Shown: piece after piece, positions 1-64,000 of the stretch
How positions within the stretch are numbered: position 1 is the first letter of the stretch
How the letters are laid out: each line of letters opens with the position of its first letter
Source: Nitrosopumilus sp.
GTDB taxonomy: Archaea; Thermoproteota; Nitrososphaeria; Nitrososphaerales; Nitrosopumilaceae
Length of the DNA: 64,000 bases
Assembly (NCBI GenBank): GCA_965249555.1
Contig: OZ252243.1
Location: 1,952,001-2,016,000, forward strand
Direction: 5' to 3'
Made by a program: the position numbers and the translations under genes
Notes under the pieces: model-generated
Told to the model about the DNA's origin: nothing
Databases searched by the model: none
What the model saw: only the letters and a program-made list of their open reading frames with translations

Positions 1-1
1 A

Positions 2-400
2 AATCAGGGATTCAAGGTATTCAAACTTGCAAAATCAAACTATAACATCTGGGAGAATTATGATGGAAAAGACCAAAAAAAATTAAAAGAACAGATGAAA
101 ATATTTGCGACCCCATTAATTGAAAAATACAAGGATATTGATGTAATTTATGAATGCATAATAAAAGAAGGGTATAATCTGAACAGTAAATTGGAAAAAT
201 TAACTATCAAACCAAACACCATATACAAGATATCAAATGATGATAAAATATTCTATCTGACATTGGATAAAATAATAAAACTTGATAGTGTGGAAGAATT
301 GGAACTTGGTAAAAACCAAACTTTGTTTTGTTTAGATTCATCACTGGATGACAGTATGAAGATGAATTTATCAAAACAATGTACACTGAAAACAATATAG
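2..400 (+). CDS. mod: Type III R-M DNA methyltransferase (Mod), C-terminal part; runs off the window start
   Basis: Frame is open from base 2 (NQGFKVFKLAKSNYNIW...ECIIKEGYNLN), typical of a Mod C-terminus; directly upstream of res. Confidence 0.85.
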   Translation, partial: NQGFKVFKLAKSNYNIWENYDGKDQKKLKEQMKIFATPLIEKYKDIDVIYECIIKEGYNLNSKLEKLTIKPNTIYKISNDDKIFYLTLDKIIKLDSVEELELGKNQTLFCLDSSLDDSMKMNLSKQCTLKTI

Positions 401-401
401 A

Positions 402-2984
402 GTGAATATTATGGAGATAGAATTTTTATCAAATCTTGACTTTCAATTAAATGCCATAAAGTCAACCGTATCCATTTTTGAATCTCAGAAATTTAAAAGG
501 GACACTTCTCTCCTGATGGGGGAAATAATTTCAAATAATCTGAATCTAACAACACCACAAATACTAGATAATATAAAAAAAATCCAAGAAAGAAATAATA
601 TTGATCTAGTTAAAGAATTAAAAGGAATGAATTTTTCAATAGAGATGGAAACTGGGACAGGCAAAACATATGTTTATCTTAAAACAGTATTTGAATTGTA
701 TCAAAATTACGGGTTCAAAAAGTTTCTAGTAATTGTACCCTCTGTTGCAATACGAGAGGGGGTGATCAAAACTCTACAAATGACACAAAAACACTTTAGA
801 GATATTTATGATAAAATCCCTTATGATTATTACGAATATGATTCAAAGAAAATCAATCAAATCAGGCAATTTGTAAGATCTAATGATATTCAAATTATGA
901 TCATGACGATTGACTCTTTTAATAAAGATAATAACATAATGAATCAAGCACAGGACAAACTAAATGGTGAAAAACCAATACACGTGATAAGCAAAACAAA
1001 CCCAATAATGATATTGGACGAGCCACAAAACATGGAAAGCGACAAAACCAAAGATGCGATATCTAACATGAAACCGTTATTCACATTAAGGTATTCTGCA
1101 ACTCATAAAGATGTTTACAATCTTGTATACCGTCTCAGCCCAGTTAATGCGTATAACATGAATCTTGTGAAAAAGATCGAAGTTATGTCAGTAATTAAAA
1201 ACAACAAATTTAACCACTTACTTATCAAATGTGAAAAAATTATAGCTGAAAAGAAAGGAATCAGGGCAAAACTATCGCTTAATAAAAAAACTGAAACGAA
1301 TTACAAAGAAAAATTATTTGTGATTAAAATTGAAGACGATTTGGAACAAAAAACCAACAATCCTGAATATAGTGGATTCATAGTATCTGAAATTGATGCA
1401 AAACGTAATTTTATCAGATTTACAAATGGAATCAAAATAAAGCTTGGTGAGGGGGAGGGCACAGACAGAGAAGAAATAATGAAAAACCAAATTAGGCAGA
1501 CAGTAGAAGAGCACTTTGAAAAGGCCGTGAGATTGAAGAAAAAGGGAATAAAGCCACTATCATTGTTTTTTATAGATAAGGTGGACAACTATGTCCCAAA
1601 AGATGGGTTCATAAAAAAAACATTTGAGAATTCATTTGATAAATTAAAAAAGAATTATCCACAATTTAAAAATTTGAAGGCAAAGGATGTTCACAAGGGA
1701 TATTTTTCTAAACGAAAATCAGATAGTGGAATGGAGAATGATAAAGAGGTATTTAATTTAATAATGAAGGATAAAGAAAAATTAATCTCTTTTGAGGAGC
1801 CAGTTCAGTTTATCTTTTCACACTCAGCACTAAGAGAAGGGTGGGATAATCCAAACGTGTTTAACATCTGTACACTAAATCAGACGAAATCTGTAATCAA
1901 AAAAAGACAGGAAATAGGGAGGGGGATGAGACTGCCAATAAACCAAGAGGGGGTAAGAGTCCATGGAGACCAGAATATTTTGTCTGTAATCGCAAATGAA
2001 CACTATGCAAATTATGCGAAAACACTTCAATTGGAATATGAGGAAGAATATGGGTATGGAAATTCCCCTGGAATTCTTGATAGTTCAGAAAGAAAAACAC
2101 TGAAATTAAAAAAGGGTTTTGAGTTAAATCCTGAATTTCAGAAACTTTGGAAAAAAGTATCAAAAAAGACAAAATATGCGGTATCTATTGACACTAAACA
2201 TCTGATAAAGTCATGTGTGGAAAGGATAGACTCGTCTGTTACCGTGTCCCCAATCAATATCGATATTATAACTGCAACGCTGTCGGTAGTAGGAGATGAT
2301 TCAGAGGTAAAAGTGGACACGGATATTGTTGGAATGGGTGGTGATAAGTTTGAAACACAGTTTTCAATTCCCAATATTATTGAACATTTAGCCAACGATA
2401 CAAAATTAACACGTAATACCATATTATACATATTAACAAAAACCAGTAAACTTAATCAGATTTTTTTGAATCCACAATTTTTCATATCCAGAATATCAGA
2501 TATTATAAAAGATGAATTGAAAAATTTTCTGGTAAATGGTGTAAAGTATCAAGAAATAGAAGAATGGTATAAGATGGAATTGTTTGAAGATATTATAACC
2601 CATAAAGAGGTTGTTTCTGTAAAACACTCCATATATGAGAAACTGATTCGTGAATCTGATGTTGAGGAAGGGTTTGCCGTAAGCCTCGACAAACAACCCA
2701 ATGTCAGATTATTTACAAAATTACCAGATTGGTTCAAAGTGCAAACTCCAATTGGTGGTTATAATCCTGACTGGGCTATTATGTTAAATGATATGGATGA
2801 ACATAAGAGATTACGTGAAAAACTATACCTTGTGTCTGAAACAAAGGGAGCCATTAGCCCCAGAAGCCGTTCAATTGATGAGAATGACAAGATCAGGTGT
2901 GCCAGGAAGCATTTTGCGGAAATTGACACAAAGTATGATGTAGTAACAAGCATCGATGACTTTCTAAAAAACCTCAAAAATTAA
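402..2984 (+). CDS. res: Type III restriction endonuclease Res subunit
   Basis: METGTGKT Walker A, DEPQ, SAT, ALREGWDNPNVFNICTL, QEIGRGMR, and C-terminal YNPDWAI...ETK PD-(D/E)XK nuclease. Confidence 0.95.
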   Translation: MNIMEIEFLSNLDFQLNAIKSTVSIFESQKFKRDTSLLMGEIISNNLNLTTPQILDNIKKIQERNNIDLVKELKGMNFSIEMETGTGKTYVYLKTVFELYQNYGFKKFLVIVPSVAIREGVIKTLQMTQKHFRDIYDKIPYDYYEYDSKKINQIRQFVRSNDIQIMIMTIDSFNKDNNIMNQAQDKLNGEKPIHVISKTNPIMILDEPQNMESDKTKDAISNMKPLFTLRYSATHKDVYNLVYRLSPVNAYNMNLVKKIEVMSVIKNNKFNHLLIKCEKIIAEKKGIRAKLSLNKKTETNYKEKLFVIKIEDDLEQKTNNPEYSGFIVSEIDAKRNFIRFTNGIKIKLGEGEGTDREEIMKNQIRQTVEEHFEKAVRLKKKGIKPLSLFFIDKVDNYVPKDGFIKKTFENSFDKLKKNYPQFKNLKAKDVHKGYFSKRKSDSGMENDKEVFNLIMKDKEKLISFEEPVQFIFSHSALREGWDNPNVFNICTLNQTKSVIKKRQEIGRGMRLPINQEGVRVHGDQNILSVIANEHYANYAKTLQLEYEEEYGYGNSPGILDSSERKTLKLKKGFELNPEFQKLWKKVSKKTKYAVSIDTKHLIKSCVERIDSSVTVSPINIDIITATLSVVGDDSEVKVDTDIVGMGGDKFETQFSIPNIIEHLANDTKLTRNTILYILTKTSKLNQIFLNPQFFISRISDIIKDELKNFLVNGVKYQEIEEWYKMELFEDIITHKEVVSVKHSIYEKLIRESDVEEGFAVSLDKQPNVRLFTKLPDWFKVQTPIGGYNPDWAIMLNDMDEHKRLREKLYLVSETKGAISPRSRSIDENDKIRCARKHFAEIDTKYDVVTSIDDFLKNLKN

Positions 2985-3234
2985 ATCTGATGTTAAATAA
3001 ATAATTTATTCTGCTTCCTAAGATGGTATAATTTCTTTAAAAAATATTTCATAAATTCATATTACATTCATTGGTAAGTGATATACAAAACAACAACTTA
3101 ACAGTAAAAACCTCTAATTAGGTCAGTCCTGTTGAATCCTCTCTACTCAATCCTGAGAAGATCATGATTTCATGTCTACCCTATAACCCAACAGTGCCCA
3201 CATGGCAAAATACCTTTAAAACCGACAGGTATTA

Positions 3235-3285
3235 ATTCCATCCCTCGAATGGAACACCCACTGATTCCATCCCTCGAATGGAACA
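3235..3285. repeat. Two exact 22-bp direct repeats (ATTCCATCCCTCGAATGGAACA), each with an internal inverted repeat
   Basis: Copies at 3235-3256 and 3264-3285; TTCCAT-N7-ATGGAA palindrome. Confidence 0.85.
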
Positions 3286-3759
3286 TTTTGTTGAAATCAT
3301 GGAAATTTGGGAAATCACTCGAAGATGGAACAGTGTAAAGATCCTCACCTAACACCCACAGATGCAACAGAACCAATAAGGAAATAGATATAATTAACTT
3401 GGAAGGGGTTGATTCGAATAGTGAAGTCAAATTGTTCTGAAACTGTTTCAATTTCTTGGCATGGATAAAAATATCCAATTGTCTTCAATAGTCTTTTTTA
3501 CAAATCCCCATGCTTGGTCATGACAGGTTTTTATGATGGTATTATGTAATTAAATTAATGGATGAACCAAAATTGAAGACAAGCACATTTGGAGATAATT
3601 TTGTTGTTACTGAAAATGAATCCATTGCAATTTTAAAAAAAATAACCAGTAAATATAGTTAATTTTTGTATCACTGTTGTAGAAATAATGGCTTTTCAGA
3701 TATAGTTGTGATAAAAACAATGCAAAAAACTAAATCTGCAACATTTTGAACTAAAAGAA

Positions 3760-4629
3760 ATGAAATTAGCAGTATTTTCTCATTGTGCAATTGATACTAT
3801 TACCATTGATAATTATAATTATGAACAAATTGGTGGTTCTGCCTGTTATTGTGGAATTACTGCAAGACAGTTCAAATTTGATGTAGATTTGTTCACTAAA
3901 TTTGGACCTGATTTTCCAAAACAATATCTTACTGAAAACAAAATCAATTTCATAAATTCTGAATCAGAAAAAAACACTACCAAATTTGCTATTTCTATTA
4001 ACGGCTCAGATAGAACTCTTAAACTTGAAAATGAATGTGATGCAATTGATTACTCTAGTGTTAATGCTGATGGACATATAGTTAGTCCTATTTATCACGA
4101 AATTTCTTATGATACTTTAAAACAAATCAAAAATGATTCTAATTTCCTCTTTCTTGATCCTCATGGTTTTATGAGGAAAAAAGATTCTCAAAATAATATT
4201 GTTTTAGAAAATATCAATCTTGATTTATCAAATGTTAATGCAATAAAGGTTAATCCTGAAGAAGCTCAACATATTGTTAATGGCACCAATGATGAAATCA
4301 TGTTGGCATTACAGAAAAAAGGAGTTGAATACGTATTGCTTACAAATAAAACTGACGTGTCTCTTTTGGTAAAAGATAAAATCTATTCCATTACTCTTCC
4401 AAATAAACAAATTCATGATACCACTGGAATTGGTGATATTTTTTGCTCAGCATTTTGTTGTACTATGCTTAAAGAAAAGGACTTTTTATGGGCATTATGC
4501 TTTGCTGGCGGTGCTGCTCAAGCTGCACTTGAATCAAAGAATGTAGGCTTGCAAAAGATTCCAAGAAAGGGAACCATTCAGACAAATGCCTCTTATTTTT
4601 ACAATTTGTTAAAATTCAGAGATTTGTAG
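3760..4629 (+). CDS. PfkB/ribokinase-family carbohydrate kinase
   Basis: GGSA N-terminal motif, KVNPEEA, DTTGIGDIF signature. Confidence 0.9.
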   Translation: MKLAVFSHCAIDTITIDNYNYEQIGGSACYCGITARQFKFDVDLFTKFGPDFPKQYLTENKINFINSESEKNTTKFAISINGSDRTLKLENECDAIDYSSVNADGHIVSPIYHEISYDTLKQIKNDSNFLFLDPHGFMRKKDSQNNIVLENINLDLSNVNAIKVNPEEAQHIVNGTNDEIMLALQKKGVEYVLLTNKTDVSLLVKDKIYSITLPNKQIHDTTGIGDIFCSAFCCTMLKEKDFLWALCFAGGAAQAALESKNVGLQKIPRKGTIQTNASYFYNLLKFRDL

Positions 4630-4669
4630 TGCGTTATTTTTTTATTATACTAAATAGTTTATCATTTCT

Positions 4670-5668
4670 GTGCAAATAGGAATTTATGGTTCTGAAACTA
4701 CAGATACTGCAGCAAAGACAATTAAAAAAATTCTAGAGGAATCTGGAATCAAATCTTTCCAAATAACAAAATCAAAGGGTAAACAAGCTGATTGCGTTAT
4801 TGTTTTGGGAGGAGATAAGGGAGTTAGAAATTATTTTCATAGAACTTTTGATACTGTTTCTCCTGTGTTGGGAATTAGTGAAGGTGAGGCAAGTGGGTTT
4901 CTGGCTCAAATTGATCTTAGGGAATTCTCATCTTATGTCAATGTCTTAAAAAAACAGAAATACACTATTGAAGAAGTTCCACGACTTGGTGTTAAAATTG
5001 ACGGAAAAAATGTATATCCTGTTCTTAATGATGTTGCAGTATTTTCTTCAAAGAGTGCCATACTGATGGAACATACACTGCGAGTAAATGGAGAAGAAGT
5101 TTGGCACGATAACAGTGATGGAATAATTATCTCTACTCCAATTGGTTCATCTGCATATTCAATGTCTGCAGGTGGACCTGTTTTGTTTCAAGATTCGGCA
5201 GTATTTGAGATAATTTCTGTAAACTCTCTTGATGTGACTCGTAGGCCAATTATTGTATCAAATGAAAGCTCAATTGAGATTGATGATATCTATGCAAGAC
5301 TTCATTGCGAAGTTGTTCTTGATGGTTTGGAGCGCTACAAGGTAAACAAGACTGTTGAATGCACAAAATTCCTTCCTTCTGCAAAAATCATTAGACTCAA
5401 AAAGGATTTCACTGCAATTTCGGCTCTTGCCAAAAAAGTTCATCTTGCTGAAGAGTTACTTAGCATGCCTCCAAGCTCTAAACTGCTTCTAAAGACATTA
5501 GAGTATGAAGGAGCATTGACTCAAAAAGATCTTGCAAACAAAACTTTACTTCCTGCCAGAACTGTTAGATTGGCGCTAAGCCATCTTTTGAAAAAAGGCT
5601 ATGTCAAAAAGAAAGTCTCCATTAGAGATGCTAGACAAAAAATCTATGAAATATCAAAGATAAAATAA
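4670..5668 (+). CDS. nadK: NAD kinase with C-terminal MarR-type wHTH
   Basis: LGGD, LND, DGIIISTPIGSSAYSMSAGG motifs; C-terminal LTQKDLA...DARQKIY wHTH. Confidence 0.9.
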   Translation: MQIGIYGSETTDTAAKTIKKILEESGIKSFQITKSKGKQADCVIVLGGDKGVRNYFHRTFDTVSPVLGISEGEASGFLAQIDLREFSSYVNVLKKQKYTIEEVPRLGVKIDGKNVYPVLNDVAVFSSKSAILMEHTLRVNGEEVWHDNSDGIIISTPIGSSAYSMSAGGPVLFQDSAVFEIISVNSLDVTRRPIIVSNESSIEIDDIYARLHCEVVLDGLERYKVNKTVECTKFLPSAKIIRLKKDFTAISALAKKVHLAEELLSMPPSSKLLLKTLEYEGALTQKDLANKTLLPARTVRLALSHLLKKGYVKKKVSIRDARQKIYEISKIK

Positions 5669-5675
5669 TTTTTTT

Positions 5676-5828
5676 TTAAGAACTCTCTTTAGTAATTTTA
5701 TCTATGTGCGATGTATCGTTTCTTGTTGCTTCATTAATCCTTTTTTGATTTTTTTTAAAACAATCCTCAGAGCAAAAATCTTTAATTCCTATCTTATATT
5801 CATTATTACACTCATTACACTTTGCCAA
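5676..5828 (-). CDS. 50-aa zinc-binding microprotein (TRASH-like, CxxC...FCSxxC)
   Basis: Manual translation from TTG: MAKCNECNNEYKIGIKDFCSEDCFKKNQKRINEATRNDTSHIDKITKESS. Confidence 0.7.
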   Translation of the reverse strand: MAKCNECNNEYKIGIKDFCSEDCFKKNQKRINEATRNDTSHIDKITKESS

Positions 5829-5918
5829 TTTTTCTTCTCGTTGGTGCCGGATTGAATTTTAGTCTTATTTAGTTAATTACTCAAAGTCCCATTTTTGGGA
5901 GTTTTGTTATGGATGTGA

Positions 5919-7520
5919 TTATTTTTCTGAGGCTGCTTTGATAAATGCAGTAAAAGATTCCTCAGGAAATCCTGGCCTGCTGTTAAATTCTGGGTGGAAT
6001 TGAACTCCTAGATAGAATTTATGTGATGGAATTTCAAGCATTTCCATTCTTTTTCCTCCATCACTTTCAGCTGAAAATATTAATCCATTTTTTTCAAATT
6101 CAGGAATATACTCTTTATTGATTTCATATCTGTGTCTGTGACGTTTACTGATGGTTATTGTGTTGTAGATTTTTTGTGCATTTGTGTTCCCTTTAATTGT
6201 TATATCGTTTGCACCTAATCTAAGCGAACCACCCATGTCTGAAATATTTTTTTGTTCTGGAAGTAAATCCACAACAGGATTTTTTGCATCAGCTTTAATC
6301 TCAGACGAATTTGCATCTTCTAGATTTAAGACGTTTCGTCCAAATGCAATTGCTGCTAGCTGGAATCCAAAACATATTCCAAGATATGGTATATTTTTCT
6401 CACGTGCATAATTTGCAGTTTGAATTATTCCTTCAGAGCCTCTGGTGCCGAATCCCCCTGGAACTAAAATTCCATCATAGTTTGATAGTGTGTTGTAATC
6501 TGTTATTGATTCAGAATCCATCCAGTCAATATCTATTGATTTTCCTATTTGTGCACCTGCATGTTTTAATGCATGATTTACACTCACATAGCTGTCAGCA
6601 AGTGTCACATATTTTCCAACCATTACAATCTTTACTTTTTGGTCTTCATGATTGATCATGTTATTGGCAATCTCATTCCATTTATCCCAATTTGCTGAAG
6701 TGTTTACCATTCCAACCTTTCCAAACTTTGTAAATATTGAATCCATAATTCCTTGGTCATAGAGCATCTGTGGTACTTCGAAGATTGACTTTGCATCATG
6801 ACACGATAAAACATCTCTTGTCGTTACATTTGTAAACATACCAATCTTCTTCTTTGTTTTTTCTTCTAATGGTAATGTGCATCTAACTGCTAAAAAGTCT
6901 GGTTGAATTCCTATTCTTCTTAGTTCTTGGACGCTATGTTGTGTTGGTTTGGTTTTTTGCTCTCCTACTACATCAAGTGATGGTGCCAATGTTACATGTA
7001 CAAAAATTACTCCTTGCGGTCCCTCTTCTATTCTCATTTGTCTGAGTGCCTCTAAAAATGGTAATGATTCAATATCTCCAACTGTTCCTCCACATTCTAC
7101 TATCAAAAAATCTAGTTGCTCATCTTCTGTAATCTTTCTAATTCTTTTTTTGATTTCATCAGTTATGTGTGGAATTATCTGAACACATGCTCCTAGATAG
7201 TTCCCTTTCCTTTCTGCTTCAATTACTGAAGAATATACTTGTGCAGTTGTAATATTGTGGCTTTTTGGAATATCTTGGTTTAGGAATCTTTCATAGTTTC
7301 CAATATCCATGTCACATTCACCTCCATCCTCTGTTACGAAGACTTCGCCATGTGCAACTGGATTCATTGTTCCTGCATCATAGTTTAGATACGGATCTAT
7401 CTTAACGCAGGAGACTTTTTGATCAGCTAATTGTAATAATTTTGCAATCGAGGAAGTTGTTACACCTTTTCCAAGGCCAGACATCACACCACCTGTGACA
7501 AAAATAAACTTCGTCTGCAC
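5919..7520 (-). CDS. pyrG: CTP synthase
   Basis: [39 protein letters not shown]. Confidence 0.98.
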
Positions 7521-7726
7521 ATTAATGAAACAAGTATCTGTCTTTTGTATGTTTTGCCTATTTTTGCTTGAAATTGAGTGTATGGTTTCTTACTCTTAAT
7601 GCTCTAAATCTTCAATATTTGAGATAATCGCGATCTTTACGATTGTAAAAAAAATTGCCTGTTTTTTTAACAAGTTTTAGATATTTCTGGAGCTATTTTT
7701 TTATCTTTCCTTGTATATTGTATAAT

Positions 7727-7808
7727 GAGAACCTCTAGAATGGTGGTCATCACTAAGACTCCCCTCCATGGCAGTTTGTATACTTGACCCCACTCTCTAC
7801 CGGCTCTT
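7727..7808. ncRNA. Candidate structured small RNA (long irregular hairpin)
   Basis: GC-rich intergenic island; GGTCA/TGACC, TAGA/TCTA and AGAACC/GGCTCT arms; loop contains CCCCTCC. Confidence 0.35.
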
Positions 7809-7816
7809 AATTTATC

Positions 7817-8617
7817 TTAAAGAATTGTTTGTTTTTTTAGACTTTTTGTAAATGATGCAATCTCTGATTCTAGTTTATTTTGTGGAGTTTTTTCAATTAA
7901 TTTCAAGTATGCACTGCCAACAATCACTGCATCTGCTCCTACCTTGATGTATTTTTTTACATCCCCTGGAGTTGAAATTCCAAATCCTACACCAACAGGA
8001 GTTCTCCCCTTGGTTTGTTTTTTAATATCTTTGACTGCTTTTATTGTGTAATTTTTAACTCCTGTTTTAACCCCTGTTGTACCATAAACTGCAACAAGAT
8101 ACAAGAATCCAGTTGATATTTTGGCAATCTTTTGTATTCTTGTCTTGTTAGTGTTTGGAGATACTAGAAATATTGTATCTGCATTATTTTTAGCAGCTTT
8201 AAGATATTCTTTTGATTCCTCAATTGACATATCTGGAAGAATGAATCCATCAATTCCAGCTTTTTTTGCCTCTGAGATAAATTTTGCATACCCCTTGTGA
8301 TACAAGATGTTGGTGTATGTCATCAATACTAGTGGGATGTCTGTTTCTTTTCTGATTTTTTTTACAATATTGAAAAATTTGTTAATTTTAGTACCTTTTT
8401 TGAGTGATGCTGTACTTGCATTCTGAATTACTGGTCCATCAGCTATGGGATCTGAAAATGGAAAACCTAGTTCTATGATATCTGCTCCCCCCTTTACTAG
8501 CCCTCTTACAATTGAAATGGTTGCTTTTTCATTTGGAAATCCTACCATGATGTATGATATCAGAGCCTTTTGATTTTTAGTCTCAAGTTCTATGAATTTT
8601 TCTTTAATCCTTGACAT
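7817..8617 (-). CDS. trpA: Tryptophan synthase alpha chain
   Basis: [30 protein letters not shown]. Confidence 0.97.
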
Positions 8618-9791
8618 TTCTCTTCAAATAATTTTGTACTTCTTCAACGTCTTTGTCCCCTCTTCCAGAAAGTGTTACAACTATTGATTCTGATTTCTTT
8701 CCTTTTCGTGCTACTTTGATTGCCTCAGATATTGCATGAGCTGATTCAAGTGCTGGAATAATTCCTTCTGTTCTAGTTAGCATTAAGAATGCATCAATTA
8801 CTTCTGCATCAGTAGCTGAATGATACTTTATTCGTTTTGTGTCTTTATAGTATGAATGCTCTGGCCCAACACCTGGATAGTCTAATCCTGCTGAAATACT
8901 GTGCGTTTCTGTAATTTGTCCCTCATTATCTTGAAGTAAATATGTCATCATGCCATGTAAAACACCTTTAGTTCCAGCTGACAATGTTGCTGAATGCAAT
9001 TTTGATTTTAATCCTTGACCTGCAGCCTCTACTCCAATTATTTCAGCATTGGAATCAACGAGTGGATAAAATGTTCCAATTGCATTTGATCCTCCACCAA
9101 CACATGCTATTACACTATCTGGAGTTTTGTTAATTTTTTTCATCTGTGATTTAATCTCATTTCCAATGACACTTTGAAAATCTCTAACCATTACAGGATA
9201 TGGATGTGGACCAACTGCTGATCCTAATAGATAGTATGTTGTTTCTACATTAGTTATCCAATCACGAATTGCTTCATTAATCGCATCTTTTAGTGTCTTT
9301 GAACCTGAATTTACTGGATAAACTTTGCAACCAAGTAAATCCATTCGAAATACATTTAGCTTTTGACGAATTGTATCCTTGTATCCCATGTATACTTCAG
9401 CCTTCATTCCTAAGGCAGCACATGCCATTGCAGTAGCAACACCGTGTTGTCCCGCACCTGTTTCTGCAATGATTCTTTTCTTTTTCATCTTCTTTGCAAG
9501 TAGGACTTGACCTAGTGTATTGTTGATTTTGTGTGCTCCTCCATGAAGTAAATCTTCTCGTTTGAGATAGATTTTAGCACCGCCTAGTTTTTCTGACAAA
9601 TTTTTTGCATAGTATAATGGAGTTGGGCGTCCTGCATACACTTTGAGATAATAATCTAGTTCTTTTTTGAAATTTTTGTCCTCTTTGAATTTAAGATAAT
9701 TCTCTTCTAATTCTTCAATTGCGGGAACTAGTGTTTCTGGAATGTACTTTCCACCAAATTCTCCGAATCTACCATTCTTAGGATATCTCAA
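8604..9791 (-). CDS. trpB: Tryptophan synthase beta chain
   Basis: [27 protein letters not shown]. Confidence 0.98.
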
Positions 9792-10567
9792 TATGCCCTC
9801 GCCAATTTTCTAACTTGTCCTTCGATATTATCGCTTTTCATAATACTTGAGCCTATTAGAAAAGCATCTGCTCCAGACTTTTTTAAATATTGAATATCCT
9901 CAACAGTCCCAATCCCACTCTCTGATAGAACTGGTCTTGACTTTTCGTATCCTTCAAGAACTGTCTCAGTAGTTTTTAGATCAATTTCTAATGTGTCTAA
10001 ATTTCTGTTGTTAATTCCAATAAGATCAGATTTTGTTTTCAATGCATTTTCAAATTCCTGTTTTGTATGAACTTCAAGGAGAATTTTCAATTCTTTTTTG
10101 TGAGCATACTCAATAAACTCATCAATCTCCTTGAGAAATCCTTGATCAAATAATGATTGAATCAATAAAATGTAATCTGCACCAATTTTTTTTGCAGCAT
10201 CTATTTGGATATTTTCTATCATGATGTCTTTCATCAATAATGGAACATCTACTGCTTCTCTAACTTTTATGAAATATTCTGGTGAACCATGAAATAGATT
10301 GGGTTGAGTAAGGACTGATAATGCTTTTGAGCCTCCTGCAATCATCTGTCTTGCTATACTTGCAGGGTCTGTTAGGGTTCTGATTTTCCCAAGAGATGGT
10401 GATGCAAATTTTATCTCAGTTAAAAGTGTCGGATGAGGATTTGTCTTGATAATGTGAATAAGGTCTTTCCTTGATTTTTCCAGATTTACATCTATATCGT
10501 ATGTTCCATCATCAATTGCTGTTTGTGAATTAGTTACCAATCTTTTTAAAATATTCTCAGCCATCAT
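9788..10567 (-). CDS. trpC: Indole-3-glycerol phosphate synthase
   Basis: [27 protein letters not shown]. Confidence 0.96.
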
Positions 10568-11604
10568 ATTATCTCCTTTAATTTTGAAATGTTTCCAGCA
10601 TCTGTCACAAAGTTCTCCAAAGTCTTGAATGCTTTTCCATCTTTAATTGTGTTTAGTGCAATCTCTACTCCTTCTTCAAAATTATTTGCAATATTTGAAA
10701 TAACTAATCCTCCAGCTGCATTTAGTGCAGTAGTTTCAATCATTGCTTGATTTGCAGTATTATTTAGAACTCCTACAAACGATTTGATTGCATCATCTTT
10801 TGTTTTAATCTGAATATCTTTGAGTGACGATTTGTGCAATCCTACAACTTCAGGATCAATTGCATTCATCAATACTTTGTCTTTTCTTAAAATACACACT
10901 CTATTAGTTGCACTAGTGGAGAATTCATCCATTCCATCATCCGAACGTACAGTCATAATGTTTTCTCCACCTTTTCTTTTTAGAATTGCAGGTAATCTAT
11001 CAAGGTAGTCAATTGAAAATACACCAATTAGTTGATTTTTAACTCCAGCTGGATTTGAGAGTGGACCTAAAAGATTGAAAGCAGTTCTTTTGCCTAGTTG
11101 TCTTCTAGCTGGACCTACATGTTTCATTGCTGGGTGAAACTTTTGTGCAAACATGAAACAAATTTTATGCTTTTCTAAAATTTGTACAATTTGTGATGGT
11201 TCTTGATTTAGATCATATCCAAAATACTCGAAAATATCTGCACTTCCAGACACTCCCGAACTTGAGCGATTTCCATGCTTTGCAACTATTCCTCCGGCAG
11301 CAGCTACTACAAATGATGCTGTAGTTGACACATTGAATGTCTGAAGCTTATCACCACCTGTGCCGCACATGTCAATAATGATTCCAGCATTTTTAGGCTC
11401 AATTTTTAGAGATAATTCCTGCATTTTATCAAGCATCCCAAGTAGTTCATCATCCGTCTCTCCTTTCTTTGCTAGATGGGATAGAAAATCTGTGTTCTCT
11501 TGGATATTTGTATTTCCTGAAAGAATGTCTGTCATTACATTGTTTATCTCATCATATGTCAAGTCTGTCTTTTCTTCTAATTTTTTAATTAAATCTGAAA
11601 TCAT
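10564..11604 (-). CDS. trpD: Anthranilate phosphoribosyltransferase
   Basis: DMCGTGGD, FNVST, KHGNRSSSGVSGSAD. Confidence 0.97.
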   Translation of the reverse strand: MISDLIKKLEEKTDLTYDEINNVMTDILSGNTNIQENTDFLSHLAKKGETDDELLGMLDKMQELSLKIEPKNAGIIIDMCGTGGDKLQTFNVSTTASFVVAAAGGIVAKHGNRSSSGVSGSADIFEYFGYDLNQEPSQIVQILEKHKICFMFAQKFHPAMKHVGPARRQLGKRTAFNLLGPLSNPAGVKNQLIGVFSIDYLDRLPAILKRKGGENIMTVRSDDGMDEFSTSATNRVCILRKDKVLMNAIDPEVVGLHKSSLKDIQIKTKDDAIKSFVGVLNNTANQAMIETTALNAAGGLVISNIANNFEEGVEIALNTIKDGKAFKTLENFVTDAGNISKLKEII

Positions 11605-12191
11605 TTTTCTTTCACCTGTAAAATAAAATTTTCTAGAATTTTTTTACCTTCTCTAGTCATTATTGATTCTGGATGAAATTGCACTCCGACAATTAGATAA
11701 TCTTTGTGTTTTATTGCCATAATTTCTCCATCATCAGCAGCAGTAGCTGTTACTTCTAATACATCTGGAATTACTGTTTTGTCTCCTACAAGACTATGAT
11801 ATCTTGTTGCTCTAAATGGATTCTTTACATCTTTGAATAGTTTTGAATTATTGTGATTCACTGGACTAGTCTTTCCATGTCTTACACATCCTGCATTTGT
11901 AACTTTGCCCCCAAAGGCATGAATGATTCCTTGATGTCCAAGACATACTCCAAGGATTGGTGTAGTTGCTCCCATGTCTTTTATCACATCTGAGCACACT
12001 CCAAAGTATTTCTTCTCTTCTGGAGTTCCAGGACCTGGAGAAATTATTATTGCATCATAGTTTCTCTCTTTGATCTCATTTAATGTGATTTTGTCATTTC
12101 GGATTACATCTGATTTTACTCCAAGCTCTCCAAGGTATTGTGCAATGTTATACACAAACGAATCGTAATTATCGATGATTAAAAATTTCAT
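11601..12191 (-). CDS. trpG: Anthranilate synthase component II
   Basis: IDNYDSF, SPGPG, GVCLGHQ, RYHSL, QFHPES. Confidence 0.96.
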   Translation of the reverse strand: MKFLIIDNYDSFVYNIAQYLGELGVKSDVIRNDKITLNEIKERNYDAIIISPGPGTPEEKKYFGVCSDVIKDMGATTPILGVCLGHQGIIHAFGGKVTNAGCVRHGKTSPVNHNNSKLFKDVKNPFRATRYHSLVGDKTVIPDVLEVTATAADDGEIMAIKHKDYLIVGVQFHPESIMTREGKKILENFILQVKEK

Positions 12192-13537
12192 TTTGTTGCC
12201 TCCTTTAATGCTTGGAGCATTGCGCCTGCTTTGTGTTCCGTTTCTTTGAATTCGTATTCTGCAATGGAATCTGAAACAATTCCTGCTCCTGATTGAACAA
12301 ACCCTTTGTTCCCATCAATGAATATGCTTCTAATTGCTATTGCAAAATCACAGCATCCATTAAATGAGAAATATCCAACAGCTCCTGCATACGGACCCCT
12401 TGCTTCAGTTTCTAATTCATCAATTATTTGCATTGCCCTGACTTTGGGTGCGCCAGATACTGTCCCTGCTGGAAATACTGCCTTGAATGCATCAAACATG
12501 TCATTTTCAGGCGCCAAACTACCTACTACGTGTGTAACTATATGTTGAACATGACTAAACTGCTTTATCTGCATTAGAGATTCTGGGTGAACTGTTCCAT
12601 ACTTGCATACTCGACCTATGTCGTTTCGTCCCAAATCAACTAACATTGTGTGCTCTGCTAATTCTTTTTCATCATGCAGTAATTCGTCAGCTAACTGTTT
12701 GTTCTTTTCATCATCATCTGTTATTTTCCTGGTTCCGGCAATTGGGAAAGTCTCTACTTTGTCATCAGTAATTCTAACTAACATTTCAGGAGATGCACCA
12801 ATGATTGTTTTGGGGCCTTGTTTTAGATGATACATGTAAGGTGATGGATTTAGCTTGCGTAATGTTTTATATAATGTTAGATTATCGCCCTTATTTTCAA
12901 ATGCAAATTTCCTAGATAAAACAACTTGGAAAATATCTCCATCGTGGATTAATTTTTTTGCCTTGTTTACAATATCTGAAAATTTTTCCTCATTCATGTT
13001 TGGTATTACTTCTGATGAATGAAAATCTCCAAATGTATCATCGCCTATCTTTAGCTTATCAAATCTATTTTCATCATGATAAAAGTAGAATAGTTTTTTG
13101 TATAAATTATCATATAATATTCCATCATCATAAATTCCAAACTCCATTAGTGGTTGTGGTGAATTGTGAGTATCAGGGATTTGCTCAACTAGTCTTATTG
13201 CATCATAGTTCACTACTCCTACTGCTCCTCCTAAATATCGATAACTTTGATCATCTGATTTTCCTAAGAGTTTTTTTAATTCTCCAAATGGGTCTGTAGT
13301 TTGTACGGTTTCAGTATCTCCACCTCTGAGAATCTCAACCTTATCTGAATACCCTTTGAGAATTATTTTTGGATCAAATCCCATTACTGACGTTTCTGCT
13401 AGTACTTCAGGACCAGTTAATGATTCAAAGAGAAATGAATGTGAATAGTTTCTTGAAATTTTATTGTAAATTTGAAATTGGTTTTCAGATAAATCTAGGG
13501 GTATTACTTTTGCTTGAGAGTTTCCAAATGTGTTCAC
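12188..13537 (-). CDS. trpE: Anthranilate synthase component I
   Basis: NPSPYMY, PIAGTR, EHTMLVDLGRND, GTVSGAPK. Confidence 0.96.
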   Translation of the reverse strand: MNTFGNSQAKVIPLDLSENQFQIYNKISRNYSHSFLFESLTGPEVLAETSVMGFDPKIILKGYSDKVEILRGGDTETVQTTDPFGELKKLLGKSDDQSYRYLGGAVGVVNYDAIRLVEQIPDTHNSPQPLMEFGIYDDGILYDNLYKKLFYFYHDENRFDKLKIGDDTFGDFHSSEVIPNMNEEKFSDIVNKAKKLIHDGDIFQVVLSRKFAFENKGDNLTLYKTLRKLNPSPYMYHLKQGPKTIIGASPEMLVRITDDKVETFPIAGTRKITDDDEKNKQLADELLHDEKELAEHTMLVDLGRNDIGRVCKYGTVHPESLMQIKQFSHVQHIVTHVVGSLAPENDMFDAFKAVFPAGTVSGAPKVRAMQIIDELETEARGPYAGAVGYFSFNGCCDFAIAIRSIFIDGNKGFVQSGAGIVSDSIAEYEFKETEHKAGAMLQALKEATK

Positions 13538-13688
13538 CCATAGACAAAATTTTAGTGGTTTATTATTTAAATTGAATAGTAGGTTTTACTGACACTGATT
13601 TTGTCTAAAATGATTGATTTTGTAGGCGTGTAACAATTACGGTATAGTACGGTACCTTTATATCATATTTGATCGTAGTGCAATTACC

Positions 13689-13877
13689 ATGCAAGGAGTA
13701 AATCAGGCAATTATTCAAGATATGCAGATTCTCAGAAAATCACAGTATACTACATCTGTCTCTAAAGTTGAATGCTATGTTTGTGGCAAGGGATTAGAAG
13801 ATGGCCATAGTATAACTGCCAAGACATTGCCTCATGGAATAGTGTTATTTTGCGATGTTCATTATTCATTACAATAA
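13689..13877 (+). CDS. Small zinc-finger protein (CxxC...CxxH)
   Basis: CYVC...FCDVH; TATA-like TTTATA about 30 nt upstream of the ATG. Confidence 0.7.
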   Translation: MQGVNQAIIQDMQILRKSQYTTSVSKVECYVCGKGLEDGHSITAKTLPHGIVLFCDVHYSLQ

Positions 13878-13921
13878 TTGACCATAAACGCGATTATGTA
13901 CTAGTTCATACTATCTAGAGT

Positions 13922-14520
13922 ATGGGTATTCAAAGGAGTTTACTAATTTTTCAAAATTCATTAAAATCAAAAAATTCTGTAAAAACTCACACATATCTTT
14001 TACAAAACTTTATGAAATTTTACAAAATATCTGATTACAATTCTGTAGTTAACATCGAAAAAAAAACTTCAAACAATGATTGAAGATTATGTAATGGAAT
14101 TAAAAGATAAAATATTCCCAAATTCAATTTCAACTTACGCTAATCCGATTAAGACTTGGAATCAAATGATATTGATCTTAATTGGATGAAAATCAAAAGA
14201 CCATAACCCTGTTATGGTAAAGCGTTCTGGTTCTTCTGCATATTCTACTGAAGATGTAAAGAAAATGCTAGATGTTACAACAAAAATTCGAAACAAAGCA
14301 ATCATTCACTTTATGGCTTTCACTGGTTTTTGAATTGTGGCATTGCCTGATTTACAACTAAGACACATTAGAGATATGCCATTAGGCTGTAAAATGATTA
14401 CAGTTTATGAGGATTCAATAGAAGAGTATCAGACTTTTTTAACTCCTGAAGCAAGTAGTGTTTTAGATAATTACTTTGATCAAAGAAGAAAGAGTAATGA
14501 GAATCTGACAGACAAAGACA
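13922..14520 (+). pseudogene. Degraded tyrosine recombinase/integrase (thaumarchaeal type)
   Basis: Pieces read FQNSLKSKNSVKTHTY, MIEDYVMELK, AYSTEDVKKMLD..IRNKAIIHFMAFTGF*IVALPDL, VYEDSIEEYQTFLTPEA. Frameshifts, in-frame stops (one at the position of the catalytic Arg) and no C-terminal HxxR/Y part. Confidence 0.8.
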
Positions 14521-14637
14521 AGGGTAAAGAACTTTTTTCTTTAACATCCAGAGGTTTGGTAGAATATGAAAAAATAAAAGAAAAATTCAATCTTTAAGTC
14601 AGTTTGTTGAAATCTTTTTTAGAATAATTGTATTTTA

Positions 14638-15174
14638 TTGGCATTAAACATTACAATCATTATCCAACTAGCAACACAACCGTTAATATTTTCATTATTA
14701 CAATCTAATGAGTTGAGAAGACGTGTTTTCAAATTAGAAGAACCGTTTAGAGAAATTATGGAGAAAGACATAGCCAAGAAATTCACTAGTGAATTATTCA
14801 CTGCATGTGGAGCAACTCTAGAATCACTATTTAAGTACGACAACAAAGACAACACACATGTTTGGGTTTATGATGCCAATGATGAAATTTTAGCTGTATT
14901 AGTTTTTGAAGATTTAGGAAAAGAATTTCATATAGTTGGCGTGTCTAATAATTTTGCAATAAATGAAACTATTTTAGATGATGCAAAACCAGGCGGTTCA
15001 TTGTATCTGGTTATGGAAAATTTTGCCATCGATATGGGTGTGAAAAAAATATTTCTGGAGTCAATTGAGATTAGAACTGACTATTGGAAAATAATGGGAT
15101 TTAATTCAACAGGTGATCCAAAGGATGGAAAATTTTGCAAATTATTCCCTATGGCGAAGGAACTTAAGCAATGA
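14638..15174 (+). CDS. Putative GNAT-fold acetyltransferase (true start probably downstream)
   Basis: PGGSLY...AIDMGVKKIFLES...YWKIMGF resembles GNAT motifs A/B. Confidence 0.55.
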   Translation: MALNITIIIQLATQPLIFSLLQSNELRRRVFKLEEPFREIMEKDIAKKFTSELFTACGATLESLFKYDNKDNTHVWVYDANDEILAVLVFEDLGKEFHIVGVSNNFAINETILDDAKPGGSLYLVMENFAIDMGVKKIFLESIEIRTDYWKIMGFNSTGDPKDGKFCKLFPMAKELKQ

Positions 15175-15373
15175 TTTCTTTTTTTGTCTCAGGAGTATAA
15201 TCTGGCATTGGTTCCATAGAATGGATTTGTTTTAAAACAATTTGAATCTCTGGATCATTTCTAAGAGTGTTTTCAAGAAGTTGTGATTTACTTTGTTTTA
15301 ATTTAGTAGCCAAAATTCCAATTGCACTAACTAAATCTCCATTGAATGTGTATGATTTTGCGATTTTTGTCAT
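15164..15373 (-). CDS. Small ribbon-helix-helix-like DNA-binding protein
   Basis: Probable start MTKIAKSYTFNGDLVSAIGILATKLKQSKSQLLENTL has a beta-helix-SKS-helix pattern. Confidence 0.5.
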   Translation of the reverse strand: MTKIAKSYTFNGDLVSAIGILATKLKQSKSQLLENTLRNDPEIQIVLKQIHSMEPMPDYTPETKKEIIA

Positions 15374-15607
15374 ACTATTATATGATATATATCGCATAAA
15401 TATACTACTGTTAGGCATAAATGTAAAAATTTCTGTTTTTATATAACAAATAATTTCATGCATGAAAAACCAAATAAATCGATTAGTAGAAACCCAAAAG
15501 ACTATTTGCTTCAATTTCAACAATAATCAATTTCAAAATAATCGCGAATTATTGATACAATTGGTACTGTTAACTTTAGATTTTCCTCCATTGCATCATT
15601 ATCGTTT

Positions 15608-15832
15608 TTGAGTTGTTTTTGTAATGGCACTAAGTGGAGATTTGAAATGGATGAACATCAAAGATCTATTACAGATTCTTTAGATAAACCAAAATCAAAA
15701 TGGTTATCAATGTCATCAAAGTATGTTGGAACTTGTGTGCAATGCAATGGGGTAATTAATCAAGGTGAATCAATCTTATGGAATAAAGAGAAAGGTGCTA
15801 AACATGAGGACTTGTCCTATACTTTTCACTGA
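15608..15832 (+). CDS. Small zinc-finger-like protein
   Basis: SKYVGTCVQC...GESILW...AKH. Confidence 0.55.
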   Translation: MSCFCNGTKWRFEMDEHQRSITDSLDKPKSKWLSMSSKYVGTCVQCNGVINQGESILWNKEKGAKHEDLSYTFH

Positions 15833-15959
15833 AAGCTCCAAAACAATAATGTTATTTTTTTAATAAGTTAAATTCCTAAAAGGTTAGAATAATATCTGGA
15901 TTCTAAACAATAACAACTTGATAGTGAACCTTATAGATCATTAATACTGAAAAAATTAC

Positions 15960-16175
15960 ATGGTAGATCATGTTCATGTTTGGAGAAAAAAATTGAGACT
16001 GCGAGAACTTATGGATATTACAAATCAAGAATTAGAATCAGGCAAAAAAATTACTGTAATTAATGAAATATTAGATATACAAATGCAAAAACGATGGAAC
16101 TTGGTTAGTACTAGAAAACAACACCTTGATGATATAAAGAAAATATTGGCAAATCAATATGTTTTAGTGATTTAA
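15960..16175 (+). CDS. Hypothetical protein
   Basis: 71-aa ORF with ATG and plausible composition. Confidence 0.55.
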   Translation: MVDHVHVWRKKLRLRELMDITNQELESGKKITVINEILDIQMQKRWNLVSTRKQHLDDIKKILANQYVLVI

Positions 16176-16205
16176 AATTTTAATTTCTGGTATCTAAATA
16201 AATTC

Positions 16206-16303
16206 AAAAGATTGAAGTTTTTGGGTTTGTCCTTTACTCTGTCTTGCCATATGCATCGACATGTAACACGACAATAGGATGTTGTGGAATCTTCAATCTT
16301 CGT
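16206..16303 (-). ncRNA. Candidate ~100-nt structured RNA (RNA-A, copy 1)
   Basis: 10-bp closing stem AAGATTGAAG/CTTCAATCTT, internal bubble, irregular apical hairpin; conserved TTTATCA box upstream on the minus strand. Confidence 0.6.
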
Positions 16304-16436
16304 TAATTATATGTTATATTAAATGATAAACTAGATCAACAAAATTATGTATATTTGTACATATTTAACATAAATTATAAACAAATATTAGACTTGTATG
16401 ATATATACTTAAATTTCATTTCTACGTATTTGATAT

Positions 16437-16609
16437 AACGAGGATCTATCAAACTGCTAAGAAAATCCATCAGAATTTGAAGGATTCTAATGGAAAACTT
16501 TGAAGAAGCAGAAAGATAGGGAAAAAGGAATACACAAAAAAAGATGGAAGCATCTAAAATTCAAAAGTGTATTCCAATTAATCCTCGTTTCCTAATTCGA
16601 TATTTTTTT
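16437..16609 (+). ncRNA. Candidate ~170-nt multi-stem RNA (RNA-B, copy 1)
   Basis: P1 AACGAGGA/TCCTCGTT, CTATC/GATAG, CTGCT/AGCAG, GGAATACAC/GTGTATTCC, AGATG-GAAG-CATCT; CTTAAAT 29 nt upstream; T-tract at end. Confidence 0.7.
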
Positions 16610-16943
16610 ACAAATTTGCAACAAATTGATAAATTATGACAGAACCTATCACTATTCCAACAATTGCACCAATAATCATCCCAATCTTTTTGAGTTTTTC
16701 TCTTTTTTCAAATTCAATATTGGCTTTTCTTTTTATTTCTGAGTGATGTTTCTTACAACGGAATTTGCCTTCATATTCCTGAAATCCTTTTCCCCCACAT
16801 TCTTCACATCTTCTTTCATTCGTGGTGGTTTTTTTGAGTTTTTCTTTTTTTACTACCGGTTCTAAATCTATGATCGCCTTTTCTTCATTTAGCATCTTTT
16901 CAGCTTTGTCTTCTGCAGTTCTTTTTTTTGGCTCATCTGTCAT
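16608..16943 (-). CDS. Membrane-anchored zinc-finger protein
   Basis: CEEC...CKKH plus C-terminal hydrophobic helix. Confidence 0.75.
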   Translation of the reverse strand: MTDEPKKRTAEDKAEKMLNEEKAIIDLEPVVKKEKLKKTTTNERRCEECGGKGFQEYEGKFRCKKHHSEIKRKANIEFEKREKLKKIGMIIGAIVGIVIGSVIIYQFVANL

Positions 16944-17241
16944 TAAATCAACCTTGATAGAACTTTTAGTGATTTAAAAATTTTAAAAATCTAAAACTAT
17001 GAAAAGAGTAGTAATCTTTAACTGGAATTTATGATATTTTTTACTAAATGAACAAGACTGAGAAAAATATATCAAATGAGATTATGAAAGAGCATTCCAG
17101 ATTATTAAACGATTTAGATTCTGAAAAAAACTCTCCAATTATACTAGAAACAAAGAATTCGAGTAAAAAATATCCATAACTGTTGGATTTTAATTTGGAT
17201 AATTTATGCTAGATTATCTTGATAATTCTTTCTTAATCTAA

Positions 17242-17508
17242 TCAAGCCATCTGAGCCGGAGCCTGTCCATCATATCCCTGTTTTTTGTGTATAGAGTCAA
17301 TTACTGACCTTGTAAATCTATCAAAGTCTTCATTTTTCATAGAATCAATGACTTCATCTACCGTTTTATTCATGTCAATTTCCTTGCATCTGCGGTCTGC
17401 CTCAGAACAATAAAACTCGATATAACTTTGAATATAATCATATTCTGGTCCTTGAATTCCTATTTCCAACCTTCTTCTACTTAATCTCTCTCTCCAGGTT
17501 TCACTCAT
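17242..17508 (-). CDS. Hypothetical protein
   Basis: 88-aa ORF with ATG and protein-like composition. Confidence 0.7.
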   Translation of the reverse strand: MSETWRERLSRRRLEIGIQGPEYDYIQSYIEFYCSEADRRCKEIDMNKTVDEVIDSMKNEDFDRFTRSVIDSIHKKQGYDGQAPAQMA

Positions 17509-17560
17509 TGAATCACCATTGATACTACTTTATCGCATTTAAAGAAAATTATTTTTTATT

Positions 17561-18226
17561 TTACTTTATAACCTCATAGAACTGATTGAGACGTTGAGTC
17601 AGTAAATCCTTGTAATCTTCCGTTCTTTTTATGAATTCCATTCTTGTATTTTTCTCACTGCTTACTAGAATTACAACTTGTTTTACTTCAATTCCTGTTA
17701 ATTCTTTGAACATTTCTGAATATGCGGCACCTTGAATAAAATGATCAGTCATCCATTCTTCTTGCTGATTACTTCGTTTTGTTTTATAGTCTATTATTGA
17801 TAATTCTCCATTGTATTTGGCAATACAATCAGACATTCCTGCCAGTTTCATTTTTTTGCTATACAGTCTTAATTCAATTCCATGAATGTCATTGATTTTT
17901 TGTAAAAATGGAATTAGATTATTAAAATGAGCAACTGACAATAGTCTGACCTCGTCAGTTTGTGTTATTTCATTTAGGTGATTTTCAATTAATTTATGAG
18001 TTTGAGTACCTATTATTGAAGATTCTTCTGTAATATATTGAGCAGCTATCTCCTGCTCTTTCCAATTTTGTAGGCTTTGTTGTTTTTCAGCAGACATTGT
18101 TTTGTGTAGTATTGTTGTAATTGATGGAAAAATATCCCCATCTGGTGTTTGATAGTAATGTGCATCATCTTTTTCAATTAATTCTGCTTGTTGAAAATTA
18201 ATTGGAATGTGATTAAACATGTGCAT
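17561..18226 (-). CDS. PD-(D/E)XK exonuclease (MGME1/phage exonuclease-like)
   Basis: PSITTIL, GTQTH, LAGMSDCIA...IIDYKT, Q..AY. Confidence 0.85.
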   Translation of the reverse strand: MHMFNHIPINFQQAELIEKDDAHYYQTPDGDIFPSITTILHKTMSAEKQQSLQNWKEQEIAAQYITEESSIIGTQTHKLIENHLNEITQTDEVRLLSVAHFNNLIPFLQKINDIHGIELRLYSKKMKLAGMSDCIAKYNGELSIIDYKTKRSNQQEEWMTDHFIQGAAYSEMFKELTGIEVKQVVILVSSEKNTRMEFIKRTEDYKDLLTQRLNQFYEVIK

Positions 18227-18299
18227 CTTGTAAATTTGTTATTTCAGTGTAATTTTAAACTCTTTATTTCTAATTTGTTAAAATTCAAGTATTCCGATC

Positions 18300-19514
18300 T
18301 TAATTTTCTTTGAATCTAGCAGCTTCATCAGAGCCACCAGTTGCATTACCTTTGCTGTAGGAATGCGCTCCAACTCCTGCCAAACTTCCACCCTTTACAA
18401 TTAGATATTCATCCCGTATTGGTTTGTCATCAAGCCAACACTCCAAAATCTCCCTAACCCCTGATGCATATCTTGTCTGAGCAGAAAGTGATGTTCCAGA
18501 AGTGTGAGGAGTCATGCCATGATTTGGCATTGTTCTCCACGGATGATCCTTTGGTGGGGGTTGTGGAAACCAAACATCCCCTGCATATCCTGCTAATTGT
18601 CCTGTCTCTAGTGCTTTTGTCACAGCATTTCTGTCACAAATTTTCCCACGAGCAGTATTTACTAAATATGCCCCATGTTTCATCTTGCTAATCAATTCTT
18701 CATCAAATAGATTTTCAGTCTCTGGATGAAGCGGTGCATTAATTGTAATTACATCACATACCTTTACCATCTCCTCTACACTTTGGTGAAATGTCAATCC
18801 AAGTTCTTTCTCAGTTTCTTCAGGTAATCTATGTTTATCAAAATAATGAAGCTTGACATCAAATGGTTTCATTCTCTTTAGTACGGCCAATCCTATTCTT
18901 CCCGCAGCTACTGTTCCAACATTCATTCCCTCTACATCGTATGACCTTGATACACAATCCGCAATGTTCCATCCATTTTTGATTACCCAGTTGTATGATG
19001 GGATGTAGTTTCTTACCAATCCTAGGATCATCATTACAACATGTTCTGATACACTGATGCTATTGGAATACGTTACCTCCGTTACTGTAATGTCATTATC
19101 CATCGCTGCTTGCAAGTCTACATGGTCAGATCCAATTCCTGCTGTGATTACCATCTTTAGCTTTGGTGCCTTTGCAATTCTTTGAGCAGTAAGATAAGCT
19201 GGCCAGAAAGGCTGTGATATTGCAATGTCTGTATCTACTAACTCTTTTTCAAATACCGAATTTGGTCCGTCTTTGTCAGATGTTACAACATAAGTGTGTC
19301 CCCGCTCTTCTAAGAATTTTCGTAATCCCAGTTCTCCTGAAACACATCCTAAAAGTTCTCCTGGGTTAAAATCAATTTTTTCTGGAGTAGGTGTACTTTG
19401 GCCACCAGGATAACTTGTGATCTTTGGAATATCTGTTCTTGCATAATTTGGTGGGAACTTGTCTTCTGGGTCATCATATAATACACATAATATCTTTAGA
19501 TTTTCTTTACTCAT
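18300..19514 (-). CDS. fdh: NAD-dependent (metal-independent) formate dehydrogenase
   Basis: LCVLYDDP, SQPFWPAYLT, TAGIGSDHVDL, AAGRIG, GDVWFPQPPPKDHPWR, AQTRYASG, GAHSYSKG; closely matches the Pseudomonas sp. 101-type FDH as recalled. Confidence 0.95.
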   Translation of the reverse strand: MSKENLKILCVLYDDPEDKFPPNYARTDIPKITSYPGGQSTPTPEKIDFNPGELLGCVSGELGLRKFLEERGHTYVVTSDKDGPNSVFEKELVDTDIAISQPFWPAYLTAQRIAKAPKLKMVITAGIGSDHVDLQAAMDNDITVTEVTYSNSISVSEHVVMMILGLVRNYIPSYNWVIKNGWNIADCVSRSYDVEGMNVGTVAAGRIGLAVLKRMKPFDVKLHYFDKHRLPEETEKELGLTFHQSVEEMVKVCDVITINAPLHPETENLFDEELISKMKHGAYLVNTARGKICDRNAVTKALETGQLAGYAGDVWFPQPPPKDHPWRTMPNHGMTPHTSGTSLSAQTRYASGVREILECWLDDKPIRDEYLIVKGGSLAGVGAHSYSKGNATGGSDEAARFKEN

Positions 19515-19639
19515 TTCTCTAGACTTGATGAAATCCTAAACCTGTAAATTAACTTGATCCTCCTAATGAAAAGTTGATTTAGCATATTTTGTATGCCAGA
19601 TTTTTTGTTTTCCAACATGCTTAAGTTCATTTTTTTCTA

Positions 19640-19843
19640 ATGGCATGCATGGATAATCCAACTGAAATCAACTCTGTATATTGGAACGAAAAAAAAAAAT
19701 CATGGGCACACAAGCTGATTCAAGTTGAAGAATATCACGGATTTGAGGAATGTCAGCAATGTCGTAGACCCATGTCCCATAATATCAAAACAGATGGAGA
19801 ATTCAAAGTCGTCTATGTGGAATGTGGATGCTCAAGGCGATAA
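19640..19843 (+). CDS. Small Cys-containing (zinc-ribbon-like) protein
   Basis: CQQC and ECGC motifs; CTTAAG TATA-like box upstream. Confidence 0.7.
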   Translation: MACMDNPTEINSVYWNEKKKSWAHKLIQVEEYHGFEECQQCRRPMSHNIKTDGEFKVVYVECGCSRR

Positions 19844-19983
19844 TCCAATTTCAAGAAATAATGGTGATTCATTAGAGACAGGCATACATTCGGCTGCAAA
19901 GCTTTATGCCAAATTACACCCCACAGAAGAAAATGCAAAAATAAGAACGAATGAATTTAAAATGAAATTGGTAGAATAGAGTC

Positions 19984-20223
19984 ATGTTTTACCCTTTTTC
20001 TCTTGTTAAAGTAGTATTGAAAAATATAGGGTTTGAAATAAAAGAAGATGATGACGGTGTACTGTCATTTATTCACAAAACTACAAACCAAGAAGTGTTA
20101 ATAGGCATAGACAAGGAATTAGGATCAAATTATCTAAGAAATAAAATGCAAGAAATTAATTTACCTTTTGATTATTTTCATCATCTTACAGAGACCGTCA
20201 AAAAAATAAGTGATAATAAATAA
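19984..20223 (+). CDS. Possible HicA-like small protein
   Basis: Pattern LVKVVLKNIGF...F.H......IG..KELG..YLR..M.EI.L resembles the HicA fold; catalytic GSH not evident. Confidence 0.4.
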   Translation: MFYPFSLVKVVLKNIGFEIKEDDDGVLSFIHKTTNQEVLIGIDKELGSNYLRNKMQEINLPFDYFHHLTETVKKISDNK

Positions 20224-20227
20224 AATC

Positions 20228-20542
20228 TCAATCCTTTTCAAATCCTTTACTAACAAAGCCATTTGTTACATGCAAAAATGAGCCTAATCTCATGGCAGCC
20301 TCTTTAGAAGACAGTCTTTTAATGCGATCTTCAAGTTCCTGAATAGTCATTTCTCCTATTAGTTTGGTTTTATCCTCATCATCTCTATGATGAATATCCT
20401 CTAAGATGGTTACTAACTGAGAACGACAAATGTTCATGAGATGTCTCATCAAGATTAAACATAGGTCAGGTACCCCATCTTTAGCAGGTCTTTTAATAAC
20501 AAAATCACCACACAGATGGCAATTTGTTTTAAAATCACTCAT
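20228..20542 (-). CDS. Hypothetical protein with CxxC motif
   Basis: CHLC near the N-terminus. Confidence 0.6.
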   Translation of the reverse strand: MSDFKTNCHLCGDFVIKRPAKDGVPDLCLILMRHLMNICRSQLVTILEDIHHRDDEDKTKLIGEMTIQELEDRIKRLSSKEAAMRLGSFLHVTNGFVSKGFEKD

Positions 20543-20664
20543 GGTGATAATATTATAACCTCATCTGAAAATATGATCTACTTCTAGTCAAAGGGTGGTT
20601 TACTAGTATATCAATTAAAAAATTTCCAACAAGCTTAAATCTTCATGCTCATTCTTGAATTTAA

Positions 20665-21219
20665 ATGGGATTAGACGTTTTTGATGCTATCGCATTAACT
20701 ATTCATGCAAACAACGACGAAATCGTAAGTAAAACAACAATACAGAAATTAATTTACTTTCATACGGTTACAATCAAGAATTTAGACATTTCAAACTATA
20801 CTCATTATTTCTATGGCCCATTTAATCGAGAAGTATCAGCTGCATTAGAAGACATGTCTGAATTTTCATATATTGATCAAAATATTATTTCAGGATACTA
20901 TGAAACTTACAATTACAGGTTAACATATAACGGAATCAAATATGCTGAAACCGCAATGGAGAAATATTCTGATGAATTCAAAACAATTTCTAAAACTATC
21001 GAGATATGTAAAGAATACTGCGAACTAAAACCAACACCACTATCATATGCAGCAAAGGCACACTATATTTTAGCAAACTCAAAAGATCAATTTAAAGACA
21101 AATATTTAGCAGAAGATGTAAAAATAATTGCAAAAGATTTTGATTGGAATATTTCCACAGAAGATGCATTAACTGGACTCGCACTACTTCAAAACCTCAA
21201 CCTTGTCTCTACCTCATAG
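20665..21219 (+). CDS. SocA/Panacea/YwgA-like protein
   Basis: SKTTIQKLIYF and YTHYFYGPF motifs. Confidence 0.75.
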   Translation: MGLDVFDAIALTIHANNDEIVSKTTIQKLIYFHTVTIKNLDISNYTHYFYGPFNREVSAALEDMSEFSYIDQNIISGYYETYNYRLTYNGIKYAETAMEKYSDEFKTISKTIEICKEYCELKPTPLSYAAKAHYILANSKDQFKDKYLAEDVKIIAKDFDWNISTEDALTGLALLQNLNLVSTS

Positions 21220-21376
21220 TTATTTTAGGTCCAAAGCAATCAGAGATCCGCTTTATGGATTCATTGATCTTTCTGAATTAGAAACTAAAGTAATAGATAC
21301 TGAAATTTTTAGAAGGCTGCAGTTTATCAAACAACTTAAAAGACTGAAATCTTCAACAAATCTCCCAAAAGATTGA
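21203..21376 (+). pseudogene. N-terminal fragment of an HD-domain phosphohydrolase (YwfO/SAMHD1-like)
   Basis: Manual translation: MSLPHSYFRSKAIRDPLYGFIDLSELETKVIDTEIFRRLQFIKQL, then similarity is lost near 21337. Confidence 0.8.
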
Positions 21377-21471
21377 TGGGTTTTAGAATCATTTACAATA
21401 ATTCCAATGTTAACAGGCTCGTTTCTTACTGGGTCTGGAATAAATCTTGCAACAACAAAACTATACGTCAT
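21253..21471 (-). pseudogene. Truncated DUF3037-like protein
   Basis: YSFVVARFIPDPVRNEPVNIGII N-terminal signature; the remainder is antisense to the HD fragment. Confidence 0.7.
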
Positions 21472-21550
21472 ATCTGTTACCTTTGATTACCGCCAAGTGG
21501 TAAATGGTCTCACAATTCTGCAAATTCATCAAAACTTTCATAGAAATTTA

Positions 21551-21649
21551 GAAGAGTGAATCTTTTGGAATTGTCCTTTACTCTGTCTTGCTGTATGCAT
21601 AGACATGTAACACGACAATAGGATGTGTGGTGCTAACTTCAATCTTCAT
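21551..21649 (-). ncRNA. Candidate structured RNA-A, copy 2
   Basis: GAAGA.TGAA/TTCA.TCTTC closing stem; apical hairpin TTGTC..TTAC..TGTC...GACA.GTAA...GACAA conserved. Confidence 0.55.
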
Positions 21650-21651
21650 TG

Positions 21652-21722
21652 ATTTTATGTTAAATTGAATGATAAACTAGATCAATCATATTATTTACAT
21701 TTGTAGTAATTTAACATAAAAT
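21652..21722. promoter_or_regulatory. Perfect 15-bp inverted repeat in the divergent promoter region
   Basis: ATTTTATGTTAAATT (21652-21666) / AATTTAACATAAAAT (21708-21722); degenerate equivalent in copy 1. Confidence 0.5.
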
Positions 21723-21784
21723 TATAAACAAATATTAGGATTATTTCAAGAAATACTTAAATCTAATTTCAGCATATATACACT

Positions 21785-21933
21785 GACGAGGAACTATCAG
21801 ACCTGTCGAAATTCAAAGAGAAAACTTTGAGGAGGTAGATAGATAGAAAAAAAGGAAAACACGAAAAAAGATGGAAGCATCTAAAATTCTAACATGTTTT
21901 CCAGTAACCTCGTTTCCTAATTCGTTATTTTTT
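21785..21933 (+). ncRNA. Candidate structured RNA-B, copy 2
   Basis: GACGAGG/CCTCGTT, CTATC/GATAG, ACCT/AGGT, GGAAAACA/TGTTTTCC, AGATG-GAAG-CATCT; CTTAAAT 29 nt upstream. Confidence 0.7.
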
Positions 21934-22402
21934 GACAAACTTATATGAATATATTATAATCATAAATTTTTGTTTAAAGTATCCAATACATTTAATTTCT
22001 TTTCATGCGTATGCTATTCTACACATGTACAAATCAGTGAATCTTCTCGAATACAAATTATATCATAGAAAATGTGATTTATTATTACAAGAAACAGAAA
22101 TTAGATTTGCAGGATTCTTAGACACTATGGGTAATCTCATCGCTGGAGGATTCAGAGAAGGTGTAACACCACTTAATGATGAATCAGAAAGGATCAAACT
22201 TCATATGGAAACTCTTCTACGAGTAAAAACAGAACAAGACTTTGATTATGACTTGGGAACTGTCGAGTACTCTGTTTCACAAAGGAAAAAAGTTATCACA
22301 TTTACTTTTGCATTTGATAGTAAGGTACTATTTGTATCAACAGAAACAAATGTTGAAATCGAAAAGACTGCTCAAAAAATAATAAAAATTTGTAGTATTT
22401 GA
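21932..22402 (+). CDS. DUF6659-like (roadblock/profilin-like) protein; real start probably near 22025
   Basis: EIRFAGFLDTMGNLIAGGFREGVTPL...FDYDLGTVEYSVSQRKKV. Confidence 0.75.
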   Translation: MTNLYEYIIIINFCLKYPIHLISFHAYAILHMYKSVNLLEYKLYHRKCDLLLQETEIRFAGFLDTMGNLIAGGFREGVTPLNDESERIKLHMETLLRVKTEQDFDYDLGTVEYSVSQRKKVITFTFAFDSKVLFVSTETNVEIEKTAQKIIKICSI

Positions 22403-22426
22403 TTTAAAGTTGATAAATATTTTATT

Positions 22427-22832
22427 CTAGTCTCCACATACTTTTCCAAATTTTTCATAAAATTGTTTTACATCTTCAATGTTATCTAAGACTTGGTTGA
22501 TATTTGTATCTGGAAATCTATTATCAAACCATTCTTTGTATTTTAAATCATTAGCATACATGTCATTATAATATTGACCTCCTTTACTACTATTATAGAC
22601 ACATAATGTGAAATCATCTATCTGTCTTAACTCTGGATTTGCACTCTCAATTTGCTCAATTGCCTGATTTACTTCATCAAGTTTATTTTGTATTTCTGAT
22701 AAAGTATCTGGCAGAGACTGTTTCATCATCAATATCTGAAACCATTTTTTCCATAGATGCTAAAGTCATTATTGTTCCTGTTGCAATAATTACGATCACA
22801 GCAATGATTACAATAATTATGATCGGTTTCAC
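22427..22832 (-). pseudogene. Frameshifted secreted/membrane-anchored protein
   Basis: A GTG-start hydrophobic leader (MKPIIIIVIIAVIVIIATG...) is one frame off from the 22427-22732 ORF (...YKEWFDNRFPD...). Confidence 0.5.
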
Positions 22833-23111
22833 ATGTTTTCTACATTAACCTAAGAATTAAGAATTACAAGATATTCGTGCTTCATAATTCGGCAAACTCA
22901 TCATAAATAAGAGGAATCAGAGAGAACACCTTGGTATAATCATCAGCATATCTGCTGGAATTCTCAAATTATAAAACGCTTTGAAAAAAATAAAATCATG
23001 CTCTATTTGATCGCAATTAATCTAGGCACAAATTACAAAAATTTCTTTAAGTAGAGTGTAATTATTTTTCATTCTGATTTTTTATCTCGAGTACAATTCT
23101 AACCATTTCAT

Positions 23112-23215
23112 CGAGTCAGGAGTACCTCGCGGTGTTATCTGGAAGGGCCCAATGCTCACATAAACTAGTTAATGCGTAACAGAGCCTCCAAACTAAGGAG
23201 ACTGACTTTTTTTTA
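23112..23215 (+). ncRNA. Candidate ~100-nt structured RNA
   Basis: GC-rich island; AGTCAG/CTGACT closing stem then T8; CTCC/GGAG hairpin; TTTTTTATC box about 30 nt upstream. Confidence 0.5.
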
Positions 23216-23284
23216 GATCAAAAATTATTGTTAGGGTAATCTTTGTTCTAGGTTTATTTGTCTCCTATAAAGTAACTACTATTA

Positions 23285-24412
23285 GTGAACGTGAAGATTA
23301 TCGTAATTGCATTATCTGTAGTAATGCTGGGAACATTTGTTTTCCCTACTTTTGCACAGCAGTTCAAAGAACCAAATTATGATATACGTGGGGGAACCAT
23401 TTTGGGCTTTGAGATCGATTCTGAATCCACATCGCTAATAATCGCACTTGATGCTAGAGCCCGTGGAGAATTAATCATAACACTGCCTCGGAATTTAATT
23501 GATGCAAGAACTGGTTCTGAGGATATTAATTTTGAAATCTTTGTTAGTGGTTTGAAACTTAGTTCATATGATGAAGAAATAACATCTTTTGATAGAACAG
23601 TTACAATTCCATTCAAACGATCAAACAATGAATTAATAATAACTGGAACAAAAATTTTCAACCAAGTATCAACTACTCCAATTACTAAACCACAACAAAT
23701 AGAGCAAATAATAGAATCTGAATTAAGAAAAGAAATTCCTGAAGGTAATGCAAAACTCTTGATATTCTCTGATACCCAATGGTCTGGTGCAATGGAATCA
23801 TCGAGTTTTGAATATGCCGAAATAGCTGGTCAAGGTGATAAGAGTGTCATTTTTGGGTGTGAATCCTCCTTTGGTCGTCAGGGAGTTTTTGGTGCAAAAA
23901 TTGAAAAATTAACACAAGATGGTTATGTGCGACTTGTTGTAATACAGAATCAAGAAATATTATCTCAGGGAACAACTGTGGCAGAATTTGGTGATGTACT
24001 AATCAATGGTAATTGTTTTTCAAGTTTTAGTGCTGCTCCTGGTGGAGGATGTTTAATTGCAACTGCAACATATGGTACAGAACTAGCACCACAAGTACAA
24101 CAACTACGAGAACTTAGAGATAATCAGTTACTCCAAACAGAATTAGGAACATCCTTTACAGAATCATTTAACGAATTTTACTATTCTTTTTCACCAATTA
24201 TAGCAGACTATGAACGTGAAAATCCTGTTTTCAAAGAAATGGTCAGACTAGCAATTACCCCCTTGATTTCATCACTATCAATTTTGAATTATGTTGATAT
24301 GGATTCAGAAGAATCAGTGCTAGGTTATGGAATTTCATTGATTCTACTAAATATTGGAATGTATGTTGGAATTCCAGCTGTAGTGATTGTTGGGATTAGA
24401 AAAAGATTCTAA
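23285..24412 (+). CDS. Secreted CFI-box-CTERM domain protein
   Basis: Signal peptide; GGGCLIATATYGTELAPQVQQLRELRD; C-terminal TM helix plus basic tail. Confidence 0.9.
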   Translation: MNVKIIVIALSVVMLGTFVFPTFAQQFKEPNYDIRGGTILGFEIDSESTSLIIALDARARGELIITLPRNLIDARTGSEDINFEIFVSGLKLSSYDEEITSFDRTVTIPFKRSNNELIITGTKIFNQVSTTPITKPQQIEQIIESELRKEIPEGNAKLLIFSDTQWSGAMESSSFEYAEIAGQGDKSVIFGCESSFGRQGVFGAKIEKLTQDGYVRLVVIQNQEILSQGTTVAEFGDVLINGNCFSSFSAAPGGGCLIATATYGTELAPQVQQLRELRDNQLLQTELGTSFTESFNEFYYSFSPIIADYERENPVFKEMVRLAITPLISSLSILNYVDMDSEESVLGYGISLILLNIGMYVGIPAVVIVGIRKRF

Positions 24413-24484
24413 AACATCCAGTTATCCTGAAAAAATCACCATACCATAGTATAATTATACCTAATACCTAGTGAATAGTGTAAT

Positions 24485-25345
24485 TTGTCTAGATATGAAA
24501 ACCCCAAAATCAATGTGAATATGGGAGCAGCCAAAGGAGTTATGATTGGCATTGTTGTATTAATTATAATTGGAGTAGTAATTGCTTCTGCAGTCCAAAT
24601 TGTAGATGCAGGACATAGAGGTGTTTTGCTACACTGGAACGCAGTTGATCTTAACGTTCAACCATTAACTGAAGGGCTGCACTTTGTAATGCCATTTGCA
24701 GACTCTGTGGTTCAAATGGAAATTAGAACATTGAAATTTGTAAAGGCGACATCATCTGCTTCAAAAGACCTTCAGACAGTATCCACTGAAATCACAGTAA
24801 ACTATCATCCTGCCCCCAACTCTGTTAATAAATTATTCCAATCAGTAGGATTAGACTATGAAAATAGAATAATCACGCCAACTGTCGAGGAAGTTGTAAA
24901 ACAAGTTACTGCAAACTATAACGCAGAAGAATTAATCACAAAAAGACCTCAAGTAAAGTCAGACATTGAAGCAGAAATTAATACCCGTTTAACTAAATTC
25001 GATATAGTTACAGAAATTGTATCAATTACTGACTTTCAATTTTCAACATTATTTGCTCAAGCCATTGAATCAAAAGTAGAGGCAGAGCAAAAGGCATTCA
25101 AAGCAGAAAATGATCTTAAAAGAATTGAGGTAGAGGCAAGACAACATGCAGCGCAGGCCGAAGGTATTGCTGCAGCAAACATTGCACAAGCAAATGGTGA
25201 AGCCACAGCAATTAGAATCATCAATGAAGCACTCTCATCTAATCCACAATATTTGGAATGGCTAAAAACACAACAATGGGATGGAAAATTACCTCTTGTA
25301 GTTGGTGAAGGTGGAACACCATTTATTGCAATACCCACTCAATAA
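24485..25345 (+). CDS. SPFH/prohibitin (band 7) family protein
   Basis: N-terminal TM, VDAGHRGV, EGLHF, SKDLQ, AIESKVEAEQ, WDGKLP. Confidence 0.92.
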   Translation: MSRYENPKINVNMGAAKGVMIGIVVLIIIGVVIASAVQIVDAGHRGVLLHWNAVDLNVQPLTEGLHFVMPFADSVVQMEIRTLKFVKATSSASKDLQTVSTEITVNYHPAPNSVNKLFQSVGLDYENRIITPTVEEVVKQVTANYNAEELITKRPQVKSDIEAEINTRLTKFDIVTEIVSITDFQFSTLFAQAIESKVEAEQKAFKAENDLKRIEVEARQHAAQAEGIAAANIAQANGEATAIRIINEALSSNPQYLEWLKTQQWDGKLPLVVGEGGTPFIAIPTQ

Positions 25346-25363
25346 TTTAATTAAAATTTTAAA

Positions 25364-25669
25364 CTAATTCTTTTTTTCAGTATTTGATTTGTCTCTGGTT
25401 GCATCATACATTGAAAGAAATTGATCAGGCTCATGTTGTCTGTAACGTTTTTGAAGTTTTGATATTTCTTTATCTGAAATTTTCTCGCCCTTACTTGCGT
25501 GAAATTCTTTTATGATTTGAAATTGGGTTTTTTTAATATTGAATTCTTTTAGAGTGGCATTCACTGATCTATTACACATAATATCCTTAATTAGAAAACG
25601 ATATACCAAATAGCCTGAGATTCCTACAATGGAAACTATTGTTAGTGGTATAATGATAAAAATTACCAT
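25364..25669 (-). CDS. Hypothetical membrane-anchored protein
   Basis: N-terminal hydrophobic helix. Confidence 0.7.
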   Translation of the reverse strand: MVIFIIIPLTIVSIVGISGYLVYRFLIKDIMCNRSVNATLKEFNIKKTQFQIIKEFHASKGEKISDKEISKLQKRYRQHEPDQFLSMYDATRDKSNTEKKN

Positions 25670-25823
25670 ACTTTTTTACTGATTTACTTGGTATTTCATT
25701 GTATTTATTGCAAATAATTTGAGGCTAGAATTATTTTTTTTTAATTACTAAATAATTAGATGAAGCTAATTAGTTTGATCTAATTTTCATACAGTTTAAA
25801 TCAATTATTGATAATATTTCTAT

Positions 25824-26000
25824 ATGAAAAGTAGTTCATGCAGAATGTGTGGCGAAGAATTAGAAGTAAAGAAAAAATGTGATATTTGCAATCAAGCTAA
25901 TCAGTTTTTTTGTCATAGTTGTGGACATGTAACTGAAGAACAAATTCATAATCAGTGTACAATGGTAAGTTTTGGTCATACATTGCTTAATCTAACATAG
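25824..26000 (+). CDS. 58-aa multi-CxxC zinc-ribbon microprotein
   Basis: MKSSSCRMCGEELEVKKKCDICNQANQFFCHSCGHVTEEQIHNQC...; TTTAAAT about 28 nt upstream. Confidence 0.75.
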   Translation: MKSSSCRMCGEELEVKKKCDICNQANQFFCHSCGHVTEEQIHNQCTMVSFGHTLLNLT

Positions 26001-26015
26001 AAAATATTTTTTAAA

Positions 26016-26366
26016 TTATTCATTCCATATTGGCTGTGTTTTAAGCCATGCAATCAAATCTACATATAATTTACTCTTTTGCATGCTTAATGCAGCAATT
26101 TCAAGATTAGTTGATGATTTGACAGTTTTTGTATATTTTTCATATTTTGAAAAAACTATCTTATCTAGATACATCTCGTTTTGCATCTCTTTTTTTGCCA
26201 ACTCTTCAGATTCACTCATGGCGAAACTTGCAAATAAAACCCCATCAACCCAATATGTTGTACTAGCTTCTAATGAAGACATCATTCCTATGAGATCATC
26301 TAGGCTTAGTTTTATCATATCTCGAACAAAAATTCGATCATATGGTTTATGGATAAACTCTGTCAT
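26016..26366 (-). CDS. Conserved-looking archaeal hypothetical protein
   Basis: PYDRIFV...YWVDGVLF pattern. Confidence 0.75.
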   Translation of the reverse strand: MTEFIHKPYDRIFVRDMIKLSLDDLIGMMSSLEASTTYWVDGVLFASFAMSESEELAKKEMQNEMYLDKIVFSKYEKYTKTVKSSTNLEIAALSMQKSKLYVDLIAWLKTQPIWNE

Positions 26367-26435
26367 GAAATTTGTTTTTTATAGAGTTTAATGAACATTT
26401 GGAAATTTAATAACTAGTTTTTTAGAAATCATCTC

Positions 26436-26672
26436 ATGACTGAAAAACCTAATGATTCCTCTGGGTATGATCTGTTTGTAACAGAATTTCCAAAAAAGGG
26501 TCTTGGCATAATTGATTATCTTCAAGGCAGAGTCCATTTTGCTTTACTTGATCAAATGAAATTAATGACAACATCTGGAATGACACAAGCAAAAATTAAG
26601 GAAACGATTATTGCTAATGTGAATGAAATAATAGAAAACTTTGATCCACAAAAAGAATCAAAAAGTCATTGA
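26436..26672 (+). CDS. Hypothetical protein
   Basis: 78-aa ORF with ATG and TATA upstream. Confidence 0.7.
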   Translation: MTEKPNDSSGYDLFVTEFPKKGLGIIDYLQGRVHFALLDQMKLMTTSGMTQAKIKETIIANVNEIIENFDPQKESKSH

Positions 26673-26783
26673 TTTCATTTTTGCTGATTCTGCCATGATG
26701 ATTTTGTGGCATTTACAATAGCAGTTAGTATGTGGCATATCGTTATCGTTTCTGTATTTGCATTCTTTTGTGTGCTCAATCAT
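26658..26783 (-). CDS. 41-aa Cys/His microprotein (CxCxCH)
   Basis: MIEHTKECKYRNDNDMPHTNCYCKCHKIIMAESAKMKSMTF. Confidence 0.55.
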   Translation of the reverse strand: MIEHTKECKYRNDNDMPHTNCYCKCHKIIMAESAKMKSMTF

Positions 26784-26808
26784 TGACAATTTTTAGACTC
26801 ATGTTGTG

Positions 26809-27201
26809 TTATGCTAAAGTTGGGTCACGGCTCAGTATGTTTAGTATGTGCTCAACAATCTGTTTTTGACCTCCGCTATGAAGGTCTGTTCGTACTTGAT
26901 CAGAACCCAAACTAACAAAAATTAGATTGTCTTCTCCTAGAGGAAAAGTCATTCTTGTAATCTTTTCAAATGCTGCTATTGCATACAATCCCTTTCCAAT
27001 TTTTGGACTCAATCCCTTTCTTCCTTTCCATGCACTAGCTGCTCTTTTGAGCGAGGATTCAGTCTCTTCTGGAGATAAATAATTTGCAACCTCTGGACGA
27101 TGATTTGTGGCAAGTATATTTCCTTCAATATCTGCAATTATACTGTGTCTGATGTTAGGGTCTGAGTCCATTATCTTCTTTAACAGATTTCGGAAATTCA
27201 T
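26809..27201 (-). CDS. DUF6659-like (roadblock/profilin-like) protein
   Basis: DPNIRHSIIADIEGNI...IGKGLYAIAAFEKITRMTFPL. Confidence 0.75.
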   Translation of the reverse strand: MNFRNLLKKIMDSDPNIRHSIIADIEGNILATNHRPEVANYLSPEETESSLKRAASAWKGRKGLSPKIGKGLYAIAAFEKITRMTFPLGEDNLIFVSLGSDQVRTDLHSGGQKQIVEHILNILSRDPTLA

Positions 27202-27631
27202 CTTATCTTCTATGGTTGTATATTACTTAAGGGATCTCCAAATTTTCACTTTAAAAAAAATTCCTTTAATGAATATCATGAATTAAAAAATAATCACCTT
27301 CTAAATTTCTAAGGTAATTCATTACTGTTTTTTGATTTTTCTTTACACCAGCAGTTAGGACTGCATTCAGAGGTAAAATCTGACATTTTATTCATCTGAA
27401 ATGAGCCAAGAAAGCCCAATTACTTCTTCCCATGATGGTTGATAATTTTTATTTTGCATGCTTTAGTTTGTTAAATTTTCTATTTAACAAATGTGAATGA
27501 TTCATCAGTATCAATGATATGAACAATTCAGTAGTGATTCTTTATATTGAATTTCAATTATTTTTAGTACCCGACCATAAATGGTGATGATTCAAACTTC
27601 CATGAGTTTTGAATCTCATCATTTTCTAATT

Positions 27632-28108
27632 CTAACTAAGTAAATTTGCAGTTTTTTCATAAAAAAATTCCTGCTTTTTCAAATCTTTTTCAGAAATAGT
27701 CCTGCATTTTCTCATAGGAACCAGTCTAGAAATTTGTTCATATGTACTCATATCTATGATGTCTGCAGCATACGCAATTTGCAAGAGTGGTGGTCTCTCT
27801 TCAATCATTGGTTTTACTTGCTCATATCCGCTGCTTTGTTTCATTCCTGTTCTGAATAATCCAATATGCTTATCACTTTTCGATATTTGGGGATCTTGGT
27901 AACAACAAATTGCATATTCATCCTCCTCTTTTTCAATAATTGTTAATCTGGTGAATCTCTCACTCCAGTCTTCAATCTCTTTGGCAATAGAAATGGCCTC
28001 TTTTTTATCCTCAAATACGGTTGTAACAACAAATCTATCTTTTTCATATGCCCATGAAATTCCAAAATTTACATGCCAATCAATTTCAAATGTCATGTAT
28101 TTGATCAA
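27632..28108 (-). CDS. Hypothetical protein
   Basis: 158-aa ORF with protein-like composition. Confidence 0.7.
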   Translation of the reverse strand: MIKYMTFEIDWHVNFGISWAYEKDRFVVTTVFEDKKEAISIAKEIEDWSERFTRLTIIEKEEDEYAICCYQDPQISKSDKHIGLFRTGMKQSSGYEQVKPMIEERPPLLQIAYAADIIDMSTYEQISRLVPMRKCRTISEKDLKKQEFFYEKTANLLS

Positions 28109-28165
28109 AAAATTAACAAATTAATGCTTTCGAATTTTATTTATACATATTATACAAAAAAAGAA

Positions 28166-28303
28166 TTAAGGTATGGTTGATAATGGCATCATTTCACAAT
28201 CACACTTTTCTCTTTTTCCGCAATATGGACAATTACAGTCACAATAAAGCAATGCCACTCCGCATGATCCGCACTTTGTGTATTCCGCAAAATCATCTCT
28301 CAT
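28166..28303 (-). CDS. 45-aa Cys-rich, metallothionein-like microprotein
   Basis: MRDDFAEYTKCGSCGVALLYCDCNCPYCGKREKCDCEMMPLSTIP (8 Cys). Confidence 0.7.
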   Translation of the reverse strand: MRDDFAEYTKCGSCGVALLYCDCNCPYCGKREKCDCEMMPLSTIP

Positions 28304-28454
28304 TACACTTACCTCACATGTCTTCTTATGGTAAACAAAATTGATAAGTTACATGTTGAAATTATAAAAATTAGTTTTATTTTTACATGTTAATTAAACA
28401 AATGTTTGAAGAATGATGCAAATTTCTTTTATATCTTGAGGCTGACATAATACT

Positions 28455-28510
28455 GACGCCTTCGTTTAGTGGTCTAGGCATGCTATAAACGATCACTACT
28501 CCAAGACGTC
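28455..28510 (+). ncRNA. Candidate ~56-nt structured RNA
   Basis: GACGCCTT/AAGACGTC closing stem; CGTTTA/TAAACG and TAGTGGTC/GATCACTA pairings; TTTTATAT about 28 nt upstream. Confidence 0.45.
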
Positions 28511-28512
28511 GC

Positions 28513-28662
28513 TTAATCATGTTTTTTTAATAATGCTTCTTCAGGTGTTTTTTCTTTGTTTGATTCCCAATGCCAACTGTGATGTTTTTTCCAATGTTTA
28601 TCTGATTCTTCAGTAGTTGGTTCTTTTCCAAGTGGGCTTCCACACAATTTACACTGTTTCAT
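28513..28662 (-). CDS. 49-aa C2H2-like zinc-finger microprotein
   Basis: MKQCKLCGSPLGKEPTTEESDKHWKKHHSWHWE... Confidence 0.75.
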   Translation of the reverse strand: MKQCKLCGSPLGKEPTTEESDKHWKKHHSWHWESNKEKTPEEALLKKHD

Positions 28663-28779
28663 TTTTTGAATCCTTGGGTTTTCTCTTTTTTGGTTTAATT
28701 ATAGGATGACATTGTACAGGAAAATTTTCATCATTATCCATTTACTAGAGTTGTAAGTTGTACAAAATTAAGAGTTTGG

Positions 28780-29118
28780 TTATTTTCTTTTTTTCTTAAA
28801 GGATCTGAATTTTTCTCTCTTCCTTTTTCTTTCTAAATTCATAATAGAATATGTATTTCCAATTTCACAAAGTTTCATTTCCCCTGTAAATTCATCATGG
28901 GTTGCCTCTAGTGAACTCTTAGACAATAACTCTCCTATGATATCCCATGATTTGCTTTCTGAAATTTCAAATTTATACGGAATTGTTGAAGCTTTGGTAA
29001 AAAAACCACTCTTTGAATTCCTTAAAATAAATAATTCAATTTTTTGCTCTATGCTCAAAGAAGGTTCTCTCTTTTTGAATTTTCTAAATGGTTTTCTTTC
29101 TGACAATGTTTTTTCCAA
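28780..29118 (-). CDS. Basic hypothetical protein (possible wHTH)
   Basis: 112-aa Lys/Arg-rich ORF. Confidence 0.65.
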   Translation of the reverse strand: MEKTLSERKPFRKFKKREPSLSIEQKIELFILRNSKSGFFTKASTIPYKFEISESKSWDIIGELLSKSSLEATHDEFTGEMKLCEIGNTYSIMNLERKRKREKFRSFKKKRK

Positions 29119-29141
29119 TATTTTCTAGTATTTTAGCTAAA

Positions 29142-29732
29142 TTATTTGGAATGCAATGTATCTGGATCGTTATTTCCAGGCAAATATTTGTCTCCAAGAT
29201 TGAATTTCATTTTTTCATCAAATTCTTCTTGAAGTCTTGTAAGATAGATTTCAGCTTCTGTCTCGTCTTCTGGAATTCCTGTATCTACATCATAATTGAA
29301 ACCAGTTGCTAAATGATAAAATTCCTCAAAGAATTCTTTACAATCAATAACATCTGCCTTGGTATCTACTGACATTACCAAAAAATCATTTTCTATTCTA
29401 AAGTTGAGACAAATCTCTTCATCAATCATAGTATCTGCCAAAACTGCCATCAGATATGGCATATATTGTCCCTCTAACTTGTCTTGTCCTTTATTTGCAA
29501 TCCATAATTCATTACCGTCTGATAAATAATCAAAAGTTCTGACTATCAAATCCCTGATATCTGAATCAGGGTATGCTAGTTTTGAATTCCATGATTCTGT
29601 ACTATACTGCTCTGGCTCTACATACAATACATCAAATCTCAAATTTTCGTTTAGTTGTTCAAATTCCCATACCTGTTTGTTGGTCCATATGGGTGAAAAT
29701 TTTTCTATTAATTTTTTTGTTATTTGATTCAA
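29142..29732 (-). CDS. Acidic hypothetical protein
   Basis: 196-aa ORF. Confidence 0.75.
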   Translation of the reverse strand: MNQITKKLIEKFSPIWTNKQVWEFEQLNENLRFDVLYVEPEQYSTESWNSKLAYPDSDIRDLIVRTFDYLSDGNELWIANKGQDKLEGQYMPYLMAVLADTMIDEEICLNFRIENDFLVMSVDTKADVIDCKEFFEEFYHLATGFNYDVDTGIPEDETEAEIYLTRLQEEFDEKMKFNLGDKYLPGNNDPDTLHSK

Positions 29733-29773
29733 TAATTATTTCTTATCTACCTGTTGTTTAATCTTATCCTGAA

Positions 29774-29980
29774 TTAATTATTAATTCCTGATTTAAGAAA
29801 TTCTAGTGTACATTCTGCAAGTTCTTTGCCAGAGTGTTTTTTGATTTTATGTTTACAATTAGGACAAATGCCTTTCTCTTCTTCTGCAAATTCTTCTCCT
29901 ACTTGTTTCATGCAACACTCCATTAATTCTGTTGTTGAATGGGATTCCATTGCAAGCTTGCAAGTTGGACATTCTGTCAT
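29774..29980 (-). CDS. Small protein with two CxxC-x5-H-x7-C repeats
   Basis: CPTCKLAMESHSTTELMEC / CPNCKHKIKKHSGKELAEC. Confidence 0.8.
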   Translation of the reverse strand: MTECPTCKLAMESHSTTELMECCMKQVGEEFAEEEKGICPNCKHKIKKHSGKELAECTLEFLKSGINN

Positions 29981-30040
29981 ATTTTTCTGTATTAACTGTT
30001 AATAATATATATTTCATTTTTTAAAAATTTCAATATAAAT

Positions 30041-30286
30041 ATATCAAAATTTCAAAATAAATTACGATGTATATGTAATAATGATGTAGTTTTTGAAATA
30101 ATAGATGAGATTGGATGTGATCATGGATCTCATGTTGTAATTCAATGCCCTCATTGTGAAGAACTTTTTACAGTAGACAAAAAGTGTTCTGCGTTTCAAA
30201 ATATTTTTGAATTGTTAAAAAATAACCCTGAATTATCACCTGAACAAGAAAAATCAGATTACTTGTCAAATTCTCACTTGTTTTGA
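30041..30286 (+). CDS. Cys-rich small protein lacking a canonical start (ATA start or pseudogene)
   Basis: Open frame (I)SKFQNKLRCICNNDVVFEIIDEIGCDHGSHVVIQCPHCEELF... Confidence 0.55.
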   Translation: MSKFQNKLRCICNNDVVFEIIDEIGCDHGSHVVIQCPHCEELFTVDKKCSAFQNIFELLKNNPELSPEQEKSDYLSNSHLF

Positions 30287-30495
30287 AAATTTTGGCCACA
30301 GATGAATTGGTAACCAATGCCGTATTGAGATTACCAACATCCCTTCAACATTATGGCAATGTTTTCTCTCTAAATTAACTCTTAAAATAAAAAAAGTATG
30401 TTAAAATTGATTCAAGTAATCAAAAAATTCAATCCAGCCTAGGTTCCATCATTTTGATAGAAAGTTTTAGTTATCAATGTATTCTTGTTTGATTA

Positions 30496-31398
30496 TTGAA
30501 GGCAGTTTTTATGGCAATTCTAGTAATAGCTATAATTGGCTATATGTGGTATGCTGACCTCTTACCATTTGATTCCCCAACTACCTCAATTGGATTGTCT
30601 CCATCTGTTGAAAATATTCAACAAATTTCTAATGTAATTATCCCAAGTGACAATAAAATTATCTATTACTCCTTTGAAGATGTTCCGTCAATACCTGATA
30701 AGCAAATTCCTGTTAATGCATTAAAAAAAGCAATTGCATCCTGGGAAGCAATTAACCCTAATTTGGAATTTATCCAATCTGAAAACTCTAACATGGAGAT
30801 TCGATGGCAAGTCTATGCGTCCTCAACTCATACTGGAGTTGCAACATGTAGTTCTGTGTTATTTGGAATTCTAAGTCACTGTGTATTGGATATCTCTGTT
30901 GGTGTTGAGGATTGCAATGGTAATTTTATTCAAGACGATGAAAATATGGTGACCAATATTTTGATGCATGAGATTGGCCATGCACTTGGATTAGGACATA
31001 CTAGCGAAACTGGTCATTTGTTGTATTCTACTCAATCACCTCAAATTTCTTTTGATGCTAAAGGATATGCAATTCCTGACAGATTTGAAGAACTCTACAT
31101 TGGTCAGAAAGCCATATTGGAACAAGAAAAGGAAATTCGCGCAGAAATTGAATCACTTGATATCAAAATATCACGTGATCAATCACAATATGATGAATAT
31201 TATAAACAATATGAATACTATGAAGGAAAAACACTTCCTCCTGATGAATATCAAAAGGCACAAAAAATTCTAAGCAAGATAACTAATGAGGCTGAAAAAA
31301 TCAATGCAATGATTGATCAACAAAATCAATTAATTGATCAACTCAATGAAATCATCCTTCAATTAGGATGTAAGCCTAATTTTGACATTAAATCATAA
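30496..31398 (+). CDS. Matrixin/M10-like zinc metallopeptidase with C-terminal coiled coil
   Basis: N-terminal TM; HEIGHALGLGH. Confidence 0.9.
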   Translation: MKAVFMAILVIAIIGYMWYADLLPFDSPTTSIGLSPSVENIQQISNVIIPSDNKIIYYSFEDVPSIPDKQIPVNALKKAIASWEAINPNLEFIQSENSNMEIRWQVYASSTHTGVATCSSVLFGILSHCVLDISVGVEDCNGNFIQDDENMVTNILMHEIGHALGLGHTSETGHLLYSTQSPQISFDAKGYAIPDRFEELYIGQKAILEQEKEIRAEIESLDIKISRDQSQYDEYYKQYEYYEGKTLPPDEYQKAQKILSKITNEAEKINAMIDQQNQLIDQLNEIILQLGCKPNFDIKS

Positions 31399-31810
31399 TT
31401 ATCCAAACAACAGAATGAAACCTACAGCTAAAGCTGCTATTGAAATTCCCATTGTAACATAAAATTTCATATTCATGGAGATTGCTAAAATCTACTGAAA
31501 TTAATAGTTTAGAAATTGGAAAGCAAGCAAATCTGATATTATATTGCATCGATTCTTTGGGAATTACGTACAAATATCAAATCCGCAAACATCTTGCTTC
31601 CAATATTTCTAATTTACATCATCAAAAATTCTTAAAATAAAACATGTCTTGAAATTTGGTTAATTTGGGTTGAAAAAATTATCCTGTTTTAATTTTTCAG
31701 AAAAATCGAGCCTACATTTCATTGAAAATATTGTCTTAGGCGTGAGTGTGTGTTCAAATTGCACAAACAATTTCTTTTAGTTGAACTGGACTTACCTTAA
31801 TCGAGTCATC

Positions 31811-31877
31811 TGTTTGACGGCGTACCTACGTTTGCCTTAACAGACCATACCCTAGAATTCATTATAGCCGTCAAACA
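31811..31877. ncRNA. Candidate structured RNA closed by a perfect 11-bp stem
   Basis: TGTTTGACGGC (31811-31821) / GCCGTCAAACA (31867-31877) in an ORF-free interval. Confidence 0.4.
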
Positions 31878-31928
31878 TCTTTTATTATAACAAAAAATTT
31901 TTCAATTCCTATATCTATTAAAAATCAT

Positions 31929-32132
31929 ATGATAATAGTATGTAAAGGAATTCAAAAGAACCATCGATTAGAAAAATGCCCATTTCTTTATGATGGTAAT
32001 TGGGAAGATGTAGAACTAATTGAACACCAAAAATATCACAAATCACTAGAAAATGAAAACTGTTCTTGGCTAGGTTTTGCTGTATCACAATCTTCTGGCA
32101 AGTTTAGTGGTCGTGATGGAAAAAGAACTTAA
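31929..32132 (+). CDS. Small Cys/His protein
   Basis: CKG...H...CPF...HQKYH. Confidence 0.7.
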   Translation: MIIVCKGIQKNHRLEKCPFLYDGNWEDVELIEHQKYHKSLENENCSWLGFAVSQSSGKFSGRDGKRT

Positions 32133-32305
32133 TTGCGATCAAATCATGCTTAATTTTTTACTAGTTTTGTAACCTGTTTTATTGAATATATTGGGAGAAA
32201 ATATGTGCTAAAAATGTGCATATACGAAGACTTGAGATTTAATGTACATATAACACCCAATTGAAAATCTCAATAATTTTATTCTCATGATAAACATGTA
32301 GAATC

Positions 32306-32842
32306 ATGAGTAAAGATAATACTCTGGTTTGGTCAAATGACTCTTTTCTGAGATGGTCAGATTTTAACGCAGAATCCAATACTGCAGTATTTGAGGACTC
32401 TCATAGTGTTATCAAATATCGTTATACATGGACAGTAAATTCTGATGAAATAGAACATCAAATTATATTTTTTATTGAGAATATCCAACTTTCTGTTGAA
32501 TTCCATCATGTCTTATCTTGGGTTAGATTATCACAAGCTACTGATGCTTTACTAAAACATGAACAAGGACATTTTGATCTGGCCGAATTGATAAAACGTG
32601 AAAATCTTGAAAAATTAAAAAACAAATTTTATGAGAAACAATTTCCTACAAGAGGTAAAAATAAAGACCAAAGAAAACAGTTAGCAAAAGAAGATTCTGG
32701 TAAAATGATTGCAGCTGAAGTTGAACGACTTGAAGTTATTTTATCTCAAAGACGTCATGAATATGACGAACAAACAAATTTTGGTCAAAATTTAGGAAAA
32801 CAATCCGAGTATAACTCTATATTTGATAAATTGAGATTATAG
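32306..32842 (+). CDS. DUF922-like putative zinc protease
   Basis: LRWSDF, SWV, LLKHEQGHFDLAEL, YDEQTNFG. Confidence 0.8.
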   Translation: MSKDNTLVWSNDSFLRWSDFNAESNTAVFEDSHSVIKYRYTWTVNSDEIEHQIIFFIENIQLSVEFHHVLSWVRLSQATDALLKHEQGHFDLAELIKRENLEKLKNKFYEKQFPTRGKNKDQRKQLAKEDSGKMIAAEVERLEVILSQRRHEYDEQTNFGQNLGKQSEYNSIFDKLRL

Positions 32843-32860
32843 TTTTTCATATAGTGTAGA

Positions 32861-33121
32861 TTATCTTCCAATAATTTTATTTTCTGGAATTGAATTAATG
32901 TAATTTACTAGACTTCTATAATATTTTAAATGAAAATCTAAATCTCTAATTTCTGTTTGTTTTAACTCTTCAAGCTCTGGGCCAAAATCTCTTTTGTTTG
33001 TTTGAATGTGATTTAGTGTGTCTTCATTTATCTCAATCATATGAAAAAGACTGTGAAGTACTTCTCCTTTTGTGAGTGTTTTATCACATGATTTTTTTAG
33101 TAATGTCTCAACCCAATCCAT
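32861..33121 (-). CDS. Hypothetical protein
   Basis: 86-aa helical ORF. Confidence 0.7.
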   Translation of the reverse strand: MDWVETLLKKSCDKTLTKGEVLHSLFHMIEINEDTLNHIQTNKRDFGPELEELKQTEIRDLDFHLKYYRSLVNYINSIPENKIIGR

Positions 33122-33226
33122 ATTAATTTAGGACAAAATTGTTATATCCACTTCTAAATGTGAAATTTTCGACCTTTACTCTAATTTTCTTTAGTATTTT
33201 TAATTGATAATAATTTTACAGAATAA

Positions 33227-33358
33227 TCAATTCTCTTTTTCTTTCTTTTTTCTTTCTGTTATTTCCTTGTTTCTTTCCATATCTGAATGGACTTCAACGT
33301 GCTCAAAGAGTTGTTCTTTTGTATCAAACATTTGTTCACAATAGTAGCATTGATGCAT
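33227..33358 (-). CDS. 43-aa classical C2H2 zinc-finger microprotein
   Basis: MHQCYYCEQMFDTKEQLFEHVEVH... Confidence 0.8.
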   Translation of the reverse strand: MHQCYYCEQMFDTKEQLFEHVEVHSDMERNKEITERKKKEKEN

Positions 33359-33481
33359 TGCGTAATTACGTTAATCTTGAATTAATTGTTTTCTGCCTCA
33401 AATTCACGGTTTCTTCCTGAAAATTGGTTTTTGAGGAATTTTTGTGTTTTTTAGTATATTTCAAATTAAGTGATGAATATT

Positions 33482-33799
33482 TCAGAGTGTCTCTAATTCA
33501 ATTTCAGAGTTACATGTTGGCAATTTGCCTGATTCATTTTTGAATTCTTCAATTAATTGTAGTTGACGCTCCTTTGGGTTTTCTGTAAATTCTCTTTGAT
33601 AGAATTGAGTTTTTTGTTTACATTCATTTTCTTCAAAATCATTATCAACATATTTTGTAAATGTCTTTTCTAGATTTTTTGTCTCTCCAATGAATATTGC
33701 CTCTTTGCTTCTATTATAGAATACATATACTCCTGGAACCGGCTTTACAAATTTGGCGCTATCAATCCAAACCCTCATTTTATCATCAAGTAATTCCAT
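33482..33799 (-). CDS. GIY-YIG-like small protein
   Basis: PGVYVFY...IFIGETKNL...GKLPTCN. Confidence 0.75.
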   Translation of the reverse strand: MELLDDKMRVWIDSAKFVKPVPGVYVFYNRSKEAIFIGETKNLEKTFTKYVDNDFEENECKQKTQFYQREFTENPKERQLQLIEEFKNESGKLPTCNSEIELETL

Positions 33800-33898
33800 G
33801 ATCTGATATCATTTCACTACATATTAAACTAAATTATGAAAATTTTGAAATTACAATAACCTTCATGCTTTTAATATTAAGGAAATAGAGGAATAACC

Positions 33899-35578
33899 CT
33901 GTCCCTTTTAGAAAAATTTCCTGAGCACTATACTCCACGTGAAATCCAGAAAGAAATTCTAGCTGAAATTGAAGAAAAATTCAAATCTGGATATAAAAAA
34001 ATTATTTTATGTGCTCCAACTGGAGTTGGAAAATCTCTTGTTGGTGCAACTGTTTCAAGTTATTTTGATAGCTCCTTTACTGTAACTGCGTCAAAACATC
34101 TTCAGGATCAATATATCAAAGATATTCCATTTCTAAAACCAGTTAAAGGTAAACAGAATTTTCCCTGTCTAAAATTGATGTCTTCTGAGAAAGTTGATAA
34201 TGAAAGAAGAGCCATGAGGTGGGGTCTGACATGCGATAAAGGACAATGTCAAGAACGAGTAAGCAAAAATGGTAAAGAAGTCGTAGAGGTTTGTAAATTC
34301 AAGCCTACAATTAAACAAGTTAAAGACAACACTCAGGATTCACAGTCTTGCCATTATTATTTGCAAAAATATGATGCTCTTGTGTCGAAACATTCTCTGT
34401 GGAACTATCATGCATTTTTTCAAATTATGAAATTCAACAAGAAACTCTTTGCAGATTATCTTGATAGAAAAGTGTCTGTCTTTGATGAAGCGCATAAAAT
34501 TGAAGATCAAATAATACAATTTATCGGATTTGATATTTTTAGCGGACAAGTAGATGAATGTAATCTTAATTCTGACAAATATGATTTCACAGATTTAGAT
34601 TCCATGATTCAATTAACTGATGATATTGCTTATTCCTATGCAAAAAAAATTAAGGACATTAAGGAAAGTCCTGCGTTTGAAAGTAACCCTGATTATGAAT
34701 TAATTACAAGATTGGAGAGACGTTTTGATAAGGCTGCCCAAGCAAAAATTGACATCATGTCTGATAAAGACAATTTTGTGGTAAATGATCCTTTAAAAGA
34801 TTTGAATGGAAATTTTAGAACTATTTCTGTAAAGCCTATTGATGTTTCAAAATTTGCAAACACTTTCTTTGAAACTGAATATCAAATTTTTATGTCTGCT
34901 ACAATTGACAAATCAAGTTTTTGTGAAAATATGGGATTAGAAAAAGATGCTGTTGCATTTGTAGATAGCCAAAAATCCCCATTTCCAATTGAGCATAGAA
35001 CAATTGATCTTCTTAATATCAGGCGACTCAGCTATGGCTCTACTGAAGAAGATGAAGTTGAAGTAATCAAAACAATTGATAGAATTTTAGATGAGCATGC
35101 AAATGACAGGGGCTTGATATTGACATCCTCTATTCCAAGATGTCAAAAAATCATTCGATACCTTTCCCCAAAAAATACTAGAAGGATTAGAATTTGTCAT
35201 AGTAGGAACAAAGATGGAAAAACACAGGATGAAGTAATTTCAGAGCATGCAAATGATCCGACCGGTGTATTGCTATCTTCTTCACTTTGGGAAGGTGTTG
35301 ACCTAAAAGATGACTTGTCTAGATTTCAAATTATTGCAAAGGTTCCTTATCCTAATTATAAAGAAAAAAGAACCAAGGCAAAGATGAACAAATTCCCCTT
35401 ATGGTATACATCTCAAACCCTAACTAAATTACTACAGGGATTTGGTCGCTCAATTAGAAGCGAAGATGATTGGGCAAAGACTTACGTTCTTGATACTGCA
35501 GTGAACAATGTATTTTTCAAGGCTCAATCAATGATTCCAAAGGCATACTATGACGTTTTAGGAATAGAAGATCAATAG
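33899..35578 (+). CDS. DinG/XPD (Rad3)-family ATP-dependent helicase; extends 5' of the listed ORF
   Basis: Frame open from CTG 33899 includes PREIQ and APTGVGKS (Walker A); then DEAH, MSAT, WEGVD, QGFGRSIRSEDD. Confidence 0.9.
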   Translation: MSLLEKFPEHYTPREIQKEILAEIEEKFKSGYKKIILCAPTGVGKSLVGATVSSYFDSSFTVTASKHLQDQYIKDIPFLKPVKGKQNFPCLKLMSSEKVDNERRAMRWGLTCDKGQCQERVSKNGKEVVEVCKFKPTIKQVKDNTQDSQSCHYYLQKYDALVSKHSLWNYHAFFQIMKFNKKLFADYLDRKVSVFDEAHKIEDQIIQFIGFDIFSGQVDECNLNSDKYDFTDLDSMIQLTDDIAYSYAKKIKDIKESPAFESNPDYELITRLERRFDKAAQAKIDIMSDKDNFVVNDPLKDLNGNFRTISVKPIDVSKFANTFFETEYQIFMSATIDKSSFCENMGLEKDAVAFVDSQKSPFPIEHRTIDLLNIRRLSYGSTEEDEVEVIKTIDRILDEHANDRGLILTSSIPRCQKIIRYLSPKNTRRIRICHSRNKDGKTQDEVISEHANDPTGVLLSSSLWEGVDLKDDLSRFQIIAKVPYPNYKEKRTKAKMNKFPLWYTSQTLTKLLQGFGRSIRSEDDWAKTYVLDTAVNNVFFKAQSMIPKAYYDVLGIEDQ

Positions 35579-35629
35579 TGATTATAAAATTAAAGAAGAA
35601 TTATGCGTATGTTGATTTACAGTAAGACA

Positions 35630-36247
35630 TTACTGAATAGTACCATTGATAACACAAAACTCCATATTCCAAAAGGTATACTGTACCCTAGTCTTGCTTC
35701 TTGCAACCCACATCCATCCATTCTTTCCATCAATTGAAAATCCTGTCTTATCGATTCCAAGAATCTTTTCAGTCACGATTTCACTGTGGATGTCATTGTA
35801 AAATGGCTCTAACATCACACTACCGAGGCGAAGAATGGCTTGTATGGTTGTATTGCTGACTTTTAATCCATATCTTTCATAGAGTGTGGTTCTGATGGTA
35901 TCGTATGGCATTCTCTTTGAGAACAGTGAGACGACCTCACGTATCACTGAACCATCAAAACATCCATGTGGTGGAAGGTTTCCTGTGGTTTGAAAATTAT
36001 CAGAACAGTTCATGCAGATGTATTGATACATGACATGCTCAGTTATACCGTAGGGTGTTGGTGGGGGAATCTTGACCATTATCCTTTTGCAGGTTTTGGT
36101 TTGATGAATATTTTCACTACTGCATTTAGGACATGCATCTGATCTGTGGTGTTTGGTGCTAGTTGGTCTGAATTTCTGTGTCTTGCCCCAGTGTCCTGCT
36201 ATTCTACCACGTCTTGATCTGCCTGGCTGCCTTTTTTGCTTTTTCAT
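35630..36247 (-). mobile_element. IS66-family transposase remnant
   Basis: GHWG, CPKC...CMNC zinc finger, RMPY, IDKTG (degenerate DETG), GWMWV; rest of the DDE domain absent; higher GC than flanks. Confidence 0.8.
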
Positions 36248-36432
36248 TCAATGGAATTTTTTGATGGCGAAGAGTGCGATACATGCGTATAATGTATACC
36301 CTAGCTCAATGACAAAGTGGGCCATTGTAAAGAATAGTTGGAATAATAAAAGGTAAGAATACTAAAACAGGAATGATTATTGTTTTAATTATTTTTTCAT
36401 GATTAATTCCTATTTCTTTTTTAAAAAAAAGA

Positions 36433-36663
36433 TTAGGGGATTGGATCATCTGTCACATTAAAAGAACTTAATATTTTGTCTTTACTAAATTTTCCATAAA
36501 TATCCACACCAGTCATTTCTAAAGGATCGTTTACATCATATGGTATACTAGTATTTTTTTTTGTAATTTCATGTTCATATTGTATTTGGTATATTCCAAG
36601 TAATAATATTATAAAAATTACACATATAGTTAAAAATATAATATATTTTTTGTTATTATTCAA
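36433..36663 (-). CDS. Membrane-anchored hypothetical protein (possibly truncated)
   Basis: N-terminal TM; overlaps the stop of the upstream protease gene. Confidence 0.5.
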   Translation of the reverse strand: MNNNKKYIIFLTICVIFIILLLGIYQIQYEHEITKKNTSIPYDVNDPLEMTGVDIYGKFSKDKILSSFNVTDDPIP

Positions 36664-38345
36664 TACCTAACCCGCTTACAACATAATCCCAATTTGAAAA
36701 TATATTATATCTTTTGAATTCCGTACAGTTTTGAGGATTATTAATAAAAATAGGTAATGGTTCTGTATCATCAAAGTTTGTAGAACATAATTTACCAACA
36801 TGTATACCATATAGATGTGTAGTGCCATCATCATTATATTGAATTATTGGTGCGCCACTATCACCAAAAATAGAGTCATAATCAGCAAGTGATTGATGTG
36901 TTAACATTTGTTTACTATCTCTAACTGTGACATCGTTATAACGCACAATACCATCTGAATTTGTATTAGCGCCAAGTATACTAATAGTGCTACCTATATC
37001 AGGTAACCCACCCTTACTACTAATATTAATTACAATATCATCATCTGTTTTTACTTGGTTTTCAGGTGATGTAATAGTATCAATTAATGGAATAAATCTA
37101 GCATCGAAACTTGATGTTTGATATGTATTCAAATATGTATGTGCAATAAAATGATTATTAACATAAGATGGCGTCGTATCATCTCCAACAAATGATAACA
37201 ATACAGAGGTTGTACTTTGCCCATCTAACGTGATATATTCATTAGGAATAGCATAAGCGCTTGAAGATAATTCAGGCGTCATAGCATGCCCAGATACAAT
37301 TAATCCATGTAATAATCCAGAAGGAGTGTTAAGAGATGCACCAATTGTAGCCGTGCTTAAAGTCGTATCGGCATAACTACCAGTACTATTAGTTTGGATA
37401 AAATGTAATCCAATATCACTACCACCATAAACTACACCATTTCCGATTGGATAATTATTATCTCTAAACAAACAGAGTAAACCATTTTCTCTAAGATCAT
37501 CAGATGTGGAATCCCCACATGTTGGTTCAGGATCTGGAGTTACTACCTCAAATCTTACAATAACATAAAATCTATCATAAGCAGGATTTCCAGCCGAATC
37601 ACTAGCACTACAAGTTACAGTTGTAGTTCCAACATTAAAGTTTGATCCACTTGCAGGAGTGCATGATACAGGCAATCCATAATCCGTTTCATCATATGCT
37701 GAAACTGAAAAAGTCACAGATGTACCACTAGTACTTGTTGCATCAACTGTGATATCATCAGGCACTGAAATTACAGGTGCAGTTCTATCAATTACAGGAC
37801 ACAAAACAGCGTTGCTTCTGAAATATTCAGTATAAACATATGTTTCATTATATTGAGCTTTTATCACAAATTCATAAGTAGATCCTCCAGTTGGATTTGC
37901 TAAGGTAAAACTAGTACCAGAATACACAGAGCCTTGATAACTTATAGAACCTCCATTCTCACTAGCGTACACTTTGTAACGCCTGATATCATCACATTCT
38001 TCCCACTCTGCAAGAATAGTACGATCACTTTGTAGTTCTGCAGATATTACTAGTGTACATTCCGATACGCCTCCTTCTCCACGAATTAATACATTATCAA
38101 TACCAACATCTTCGACACTTGAACTCTGCTCTGTTACAAATCTAACATTAAAACCACTTTGAAGATAACGTGATAAATCAACTATTTCATGATGCCATCT
38201 GTCGTCATCTCCAGCACCATGAGTCCATCTAAAAACTTCGGTGTGTCTTCCATTATTTCCTATCTCAACTGCCAAATACTCTCCTCTATCAAGTGAATTA
38301 TCAACAAATCTGTCAAACTCTAATGTTGCACTAGAGTATGAAACT
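36656..38345 (-). pseudogene. 5'-truncated surface protein: FN3-like + HYR + trypsin-like serine protease domains
   Basis: DRTAPVISVPDDITV...VTCSASDSAGN (HYR); SGHA, DA, GDSGAP triad motifs; frame open upstream to about 38345 with no signal peptide. Confidence 0.7.
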
Positions 38346-38590
38346 GTTTAGTTTTAGAAATTTTCATAAAGAGAGAGATTTAATTTATCTCCACACTTCT
38401 ATAGGTCATTGTACCTGCCTTGACATCATCATCATATTTTTTACATTTGGCAAGGTCCTCATCATTCCAATCCGGTGTGTCTTCTTTTGTCATACTCTAA
38501 TTAACATTGAACTAGTTGTTAAATATTTTTTGATTTGGTTCTGGCAAGTTATAGGGACCCAGACTAGACCTGAAATATGGATCCATAGAA

Positions 38591-38935
38591 TCATTTATTA
38601 TTTTTAACAAGATCATAATACGTTCTAAAACCATTATACACATGAAACTTGCAAAGTCTGCCTGCCCTCTCTCCCAATACTAAACTCAGAGATCTGTCAA
38701 AATGAATACATTCGTCAATATGGCATCCGCATCTTTTATTTCTGTTAAAATAATCCCTAAAATTATCAAAATCATTTTCCAGGTTTTCAGCTTCTTGTAG
38801 CCATTTTTTGTGCATCAGTTCTGTCTCCATACTATCAATAGGTGTAAAGTTTAGGGGCCTGGCATTATTTTCTCCCAATCTTACCCCGGATAAACCGGTA
38901 CATCTTCTCTGCTGATTTTTTTGGTATTGCATCAA
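38591..38935 (-). CDS. Hypothetical Cys-containing protein (start uncertain)
   Basis: RCGC...C...LCKFH. Confidence 0.4.
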   Translation of the reverse strand: MMQYQKNQQRRCTGLSGVRLGENNARPLNFTPIDSMETELMHKKWLQEAENLENDFDNFRDYFNRNKRCGCHIDECIHFDRSLSLVLGERAGRLCKFHVYNGFRTYYDLVKNNK

Positions 38936-39266
38936 TTGTACCGTTTGTGTTTCTTCCCCAGAAGATGTGGTTCCTCTCGCTCTTTGACATTTCCGTCATT
39001 CCCCTCACAAAGAAGACCAGCGATGATGAGAACAGTCCCTTCTCCAGTCTGATGTTTGTGATGGTATTGTAATAGTACTCTTCAATGTTTTCCCCAAAGC
39101 CCAGCCGTATCAGGTTTCGGATAATTACCCTCTTTTCTGTAAGATATACGGTGTTTGGGTTGATTAGTGCCGCACCACCGGGCAGTACCCTTGACTGTCT
39201 TGCAGACATTATTACAGTCTCATCAGAATCCAGCCGGTCTCTGATCTTTTCTACCTCTGAGCTCAT
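38865..39266 (-). CDS. Bacterial-type PH domain protein
   Basis: ARQSR...PNTVYLTEKRVII...ITNIRLEKGLFSS. Confidence 0.75.
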   Translation of the reverse strand: MSSEVEKIRDRLDSDETVIMSARQSRVLPGGAALINPNTVYLTEKRVIIRNLIRLGFGENIEEYYYNTITNIRLEKGLFSSSLVFFVRGMTEMSKSERNHIFWGRNTNGTIDAIPKKSAEKMYRFIRGKIGRK

Positions 39267-39308
39267 GATGTACCCTGTATGTTTTGCATAAAAGGTATGT
39301 CTTGCAGT

Positions 39309-39461
39309 TTAGGGCAGCACACCAGATATGAGATCCTGGATTATCTTCGATACCCCAAGCAGCGCATCATGTAACATGTCATATGATATGGCAAATACTC
39401 CCGTATACCACAGGACTATCACTATACCAAGAAACACACAGAGCTTGAGAATCCCCCACAT
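39309..39461 (-). CDS. 50-aa membrane peptide
   Basis: MWGILKLCVFLGIVIVLWYTGVFAISY... Confidence 0.45.
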   Translation of the reverse strand: MWGILKLCVFLGIVIVLWYTGVFAISYDMLHDALLGVSKIIQDLISGVLP

Positions 39462-39600
39462 GGATACATACTAATATTTGACAAAAACTAATTATGGTTA
39501 TGGATAAATCAAAAAAAGGTAATCTAAAAGAAACTTTTGCATGCACATTCCCTTATACTGCAACTAAAGACTCTAAACCTAGAATTGATATTAAATATTC

Positions 39601-40237
39601 TTAAATTTCATTTATTATTTTAGATTTAGATGTTTCCATGTTAGATAATATTTCTTTTTGTATTTTTGTTAGTTGTATCCAAACATCTATTATTAGATCA
39701 AAATATCTTTTTGTACCTAACTCTATTTCTTGTTGTTTTGAAAATAATACTATGTCTTGACTTTTCTCCATATTCTTGTTATTTAATCTCATTCTAAGAT
39801 AAAGTTCATTCAATACTTTCTGTAAGTCTTTAGAAAATAAAGTATAATGCCCTCCCTGAATTGAGCTTTGAAAACCTGCATATCCAACAAATATAGGATA
39901 AAATTTTATTTCTTTACCATTATCATAAGTGTATTCTATGGCATTATCTTCCACATTACCTTTCAAGTCCTGCTCTAATTCTTCTATTTCTTGTAAGATA
40001 GAATGTCCTGCATTTTTGCGATTTGTTTTTTTTATCATAACTTCTTTTAATAAAAAATGCTATTGGTGATCCAATTACAGAACCTATAACCGTAAAATTA
40101 GTAATTATTTCTAATGTTTGATAATCAAAATTCATAATAGAAACCTTATTTATATTTGATAGATCAACCAATAAACACAGTATTAAACCAATTATTAATA
40201 ATGCAAATATTCCAATTTTACTATTTGAATCCAACAA
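39601..40237 (-). pseudogene. Membrane protein split by a frameshift in an A8 run
   Basis: ORFs 39956-40237 and 39601-40038 join at the T8 tract near 40026-40033. Confidence 0.6.
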
Positions 40238-40656
40238 AGTTTTAGAGGGTGTTTTTTAATTATACTATTTTGAATAATTGCGGGGTTTTTGTTTGTTTTG
40301 TAATCATTACAATGAACAAAACATGATGAGATCCTTTGCTTTTTCTATTTGAATAATTTGAGAAATCGGTTAAAAATTAGAATGGATTATGCCCATGTCT
40401 CAGATATATTTTTAGATTAAGAGTTTAGAATCTAGTTTATGGAAGAAGGACAAATTATTATTCCAATATTGATAGTTCTTGCCGTAGGAATTTTCATAGG
40501 ATCTAGAATATGGATTATGTTTAGAAGATAGTGTTTAGAATGAATCTTTAGTAGATAACAGAAATTTAATTTTGATAATGTTAATTTTTCTGCCTGTTAT
40601 CTCTATGAATTAGTTATAATTGCGATCTATAAAGATTGTGGACAAATTGTTCATCA

Positions 40657-42330
40657 TTAGAGGTTTGGGCTGGTGATTGCGCCATTTGCAGCAGAACCTA
40701 CAAGTGTTGCATATTTAGCAAGAGCGCCTGTTGTGTAGTTCGGTTTTGGTTGACTCCATTGATTTCTTCTAATTTCTAATTCTTCTTCTGAAACATGAAG
40801 GTTAATCCAATTGGTTTCAACATCTATCGTTATCTCATCACCATCTTTTACCAGTGCAATTGGACCGCCAACATAGGCTTCCGGTGCAACATGACCTACC
40901 ATGAATCCGCGTGTACCTCCAGAAAATCTGCCATCAGTTACCATTGCAACCTTTTTTCCTAATCCTTGACCTACAAGCGCTGCAGTTGTGGCTAGCATTT
41001 CTCTCATTCCAGGCCCGCCTTTTGGTCCCTCATATCTAATAACTATTACATCTCCTTCATCAATTTCTCCTTTTGATACTGCATCAAACGCAAATTCTTC
41101 TCTATCAAAAACACGAGCTTTTCCAGTAAATTCTGTCATCTCCACTCCTGCAGTTTTAATTACTGCTCCTTCTGGAGCTAGACTTCCTTTGAGAATTACT
41201 GCAGTCCCAACTGAATGAATTGGATTCTCAATTGGTCTTACAATATTTTGCTCTGTTTCTGCAATGTTCATTGAAACAAGATTCTCTTTAATGGTTTTTC
41301 CAGTAACTGTCATGCAGTTTTCATTTAGCAGTCCTTTGTCAAGTAACTTCTTTAAGACAAATGGAATTCCTCCAATCTTATCTAGTGAATTCATTACATA
41401 ATTTCCTCCTGGTTTCATATCTGCCAAATGAGGTGTTTTTTTTCTTATTCTTTCAAAATCATCATAACTCAAACTAATACCTACTTCATTTGCAAGTGCA
41501 AGTAAATGTAATATGCCATTAGTTGATCCTCCAACAGAATTCAACATAATTATTGCATTCTCAAATGCCTCAAATGATAAAATTTCTTTAGGTCTAATAT
41601 TCATCTCCAATAATTTAACACATGCCACTCCTGTGTCATATGCCATCTTATCTCGTCTATCATCTTCTGCTGGTGGGCTGGCACTTCCAGGTAACGCAAG
41701 ACCAATTGCTTCAGATATTGATGCCATTGTGTTTGCAGTAAACATTCCTCCACACGAACCCGCATTTGGACATGCAGTGTTTTCAATATTTTTTAGTGCT
41801 TCAAGAGTTATCTGACCTGCATCATATGCCCCAACTGCTTCATAAACATCAACTACTGTTAGCTCCTTACCATCAAGCATTCCTGGCATGATAGTTCCAC
41901 CATATACAAATACTGATGGAATGTTCAGTCTGGCCATGGCCATCATAGTTCCTGGTAGACTCTTATCGCATCCTGCAATTCCTACTAGTGCATCGTATTG
42001 ATGTGCTCTGACCATTAATTCAATTGAATCTGCAATAACCTCTCGAGAAACTAATGATGATTTCATTCCTTCATGACCCATTGCAATTCCATCACTTACC
42101 GCAATTGTTGAAAATTCCCTTGGTGTCGCACCTGCATATGAAACCCCTTCTTTAGCTTTTAGAGCTAATTTTGGAAGATGAATGTTACATGGAGTTGCTT
42201 CATTTCCTGTGTGACAAACACCAATGAATTGTTTTGATAAATCCTCATCACTTAACCCCATGGCTTTGTACATTGCTCTGTGTGGTGCACGAGCAGTTCC
42301 TTCTACAACATTTCTGCTAGAGATTTCCAT
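40657..42330 (-). CDS. ilvD: Dihydroxy-acid dehydratase
   Basis: [50 protein letters not shown]. Confidence 0.97.
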
Positions 42331-42380
42331 AACATGTAATTTTCTGATTGCTATAATTTAGACTTTATTCTTCAAGTGAA

Positions 42381-42448
42381 AGGGGTCAAGGGGGAAGACA
42401 AACGCTTCCCCCGATAAAACATCAACCGATGTTAGTTTGTCGATCTAC
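42381..42448. ncRNA. Candidate pseudoknot/switch RNA upstream of ilvD
   Basis: GGGGGAAG/CTTCCCCC hairpin whose loop GACAAAC complements GTTTGTC (42435-42441); AACATC/GATGTT hairpin between them. Confidence 0.5.
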
Positions 42449-42577
42449 ATACTTGAGTAACTTTTCAAGATTATAGATTATTTTCTGAAACATCATTCAC
42501 ACCATTGATCATGGATTATAAACCTATAGATAAAATTAGTTGGAACTAAATCTTTTATTCAAAACTTTTTGACTTTT

Positions 42578-42712
42578 CTATTTTTTGACTTTTTGTGGTT
42601 TGGAGTGTGCTTTAATCATATGTCGTAGAGTTCTTTCAGAGTCTGTAAATTCCATTTTACATATTCTACACACTAGACTCGTTTCTTGAGTTCGTTTTCT
42701 AAATAAATTCAT
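42578..42712 (-). CDS. 44-aa C2H2 zinc-finger microprotein
   Basis: MNLFRKRTQETSLVCRICKMEFTDSERTLRHMIKAHSKPQKVKK. Confidence 0.75.
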   Translation of the reverse strand: MNLFRKRTQETSLVCRICKMEFTDSERTLRHMIKAHSKPQKVKK

Positions 42713-42807
42713 AAAAAAATGACTATTTTCTGTCTATATAATCTAATGTTGTCAAAAATAATTTTTTAATGAAAACTATTTGAGTTTCTTGGTCCCCATT
42801 GATATTC

Positions 42808-43404
42808 TTATTTGATTAATTCTTGGTTTTCTACTTGTAGCAAATATGCTTCTATTTCTTCAGGAGTTTCAGCACCATATACAATCAAAACTCTATCGCC
42901 TTCCATACTTTCATAATCTCTAATATCTGAGACCTGTTCTCCATTAATGAATAATTTAAGTACGTAATCTTCACTTGTACAATAAGATTTTCCATCTGGA
43001 AATACATAACACTGATCATCAAGACCTATGCTTAATGTGTCAAATAGATATCCTAAGGTAACTCCTGTGGCATGTTTGTGAAGTGTAGTGCCATCTCTTC
43101 CTTCAAAGTGAATCCAAGGTGATTTGATTTGAAACGATGGACCATCAAATGGAAACGTATCTCCAAAAATCTTTACTAAAAGTGCTGTATGTGTGTGAGC
43201 ACTTCCCATTGCACCTGCATTCTCTGGTCCACCAGGTGCAGTTTCAGTCATATTGAGGAACAAAAATACTGCATATCCGACAATTACTGCAATTACTGCA
43301 ATTACTGCAATTGCAATAAGCGTCTCTTTTCTTTTTTCTGCAGAATGTTTTGTAGCGTAATTTTCACGTTTTGCTTCACGCTCTCTTCTTTCTTTTCGTC
43401 CCAT
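42808..43404 (-). CDS. Conserved membrane-anchored protein with His motifs
   Basis: TM helix; HTH, IHFEG, LHKH motifs. Confidence 0.8.
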   Translation of the reverse strand: MGRKERREREAKRENYATKHSAEKRKETLIAIAVIAVIAVIVGYAVFLFLNMTETAPGGPENAGAMGSAHTHTALLVKIFGDTFPFDGPSFQIKSPWIHFEGRDGTTLHKHATGVTLGYLFDTLSIGLDDQCYVFPDGKSYCTSEDYVLKLFINGEQVSDIRDYESMEGDRVLIVYGAETPEEIEAYLLQVENQELIK

Positions 43405-43471
43405 GAGATGAACTAATTCTAAAATTTACCCTAATTAACCATTCGATAAAAACAATAAATAAAATCATAAA

Positions 43472-43891
43472 TTGTTGATCTTTATGAGTTGCCTCTTTTG
43501 TGACATCTTAGATGGAAAAAGAAATGCACATTTTCTGTATGAGGATGATTCTCATGTCGCATTCTTAGACAAGTATCCTATTGATGTTGGTCACAGTTTA
43601 GTACTTCCTAGAAAACATCATGAAAAAATAACTGATATGACTCCTGAAGATGTTGGAACTGTCTTTGCACTTGTTCCAAAAATAGCAAAAGCTATTTTAG
43701 AGGCAACTAATGCTGATGCCTTTAGTATTGGTCAAAATAATGGTATAGCAGCTAAACAGATTATTCCACATGTTCACATACATATCATTCCCAGATATAA
43801 TAACAAAGGTACTGTGTGGACAAAACGTCAAATCTCAAATGATGATGAACTCTCAGAACTAGCAAAAAAAATCCGTAGTTCTCTCACTTAG
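43472..43891 (+). CDS. HIT family hydrolase
   Basis: CLFC, HSLVLPRKH, HVHIHIIPR. Confidence 0.95.
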   Translation: MLIFMSCLFCDILDGKRNAHFLYEDDSHVAFLDKYPIDVGHSLVLPRKHHEKITDMTPEDVGTVFALVPKIAKAILEATNADAFSIGQNNGIAAKQIIPHVHIHIIPRYNNKGTVWTKRQISNDDELSELAKKIRSSLT

Positions 43892-45167
43892 CGTGACCTG
43901 GATTATACCTCAAAATTGCTCCAACTTTTCCAAGACTAGCAAGCATATTTCCATGTTCAGCACTTCCAGAAATAACTTCTAGTTGAGTTCCTGTTTTTGC
44001 CGCAAGCAATTCTAGATAATCTACAATATCTTGTTCGTTAACCTCTACTTCCATTGCATTACATCCTGTACATGGCTTGTTTGTATACTCTGTCTTTTTT
44101 GGAATAACTAGAGGCCTCTCTACAATTTCTTCTTGAATATGTTGACATCGTTTACATTTTCCTTCTACTCTGTTCAGATTTGTATCATCAGTGATGATCA
44201 AAGTTTTAACAACATTATTTTTTAGATATTCTATAACTTCTTGTAAACCATAGGAACCTTTTCCACTATTCCCATTAATTTCTCTAAATAAATCCTCAAC
44301 TAGTTTCTTTTCTTCTACTAGTCTAAAATTTCCTAAAATATCTGAAGACTTTGCAAATGCCTCTCTAATTCCTTCTGATCCTGAATATGATGCATCAATT
44401 GTAGATATGATGTTATTTTGTAATCTGTATTCTAGATAGTTACCATTGATAAAATCCTCTTTTGTAGGCCCTGGACCTGAGATTATTAATCCTTTAACTG
44501 GATATATGTCGATAAAATACTCTCTTGTAGTTTGAGCTACTCTGTTATAGAAATAACTTAACTCCATCTCTCTGAGTTTTTGAAATCTTTTTGCAGATTG
44601 TCCTCCTTGTCTATGTTTTCCTGCTACTCCTGAACCTGTTTGACCTAATACCTCAATTTTCTCCCCATGTAATAATCCCCAACCTGCATCTTTTGCATCA
44701 ATTGCCAAAAACCCAATCAGGTTATCGTCTTTTAGCATGTCTTTTAGAATATCTACATGGAAATGATCATCACATCTGTATAGGTACTGATTCAAATCTT
44801 TTGGTGGGTCTACTTCCCACACCGTAACTACTTCACTTCCTAAAGGACCTCCTTCTTCTGGTGGCAGTGCACCACAGAACATTACTAATCCTCTCTCTGG
44901 TGTTTTTTTGTATAGTTTTAGTCTTTGAACAACTTTACCTAATGAATCAACTACATGTGATCTTGTAAGATCTGATTTGATATTGTCTGCCGTTCCTTGT
45001 TCTTGTTGAAGTGAACTGATAATTTCATGAAGTTGCTTTCCCTTTGGAATGTATACTGTAATAAGCTCAGTTCCCCTACCTGATTTTTGAGATAACTCCT
45101 CTAAGGTCTTTCTAATTTTATAGAGTTTAACTGAATCTTGTTTTTCTATGTTTATTCTTTTGTTCAT
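43884..45167 (-). CDS. prf1: Peptide chain release factor aRF1
   Basis: GTELIT, NIKS, YRCD, GGQS. Confidence 0.97.
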   Translation of the reverse strand: MNKRINIEKQDSVKLYKIRKTLEELSQKSGRGTELITVYIPKGKQLHEIISSLQQEQGTADNIKSDLTRSHVVDSLGKVVQRLKLYKKTPERGLVMFCGALPPEEGGPLGSEVVTVWEVDPPKDLNQYLYRCDDHFHVDILKDMLKDDNLIGFLAIDAKDAGWGLLHGEKIEVLGQTGSGVAGKHRQGGQSAKRFQKLREMELSYFYNRVAQTTREYFIDIYPVKGLIISGPGPTKEDFINGNYLEYRLQNNIISTIDASYSGSEGIREAFAKSSDILGNFRLVEEKKLVEDLFREINGNSGKGSYGLQEVIEYLKNNVVKTLIITDDTNLNRVEGKCKRCQHIQEEIVERPLVIPKKTEYTNKPCTGCNAMEVEVNEQDIVDYLELLAAKTGTQLEVISGSAEHGNMLASLGKVGAILRYNPGHAK

Positions 45168-45230
45168 TTGTGGTTTCTCCTGATCATGCGAATATTAATT
45201 TTGATTGATTCAATTTCAGTTTTCCTAAAA

Positions 45231-45887
45231 TTATAACTCGTCAAATGTTTTTAGAAATACCTCTAGTGGTTGATTTCCTCTAATTTTGATAACTTTTTGA
45301 TCACTAAAGACCAAAAAGGAAGGAGTTGCATCAATCCCTATTTCCTGCCCAAATTCGTAATGTGTAACAACTCTATCTTGATATTTGTGCTCATCTAGAC
45401 ATGTATTGAATTCCAGCAAGTCCAAATCCACTGTAATTGCAAATCTATCTAATGACTCTCTTGTAATCCACCCTGTTTTTTCTCCTCCCCAATTTTTGTA
45501 AAGTTCATTATGATACTGCCAGTATTTTCCTTGGTCTTCTGCACAATATGATGCCTCAGCAGCTAGTATAGAATCAGGACCATTTAGTGTAAAGTCTCTA
45601 AAAACTAGTTTCACTTTACCCGTCTTGATAAAATCATTATCAATTGCATCTAGTGTGTTTTGATGAAATTTGTAACAAAATGTACATTGATAATCTCCCC
45701 ATTCTAGAATTGTAATTGGTGCATCAGAGTCACCCATTATTGGAGAACCATTCTCCATTAATTTTGAAGCAGTTAATAATTTTGAATTATTTTCCGATTC
45801 CGGATAAAATGCTAAAAACATTCCTGTAATAATTCCTATTGCTATTGGTATCGCCAAAAGGTACAGTTTTGTCATATCATGATGCAA
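45231..45887 (-). CDS. DsbA-family thiol-disulfide oxidoreductase
   Basis: DYQCTFC, ATPSF, N-terminal TM. Confidence 0.92.
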   Translation of the reverse strand: MHHDMTKLYLLAIPIAIGIITGMFLAFYPESENNSKLLTASKLMENGSPIMGDSDAPITILEWGDYQCTFCYKFHQNTLDAIDNDFIKTGKVKLVFRDFTLNGPDSILAAEASYCAEDQGKYWQYHNELYKNWGGEKTGWITRESLDRFAITVDLDLLEFNTCLDEHKYQDRVVTHYEFGQEIGIDATPSFLVFSDQKVIKIRGNQPLEVFLKTFDEL

Positions 45888-45925
45888 TATGTTTCAAGTA
45901 ATAAATTTGTCATTTTAATGATTTG

Positions 45926-46702
45926 CTAAATTTGATTTTGCAACACTGTCATTATTTCTGACACTTTTTGATGAATATCTTTTTCTTCTTGATTTATGTT
46001 GATTTTTTCTAATTTTTCAAAAATTTCTGTATTGTTTATCATATGCTCTAATACATCAAGTGAAAATGGTTTTTCTATTACTGCAATTGCCCTATTTAGT
46101 TTTGTCAATATGTCTAGTAATGTTTTTTCAAGATACCCTGATGCAAAAATTATTTTTTGGTGTGAGTTGATCTTTAGAATTTCTACTGCAGCTTGTAATC
46201 CTGTCATAAATGGCATTTTTTGATCAAGTATTACTAAATCAAAATAATTTTCTGATTGTTAGGGATTGTTTTTTCTCTTGTACACTTCAATGCACTTGTG
46301 ACCATCAGTTGTTAGTGTGATTTCTTTACCTTTTGCTTCCAGAAAAGCCCTGTATAGCCCCAAAATATCTAGATCATCATCTGCAATTAGTATCTTCATT
46401 GGTTTTTTTGGAATCTGTTTTTCTTCTTGGTGAATATTTTCTGCTCCAATTTTGTTAATTTCTAACTTTATAGGATCTAGAATTTTTGAACCAAATCTGC
46501 CAAAAACACCTTCAGTTAAATCTGCAAATAATTCATAATTTGTAATGATTTCTTTTTCTGTTTTTCCACAAATTTTCATCATTGTTTGCATAATTGATTT
46601 GTATCCATTTCGACCATATAGATCAATTAATTCCCCTTGAATGATCTCTGAAATCTGGTTTTCATATTTACTGTCGTTTGATTCTGTTCCTGAATTACTC
46701 AA
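45926..46702 (-). pseudogene. CheY-like response regulator interrupted by an in-frame TAA
   Basis: ILIADDD...KNNP*QSENYFDLVILDQKMPFMTG...FASG...KPF; stop at 46259-46261, both halves in the same frame. Confidence 0.8.
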
Positions 46703-46849
46703 TTTAGAATATTCCTAGGAAAAAATATATCAAAAACAGCAGTATGTTAGATCTTGGAATAACAGTTTTTTTTAAGACTAATTGTAACTTTCTTTATAAA
46801 TTCAATAATTATCCAAGAGCTTAAATATATTCAGAGGGTCATAATTTTC

Positions 46850-47077
46850 ATGTCTGCATCAAATCAAATTAATGTCTCTAAGACTGGTGTTTCAAAATTA
46901 GCAATAGTAGTATTGGCTATAGTCTTTGCAACAGGATTATTTGTTGTTGGATTTGATAATGGACATATTGTTAACTTTGTATTTGCTGAAGATGGATCTA
47001 TGGGTGGTACTGATCCTCTAGTAATACATGAATTTGCTCATGATATGCGACATGCAGCAGGCTTTCCCTGTCATTAG
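46850..47077 (+). CDS. cbtB: Probable cobalt transporter subunit CbtB
   Basis: TM helix plus HEFAHDMRHAAGFPCH. Confidence 0.9.
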   Translation: MSASNQINVSKTGVSKLAIVVLAIVFATGLFVVGFDNGHIVNFVFAEDGSMGGTDPLVIHEFAHDMRHAAGFPCH

Positions 47078-47089
47078 GAGTTCGATATA

Positions 47090-47821
47090 ATGAAAACATT
47101 TGTTTTTCTCATAATTGTTTTAATCTCTGGCGCATTTGCAGGTACTATTCATGGTATTGTGAATTTTGCAATTGTAGAACCCTATCTTGATCAGGCAATT
47201 GGAATTGAAAATCAAAATCTATTTGCATCAGGTGAAGAAAAAGATACTCCTGAATTTTGGGTAGAATATGAAGGATATAGAGTATGGCAAAAAAGTGGGC
47301 AAATTGTGGCCGGAGCTATTTTAGGAACATCAATTGGTGCATTATTTGGAATAGTCTTCGCATTATCTAGAAACTCATTACCCGGAAATAATGATATCAA
47401 AAAAGCAGTTGTTTTAGCTGGAATAATGTGGTTTACTTTGTTTGTAATTCCATTTCTCAAATATCCTGCAAATCCTCCAACTGTAGGAGATCCAGAATCT
47501 ATCGTACTCAGGTCAGCCCTATATCTTTCTTTTATTGCAATTTCTGGATTTGGTGCAGTTGCTTTTTACAAATTATCAAAGAAATTCCCAAACAATAGAA
47601 AATCTATGGCACTAATTTCCTATGGTATTTTTATCTCAATAGTTTTCTTTGCAATGCCTGAAAACCCAGATGACATTACTGCCCCCATGGATTTGGTAAA
47701 TGAGTTTAGAATAATGTCTTTCCTTGGAGTCACTTCTTTCTGGATTTCAATTGGTGTGATTCTAGGATTCTTTTGGAATCGTCTTAGTCCTCATAAAGAA
47801 ACCACTCCGTCTTATAACTAG
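47090..47821 (+). CDS. cbtA: Probable cobalt transporter subunit CbtA
   Basis: EPYLDQAIGIE, PFLKYPANPPTVG, multiple TM helices. Confidence 0.9.
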   Translation: MKTFVFLIIVLISGAFAGTIHGIVNFAIVEPYLDQAIGIENQNLFASGEEKDTPEFWVEYEGYRVWQKSGQIVAGAILGTSIGALFGIVFALSRNSLPGNNDIKKAVVLAGIMWFTLFVIPFLKYPANPPTVGDPESIVLRSALYLSFIAISGFGAVAFYKLSKKFPNNRKSMALISYGIFISIVFFAMPENPDDITAPMDLVNEFRIMSFLGVTSFWISIGVILGFFWNRLSPHKETTPSYN

Positions 47822-47823
47822 TT

Positions 47824-47847
47824 GTTCTAACTCTATGGAACGAGAAC
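47824..47847. promoter_or_regulatory. Putative operator TTCT-N14-AGAA upstream of the wHTH pair
   Basis: 17/24 identical to 48664-48687. Confidence 0.45.
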
Positions 47848-47891
47848 CAAAGCATTTCGTTTAAATATACTGTAATATTTTTGATATTTAC

Positions 47892-48221
47892 ATGTCTAGG
47901 AGATTAACATTACCACAATTAAAAAAATATGACATAACTCAAAAAGTAATTGAAGCACTAGCTGATTCTGAATCCCGTGCAATTTTGTTTTCTATAATTA
48001 GAAGAGGAAGTACAGCTGCAGAACTTTCATATAAACTCAAAATTCCTCTTAGTTCTGTATATAAAAAATTAGCAGACTTGGAAGAACTTACACTAATCAA
48101 AGTTGAAAAATGGATGCTATCTGATAAAGGTAGAAAATACAAAGTTTATCGTAGCAGAATTAGCAAAGCTGATATCTCCATCAGAAAGCCTGAGCCAACT
48201 CTAACATTGATTCCTAATTGA
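47892..48221 (+). CDS. ArsR-like wHTH regulator
   Basis: ALADSESRAIL...TAAELS..LKIPLSSVYKKL. Confidence 0.88.
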   Translation: MSRRLTLPQLKKYDITQKVIEALADSESRAILFSIIRRGSTAAELSYKLKIPLSSVYKKLADLEELTLIKVEKWMLSDKGRKYKVYRSRISKADISIRKPEPTLTLIPN

Positions 48222-48581
48222 GTGATTATAATGTCAAAACCAAATATAATTCAATTATCTGAGTTTGATATAACTCAAAAAATTATTGAATCACTTAGTA
48301 GTGTTTGTACTAGGGCTGTATTGTTTTCAATAAAAAATAAATCAAAAGATGCAAATCAAATTGCAGATGAATTAAAAATTTCACTTTCAACTGTTTACAA
48401 AACATTGTCTACTCTCGAGGAACTTGCACTCATAGAGGTAGACAAGTATGTTATTTCATCTGAAGGCAAAAAAATCAAACAATATCGTAGTAGAATTGGT
48501 AAGGTGGAAATCACTTTAGAGAATTCAGAGCCCAGTTTGAACTTGTATCCAAACACAGAAAATCCTAAATCAGAACCTTAG
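48222..48581 (+). CDS. ArsR-like wHTH regulator (tandem paralog)
   Basis: Shares DITQK, LKI.LS.VYK.L..LEEL.LI.V.K and YRSRI.K with the upstream gene. Confidence 0.88.
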   Translation: MIIMSKPNIIQLSEFDITQKIIESLSSVCTRAVLFSIKNKSKDANQIADELKISLSTVYKTLSTLEELALIEVDKYVISSEGKKIKQYRSRIGKVEITLENSEPSLNLYPNTENPKSEP

Positions 48582-48663
48582 AATTTCTCTACTATTTCCC
48601 CTTTTGAGACACTTGGGGATCGTCTCTCTAGAAAAATACCAATCCGAGTCTAAATTATGACTA

Positions 48664-48687
48664 GTTCTAATTCTAGAGAGTTAGAAT
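48664..48687. promoter_or_regulatory. Putative operator upstream of phnDCE
   Basis: TTCTAA-N10-TTAGAA palindrome, upstream of TTTAAATA at 48710. Confidence 0.5.
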
Positions 48688-48746
48688 GAATGTTTGGAAT
48701 GAAAATCCGGTTTAAATAACTTAGCTACTCCTAAGATTTTTAGGAA

Positions 48747-49829
48747 ATGAAACAACAAACAACTCTGACATTAGTTGCCATAATTGTAGCAATTGGTGTT
48801 GCAACTATTCCTTTATCCCAGAATGCCCAAGCACAAAGTTTAGTTCCTGATTGGATTAAAACAAATGCTGGTTGGTGGGCTGAGGGAACAGTAGATGATG
48901 CAACTTTTCTAAATGGAATTGAATTTCTAATTGAAAATAAAATCATTAATCTTCCATCTGAATCAATTGATGTTGATACTATCACTATTGGATTTATTCC
49001 AGTTGAAAAAGCTGATGAATTAACTCCAAAAGCTCAAGCACTAGAAAATTTCCTTGAGAATGAAATGGGTATTGATGTTAAAGTAGTGGTTCCAACAAAT
49101 TATGAGACTATTATTGAAGGAATGCGATTTGGTCATATTGATGCTGCCTTTATGGACACAGGACCTGCATGGATTACACATCAAAGAACAGGTGCAGAAG
49201 CTGTATTGGCAGAACTTGTGAAAGGAAAAATAAACTATCAAGCAACAGTATGGACTCTGGCTGACAATGATTCTATTAATTCATTAGAAGACACTGTTGG
49301 AAAAAAAGTAGCATTTACTAGCATTACTGGCTCATCAGGTTTTGTAAGACCTATGGGAACATTGGTGGCTGATGGCCATATTACCATTGAAGGTGACGAT
49401 ATTGTTGCTTTAGAATCTGCATTAGCAAATAACTTTGAAAGTTATACTTTTGCAGGAGGATACAAGGCAGCATTACAATTACTTCTTAATGAAAATGTAG
49501 ATGTTGCATTTGGTTCAGATATTGCTCCTCAAAAATATCTTGAATTAGAAGATCAAGTAAAATTACGTCCAGTTACAACAATTGGACCTGTCCCATCACA
49601 TGTGTTTATGGTAAGTGCTGATATGTCAGAATCTACCAAAGACGCACTTGTAGATGCGCTTGTTGAACTCAATTATGATGAAAACAATCCTATTTTAACA
49701 GATTTGTATGGTGCTGAGGCACTTGTTCCAACAACTACGACTATGCATATTGGTGAATTTGGAACCTACATTGATTCTTTGACAGGACTTGATCAGTTGA
49801 TTCTTGACAAATACAACAAGAGCAAATAA
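48747..49829 (+). CDS. phnD: Phosphonate/phosphite/phosphate ABC transporter substrate-binding protein
   Basis: Signal peptide, VPDWIKTNAGWWA surface motif, YETIIEGMRFGHIDAAF, SITGSSGFVRP. Confidence 0.88.
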   Translation: MKQQTTLTLVAIIVAIGVATIPLSQNAQAQSLVPDWIKTNAGWWAEGTVDDATFLNGIEFLIENKIINLPSESIDVDTITIGFIPVEKADELTPKAQALENFLENEMGIDVKVVVPTNYETIIEGMRFGHIDAAFMDTGPAWITHQRTGAEAVLAELVKGKINYQATVWTLADNDSINSLEDTVGKKVAFTSITGSSGFVRPMGTLVADGHITIEGDDIVALESALANNFESYTFAGGYKAALQLLLNENVDVAFGSDIAPQKYLELEDQVKLRPVTTIGPVPSHVFMVSADMSESTKDALVDALVELNYDENNPILTDLYGAEALVPTTTTMHIGEFGTYIDSLTGLDQLILDKYNKSK

Positions 49830-49846
49830 AAACTGGAATTCTGTAA

Positions 49847-50677
49847 ATGAAACAAATTCAGATGACAAAAAATCCTTCTTTTTCATTAATTTCTACAAAG
49901 AAAATTATTCAGATGAGTAATGTCTGGACATCTTATGATTCTAAAAATTTTGCATTAGAGGGAATAAACTTGTCAATCGATAGAGGAACCAATTATGCTA
50001 TTATTGGACAGTCTGGTTCTGGAAAATCTACTTTACTCAAATTAATGAATGGGATGATGATTCCAAGTAAGGGTATAATCAAAATTGATTATGTTTCCCC
50101 TGACATGAATAATAAAAAATTCAAAAATATGATGCATACTATTGGTTATATTCCTCAAAGTCTTGGACTAGTAAAAAACATCACAGTTCTTGAAAATACT
50201 CTTCTTGGCGCATTGCCTAGATTAAACAAAATTCAATCGTTGTTTAAAAAATTTCCAGAACATGAGATTCAAGAAGCTAAGAGAATTCTAAATCTAGTTG
50301 GGCTGTCTGGAAAAGAAAACAGAAAAGCCTACATGCTTAGTGGCGGTGAAAAGAGAAGAGTTGCCATTGCTAGAGCATTAATGCAAAAACCTACAATATT
50401 GTTAGCAGATGAAATTGTTTCAGAATTAGATAATGTTACTGCACATGAGATTATGGATTTAATTGCCGATGCTCAAAAACGAATGAATCTAACTGCAATA
50501 ATGGTTCATCATGATATGCAATTAGCATTAGAATATGCAAATCGAGTTGCAGTTATCAAAAAAGGACAAAAAATTCTAGAGATTGGAGTTGAAGGGGAAA
50601 CTATAGTTGATTTTCAAACAGGTGATATGAGTACTGAAGAGATTATGGAGATGTATGATGCTAACTCCAAAAAATAA
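49847..50677 (+). CDS. phnC: Phosphonate ABC transporter ATPase
   Basis: GQSGSGKS, LSGGEKRRVAIARALMQ, LLADE. Confidence 0.88.
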   Translation: MKQIQMTKNPSFSLISTKKIIQMSNVWTSYDSKNFALEGINLSIDRGTNYAIIGQSGSGKSTLLKLMNGMMIPSKGIIKIDYVSPDMNNKKFKNMMHTIGYIPQSLGLVKNITVLENTLLGALPRLNKIQSLFKKFPEHEIQEAKRILNLVGLSGKENRKAYMLSGGEKRRVAIARALMQKPTILLADEIVSELDNVTAHEIMDLIADAQKRMNLTAIMVHHDMQLALEYANRVAVIKKGQKILEIGVEGETIVDFQTGDMSTEEIMEMYDANSKK

Positions 50678-51446
50678 TATCATTATTGGAATTATCATTG
50701 CACTTTTGGTAGTTGCATCGTATAATGTTGATGCCAATCCTATCGAGTTTGTTGAGGGATTACCAAATCTTGCAATTGTTGTTGAAGAAATGCTTTTGGT
50801 AGAACCAAAGTACATTCCAACTGCACTTTGGGCAATGTTTGAAACCATTCAGATGGCCTTTATTGGAACAATAATTGGTTTTGTAATTGCATTGCCACTA
50901 AGTTTGCTTTCTGCAAGAAATCTTAACAGCAAATACGTTTATGCTCCAGTTCGAGCATTATTGGCAGCTATTCGTACATTCCCATCAATTTTGTGGGCAA
51001 TCTTGTTTGTGATTATGGTTGGCTTGGGTCCTTTTGCAGGAGTTTTGGCAATTATTATGTATACAATTGGATTTGTTGCAAAATTACAGTATGAAGCAAT
51101 TGAAACAATTGATTCTGATCCTATGGATGCAGTTAGCTCTATTGGTGTTTCAAAATGGCAGTTAATTCGGTATGTTGTGATTCCTGAATCAGCTTCTCAT
51201 CTTCTTAGCCAATTGCTTTACATGTTTGATTATAACATACGCCAGACTAGCATCCTTGGATTAGTTGGTGCAGGTGGAATTGGTTTTTACATTATCAACT
51301 ATATCAAATTCTTTGAGTATGGAAAAGCAGCAGTTTTCATGTTAGTGGTGTTGGTTACTGTTTTGATAATTGATTGGGCTAGTGTAAAGATTAGAGACAA
51401 GTATATCATTAAATCTCAACATGGAATGGAAGTTACTACAAAATAG
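50655..51446 (+). CDS. phnE: Phosphonate ABC transporter permease
   Basis: ETIQMAFIGT, RTFP, FDYNIRQTSILGLVGAGGIG. Confidence 0.92.
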   Translation: MMLTPKNNIIIGIIIALLVVASYNVDANPIEFVEGLPNLAIVVEEMLLVEPKYIPTALWAMFETIQMAFIGTIIGFVIALPLSLLSARNLNSKYVYAPVRALLAAIRTFPSILWAILFVIMVGLGPFAGVLAIIMYTIGFVAKLQYEAIETIDSDPMDAVSSIGVSKWQLIRYVVIPESASHLLSQLLYMFDYNIRQTSILGLVGAGGIGFYIINYIKFFEYGKAAVFMLVVLVTVLIIDWASVKIRDKYIIKSQHGMEVTTK

Positions 51447-51462
51447 ATATTCAGTTTTGATT

Positions 51463-52488
51463 TTATGTTGTGACTTTATCTAGTTGATTAGATTCTGTGG
51501 CTGTTTTTATCTCTCTTGCCATTCTTTTACCCATACTCATAGGCTCATTAAACAACAGTGAGTAGTACGGAGAACCATCCATGTAGATATTTGTCCCTGC
51601 AACAATTCTTGCTGAAAATTCAAATGATTTGAATTTTGCATTCTCATCATAAACTCCTTCAATACAAAATGGTCCATTCATACCTGGCGACACTAGTTTT
51701 TTTGAAGCATCAACAAAGTTTTCTCCCATATTATACACTTCATCTAAAAGTGATTCTCTTAAAACTAGAGGGCTGTTTCCAATCACATTAAATGATGGAA
51801 CCTTGTTGGATTTTAATTGCTGCTCTGATGGAATTCTAGCTAGACCTTCAATGTCTGACTCGTGTCTTTGATCAACTCCGAAGAACTCTAACTCTTCTTT
51901 TAATGGAGAATAAAAAAATTGTAAATAAGCTAAAACACCTGCTGCATATTCTTGAATGTAAAGTGTTTCGTCTTTTGAAATCACTCCTTGTGAAATTAAT
52001 TGATTTCTCTTTGTATTGTAATCCTCTTCGTTTACTGCCATAAAGTATCCTTTCCCACCAGCTGCTCCCTGTCTTTTTACAATTACCAGTTTGTTGATGT
52101 CTTTAGGTTCTGATACTGATGTTGGCATGGGGAGATTTGCCTCTTTCATGAGTTTTTCTTTCATCTCTCTATCTGATTCCCATCTTAGAATCCACTTGTT
52201 TCCAAAGACAGGAGTTTTGATTGATTCAATCTCTTCAGAACTCATTTGTGCAATTAATGTACCGTGTGGAATCAAAACAGCATTATTTTCTTCTAGAATT
52301 GATTGACATTTTTGGTCTAGAATTTCTTTGAATGAATCTACTAAAATTAATTCATCAATAAATGGAAATCTCCGATATAGTTTTTCACGTTTTTTCTCAC
52401 AGACAAGAATAGTTTTTAGACCTTCATCTTTTGCACCTTTGAGAACTTGAAGTGCACAGTGAGAACCAAGTGTAGCAATTGCCGCCAT
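51463..52488 (-). CDS. purP: FAICAR synthetase (formate-phosphoribosylaminoimidazolecarboxamide ligase) family
   Basis: IATLGSHCALQ, GGKGYF, GPFCIE, FEFSARIVAGTN. Confidence 0.93.
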   Translation of the reverse strand: MAAIATLGSHCALQVLKGAKDEGLKTILVCEKKREKLYRRFPFIDELILVDSFKEILDQKCQSILEENNAVLIPHGTLIAQMSSEEIESIKTPVFGNKWILRWESDREMKEKLMKEANLPMPTSVSEPKDINKLVIVKRQGAAGGKGYFMAVNEEDYNTKRNQLISQGVISKDETLYIQEYAAGVLAYLQFFYSPLKEELEFFGVDQRHESDIEGLARIPSEQQLKSNKVPSFNVIGNSPLVLRESLLDEVYNMGENFVDASKKLVSPGMNGPFCIEGVYDENAKFKSFEFSARIVAGTNIYMDGSPYYSLLFNEPMSMGKRMAREIKTATESNQLDKVTT

Positions 52489-52514
52489 TTGTATTATTTC
52501 TATCCCTTTGTACT

Positions 52515-52724
52515 TTATGAACTATGTGCGGATGTAACGTATTGAAACACCTCATCTATCAATTCTATGCTTAATTCAGATTTGATATCTTTAGGAACTA
52601 CCTTTAGCACAAAATCATACATTGTTGTATTTTCTGAAAGTTCCCCCCTTTCTTGTAATAATGAAAAAACTGCAATTCCATTTGAGACTATTGCTACCAT
52701 CTTTTCTTTATCCGTAAGAGTCAT
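52515..52724 (-). CDS. Hypothetical protein
   Basis: 69-aa ORF co-oriented with purP. Confidence 0.7.
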   Translation of the reverse strand: MTLTDKEKMVAIVSNGIAVFSLLQERGELSENTTMYDFVLKVVPKDIKSELSIELIDEVFQYVTSAHSS

Positions 52725-52809
52725 GGTATCTGTGAAAAATTCCAGTAATTTAATGTAAATCTAGATAGTGAAAAATTAATTACACCATACAAATGGAATA
52801 AAGTAAATT

Positions 52810-54120
52810 ATGATAGAAACTGAATTAGGAAATTTACGCAGATCTCACTATTCTGATGAAATTACCCCTTCATTGGATGGAACTCAAGTGACCATTATGG
52901 GCTGGGTTTTGACAATAAGGGGGCATGGTAACATTAGTTTTGCTACAATTCGTGACAAAAATGGTGATATCTCAGTTGTTGCAAAAAAGGGAGATTGTCC
53001 GGATGATATTCGCGAAAAAATATCTTCACTAAAAGCACATTCTTCAATTGCCGTTACGGGAAAAGTAAAATCATCAGAAAAGGCACCTAGTGGGTTTGAA
53101 ATAATTCCAACAGAACTTAGAGTCTTTTCAGAAGTTGAGAAAATTCCTCCTTTTGAGCCAACTGCAAAAACTGTCAAAAATATTGATACGCGATTAGAGG
53201 TAAGACCAATTGATCTTAGACGTAATGTGCTCCAACATATTTTTAAAGCTAGGAGTCTTGTTTTAAAATCAATTAGAGATTACTTTAATGATCAAAATTT
53301 TATTGAAATTAATACTCCAAAAATGATTGCAACAGCAACTGAAGGCGGAGCTGCACTATTTGCCATCTTTTATTATAACAAAGAAGCTTTCTTGGCTCAA
53401 AGTCCGCAATTGTACAAAGAACAACTCACAATGAGCTTTGAAAAAGTCTTTGAGATTGCTCCAATTTTTAGAGCAGAACCGTCAAGAACTAATCGTCATT
53501 TGGCAGAAGCGATCTCTATTGATTTGGAAGAGGCATTTGTTGATTACAATGATGTAATGAATCGAATAGAGAAACTCATCAAAATTTCAATTAAAACTGT
53601 TAATGACTATGTAAAAGATAATCCTGATGCAGAATTTCTAATCCCTGCAATGCCTGAATCTATTCCGCGATACTCTTATGATGAATTAGTGGATAAAATG
53701 CGAAAGGCAGGAGAAAAAACTGAATGGGGTGATGACTTGTATCCATCTAATCTCAAAAAAATAGGTCTTGATGGATTTTATTTTATTACTGATTGGCCTA
53801 TTGGTCCAAAACCGTTTTACGTAAAGGATAGTAAATCAAATCCAAAAATTTCTGAATCCTTTGATTTGATGTATGGTGATTTAGAATTATCTTCAGGTAG
53901 TACAAGAATTGAAAAACGAGATGAATTAGTTGAGAGAATGAAGAATAAAGGAATGAAAACTGATGCATTTGAGTATCATCTTGGTGCATTTGATTACGGC
54001 GTTCCACCTCACGCTGGTTGTGGAATTGGTCTTGAGAGGTTGATTATGGCACTTACTGGTACTGAAAATATACGAGATGTAACATTTTATCCAAGAGATG
54101 TTGACAGATTAACACCCTAG
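52810..54120 (+). CDS. aspS: Aspartyl-tRNA synthetase (archaeal, probably non-discriminating)
   Basis: LAQSPQLYKE, FRAE, GIGLERL; adjacent to gatCAB. Confidence 0.96.
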   Translation: MIETELGNLRRSHYSDEITPSLDGTQVTIMGWVLTIRGHGNISFATIRDKNGDISVVAKKGDCPDDIREKISSLKAHSSIAVTGKVKSSEKAPSGFEIIPTELRVFSEVEKIPPFEPTAKTVKNIDTRLEVRPIDLRRNVLQHIFKARSLVLKSIRDYFNDQNFIEINTPKMIATATEGGAALFAIFYYNKEAFLAQSPQLYKEQLTMSFEKVFEIAPIFRAEPSRTNRHLAEAISIDLEEAFVDYNDVMNRIEKLIKISIKTVNDYVKDNPDAEFLIPAMPESIPRYSYDELVDKMRKAGEKTEWGDDLYPSNLKKIGLDGFYFITDWPIGPKPFYVKDSKSNPKISESFDLMYGDLELSSGSTRIEKRDELVERMKNKGMKTDAFEYHLGAFDYGVPPHAGCGIGLERLIMALTGTENIRDVTFYPRDVDRLTP

Positions 54121-54130
54121 GTGTAAGTGA

Positions 54131-54400
54131 ATGGTTACTGAAGAAGAAATAGAACACGTTTCAAAATTAATGAAAATAAACATTGATGATCATAAGGAAT
54201 ATGTGGACAAGGTACAATCAATGATTGACTATTTTGATGTTTTAGATTCTGCAGATGTTGAATCAGAAGAAATCTCAATGCAAGAAATTTCAATTTCTAA
54301 TCTACGAGATGATAAATACATTCCATTTGATGAAAAACTAATCAACAAACTAAACAACTACAAAGGAACCTATGTTCGTGCACCCAAGATGTCCTCATGA
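54131..54400 (+). CDS. gatC: Asp/Glu-tRNA amidotransferase subunit C
   Basis: EEIEHVSKL, LRDD, YVRAPK; operon position. Confidence 0.88.
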   Translation: MVTEEEIEHVSKLMKINIDDHKEYVDKVQSMIDYFDVLDSADVESEEISMQEISISNLRDDKYIPFDEKLINKLNNYKGTYVRAPKMSS

Positions 54401-55842
54401 ATCTAAAAATTTCTGCTCTTGAATTTGTCCAAGAAGTACAAAATGGAAATATCTCTGCTGAGGATTTTGTTGCAAAAACCTTAGAAAGAATACAAAGTAT
54501 TGATGAGAAACTTCATGCTTTTTTATCTGTCAATGAACAGGCAGTTGATCAAGCACGCAAAGTTGACAAAAAAATAAAATCTGGAGATAAAGTTGGAGCA
54601 TGTTTTGGAATGCCAATTTCAATTAAAGATAACATGTGTATCAAAAATAGTAAAACTACATGTGCCTCAAAAATGCTTGAGAATTTTGTAGCACCATATG
54701 ATGCAACTGTCATAACAAAACTAAAAGAACAAGATGCAGTATTTGTTGGAAAAGTAAATCTTGATGAATTTGCTATGGGACTGACCACTGAATTTAGTGC
54801 ATTTGGTTCAAGCAAAAATCCTTGGAATACAGAATATGTTCCAGGTGGTTCTTCTGGTGGAAGTGCAGTTTCTGTAAGTGCTTTTGAATGTGTAGCCTCT
54901 TTGGGTTCTGATACTGGTGGCTCTGTTAGAAACCCTGCTAGCTTTTGTTCTGCAGTTGGATACAAACCAACGTATGGTTTGATTAGCAGATACGGACTAA
55001 TTTCATATGCCAACAGCATTGAGCAGATTGGTCCTCTTACTAGAACTGTAAAAGACGCTGCCTTTATACTCAACATCATTTCTGGGTTAGACCATAATGA
55101 CAATACTACTGTGGATAACAAAAGTGAAGACTATCTTTCAGATATTGATTCTGGCATAGAAGGCAAGAAAATAGGAATAATTAAGGAGATGACTGGGGAG
55201 GGTGTTGATCCTGCAGTTTTATCTGCAACAAAAGATGCCATATCAAAACTAGAGGTACTTGGAGCAATATGTGAAGAAGTATCACTTGACATGGTAAAGT
55301 ATTCTGTTGCAGCATATTATACAATAACTGCAACAGAAGCAGGAAGTAATCTTGCCCGATATGATAATCTAAGGTATGGTTATGATTTTCCTCTTGAAGG
55401 TTACGAGTTTAATTCTTATATTTCAAAGGCACGACAAAACTTTGGTCCAGAAGTTACAAGACGAATGATCATTGGAGGATTTGTTCCATCTGCAGGTCAT
55501 GCAGGAAAATATTTCCTCAAAGCACTAAAAGTAAAAAGTAAACTAACTCGAGAAATAAATGAAGCATTTAAGAAATTTGATCTCTTGATTGCACCAACTG
55601 TTCCAGTTCTTCCATTTAAGATAGGAGAGAAGATTGATGATCCTGTTTCATTATTTCAAATTGATATCAATACTGTAACTGCAAATCTTACAGGCAAACC
55701 TGCAATTTCAGTACCATTTAGTATTTCAAATGGGTTGCCAATTGGAATGCAATTATTTGCAGACTCTATGAATGATAAATTATTACTACGGGCTGCACAT
55801 GCATTAGAGCAAACTGTTTCATTACCGGAGGTTCCAATTTGA
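54397..55842 (+). CDS. gatA: Asp/Glu-tRNA amidotransferase subunit A
   Basis: PGGSSGGSA, GSDTGGSVRNPA amidase signature. Confidence 0.97.
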   Translation: MNLKISALEFVQEVQNGNISAEDFVAKTLERIQSIDEKLHAFLSVNEQAVDQARKVDKKIKSGDKVGACFGMPISIKDNMCIKNSKTTCASKMLENFVAPYDATVITKLKEQDAVFVGKVNLDEFAMGLTTEFSAFGSSKNPWNTEYVPGGSSGGSAVSVSAFECVASLGSDTGGSVRNPASFCSAVGYKPTYGLISRYGLISYANSIEQIGPLTRTVKDAAFILNIISGLDHNDNTTVDNKSEDYLSDIDSGIEGKKIGIIKEMTGEGVDPAVLSATKDAISKLEVLGAICEEVSLDMVKYSVAAYYTITATEAGSNLARYDNLRYGYDFPLEGYEFNSYISKARQNFGPEVTRRMIIGGFVPSAGHAGKYFLKALKVKSKLTREINEAFKKFDLLIAPTVPVLPFKIGEKIDDPVSLFQIDINTVTANLTGKPAISVPFSISNGLPIGMQLFADSMNDKLLLRAAHALEQTVSLPEVPI

Positions 55843-57242
55843 CAAAGATTGGTTTAGAAATTCACTGCCAGTTAACAAATTTGGAAAGCAAATTGTTTTG
55901 CTCATGTAAAGCAAATTATAGAGAATTTGAAATTAATGAGAACATTTGTCCTATTTGTATGGGGTTGCCAGGAAGTTTACCTAGATTAAATCAAGAGGCA
56001 GTAAAAAAGGCAACAATAATTGCAATGGCTCTAAATTGTACTACTCCTGATAAGATTGCATTTTTCCGAAAAAATTATTTCTATCCTGATCTACCAAAAA
56101 ATTTCCAAATCACCCAGCTCAATATCTATGGAGATACCAGTATTGGCGGTGTTGGTTCGATAATGGTTGGTGATAAAAAAATCAGAATCACAAGAATTCA
56201 ACTCGAAGAAGATCCTGGTAGGCTAATTTATGAGGGTAGTTCATCCAAGAACCTAATCACTTTAGTTGATTACAACCGTGCAGGCACACCATTAGTTGAA
56301 ATTGTCACAGAACCTGACTTTGAGAATCCAAAACAAGTAAGAGAATTTCTTAACATATTGTCTGACTTGCTTGAAAATCTTGGAGTATCTGATCCTAGTC
56401 TGGAAGGTGCAATGAGAGCTGATGCTAACGTTTCAATTGAAGGAGGAAAGAAAGTTGAAGTCAAAAATATTGGTTCTTTTCATGATTTAGAAAAAGCTGC
56501 TATTTTTGAAATTACAAGACAGGAAAGCTTGCATTCTAGAGATATTGAAATAATTCAAGAAACACGTCACTGGGATGATAAGCGAAAGACTACTGTTCCA
56601 TCACGTTCCAAAGAAGAAGATCTTGATTATCGTTATTTTCTAGAAGGTGACATACCTTGGATTAGAATCGATCCTGAGATTCAAAAGGAACTAAAATCAA
56701 AAATGCCTGAAAGTATCAGCTCAAAAAAAGAAAGATATATTTCACAATTTAATATTCCTGCACAAGTTGCAAGTGTTTTATCCTCTGACAAATTTTATTC
56801 TGACTTGTTTGAAATATCTCATACTGAATCTAATGCCAAAGAAATTGCAAATATAATCACTACTGATTTGATGGGTTTAGTTGATACAAGAGAAAAACGT
56901 GAGGACTCAAAAATTACTGCAACACATCTAAAAGATTTGGCTGATTCAATTCAATCAGGAAAAATCTCTAGAAATTCTGCCAAAAATGCATTGTATGAAA
57001 TTGTAAAGACTGGAAAGGATTTGTCTCAGGTAATATCTGAATTAGATCTTGGAAATGTATCTAGTGAATCAGAACTATTAGAAATAATTCAAAAAGTTAT
57101 TTCTGAAGAATCTCAAGCAGTAGAGGAGGCAGAATCTAATCCTCAAACAATTAACTATCTAGTTGGAAAAGTAATGCAAAAAACAAAAGGAAAAGCAGAT
57201 CCTAAACTAACACTAGATTTACTAAAAAAACAGATGGGATAA
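55839..57242 (+). CDS. gatB: Asp/Glu-tRNA amidotransferase subunit B
   Basis: IGLEIHCQL, RKNYFYPDLPK, DYNRAGTPLVEIVTEP. Confidence 0.97.
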   Translation: MTKIGLEIHCQLTNLESKLFCSCKANYREFEINENICPICMGLPGSLPRLNQEAVKKATIIAMALNCTTPDKIAFFRKNYFYPDLPKNFQITQLNIYGDTSIGGVGSIMVGDKKIRITRIQLEEDPGRLIYEGSSSKNLITLVDYNRAGTPLVEIVTEPDFENPKQVREFLNILSDLLENLGVSDPSLEGAMRADANVSIEGGKKVEVKNIGSFHDLEKAAIFEITRQESLHSRDIEIIQETRHWDDKRKTTVPSRSKEEDLDYRYFLEGDIPWIRIDPEIQKELKSKMPESISSKKERYISQFNIPAQVASVLSSDKFYSDLFEISHTESNAKEIANIITTDLMGLVDTREKREDSKITATHLKDLADSIQSGKISRNSAKNALYEIVKTGKDLSQVISELDLGNVSSESELLEIIQKVISEESQAVEEAESNPQTINYLVGKVMQKTKGKADPKLTLDLLKKQMG

Positions 57243-57245
57243 TTC

Positions 57246-57509
57246 ATGACTGAACTTTCATTAGAAGACATTGAATTTATCAAAATACTTGCTACATCTG
57301 ATGCTACTATTCTTCAGGCAGGCATGAATGATGCTACTAAACATAGACTGGATGAGCAGATAGGGACAATTTTGAGAGAATATTATCATGAAAACACTAT
57401 GAACACTCAAACAAACTGGACTGAGAAATTTCTAAAAGTAGGTATTACTGAAGATGATGGAAAAGCTGCAATTGCATGTGCAAGACGTCTTGGACTGGAT
57501 ATTTCATGA
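57246..57509 (+). CDS. Hypothetical protein
   Basis: 87-aa ORF immediately after gatB. Confidence 0.7.
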   Translation: MTELSLEDIEFIKILATSDATILQAGMNDATKHRLDEQIGTILREYYHENTMNTQTNWTEKFLKVGITEDDGKAAIACARRLGLDIS

Positions 57510-57552
57510 ATCAAAAAATCTTTTTACGCTTTATTAGTTTGTAAATTGTAAC

Positions 57553-59478
57553 TTGTCTGATTTTGAATTTATTCCAACTGAAAAACAAATCAGAGACTCG
57601 AACATATTTCAATTCATGCAAAAACATAACATATCATCACTCAAAGAACTATCACAAAAGGCAAATGACGATTTAGAATGGTTTTGGCAATCAGTAGATA
57701 AAGATATTGGAATTGTTTGGGATGTACCTTACACTAAAACCTTGGATATTTCTAAAGGGATTGAATGGCCAAAATGGTTTGTTGATGGAAAAACTAACAT
57801 CTACAAATCATCTGTTGAAAAATTTGCAAAACGAGATCCTCAAAAAATTGCATATCATTTTGTATCTGAAGATGGAAAAACATCTGAGATTTCATATTCT
57901 GAATTAGATTCCAAAGTATCAAAACTTGCAAATGGTCTAAAATCTCTTGGAGTAAAAAAAGGAGATGTTATTGCAATTTACTTGCCTATGATTGAAGAAG
58001 CAATACTGGCAATACTTGCAGCTTCAAAGATTGGTGCAATTCAAACTGTAATCTTTTCTGGATATAGTGCAGAATCATTACAAATACGATTAAATGATTG
58101 CAATGCCAAAATTCTTTTTGTCTCTGATGGATTTTACAGAAAAGGAAAGCCTGTATCTCAAAAGAAGACTGTAGAGACTATACTCAAAGACACTGCTGTT
58201 GAAAAAATAATTGTGGCTTCTTACAAAGGAATTGATCCTTATGTGGAATCAGAAAAAATAATTTTTTATGATAATCTTGTATCTTCTCAAAACATTCTTT
58301 GCAACACTGAAATTTTAGACTCTGAAGATCCTTTGTTCATTCTTTATACTTCAGGCACAACAGGTAAGCCTAAAGGTGTGATTCACACTCATGGTGGTTT
58401 TTCAGTTTTTGCAGGACATCAGGCTGCATATCTTATTGATATGAATAAAGATGACATATTATTTTGGCCTGCCGATATTGGTTGGATAACAGGTTTGGTG
58501 TGGAATGTTTATGGACTTTTGATAATGGGTGCAAGTGCTGTGATCTATGACGGATCATTTGATTTTCCAAGTGTTGATAGAGTATGGAAAATGTTATCTG
58601 ATTATCAGGCAACAATTTTTGGAATATCTCCAACTGCAGTACGATTGTTTAAAAAAAATAACATTGAACCATTAAAATCATATTCCTTAGATAAAATCAA
58701 AAACATTCCAACTACTGGTGAACCACTTGATGAAGATTCATGGTGGTGGTTATTTGAAAAAGTTGGTAACAAAAAGATCCCTATCATGAATCTGTCTGGC
58801 GGTACTGAAATTGGAGGTGCAATGCTTTCTGTATTTCCTGGAATGAAACTAAAACCATCTACCGTTGGCATCCCAGTTCCTGGAATGAATCTTGATATCT
58901 TTGATGATGATGGCAATTCTATGCAAAAACAAAATGGTTACCTAGTTATCAAATCTCCATGGCCTGCAATGACTAGAGGGCTGTTAAATGATAATGCTAG
59001 ATATCTTGAAACTTATTGGTCACGATTTGAAAATGTTTGGTTTCATGGAGATTATGTCTACGTTGATGATGACAATTTGTGGTATATGCGCGGTAGAACA
59101 GATGATGTGATGAATATTTCTGGTCATAGGATGAGTACTGCAGAGATTGAACATACTGTGATTTCACACAAAAAAATATCTGATGCTGCAACAATTGCCA
59201 TTCCGGATAATATTACCGGTGAGGCAATTGTTGTATTTTTTGTAACTGATGATAAATCTGAAATTGGTTTGGAATCTGAAATTTCTGATTATATTTCTGA
59301 AAAGATTGGAAAAATTGCAAGACCCAAATTTATTTTTCAGTTATCAGATTTACCAAAAACTAGAACAGGCAAAATTCTGCGTCGTCTATTAAAATCAAAA
59401 CTATTGGGTCAAGATTTAGGTGATTTATCCTCTCTTGAAAACCCCAAAATTTTAGATGAAATCACAAAATTAGGTTAA
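57553..59478 (+). CDS. AMP-forming acyl-CoA (acetate-CoA-like) synthetase
   Basis: YTSGTTGKPKG, ADIGWITG, GRTDD, LPKTRTGKILRR. Confidence 0.92.
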   Translation: MSDFEFIPTEKQIRDSNIFQFMQKHNISSLKELSQKANDDLEWFWQSVDKDIGIVWDVPYTKTLDISKGIEWPKWFVDGKTNIYKSSVEKFAKRDPQKIAYHFVSEDGKTSEISYSELDSKVSKLANGLKSLGVKKGDVIAIYLPMIEEAILAILAASKIGAIQTVIFSGYSAESLQIRLNDCNAKILFVSDGFYRKGKPVSQKKTVETILKDTAVEKIIVASYKGIDPYVESEKIIFYDNLVSSQNILCNTEILDSEDPLFILYTSGTTGKPKGVIHTHGGFSVFAGHQAAYLIDMNKDDILFWPADIGWITGLVWNVYGLLIMGASAVIYDGSFDFPSVDRVWKMLSDYQATIFGISPTAVRLFKKNNIEPLKSYSLDKIKNIPTTGEPLDEDSWWWLFEKVGNKKIPIMNLSGGTEIGGAMLSVFPGMKLKPSTVGIPVPGMNLDIFDDDGNSMQKQNGYLVIKSPWPAMTRGLLNDNARYLETYWSRFENVWFHGDYVYVDDDNLWYMRGRTDDVMNISGHRMSTAEIEHTVISHKKISDAATIAIPDNITGEAIVVFFVTDDKSEIGLESEISDYISEKIGKIARPKFIFQLSDLPKTRTGKILRRLLKSKLLGQDLGDLSSLENPKILDEITKLG

Positions 59479-59547
59479 GATTAGCTAACTTTTTACTGCT
59501 TACTATTTCACGCTTTGTTTCTTAATCATTTCTCATAATACTCAATA

Positions 59548-60906
59548 TTGAAATTTGTAGTTGACCAGCAGGTAGAAGACATAGAGATGCCTGAAAATCT
59601 CAAATTAAACACATTTCTTCAGGAATTTCATACTGCTTGCCCTCACCCTGAGTGTAGTTTTGGTTACTATGGGTTTGCATTTGGTCAATCGCCATTTCCT
59701 GTACCTCCACTTGTTCAAGTGGCACTAATCGAAAATGCTAACAAAGGAGCGTATGCTCCTGTCCCTGGAATTCCAGAATTGCGTAATGCCATCTCAAAAT
59801 ACAATAAACATTATTTTGGAATGGACGTTGCCCCTGAGCGAATCTATGTTGGACCTGGAACTAAAGAGTTAATTTTTAATCTTTTAGAAATTTTACATGG
59901 AACTGTGATTTTACCAACACCAGCTTGGTTGGGTTATCTCCCACAAATTAGATTCTTAAAGAAAAATTTTCATATGTTGCCAGCTCGTGCAAATAAGAAA
60001 ATATCTCCCGGTGATCTAAAGAAATTGGCACTTAGATTACAAGACCGGCAAAAGATTTTGATTTTAAACAACCCTCATAATCCAACTGGGTTATTATATA
60101 ATAAATTTGAACTAGAAGAAATTGCATATGTATGTAGAGAACAAAATATCATTATAATTTCTGATGAAATTTATGCTCAAACAACTTATGATTTTTCAAA
60201 ATTCATTAGCATGGGAAAAATTTATCCAGAAGGCACATTTGTTACAAATGGTTTATCAAAATCCCATGCTGCTGGTGGTTATAGATTAGGTTACGTAATT
60301 TTTCCTCAGTATGCAACAGATCTAAAAAATCAATTTAAAAAAATTCTTGCAACAGAGTATACTGCAGTATCTACCCCAATTCAACATGCTGCTGTTGCTG
60401 GGTTTGAAATTAGTAGAGAAATTGATGATTATTTTGATGTAACTCGTAAAATTCATCATCTGATGGGAGAATACACTTATCATGCATTATCTTCCATTGA
60501 AGGAGTCAAAATGACAAAACCTGATGCCACATTCTATCTTCTAGCTGATTTCAATGCATTTAGAGATGATCTAAGAAGAGCTAACATCACTACATCTCAG
60601 AAATTATCCGAGTCTTTAATTGTTCATCCATATCATACTGCGATTGTTGGTGGGGATAGTCTTGTTCTAGAGAGAACAGACTTTAGTGCAAGAATTGCTT
60701 ATGTGGATTATGATGGGGCAAAAGTTTATCAAAATTATCTTAATAACAAACCAAAATCAAGTTCTGAAAGAATAGAATTTGTGAAAAATAATGCTCCAAA
60801 GATTGTTGCCGGAATTGAAATGATTGGTAAATTTTTTGAGGATTTGAAAAAAGAACCGTTACGTGATTTACAGATTCAAAAAAGCTTGACAGTTCCTTCA
60901 AGTTAG
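59548..60906 (+). CDS. PLP-dependent aminotransferase class I/II
   Basis: NNPHNPTG, SDEIY, GLSKSHAAGGYRLGY. Confidence 0.92.
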   Translation: MKFVVDQQVEDIEMPENLKLNTFLQEFHTACPHPECSFGYYGFAFGQSPFPVPPLVQVALIENANKGAYAPVPGIPELRNAISKYNKHYFGMDVAPERIYVGPGTKELIFNLLEILHGTVILPTPAWLGYLPQIRFLKKNFHMLPARANKKISPGDLKKLALRLQDRQKILILNNPHNPTGLLYNKFELEEIAYVCREQNIIIISDEIYAQTTYDFSKFISMGKIYPEGTFVTNGLSKSHAAGGYRLGYVIFPQYATDLKNQFKKILATEYTAVSTPIQHAAVAGFEISREIDDYFDVTRKIHHLMGEYTYHALSSIEGVKMTKPDATFYLLADFNAFRDDLRRANITTSQKLSESLIVHPYHTAIVGGDSLVLERTDFSARIAYVDYDGAKVYQNYLNNKPKSSSERIEFVKNNAPKIVAGIEMIGKFFEDLKKEPLRDLQIQKSLTVPSS

Positions 60907-61312
60907 TATAATTTTGATTTTATTTTTTCATATTCTTCTAAAGTAATTTCTCCTTTGACTAGCCTTGTTTGAAGAATATCTTTGGGATTTGATCCAATAA
61001 TTGGTTGAATTAGTTTTTTCCTTATTGTCTCTCTGTTTATAGAAATAAGTTTAGAGTTATCATCTACTTTTCTCTTAATCCCATAAACTGCCCAAATAAT
61101 ATGCCCAATCCTGCAACTGCAAGTGAAATTTGTACAATATCTGAGTTATTCTTTAATTGTTGTGTAGACTCAACTATAGATGATGCTTGCGCTTCTGGTA
61201 TGATTTCTTTATCAATTATTTGTTGATCCTTGTGTACTTCCTCCTATTTGCCTTGAAATTTCAACCTCTGTTTCATAATATGTTACAGATATGATCTCTT
61301 GTTTTCCCGTAG

Positions 61313-61648
61313 TTAGAAATGGTAAAGCATTGGTAACGGCTGACCTTCCCCCTCTAGTGCTCCTAATTGATCATGAAATATGTTAATTGAAGTTGAGCCT
61401 GCTAAATAATCCTCAACTGAAATGAACATAGTGAATTCTTGTTCATAATATTCCGTAATGTCTCCTAGTCCTGATCTAGGGGTAAATTCTGTAAAAGCTG
61501 AATAACTTCCTTTCTTAATCACTAACTCTTCTTTATCAAATAGTATTTCTTTAAAATCATGGCTAGTGTTAATTGAACTGTCTGGGTTTTCCACATTCAA
61601 TTTAAAATGAATGTCTTCTTCTGCTATAACTGGTATTGCATCAGGCAT
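61313..61648 (-). pseudogene. Fragment of a hypothetical (probably surface) protein
   Basis: Acidic 111-aa ORF within a region of broken reading frames. Confidence 0.4.
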
Positions 61649-61707
61649 TTAATAATTGCACAATTGCAAATCCCTAGATGTAGTAAATGTGGTACATATA
61701 CAAAATA

Positions 61708-61778
61708 GAAGGCGATGATGAAATGCATGCCGTGAGATCTCATCATAGAGATGAATAGGAGATAATCTCTGAGCCTTC
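61708..61778 (+). ncRNA. Box C/D sRNA
   Basis: Terminal stem GAAGGC/GCCTTC enclosing box C ATGATGA (61715-61721) and box D CTGA (61769-61772); possible D'/C' GTGA / AGATGA. Confidence 0.75.
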
Positions 61779-61824
61779 AATAAATGATAGATTTTATAGT
61801 TATTATAGGTTTAGAATAAAAAAA

Positions 61825-62290
61825 TTAGAAGATGGGTACCAATCCCAAATCGTATTGTATGTAAGTCCAAGGAGTAACAGCACCAAATTGTCTACCATCA
61901 GAAAATGAACCAACACCCAAAATTATACCTACAAACTCAACTTCATCGTTACCATTAGGTGTAGTATATACAGAACCACCACTATCACCATCTACAGGTA
62001 CAAATGAAGACCTAAGAACAAAGGCATTGTAACCATCAGGCAAAGTCAAATAACTCAAAGAACTAATCACAGTACCAGACATTTCACCGGACATAAAACC
62101 AGTATCTTGTACACGTTCACCATTTCTCATGACATCAGAATCAGTTACAGTGTATGTTGTACCACTACTTTTGTAAATAGACAATGGTTCTACAGTTGGT
62201 TTGTATTCTTGATCATTTCCAAAACATAGAGTAACAAATACATCCCATTGATCTTGATTCAGATAGCCTACACTTACTACATCCTAGATT
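61825..62290 (-). pseudogene. C-terminal fragment of a trypsin-like serine protease
   Basis: TGFMSG...GTV, GDSGGSVY, FVGIILG, TPWTYI; N-terminal His motif missing. Confidence 0.7.
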
Positions 62291-62300
62291 GATACCTTGA

Positions 62301-63524
62301 TTATCTCTTTTTTCTGATTTGTTGTACTACCATTGGTAGAAATGCACCAACATCTGATACAATTCCTAGTGCTTGCCATGTTCCTCTATCCATAAGTTTT
62401 GTAACTGTTGGCTGATTGATATCAACAACAATCACCTTAACATTGGCTGGAAGCATATTTCCAGTTGCAATTGAATGAAGCATAGTAGAAATCATAATCA
62501 CCATATTTGCATCTTTTAGAATTTTTTTGTATTCATATTGTGCTTGAGTAACATCAGTGATGACATCTGGTAATGGCCCATCATCTCGAATTGAACCTGC
62601 CAATACAAATGGTACTTTATTTTTTACACATTCATACATGATTCCTTTTCTCAATTTCTTGGACTTTACCATCTTTGCAATAGACCCTGCTTTAAAAACA
62701 GCATTAATTGCATCCATGTGATTTCTATGTCCGTGATATGCCAAGGATCCATCACGTACATTCATTCCAAGTGATGTCCCAAGTGTGGCATATTCTATAT
62801 CATGAACCGCAAGAGCATTTCCTGCTAATATGCCATCAATGTACCCTAATTTGATTAATTCTGATACTGCATCAGATGCACCAGTATGTACTATGGCAGG
62901 ACCACCAACAAGTACTATTTTTCCACCTTTCTTTTTGGTATTATAGATGTCTTCTGCAACTTTTTTTGCAATATGTTGAGTTGGTCTTTCACTAGAGCTT
63001 GAACTTCCCATAAACTCAAAAACATTAACTCCATCTCTTGGACGTTCAGGTGGTGTAATTTTAATTCCTTTTTCACCAATCACTATTTGGTCTCCTTTTT
63101 TAACATCTCTTACTGGTACACAAAATGCTTTGTTTCCTTTTACAACAATGCATTTATCCATCATCATATTTTCAACTTGAAACCATTTCCCTTTATGGAA
63201 AACTTGTGTGTGATTGTTTGTGGTACTGTAAAAATTATCAGGCATTACATAGTTTTTTGGAGATTTTTTTAGTTTGATTTCTTTTTGAATCTTGGATACT
63301 GCCCCTTCTCGATAAATTGTTTCTAAAATACTATCCAGATGTTTTTGATTTTTACCCTTAACAAGTAACTGAACATAAGATTGATCTTTTTTTTGCTTAC
63401 CGATATCAATTTCTTTAACTTGAAATTCTCCTTTCAGGTCCATTATCTTATCAAAGATCTTAGTTAAAATCAAAGAGTCAATTAAATGACCGCTAACTTC
63501 GATCTCTTGAGAAAACTTGCTCAT
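62301..63524 (-). CDS. TIGR00300-family (LOR/SDH-related, ornithine cyclodeaminase-like) protein
   Basis: GHLIDS, PDNFYSTTN, FEFM.S..SSE, GGPAIVHTG, GNALAVHDIE, LAGSIRDDGPLP. Confidence 0.9.
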   Translation of the reverse strand: MSKFSQEIEVSGHLIDSLILTKIFDKIMDLKGEFQVKEIDIGKQKKDQSYVQLLVKGKNQKHLDSILETIYREGAVSKIQKEIKLKKSPKNYVMPDNFYSTTNNHTQVFHKGKWFQVENMMMDKCIVVKGNKAFCVPVRDVKKGDQIVIGEKGIKITPPERPRDGVNVFEFMGSSSSSERPTQHIAKKVAEDIYNTKKKGGKIVLVGGPAIVHTGASDAVSELIKLGYIDGILAGNALAVHDIEYATLGTSLGMNVRDGSLAYHGHRNHMDAINAVFKAGSIAKMVKSKKLRKGIMYECVKNKVPFVLAGSIRDDGPLPDVITDVTQAQYEYKKILKDANMVIMISTMLHSIATGNMLPANVKVIVVDINQPTVTKLMDRGTWQALGIVSDVGAFLPMVVQQIRKKR

Positions 63525-63582
63525 TTTATTATTCTCTATATCCTAATAACTAAAGGTTTACGTTTTGTTTCAAGGCTGAAAA

Positions 63583-63930
63583 TTAGACGGGTAGGATAAC
63601 TTTACCTTCAAATTTTTTGATGTTATCTGCCTCAAATGCTTTCTCCAAATTTTCTTTTTGTTGTTTGGTCACACCTTGAACTATTGTTTTTGAAGAACCA
63701 GTTTTGTCAACTAGTGCAAGAATATATCCACTATTGTCAGTCAAAACAAAACCTGCTGATTCATCAACAAATGCATATAGATTTTCTTCTCCTACAGGTT
63801 CCCAAACATCAGATTTATTGGCAATTAAGGCTAATGCTGGCATTGCTCGTCCATCAGTTAATTTGTTGAGATACCCTCTGGCATCTGAAACTCTTTTTTG
63901 ACCTAGTTTTAAGGCCTGGAAATATTGCAT
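63583..63930 (-). CDS. Conserved hypothetical protein
   Basis: 115-aa ORF co-oriented with the TIGR00300 gene. Confidence 0.75.
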   Translation of the reverse strand: MQYFQALKLGQKRVSDARGYLNKLTDGRAMPALALIANKSDVWEPVGEENLYAFVDESAGFVLTDNSGYILALVDKTGSSKTIVQGVTKQQKENLEKAFEADNIKKFEGKVILPV

Positions 63931-64000
63931 GCTTCCAAAATAATTGGATTGCTATAAAAACAATCTCTCTCCAAAAGATTGTTATATAATCTCAGATTTT

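Follow-up and report, generated by a model that had tools for sequence, protein, structure and literature searches.

A cassette of approximately 400 bp, present twice in the analyzed window (the whole 64,000-nt stretch of a Nitrosopumilus sp. genome), most probably represents two new stand-alone genes of structured small RNAs with a shared bidirectional promoter region, whose predicted transcripts would probably act as protein-binding RNAs; the probability of this reading is estimated at roughly 0.7. The two RNAs, R1 in the right arm (plus strand) and R2 in the left arm (minus strand), are separated by an AT-rich spacer of ~125 bp and constitute two new, well-supported structured RNA families conserved in related archaea. 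This family of ammonia-oxidizing archaea counts among the most abundant marine microbes, yet to our knowledge its non-coding RNAs are almost unexplored. A literature search found no description of R1 or R2 in the full texts searched, and passages of PMC13475601 and PMC5069720 had nothing on them.

The duplicated cassette

Two copies in the same orientation had been claimed in the original prediction and were found where it placed them; they span 16195–16609 (copy A) and 21539–21934 (copy B), with the following parts:

16195–16314, minus strand: left-arm RNA gene (R2) of copy A; covariance-model match, 117.4 bits, E 6.7e-21
16302–16436, no strand: AT-rich spacer of copy A, putative shared promoter/regulatory region (sequence and conserved blocks)
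16430–16609, plus strand: right-arm RNA gene (R1) of copy A; covariance-model match, 75 bits, E 4e-17
21539–21660, minus strand: left-arm RNA gene (R2) of copy B; model match, 116.5 bits, E 1e-20, and alignment to copy A
21648–21784, no strand: spacer of copy B, putative shared promoter/regulatory region (sequence and conserved blocks)
21778–21934, plus strand: right-arm RNA gene (R1) of copy B; model match, 142.6 bits, E 3.2e-36

A BLAST search of the whole genome (2.23 Mb) gave exactly two cassette matches, the 100% self match and a second one with 77% identity (E 1.1e-88), and the covariance models of R1 and R2 each produced two strong matches. The MAFFT alignment of the copies showed 86% mean column identity, a 21-nt indel in the right arm and retention of all helices. 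The duplication is not an assembly artefact, since both copies are covered without differences by contigs from two studies (four public runs). The left and right arms are unrelated sequences and not inverted repeats of one another. As had been stated, there is no conserved reading frame: the ORFs of 20–41 aa present in both copies lose either the frame or the start codon between the copies and also in the relatives, and no conserved peptide ORF accounting for the cassette conservation was found in either copy or in the relatives.

Structure and covariation of R1 and R2

R1 (~150–170 nt) folds as a three-way junction with a closing stem P1 (GACGAGG/CCUCGUU), an arm P2 extended by P3–P4, whose length differs among lineages, and an arm P5–P7 with A-rich, sequence-invariant internal loops. 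R2 (~100 nt) combines a closing stem of 10 bp with a variable hairpin and the conserved core GUCGUGUUAC...GUAAAGGAU. Each RNA gene would end at a run of T; both right arms do end in the T-tract expected from the original prediction. The elements are located as follows:

about 16437 to about 16609, plus strand: predicted R1 transcript of copy A
16437–16443 with 16583–16589, plus strand: P1 stem of copy A R1
copy A R1, plus strand: conserved tail, UCCUAAUUCG
16603–16609, plus strand: T7 tract of copy A R1
about 21785 to about 21930, plus strand: predicted R1 transcript of copy B
21785–21791, plus strand: GACGAGG, start of P1 in copy B R1
21924–21929, plus strand: T6 tract of copy B R1
about 16301 down to about 16200, minus strand: predicted R2 transcript of copy A
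16291–16301 with about 16208–16217, minus strand: closing stem of copy A R2
copy A R2, minus strand: U-runs after the closing stem, CUUUUGAAUUUAUUU
about 21647 down to about 21548, minus strand: predicted R2 transcript of copy B

Folding of copy A gave a z-score of -4.56 for the right arm, with none of 200 shuffles as good, and of -3.25 for the left arm (3 of 200). The structural selection proposed earlier was corroborated by strong covariation across homologs for both arms. The R1 seed alignment (A3) consisted of 12 right-arm sequences, including copy B. In the pair-count alignments, which were fitted to the covariance models and are therefore biased towards structure, 96.3% of the R1 cells on 47 sequences were paired and 22 of the 40 pairs had changed on both sides; the respective values were 98.2% and 16 of 25 for R2, and 96.9% and 10 of 40 for the R1 metagenome set. 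None of 500 shuffles reached any of five covariation measures for R1 (47 sequences) or the observed values for R2, although such controls overstate significance because the sequences are related; slid controls were paired at 42–53% and 37–49%, respectively. In the R1 metagenome set, one of the five measures, the number of further pair types, did not rise above the shuffles (32 vs a shuffle mean of 33.9), and 496 of 500 shuffles reached the observed number. The arms were assigned to opposite strands, in agreement with the divergent arrangement claimed before, because G-U pairs far outnumbered A-C: 200 vs 34 cells for R1 read on the plus strand and 93 vs 4 for R2 read on the minus strand.

The most conserved nucleotides of both RNAs are located in internal loops and junctions, and the helices covary. 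A column-wise scan of 36 distinct cassettes (6-nt windows, at least 90% pairing) found no conserved R1:R2 complementarity of at least 6 nt, and RNAduplex with full-length R1 and R2 produced long forced duplexes little better than shuffles. From the position of the most conserved nucleotides, the covarying helices and the lack of conserved R1:R2 complementarity, binding to protein and action in trans are the most likely mode for the two RNAs, in preference to a role as antisense regulators or, given the convergent genes that copy A faces, as leaders of neighboring genes.

Spacer and putative promoters

16324–16330, minus strand: TTTATCA, TATA-like box for R2, copy A
16347–16359: central conserved block of the copy A spacer, ATGTATATTTGTA
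16376–16392: second conserved block of the copy A spacer, TATAAACAAATATTAGA
16408–16414, plus strand: CTTAAAT, TATA-like box for R1, copy A
21670–21676, minus strand: TTTATCA, TATA-like box for R2, copy B
21756–21762, plus strand: CTTAAAT, TATA-like box for R1, copy B

The boxes were recovered at the positions and spacing originally described: CTTAAAT at 16408 and 21756 is 29 nt before the closing stems starting at 16437 and 21785, and TTTATCA at 16330 and 21676 keeps the same 29-nt distance to the stem edges (16301 and 21647). The reported divergence of the bases between the plus-strand box and the stem is likewise seen in the alignment of the two copies. Since the copies are homologous, equal distances within one genome carry little weight by themselves; conservation of box and spacing across other genomes is the stronger evidence. 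The spacer blocks are conserved across 25 cassettes, the TTAAAT-type blocks being at least 90% conserved between variable flanks, and the spacer is 122–124 nt long in 23 of 24 cassettes with an overall identity of roughly 65–70%. (C/T)TTAAAT-like boxes are also found about 28–35 nt upstream of the tRNA genes of the same genome, as taken from an unfiltered ARAGORN list of 56 that includes doubtful calls; comparison with the regions upstream of its SRP and RNase P RNA genes revealed no clear common box.

Archaeal TATA boxes are located ~26 nt before the start site and transcription terminates at oligo-T. With the box 29 nt before the closing stem, the start is therefore predicted at or beside the first paired base. 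Each gene has its own TATA-like box, and the two would be transcribed away from each other out of the ~125-bp AT-rich control region, in which the two mid-spacer conserved blocks probably bind a putative regulator controlling both genes together.

Distribution and genomic context

Among 150 other genomes of the genus, 63 had a match to the R1 model and 67 to the R2 model; of the high-quality genomes, with the present one included, 47 of 98 had R1. R1 is also present in two further genera; in an even draw of the family it was found in g1 (1/9), g38 (7/9) and g43 (8/9) and in none of 24 other genera, and 51 R1 matches were obtained on 52 metagenome contigs, which had been found by pattern. Both RNAs are missing from roughly every second good genome of the genus, including complete single-contig ones, and are therefore dispensable. 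Where another genome had a cassette-type R2 (at least 85 bits; 34 genomes), R1 was present as well in 32, and in 31 of these 32 the two RNAs are divergent and about 115–120 nt apart; all six loci read in genus g38 have R1 next to a divergent R2-like RNA at a distance of ~510 nt. R2 forms three subfamilies with up to seven copies per genome, some relatives (G097 and G099, flanks read at three places) having 5–7 copies of one subfamily. The members of a paralogous subfamily with the closing stem GAAAGCUGAC are located ~23 nt upstream of a DUF72 gene on the same strand (5/5 loci read).

Most relatives have the cassette once, at a common syntenic site of the chromosome. The context was counted at 44 of the 47 R1 matches, leaving out L045 and L057 on short contigs and a weak second match in L014. 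UDG was upstream at 20 of the 44 loci, and R1 was just upstream of a same-strand gene at 24, namely DUF72 (12), glucose/sorbosone dehydrogenase (11) or DUF6659 (1, copy B). The family of the downstream gene differs by lineage, and in several loci this gene is on the other strand.

DUF6659 occurs repeatedly near the RNAs and remains a lead; as a partner tracking them it was rejected because it is present in 151/151 genomes of the family draw.

The same neighborhoods allow a reading of the arms as cis-acting leader or riboswitch-like elements controlling the gene downstream of each arm, to which the R2 paralogue before DUF72, the same-strand genes after R1 and the closing stem followed by a U-run in both RNAs, a layout usable by an OFF-switch, would all be suited. 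This is improbable, however: the genes beside copy A converge on it and present their 3′ ends to both arms, which leaves nothing downstream to regulate, the downstream gene changes with lineage and strand, a conserved TATA-like box and a T-run belong to each arm separately, and no Rfam riboswitch family matches. Riboswitches and leaders are 5′ UTR elements on the strand of the gene they regulate, which is of a consistent class; the only element found in such a position is the R2 paralogue that precedes DUF72, in genomes other than the present one, and the RNAs were not placed in this class. The paralogue and the R1 loci with same-strand genes leave room for a cis role in other contexts.

It is very unlikely that one or both copies are a decaying relic, kept only by promoter elements for the neighbors and yielding no functional RNA. 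The lack of the RNAs in about half of the genus and the R1 score of copy A, at 75 bits far below the 142.6 bits of copy B, would be in line with decay, but the score is low because of an inserted lineage-specific extension of the P3/P4 hairpin, despite which copy A R1 keeps the family fold; the same extension, still longer, is present in G007 (88% identity over the whole cassette). Moreover, the helices are all kept in both copies, and double changes preserving structure in 22/40 and 16/25 pairs are not expected of promoter DNA.

The island between the copies and the origin of the duplication

16608–21471, no strand: ~5-kb stretch between the copies, outside the RNA genes (ORFs, Pfam, PADLOC, PHROGs)
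17561–18226, minus strand: phage-type PD-(D/E)XK exonuclease (PHROGs, phrog_298, E 7e-58)
18300–19514, minus strand: 2-hydroxyacid dehydrogenase
20665–21219, plus strand: protein resembling the C-terminal part of DarG (E 5.6e-9)
21253–21471, minus strand: truncated DUF3037-like ORF
between the copies: small TM protein, 88-aa ORF and other small ORFs

Of the UDG gene, which lies before the cassette in relatives, this genome has kept no more than a tail remnant. In the tree, read without row L088 (two R2 matches at the locus, wrongly extracted, with a very long branch), copies A and B each group with a cassette of another genome and not together, and each has flanks in common with its grouping genome. 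The duplication joins two diverged cassette lineages with their own flanking genes around the 5-kb island, and is not a recent local copy.

The earlier suggestion that the cassette might be the RNA part of a mobile or defense element was not supported: most relatives have a single copy at the syntenic site, phage records gave no match (blastn, distant mode), and three pattern scans of IMG/VR gave none with strict consensus strings, the first of which fits one loop variant only. Pfam, PADLOC and PHROGs revealed no integrase or transposase, either in the ORFs of the intervening stretch or in those next to the copies, several small ORFs being unassigned. Least probable of all is that the copies matter mainly as DNA, as direct repeats forming the ends or the recombination/attachment sites of the island with incidental folds: the enclosed phage-type exonuclease, DarG-like protein and truncated ORF, the loss of UDG and the separate grouping and flanks of each copy fit island accretion by recombination at the cassette, but its mostly single, syntenic occurrence next to UDG or DUF72, the negative integrase, transposase and viral searches, and the compensatory changes with G-U excess, which mark RNA-level selection on opposite strands for the two arms, all speak against it.

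Two classes of DNA repeat were also rejected. Attachment-site repeats are short, near-identical direct repeats flanking an integrase-encoding element, and the cassette repeats are ~400 bp long and 77–86% identical, with no integrase found among the tested ORFs. MITEs and similar small mobile repeats have many dispersed copies, terminal inverted repeats and target-site duplications; here, there are two copies in the genome and one in most relatives at the syntenic site, with unrelated arms. By analogy with tRNA genes, the cassette could serve as a recombination hotspot alongside its RNA function, not replacing it.

Possible joint function and significance

It is unusual for two structured RNAs to be kept across genera as a fixed, divergent pair, and this hints at a shared function. 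Speculatively, and in our estimate with rather low likelihood, R1 and R2 might be the RNA subunits of a single machine or circuit peculiar to marine ammonia-oxidizing archaea, either a co-regulated two-RNA ribonucleoprotein or an RNA-based switch; R2 would then be the diversifying member, possibly a specificity or guide-like subunit, and the cassette would also be a landing site for islands, like a tRNA gene. Such a two-RNA machine would explain the divergent linkage in two genera and the spacing held within 1–2 nt. For both families, covariance models are ready and start sites and a conserved control region are proposed, and thus their expression, partners and regulation are directly testable in cultured strains and marine metatranscriptomes. 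The locus itself presents small-RNA genes bordering a variable genomic island.

Comparison with known RNA classes

The claim that the arms belong to no recognized RNA family agreed with Rfam 15 (4227 models), which gave no match at the gathering score in the whole window and, at E <= 10 over 15900–22300, six weak matches, none of them on either arm; 12 R2-paralogue loci and the g38 locus produced nothing beyond chance-level matches elsewhere. C/D-box sRNAs, usually 50–70 nt long, are marked by a 5′-proximal C box (RUGAUGA) and a 3′-proximal D box (CUGA). This class was rejected, the four RNAs of the window being about 100–170 nt long and having neither box; no aligned homologue combined a C box within its first 25 nt with a D box within its last 25 nt (0/47, 0/45, 0/51 and 0/17). 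H/ACA sRNAs are hairpins with a pseudouridylation pocket and an ACA three nt from the 3′ end; they were rejected on the ACA position, this motif occurring solely at internal, non-homologous sites, and the one ACA after the T-run in copy A R1 has no counterpart at the corresponding site of copy B. tRNA and tmRNA were rejected as well, with no genes found in the window by ARAGORN, and so were RNase P, SRP and 5S RNA, which have a single essential copy in each genome and whose models (RF00373, RF01857 and RF00001) had no match on the arms and scored above their cut-offs elsewhere in the genome (187.6, 101.8 and 76.7 bits, respectively).

The minimal R1 of g38 (~110–120 nt) resembles 5S rRNA in its end-closed helix and its three-way junction with two arms, one of them internal-looped, but R1 has no sequence or model similarity to it: RF00001 did not match the arms at E <= 10, and the real 5S rRNA gene was found at C1:608988–609107 (76.7 bits). 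Archaeal trans-acting sRNAs, such as those of Methanosarcina and Haloferax, are weakly structured, with short single-stranded seed regions. R1 and R2 are similarly intergenic, about 100–200 nt long and predicted to have their own promoter and oligo-T terminator; in contrast, they are nearly all helical, their conserved unpaired bases are in internal loops, and no target complementarity was identified.

The bacterial raiA, ROOL, OLE and HEARO are orphan structured RNA families found by comparative genomics. R1 and R2, which match neither these nor any other Rfam 15 family, share with them covariation-supported folds, a lineage-limited distribution, stand-alone genes with their own promoter and terminator (predicted here) and an unknown function when found; they differ in being archaeal and restricted to one ammonia-oxidizing family, much smaller (~100 and ~150 nt) and arranged as a fixed divergent pair. 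RNP scaffold RNAs, such as Y RNAs, vault RNAs and Sm/Lsm-bound archaeal sRNAs, have a long terminal stem pairing the ends, followed by a U-tail. They have no sequence similarity to R1 and R2, whose protein partner is putative, but the likeness extends to ends locked in a 7–10-bp stem followed by a U-run, to invariant loops with covarying helices, and to genes that are dispensable and lineage-specific.

Two copies of the cassette

The cassette, an ORF-free stretch of about 400 bp, was present twice in the same orientation, as copy A (window 16195–16609) and copy B (21539–21934), in agreement with the original prediction: this was confirmed by reading and aligning both stretches (86% mean column identity; the right arms differ by a 21-nt indel) and by searching all 2.23 Mb of the genome, a single contig, at the DNA level, which returned exactly two matches, one being the query and the other its second copy (77% identity, E 1.1e-88). 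The duplication is real DNA, since contigs from four public runs (two studies) covered both copies together with their distinct flanks without any differences. Each cassette consists of a left arm (R2, minus strand, ~100 nt), an AT-rich spacer and a right arm (R1, plus strand, ~150–170 nt). The boxes predicted at a fixed distance from the closing stems were located as follows:

16408 and 21756, plus strand: TATA-like box CTTAAAT, 29 nt ahead of the closing stems beginning at 16437 and 21785
16330 and 21676, minus strand: TATA-like box TTTATCA, 29 nt ahead of the stem edges at 16301 and 21647

The expected T runs followed the right arms of both copies, and the arms of copy A folded better than their dinucleotide shuffles (z = -4.56 and -3.25).

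Short ORFs of 20–41 aa occur in both copies. A conserved peptide was nevertheless rejected: the shared ORF starting with MEASKI (31 vs 25 aa) goes out of frame after a few residues, while the ATG of the other shared ORFs is gone in relatives (GCATC to GTATC), with indels there that are not multiples of three. Rfam 15 gave zero matches at gathering score anywhere in the window, and at E ≤ 10 both arms were still free of matches. The predicted absence of both a conserved frame and a recognised RNA family held. ARAGORN found no tRNA in the window. RNase P RNA, SRP RNA and 5S rRNA were discarded as arm identities, all three being encoded elsewhere in the genome above the cut-offs, and neither a C nor a D box was present in the four RNAs of the window, the C/D pair being missing from 160 aligned homologues as well.

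Structure and strand of the two RNAs

The consensus fold of R1 is a three-way junction composed of P1 (GACGAGG/CCUCGUU), an arm of P2 with P3–P4, and a P5–P7 arm with invariant A-rich internal loops; the P3–P4 extension is missing in g38, another genus of the family, and is longer in copy A and in the related genome G007. R2 is closed by a 10-bp stem and also contains a conserved core and a variable hairpin. Among 47 R1 sequences, 96.3% of the cells were paired and both sides had changed in 22 of 40 pairs, while 0/500 shuffles matched any of five measures and slid partners were only 42–53% paired; for 45 R2 sequences the values were 98.2%, 16 of 25 pairs, 0/500 shuffles as good and 37–49%, respectively, these controls being indicative and not probabilities because the alignments were made by fitting sequences to the models, and these sequences are related to one another. 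R1 sequences from metagenomes, none of which had been used in model building, were 96.9% paired with both-side changes in 10/40 pairs; one measure of the test, further pair types, was at shuffle level (32 observed vs 33.9). G-U cells greatly exceeded A-C cells for R1 on the plus strand (200 vs 34) and for R2 on the minus strand (93 vs 4), indicating that the arms represent RNAs of opposite strands. Both the structural selection and the divergent transcription proposed initially are thus supported.

Distribution

A DNA search of 60 relatives recovered full-length cassettes with 64–88% identity within the same genus. Covariance models were built for R1 (from a consensus fold of 12 right arms) and for R2 (from 11 left arms taken on the opposite strand). 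R1 was detected in 63/150 other genomes of the genus and in 47/98 high-quality genomes, own included, and R2 in 67/150 other genomes. When genomes were drawn evenly across the family, R1 occurred in three of 27 genera (g1, 1/9; g38, 7/9; g43, 8/9), reaching four copies per genome in g43; R2 matches were weak in genera g25, g38 and g42. Complete single-contig genomes lacking any match in the scans also exist, such absences meaning 'not found' and not 'absent', since the filters were strict and the models came from one genus. Three unpublished genomes in this draw (G248, G262, G263) were counted only in denominators and in the DUF6659 tally. From 52 metagenome contigs picked up by a strict 25-nt pattern, the R1 model matched 51, and 14 contigs carried an adjacent divergent R2.

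Two weak R1-like matches were also recorded. The one immediately 5' of the main R1 gene in genome G020 (L014:1362–1488, plus strand, 27.4 bits) may be a decayed tandem copy; the other, in the own genome outside the window (C1:1023341–1023456, plus strand, 21.2 bits, E 0.06), may be due to chance.

A fixed divergent pair and its spacer

Cassette-type R2 (at least 85 bits) was found in 34 other genomes, 32 of which also had R1, and in 31 of these 32 the two were divergent neighbours ~115–120 nt apart. The distance from the R2 match end to the ACGAGG of R1 was 122–124 nt in 23/24 cassettes at an overall identity of only ~65–70%. The arrangement is a fixed divergent pair, present twice in the own genome. 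Four blocks are conserved in the spacer:

minus strand, for R2: TATA-like block, consensus CTTTATTATT
plus strand, for R1: TATA-like block, consensus CTTTAAAT
mid-spacer: two central blocks, consensus ATGTAAATTTGT and TAAATGAATTTTAAGAA

An archaeal TATA box lies ~26 nt before the start site. The own-genome tRNA genes have (C/T)TTAAAT-like boxes beginning ~28–35 nt ahead of the mature 5' end. This agrees with that layout and lends credibility to the two outer blocks as promoters of R1 and R2. The central blocks, kept upstream of R1 even with a protein gene in place of R2 (locus L007), are putative regulator sites. ARAGORN at default settings made 56 tRNA calls in the whole own genome; several were repeated odd 'tRNA-Phe/Leu' calls whose upstream regions are nearly identical; these may be either a repeat family or false calls.

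Neighbour genes and origin of the duplication

The usual site of the cassette in relatives is between a UDG-family gene (upstream in 20/44 loci) and DUF72 (downstream in 12/44), with a glucose/sorbosone dehydrogenase beside it in 12/44 loci (11 downstream, 1 upstream); family names were checked on one representative protein per family. An orthologous UDG was not found in the own genome (best, 40% identity over 58 aa at C1:260194). A degenerate remnant of its 3' end, ~40 nt, is kept at copy B (window ~21503–21543), ending ...KWSHNSANSSKLS where the UDG of relatives ends ...QWSAVFAKAKKLTK. In the cassette tree, read without row L088, the copies were not each other's closest relatives: copy B paired with the cassette of genome G086 (support 99/97) and copy A adjoined that of G007, and each copy shares flanking genes with the same genome. 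Apart from a 2-hydroxyacid dehydrogenase, the ~5-kb island between the copies includes:

17561–18226, minus strand: PD-(D/E)XK/Cas4-like phage-type exonuclease (phrog_298, E 7e-58)
20665–21219, plus strand: protein with a PADLOC match to the C-terminal part of DarG (E 5.6e-9)
21253–21471, minus strand: truncated DUF3037-like ORF of 72 aa, resembling the N-terminus of DUF3037/PDC-M66B (below the Pfam cut-off)

Pfam, PADLOC and PHROGs showed no integrase among the ORFs checked in these 5 kb. The duplication appears to represent two diverged cassette lineages that were joined side by side with their neighbourhoods, probably by recombination at the cassette.

DUF6659 genes adjoin the R1/R2 RNAs in several different arrangements, two of the eight own-genome paralogues being:

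window 21932–22402, plus strand: DUF6659 paralogue directly after copy B
window 26911–27177 (placed by genome coordinates), minus strand: DUF6659 paralogue ~5 kb beyond the neighbour of copy B

In seven relatives a DUF6659 gene replaces the left arm, divergent from R1, and in g38 the best-scoring one is located ~2–5.5 kb from the RNA pair. As the family is multi-copy and universal in these archaea (151/151 genomes), its connection with the RNAs is only a lead.

A paralogous R2 subfamily with the closing stem GAAAGCUGAC/GUCAGCUUUC was located on the strand of DUF72, ~23 nt ahead of the start codon of that gene, in 5/5 loci read (L104, L110, L111, L112 and L114 of relatives, positions 1001 to ~1128). 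A third subfamily (GAAGACUGA...) had 5–7 copies in genomes G097 and G099.

Possible function

An origin of the cassette in a mobile element, an option raised originally, or in a virus is disfavoured by its syntenic site in relatives and by the lack of matches in phage records (blastn) and in three pattern scans of IMG/VR. A cis role of the arms fits poorly with copy A, where both point at the ends of convergent genes. The lack of any conserved complementarity of at least 6 nt among 36 cassettes speaks against direct R1:R2 base pairing. The helices covary, the internal loops stay invariant, and the ends are held together in a stem with U-runs after it; this conservation pattern tentatively suggests stable RNAs that are bound by protein and act in trans.

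In g38, R1 was divergent from an R2-like RNA ~510 nt away in 6/6 loci, and this recurring linkage is the best hint that R1 and R2 may work together. GC-rich, strongly folding segments ending in T-runs lie between the two genes at locus L122 of this genus (1175–1312, plus strand, and ~1370–1440); the 138-nt segment had z = -4.52 with 0/200 shuffles as good. The segments had no Rfam match, and several small-RNA genes may be clustered at the g38 locus.

The main proposal, a back-to-back module of two RNAs outside the recognised families, is supported by this comparative analysis: R1 and R2 are two new predicted families of structured small RNAs of marine ammonia-oxidising archaea.

Follow-up and report, generated by a model that had tools for sequence, protein, structure and literature searches.

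The window analysed here is the whole 64,000-nt stretch of AT-rich DNA from a Nitrosopumilus genome (G000, contig 1, 1952001-2016000 of a single 2.23-Mb contig), and it carries a predicted small RNA gene, RNA-B, in duplicate. Both copies lie in an island of small ORFs downstream of trpD/G/E, separated by genes for a PD-(D/E)XK nuclease and a 2-hydroxyacid dehydrogenase. Copy 1 occupies 16437-16609 and copy 2, which was first located via a hairpin common to both copies (21869-21882), spans ~21785-21933; the two are ~84% identical. In fact, the duplicated unit exceeds RNA-B: 16200-16612 resembles 21544-21935 in three blocks of 82-88% identity, which contain, in order, the block of a second RNA (RNA-A), an AT-rich spacer, RNA-B and a T-run. 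A blastn search of copy 1 against its own genome returned copy 2 as the sole other copy (E 3.5e-32), the next match having an E value of 0.096. The features, in window coordinates, are:

16203-16307, minus strand: RNA-A copy 1, a match to model R3
16376-16393, plus strand: upstream promoter element of the TAAAYRAATWTTARGA type, conserved in all genomic contexts and in the other two genera
16409-16414, plus strand: TATA box TTAAAT of copy 1, about 23 nt upstream of the first P1 base
16437-16609, plus strand: RNA-B copy 1 (MFE fold, z -4.5)
16437-16445 / 16581-16589, plus strand: P1 of copy 1
16446-16450 / 16515-16519, plus strand: P2a of copy 1
16454-16458 / 16507-16511, plus strand: P2b of copy 1
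16466-16494, plus strand: extra arm-2 hairpin of copy 1, lineage-specific, found elsewhere only in the copies of genomes G007 and G083
16527-16535 / 16567-16575, plus strand: arm 3 of copy 1
16542-16555, plus strand: apical hairpin of copy 1
16590-16599, plus strand: tail of copy 1, with a T7 run at 16603-16609
21547-21653, minus strand: RNA-A copy 2, an R3 match also seen in the alignment
21757-21762, plus strand: TATA box of copy 2, ~28 nt upstream
21785-21933, plus strand: RNA-B copy 2, the standard-length form (MFE fold)
21785-21791 / 21908-21914, plus strand: P1 of copy 2
21854-21862 / 21895-21902, plus strand: arm 3 of copy 2
21869-21882, plus strand: hairpin of copy 2
21915-21924, plus strand: tail of copy 2, with a T6 run at 21928-21933

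Both copies fold better than chance would suggest: none of 200 shuffles folds as well as copy 1, and 2 of 200 equal copy 2 (z -2.7). Covariance models match copy 1 at 16435-16604 with 73.8 bits (R1) or 86.6 bits (R2) and copy 2 at 21783-21929 with 137.7 bits (R1). A T-A to A-T swap in arm 3, called by an earlier sequence-only reading, is indeed present, GGAATACAC (16527-16535)/GTGTATTCC (16567-16575) in copy 1 becoming GGAAAACAC (21854-21862)/TGTTTTCC (21895-21902) in copy 2; across the family this pair is A-U in 57 sequences, G-C in 7, G-U in 2 and U-A in 1. The change of the first P1 pair from A-U (copy 1) to G-U (copy 2), also claimed then, can be read directly off the sequence, and family-wide the pair is G-U in 52 sequences and A-U in 14. 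The same holds for the change of length in the distal part of arm 2, where the additional hairpin makes copy 1 longer than copy 2 by ~21 nt. The proposed replacement of CTGCT/AGCAG (16454-16458/16507-16511) by ACCT/AGGT, on the other hand, does not stand: the two are not homologous in the family alignment, where the counterpart in copy 2 is CTGTC/GGTAG with 5/6 pairs formed. Similarly, the elements described as invariant (the AGATG-GAAG-CATCT hairpin, the tail TCCTAATTCG and GAAAACTTTGA) are the same in both copies but not invariant across the family. In fact, the stem of the apical hairpin covaries, its closing pair being G-C in 36 sequences and A-U in 21.

Comparison of homologues shows, with strong support, that RNA-B folds as a three-way junction. 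P1 (ACGAGG/CCUCGU) is the nearly invariant terminal stem that closes the junction, whose strands measure 1-3, 6-8 and ~6 nt. Arm 2 consists of P2a (CUAUC/GAUAG), P2b and P2c, and its length ranges from a ~20-nt hairpin in two other genera, which retain P1 and arm 3 with arm 2 reduced in this way, to ~90 nt in copy 1. An A-rich strand connects it to the conserved arm 3, which proceeds from GGAAAAC/GUUUUCC through CGAA/UUCG and an all-A internal loop to a 5-bp stem with a GAAG cap. The molecule ends, 3' of P1, in an unpaired tail of 12-16 nt that is 60-80% conserved. P1 and junction positions are the same in at least 90% of sequences although paired, and conservation extends to the internal loops of arm 3.

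This fold is maintained by covariation. In a model-based alignment of 77 matches (68 distinct sequences), standard pairs occupy 95.6% of cells, compared with 41.8-49.5% once the 3' strands have been shifted by 1-3 columns. Compensatory changes on both sides occur in 26/40 pairs and in all seven helices, and shuffles give 11.4 +/- 1.7, with 0/500 reaching 26. Because the model-based alignment is fitted to the structure, we repeated the count on a plain, structure-blind MAFFT alignment of 63 sequences (out of 75-plus matches). On these 63 sequences RNAalifold recovered no more than part of arm 2 because the 5' strand of P1 is misaligned there, and the structure was therefore projected from one member; 92.0% of cells are then paired versus 39-48% when slid, and 20/41 pairs are compensatory, a value that 0/500 shuffles match. 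On 10 MAFFT-aligned homologues RNAalifold, which the earlier reading had named as a check, gives a 40-pair consensus with compensatory changes in 9/40. A mutual-information scan ranks the nested helices at the top and finds no convincing covariation for a pseudoknot or extra tertiary pairing. Docking of the tail was considered, given its complementarity to the 3' strand of P2a and the linker in many sequences, and was set aside for lack of mutual-information support.

G-U pairing is common; at three pairs it is seen in 52, 48 and 43 sequences. Because the opposite strand would have mismatches at these places, and because the promoter is conserved, RNA-B is assigned to the plus strand. In 62 of 78 loci TTAAAT keeps one and the same spacing from RNA-B, 74/78 have a TATA-like hexamer 24-31 nt upstream, and a T-run of at least four T marks the 3' end in 65/78. 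Judging from these conserved signals, transcription would start at or beside the G/A that opens GACGAGG, ~23-25 nt past the TATA box, and the transcript would end in the U-rich tail. The upstream element at 16376-16393 is a putative regulator site. No reading frame is conserved among the RNA-B homologues, whose longest ATG-initiated ORFs have a median length of 25 aa and do not keep to one frame. A 31-aa frame of copy 1 that begins in the hairpin was rejected as a small protein, its ATG being gone wherever the stem pair is A-U.

Could the conserved stretch not be an RNA at all, but work at the DNA level, as a promoter array or a repeat bound by protein, or else encode a small protein? We consider this exceedingly improbable, because pairing is kept by compensatory changes, because the G-U pairs correspond to A-C mismatches on the other strand, which are meaningless in duplex DNA, and because a conserved frame is absent. 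Covariation among 68 distinct homologues, a fixed-distance promoter, strand-specific G-U pairs and the missing frame lend strong support to the original proposal of a functional folded RNA. We are thus highly confident that RNA-B is a genuine structured RNA gene, and its signals predict an independently transcribed non-coding small RNA of ~140-170 bases.

How widespread is this RNA? By blastn, relatives were found in 10 of 24 other Nitrosopumilus genomes. Covariance model R1, with matches accepted at E up to 0.001, detects RNA-B in 63/151 Nitrosopumilus genomes (46/98 of the high-quality ones) and does not find it in the other 88. Within the Nitrosopumilaceae sample, 3 of 27 genera carry it: Nitrosopumilus, g33 (7/9 genomes) and g38 (8/9 genomes, one of them with as many as 4 copies). 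The broader model R2 found RNA-B in 0/127 genomes belonging to 19 further families within the order, and did not find it in five complete Nitrosopumilus genomes either (best E 0.16), 4/5 of which keep a uracil-DNA glycosylase gene directly followed by other genes. Because these five complete genomes are negative, the neighbours of RNA-B change from lineage to lineage and either window copy is absent from a sister strain, RNA-B is an accessory gene, gained and lost among strains. A pattern scan of genome contigs gave 94 stretches; among the 80 listed, 11 are thaumarchaeal and the model confirmed 11/11, whereas the rest of those listed, from bacteria and elsewhere, were regarded as chance matches. 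In viral collections, two 17-mer matches were unconfirmed by the model and phage blastn returned none. On these comparisons RNA-B constitutes a new RNA family restricted to Nitrosopumilaceae, and both window copies show its defining traits: P1 ACGAGG/CCUCGU, the arm 3 CGAA/UUCG, the GAAG-capped stem and a TATA box ~28 nt upstream. We found no description of RNA-B in the literature that we searched.

Known RNA classes were sought with the 4227 models of Rfam 15, at gathering thresholds and then at E up to 10. The whole window has 0 matches at gathering thresholds, and at E up to 10 the region 16100-16700 yields 5 chance-level matches, the best being a Plasmodium RNase_P hit on the opposite strand (25.7 bits versus a threshold of 100). 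RNase P RNA and SRP RNA were rejected, as both score above threshold elsewhere in the genome (RF00373, 187.6 bits; RF01857, 101.8 bits), and so were tRNA and tmRNA, ARAGORN reporting 0 genes in 13000-24000. Box C/D RNAs carry C and D boxes near their ends, H/ACA RNAs a pocket hairpin with an ACA box on its 3' side, and a kink-turn or kink-loop goes with them. By eye, RNA-B has no D box near its 3' end and no conserved ACA past arm 3, its Rfam snoRNA matches are noise only, and no kink-turn or other recognised protein-binding motif could be fitted. A scan for sigma-70 promoters and hairpin terminators is uninformative in an archaeon. A transposon guide RNA (omega/reRNA) or MITE would sit at the end of a transposon or beside tnpB or iscB, with terminal repeats and a 3' guide drawn from the adjoining DNA; this was discarded because no tnpB or iscB adjoins RNA-B and the tail is conserved whatever the flank.

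A ligand-sensing RNA (an orphan trans aptamer) or a small self-cleaving ribozyme built on the three-way junction would fit the invariant junction nucleotides, the A-rich loops suited to tertiary docking and the variable peripheral arm. Between its three helices, the hammerhead has conserved core strands of 7 nt and 3 nt, plus a single nucleotide where cleavage occurs; the junction strands of RNA-B differ from this core in length and sequence (by eye, against the consensus), and there is no Rfam hammerhead match. Nor does any Rfam riboswitch or ribozyme family match, even at E up to 10. A cis-regulatory riboswitch, which would keep its place in the 5' leaders of functionally related genes, was rejected because the downstream genes differ in identity and strand (66 + 14 loci) and RNA-B ends in a T-run. 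With no consistent downstream gene or expression platform and no extra tertiary pairing in the mutual-information scan, we regard a ligand-sensing or self-cleaving function as distinctly improbable.

The genomic neighbourhood of RNA-B is variable. Its neighbour genes vary in identity and orientation in at least six genomic contexts (66 + 14 loci), in line with transcription independent of them, and no protein gene is consistently beside it. In 33/66 loci, a gene for a family-4-like uracil-DNA glycosylase stands upstream of RNA-B in the same orientation, preceded by a nitroreductase gene in 20 loci; downstream, DUF72 is found in 20 loci and a sorbosone-dehydrogenase-like gene in 22. The loci of the other genera and the remaining loci have unrelated neighbours. 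The glycosylase was rejected as a partner, being present without RNA-B in 4/5 negative genomes; a glycosylase query against G000 found nothing at E up to 1e-10. A DUF6659 gene adjoins RNA-B in 10/66 loci, copy 2 included (21932-22402, plus strand), and was ruled out as a partner because it has many paralogues and occurs in genomes without RNA-B. This family (PF20364) is strongly expanded, with 8 copies in G000, 5-16 in five relatives without RNA-B and 0 in 14 control genomes. At copy 1, a converging gene (16608-16943, minus strand) encodes a protein of 111 aa that combines a Cys-rich ribbon with a membrane helix at the C-terminus; it belongs to no Pfam family and is conserved beside the copy-1 type in G007, G071 and G083. 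At four loci (L139, L141, L150, L188), a conserved non-coding GC-containing hairpin with a T-run lies between RNA-B and DUF72, ~70 nt before the DUF72 start, and may represent a terminator or an additional small RNA.

In the window, the small-ORF island behind the trp genes (13875-22869) is strain-variable. The sister genome G007 is without 19843-22869, which contains copy 2, and G071 is without 13875-16603, which contains copy 1, with a break at the 3' end of RNA-B. G007 is also without 18283-19608, and in G071 19863-21468 is replaced. The two window copies fall in different sub-lineages of the RNA-B family, and for this reason one of them was probably acquired. Such a picture invites the idea of a mobile or island module, in which the RNA-A/RNA-B unit spreads horizontally and serves an element, for example by helping to maintain it, by offering an integration target or by taking part in defence. 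The patchy presence, the number of genomic contexts, the strain-specific indel around each window copy and the separate sub-lineages of the copies would all agree with it. Yet we found no integrase, transposase or terminal repeats beside RNA-B, the viral collections gave no confirmed matches and half of the loci (33/66) occupy a stable chromosomal neighbourhood behind the glycosylase gene, so that a module serving its own spread seems improbable.

The upstream block of the duplicated unit, RNA-A, is itself a structured RNA, with a predicted direction of transcription divergent from that of RNA-B. It is ~105 nt long, has an 8-bp covarying outer stem and no Rfam match. Its alifold energy is -14.7 kcal/mol on the minus strand versus -1.4 on the plus strand, and 8/23 pairs are compensatory, the outer stem included. 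A small protein on the minus strand was rejected, since its frames are broken in relatives by 1-nt deletions and early stops. RNA-A stands head to head with RNA-B, ~130 nt apart, in 35/66 loci, and model R3 finds it in 44/151 Nitrosopumilus genomes, 37 of them with RNA-B and 7 without. In one clade a DUF6659 gene takes the place of RNA-A opposite the same spacer. In G144 (L234, 2116-2200) the spacer that normally precedes RNA-B is joined directly to the start codon of DUF72, whose first codons have the sequence seen in the spacer; because the spacer runs straight into the start, RNA-B was presumably deleted there, and the event looks like a deletion via a short repeat. RNA-A reaches 6 copies in G084. 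At L134 and L178, an RNA-A paralogue whose outer stem differs is located on the plus strand ~110-230 nt downstream of RNA-B, just before DUF72, which is why the RNA-A family may also serve as a 5' leader element.

What could RNA-B do? To explain its pattern of conservation, we propose that it acts in trans as a compact structured RNA bound by a protein, which would recognise P1, the junction and the A-rich arm 3, with arm 2 as a dispensable spacer. RNA-B would then be the subunit of an RNP or a decoy for a regulator and, often head to head with RNA-A, would share with it a conserved regulatory spacer. The proposal follows from conservation that peaks in P1, the junction and the arm 3 loops, from covarying helices and from the dispensability of arm 2, which together suggest an RNA recognised as a three-dimensional object, with a protein as the simplest candidate. 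The protein- or ligand-binding core suggested at the outset fits this pattern, in which P1 and the junction are invariant, the A-rich loops conserved and arm 2 apparently dispensable. The analysis brought out no partner protein or ligand. Since RNA-B was not found in 88 of 151 genomes, the five complete ones among them, any partner must be either general or equally accessory. This is the reading that we tentatively favour, and we would place it just short of an even chance.

The moderately conserved single-stranded tail would suit a base-pairing RNA too. RNA-B could be a regulatory sRNA whose folded body stabilises it and whose tail (of the UUUCCUAUUUCG type) or junction strands pair with mRNAs or with RNA-A. 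The gene stands alone and has a promoter and a terminator of its own, the unpaired 12-16 nt tail keeps its 60-80% conservation, paralogues, as many as 4 in one genome, are what regulatory sRNA families typically show, and a similar motif (UCCUAUUGUCG) can be read from the RNA-A alignments. These arguments are countered by the location of the highest conservation, which is in P1, the junction and arm 3 rather than in the tail; by the divergence of the tail in several lineages (L158, L021, L172, L185); and by a U to A change of the tail in both window copies with no matching change in RNA-A. No target was identified, and a 7-nt AT-rich seed is uninformative. A base-pairing role is somewhat unlikely on this balance. 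A bolder reading joins RNA-B and RNA-A in a new two-RNA system of marine ammonia-oxidising archaea, be it a new catalytic or ligand-sensing class or the core of an undescribed archaeal RNP, that would be switched on by a dedicated regulator via the conserved spacer and exchanged between strains as a unit; we think this quite unlikely.

Nitrosopumilaceae rank among the most abundant marine microbes and have a key part in nitrogen cycling. To our knowledge, few archaea-specific structured non-coding RNAs are known, and our literature search found none described in these ammonia oxidisers. For RNA-B, a well-supported fold is now in hand, together with a promoter, a covariance model and a clear presence/absence pattern over cultured and uncultured strains. 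With fold, promoter and model, RNA-B can be searched for in existing marine metatranscriptomes and probed in vitro, and because strains with and without it exist, their comparison could reveal a trait that it controls.

Several known systems offer points of comparison. RNA-B shares its size class with 5S rRNA (RF00001), as well as a terminal helix, a three-way junction and two arms with internal loops; unlike 5S rRNA, it has a 12-16 nt 3' tail, is accessory, with no copy in about half of the genus, and is not matched by RF00001 at E up to 10 (16100-16700). With TPP and purine riboswitches and the hammerhead it has in common a three-way junction, conserved junction nucleotides and a variable peripheral arm, but it differs from them in having no Rfam match, no regulated downstream gene and junction strands that are not those of a hammerhead. 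In Methanosarcina, Haloferax and Sulfolobus, stand-alone intergenic small RNAs have their own BRE/TATA promoter and an oligo-U end. RNA-B resembles such archaeal RNAs as a lineage-restricted gene of its own, 100-200 nt long, with a promoter ~25 nt upstream and a U-rich end, whereas most of them are not known to have a multi-helix fold with as much covariation. Tan1 is described in PMC5069720 as an abundant 229-nt structured non-coding RNA of marine group II archaea with expression evidence and a structure proposed from a handful of homologues. Both are orphan structured RNAs of marine planktonic archaea, yet they differ in phylum and size, and RNA-B is predicted from DNA. Finally, RNA-B can be set beside Pyrobac-1 (RF01722). 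The two are unrelated in sequence, RNA-B being AT-rich rather than GC-rich, accessory and sometimes multi-copy; nevertheless, both are orphan structured archaeal RNAs with a promoter of their own and a range restricted to a genus or family.
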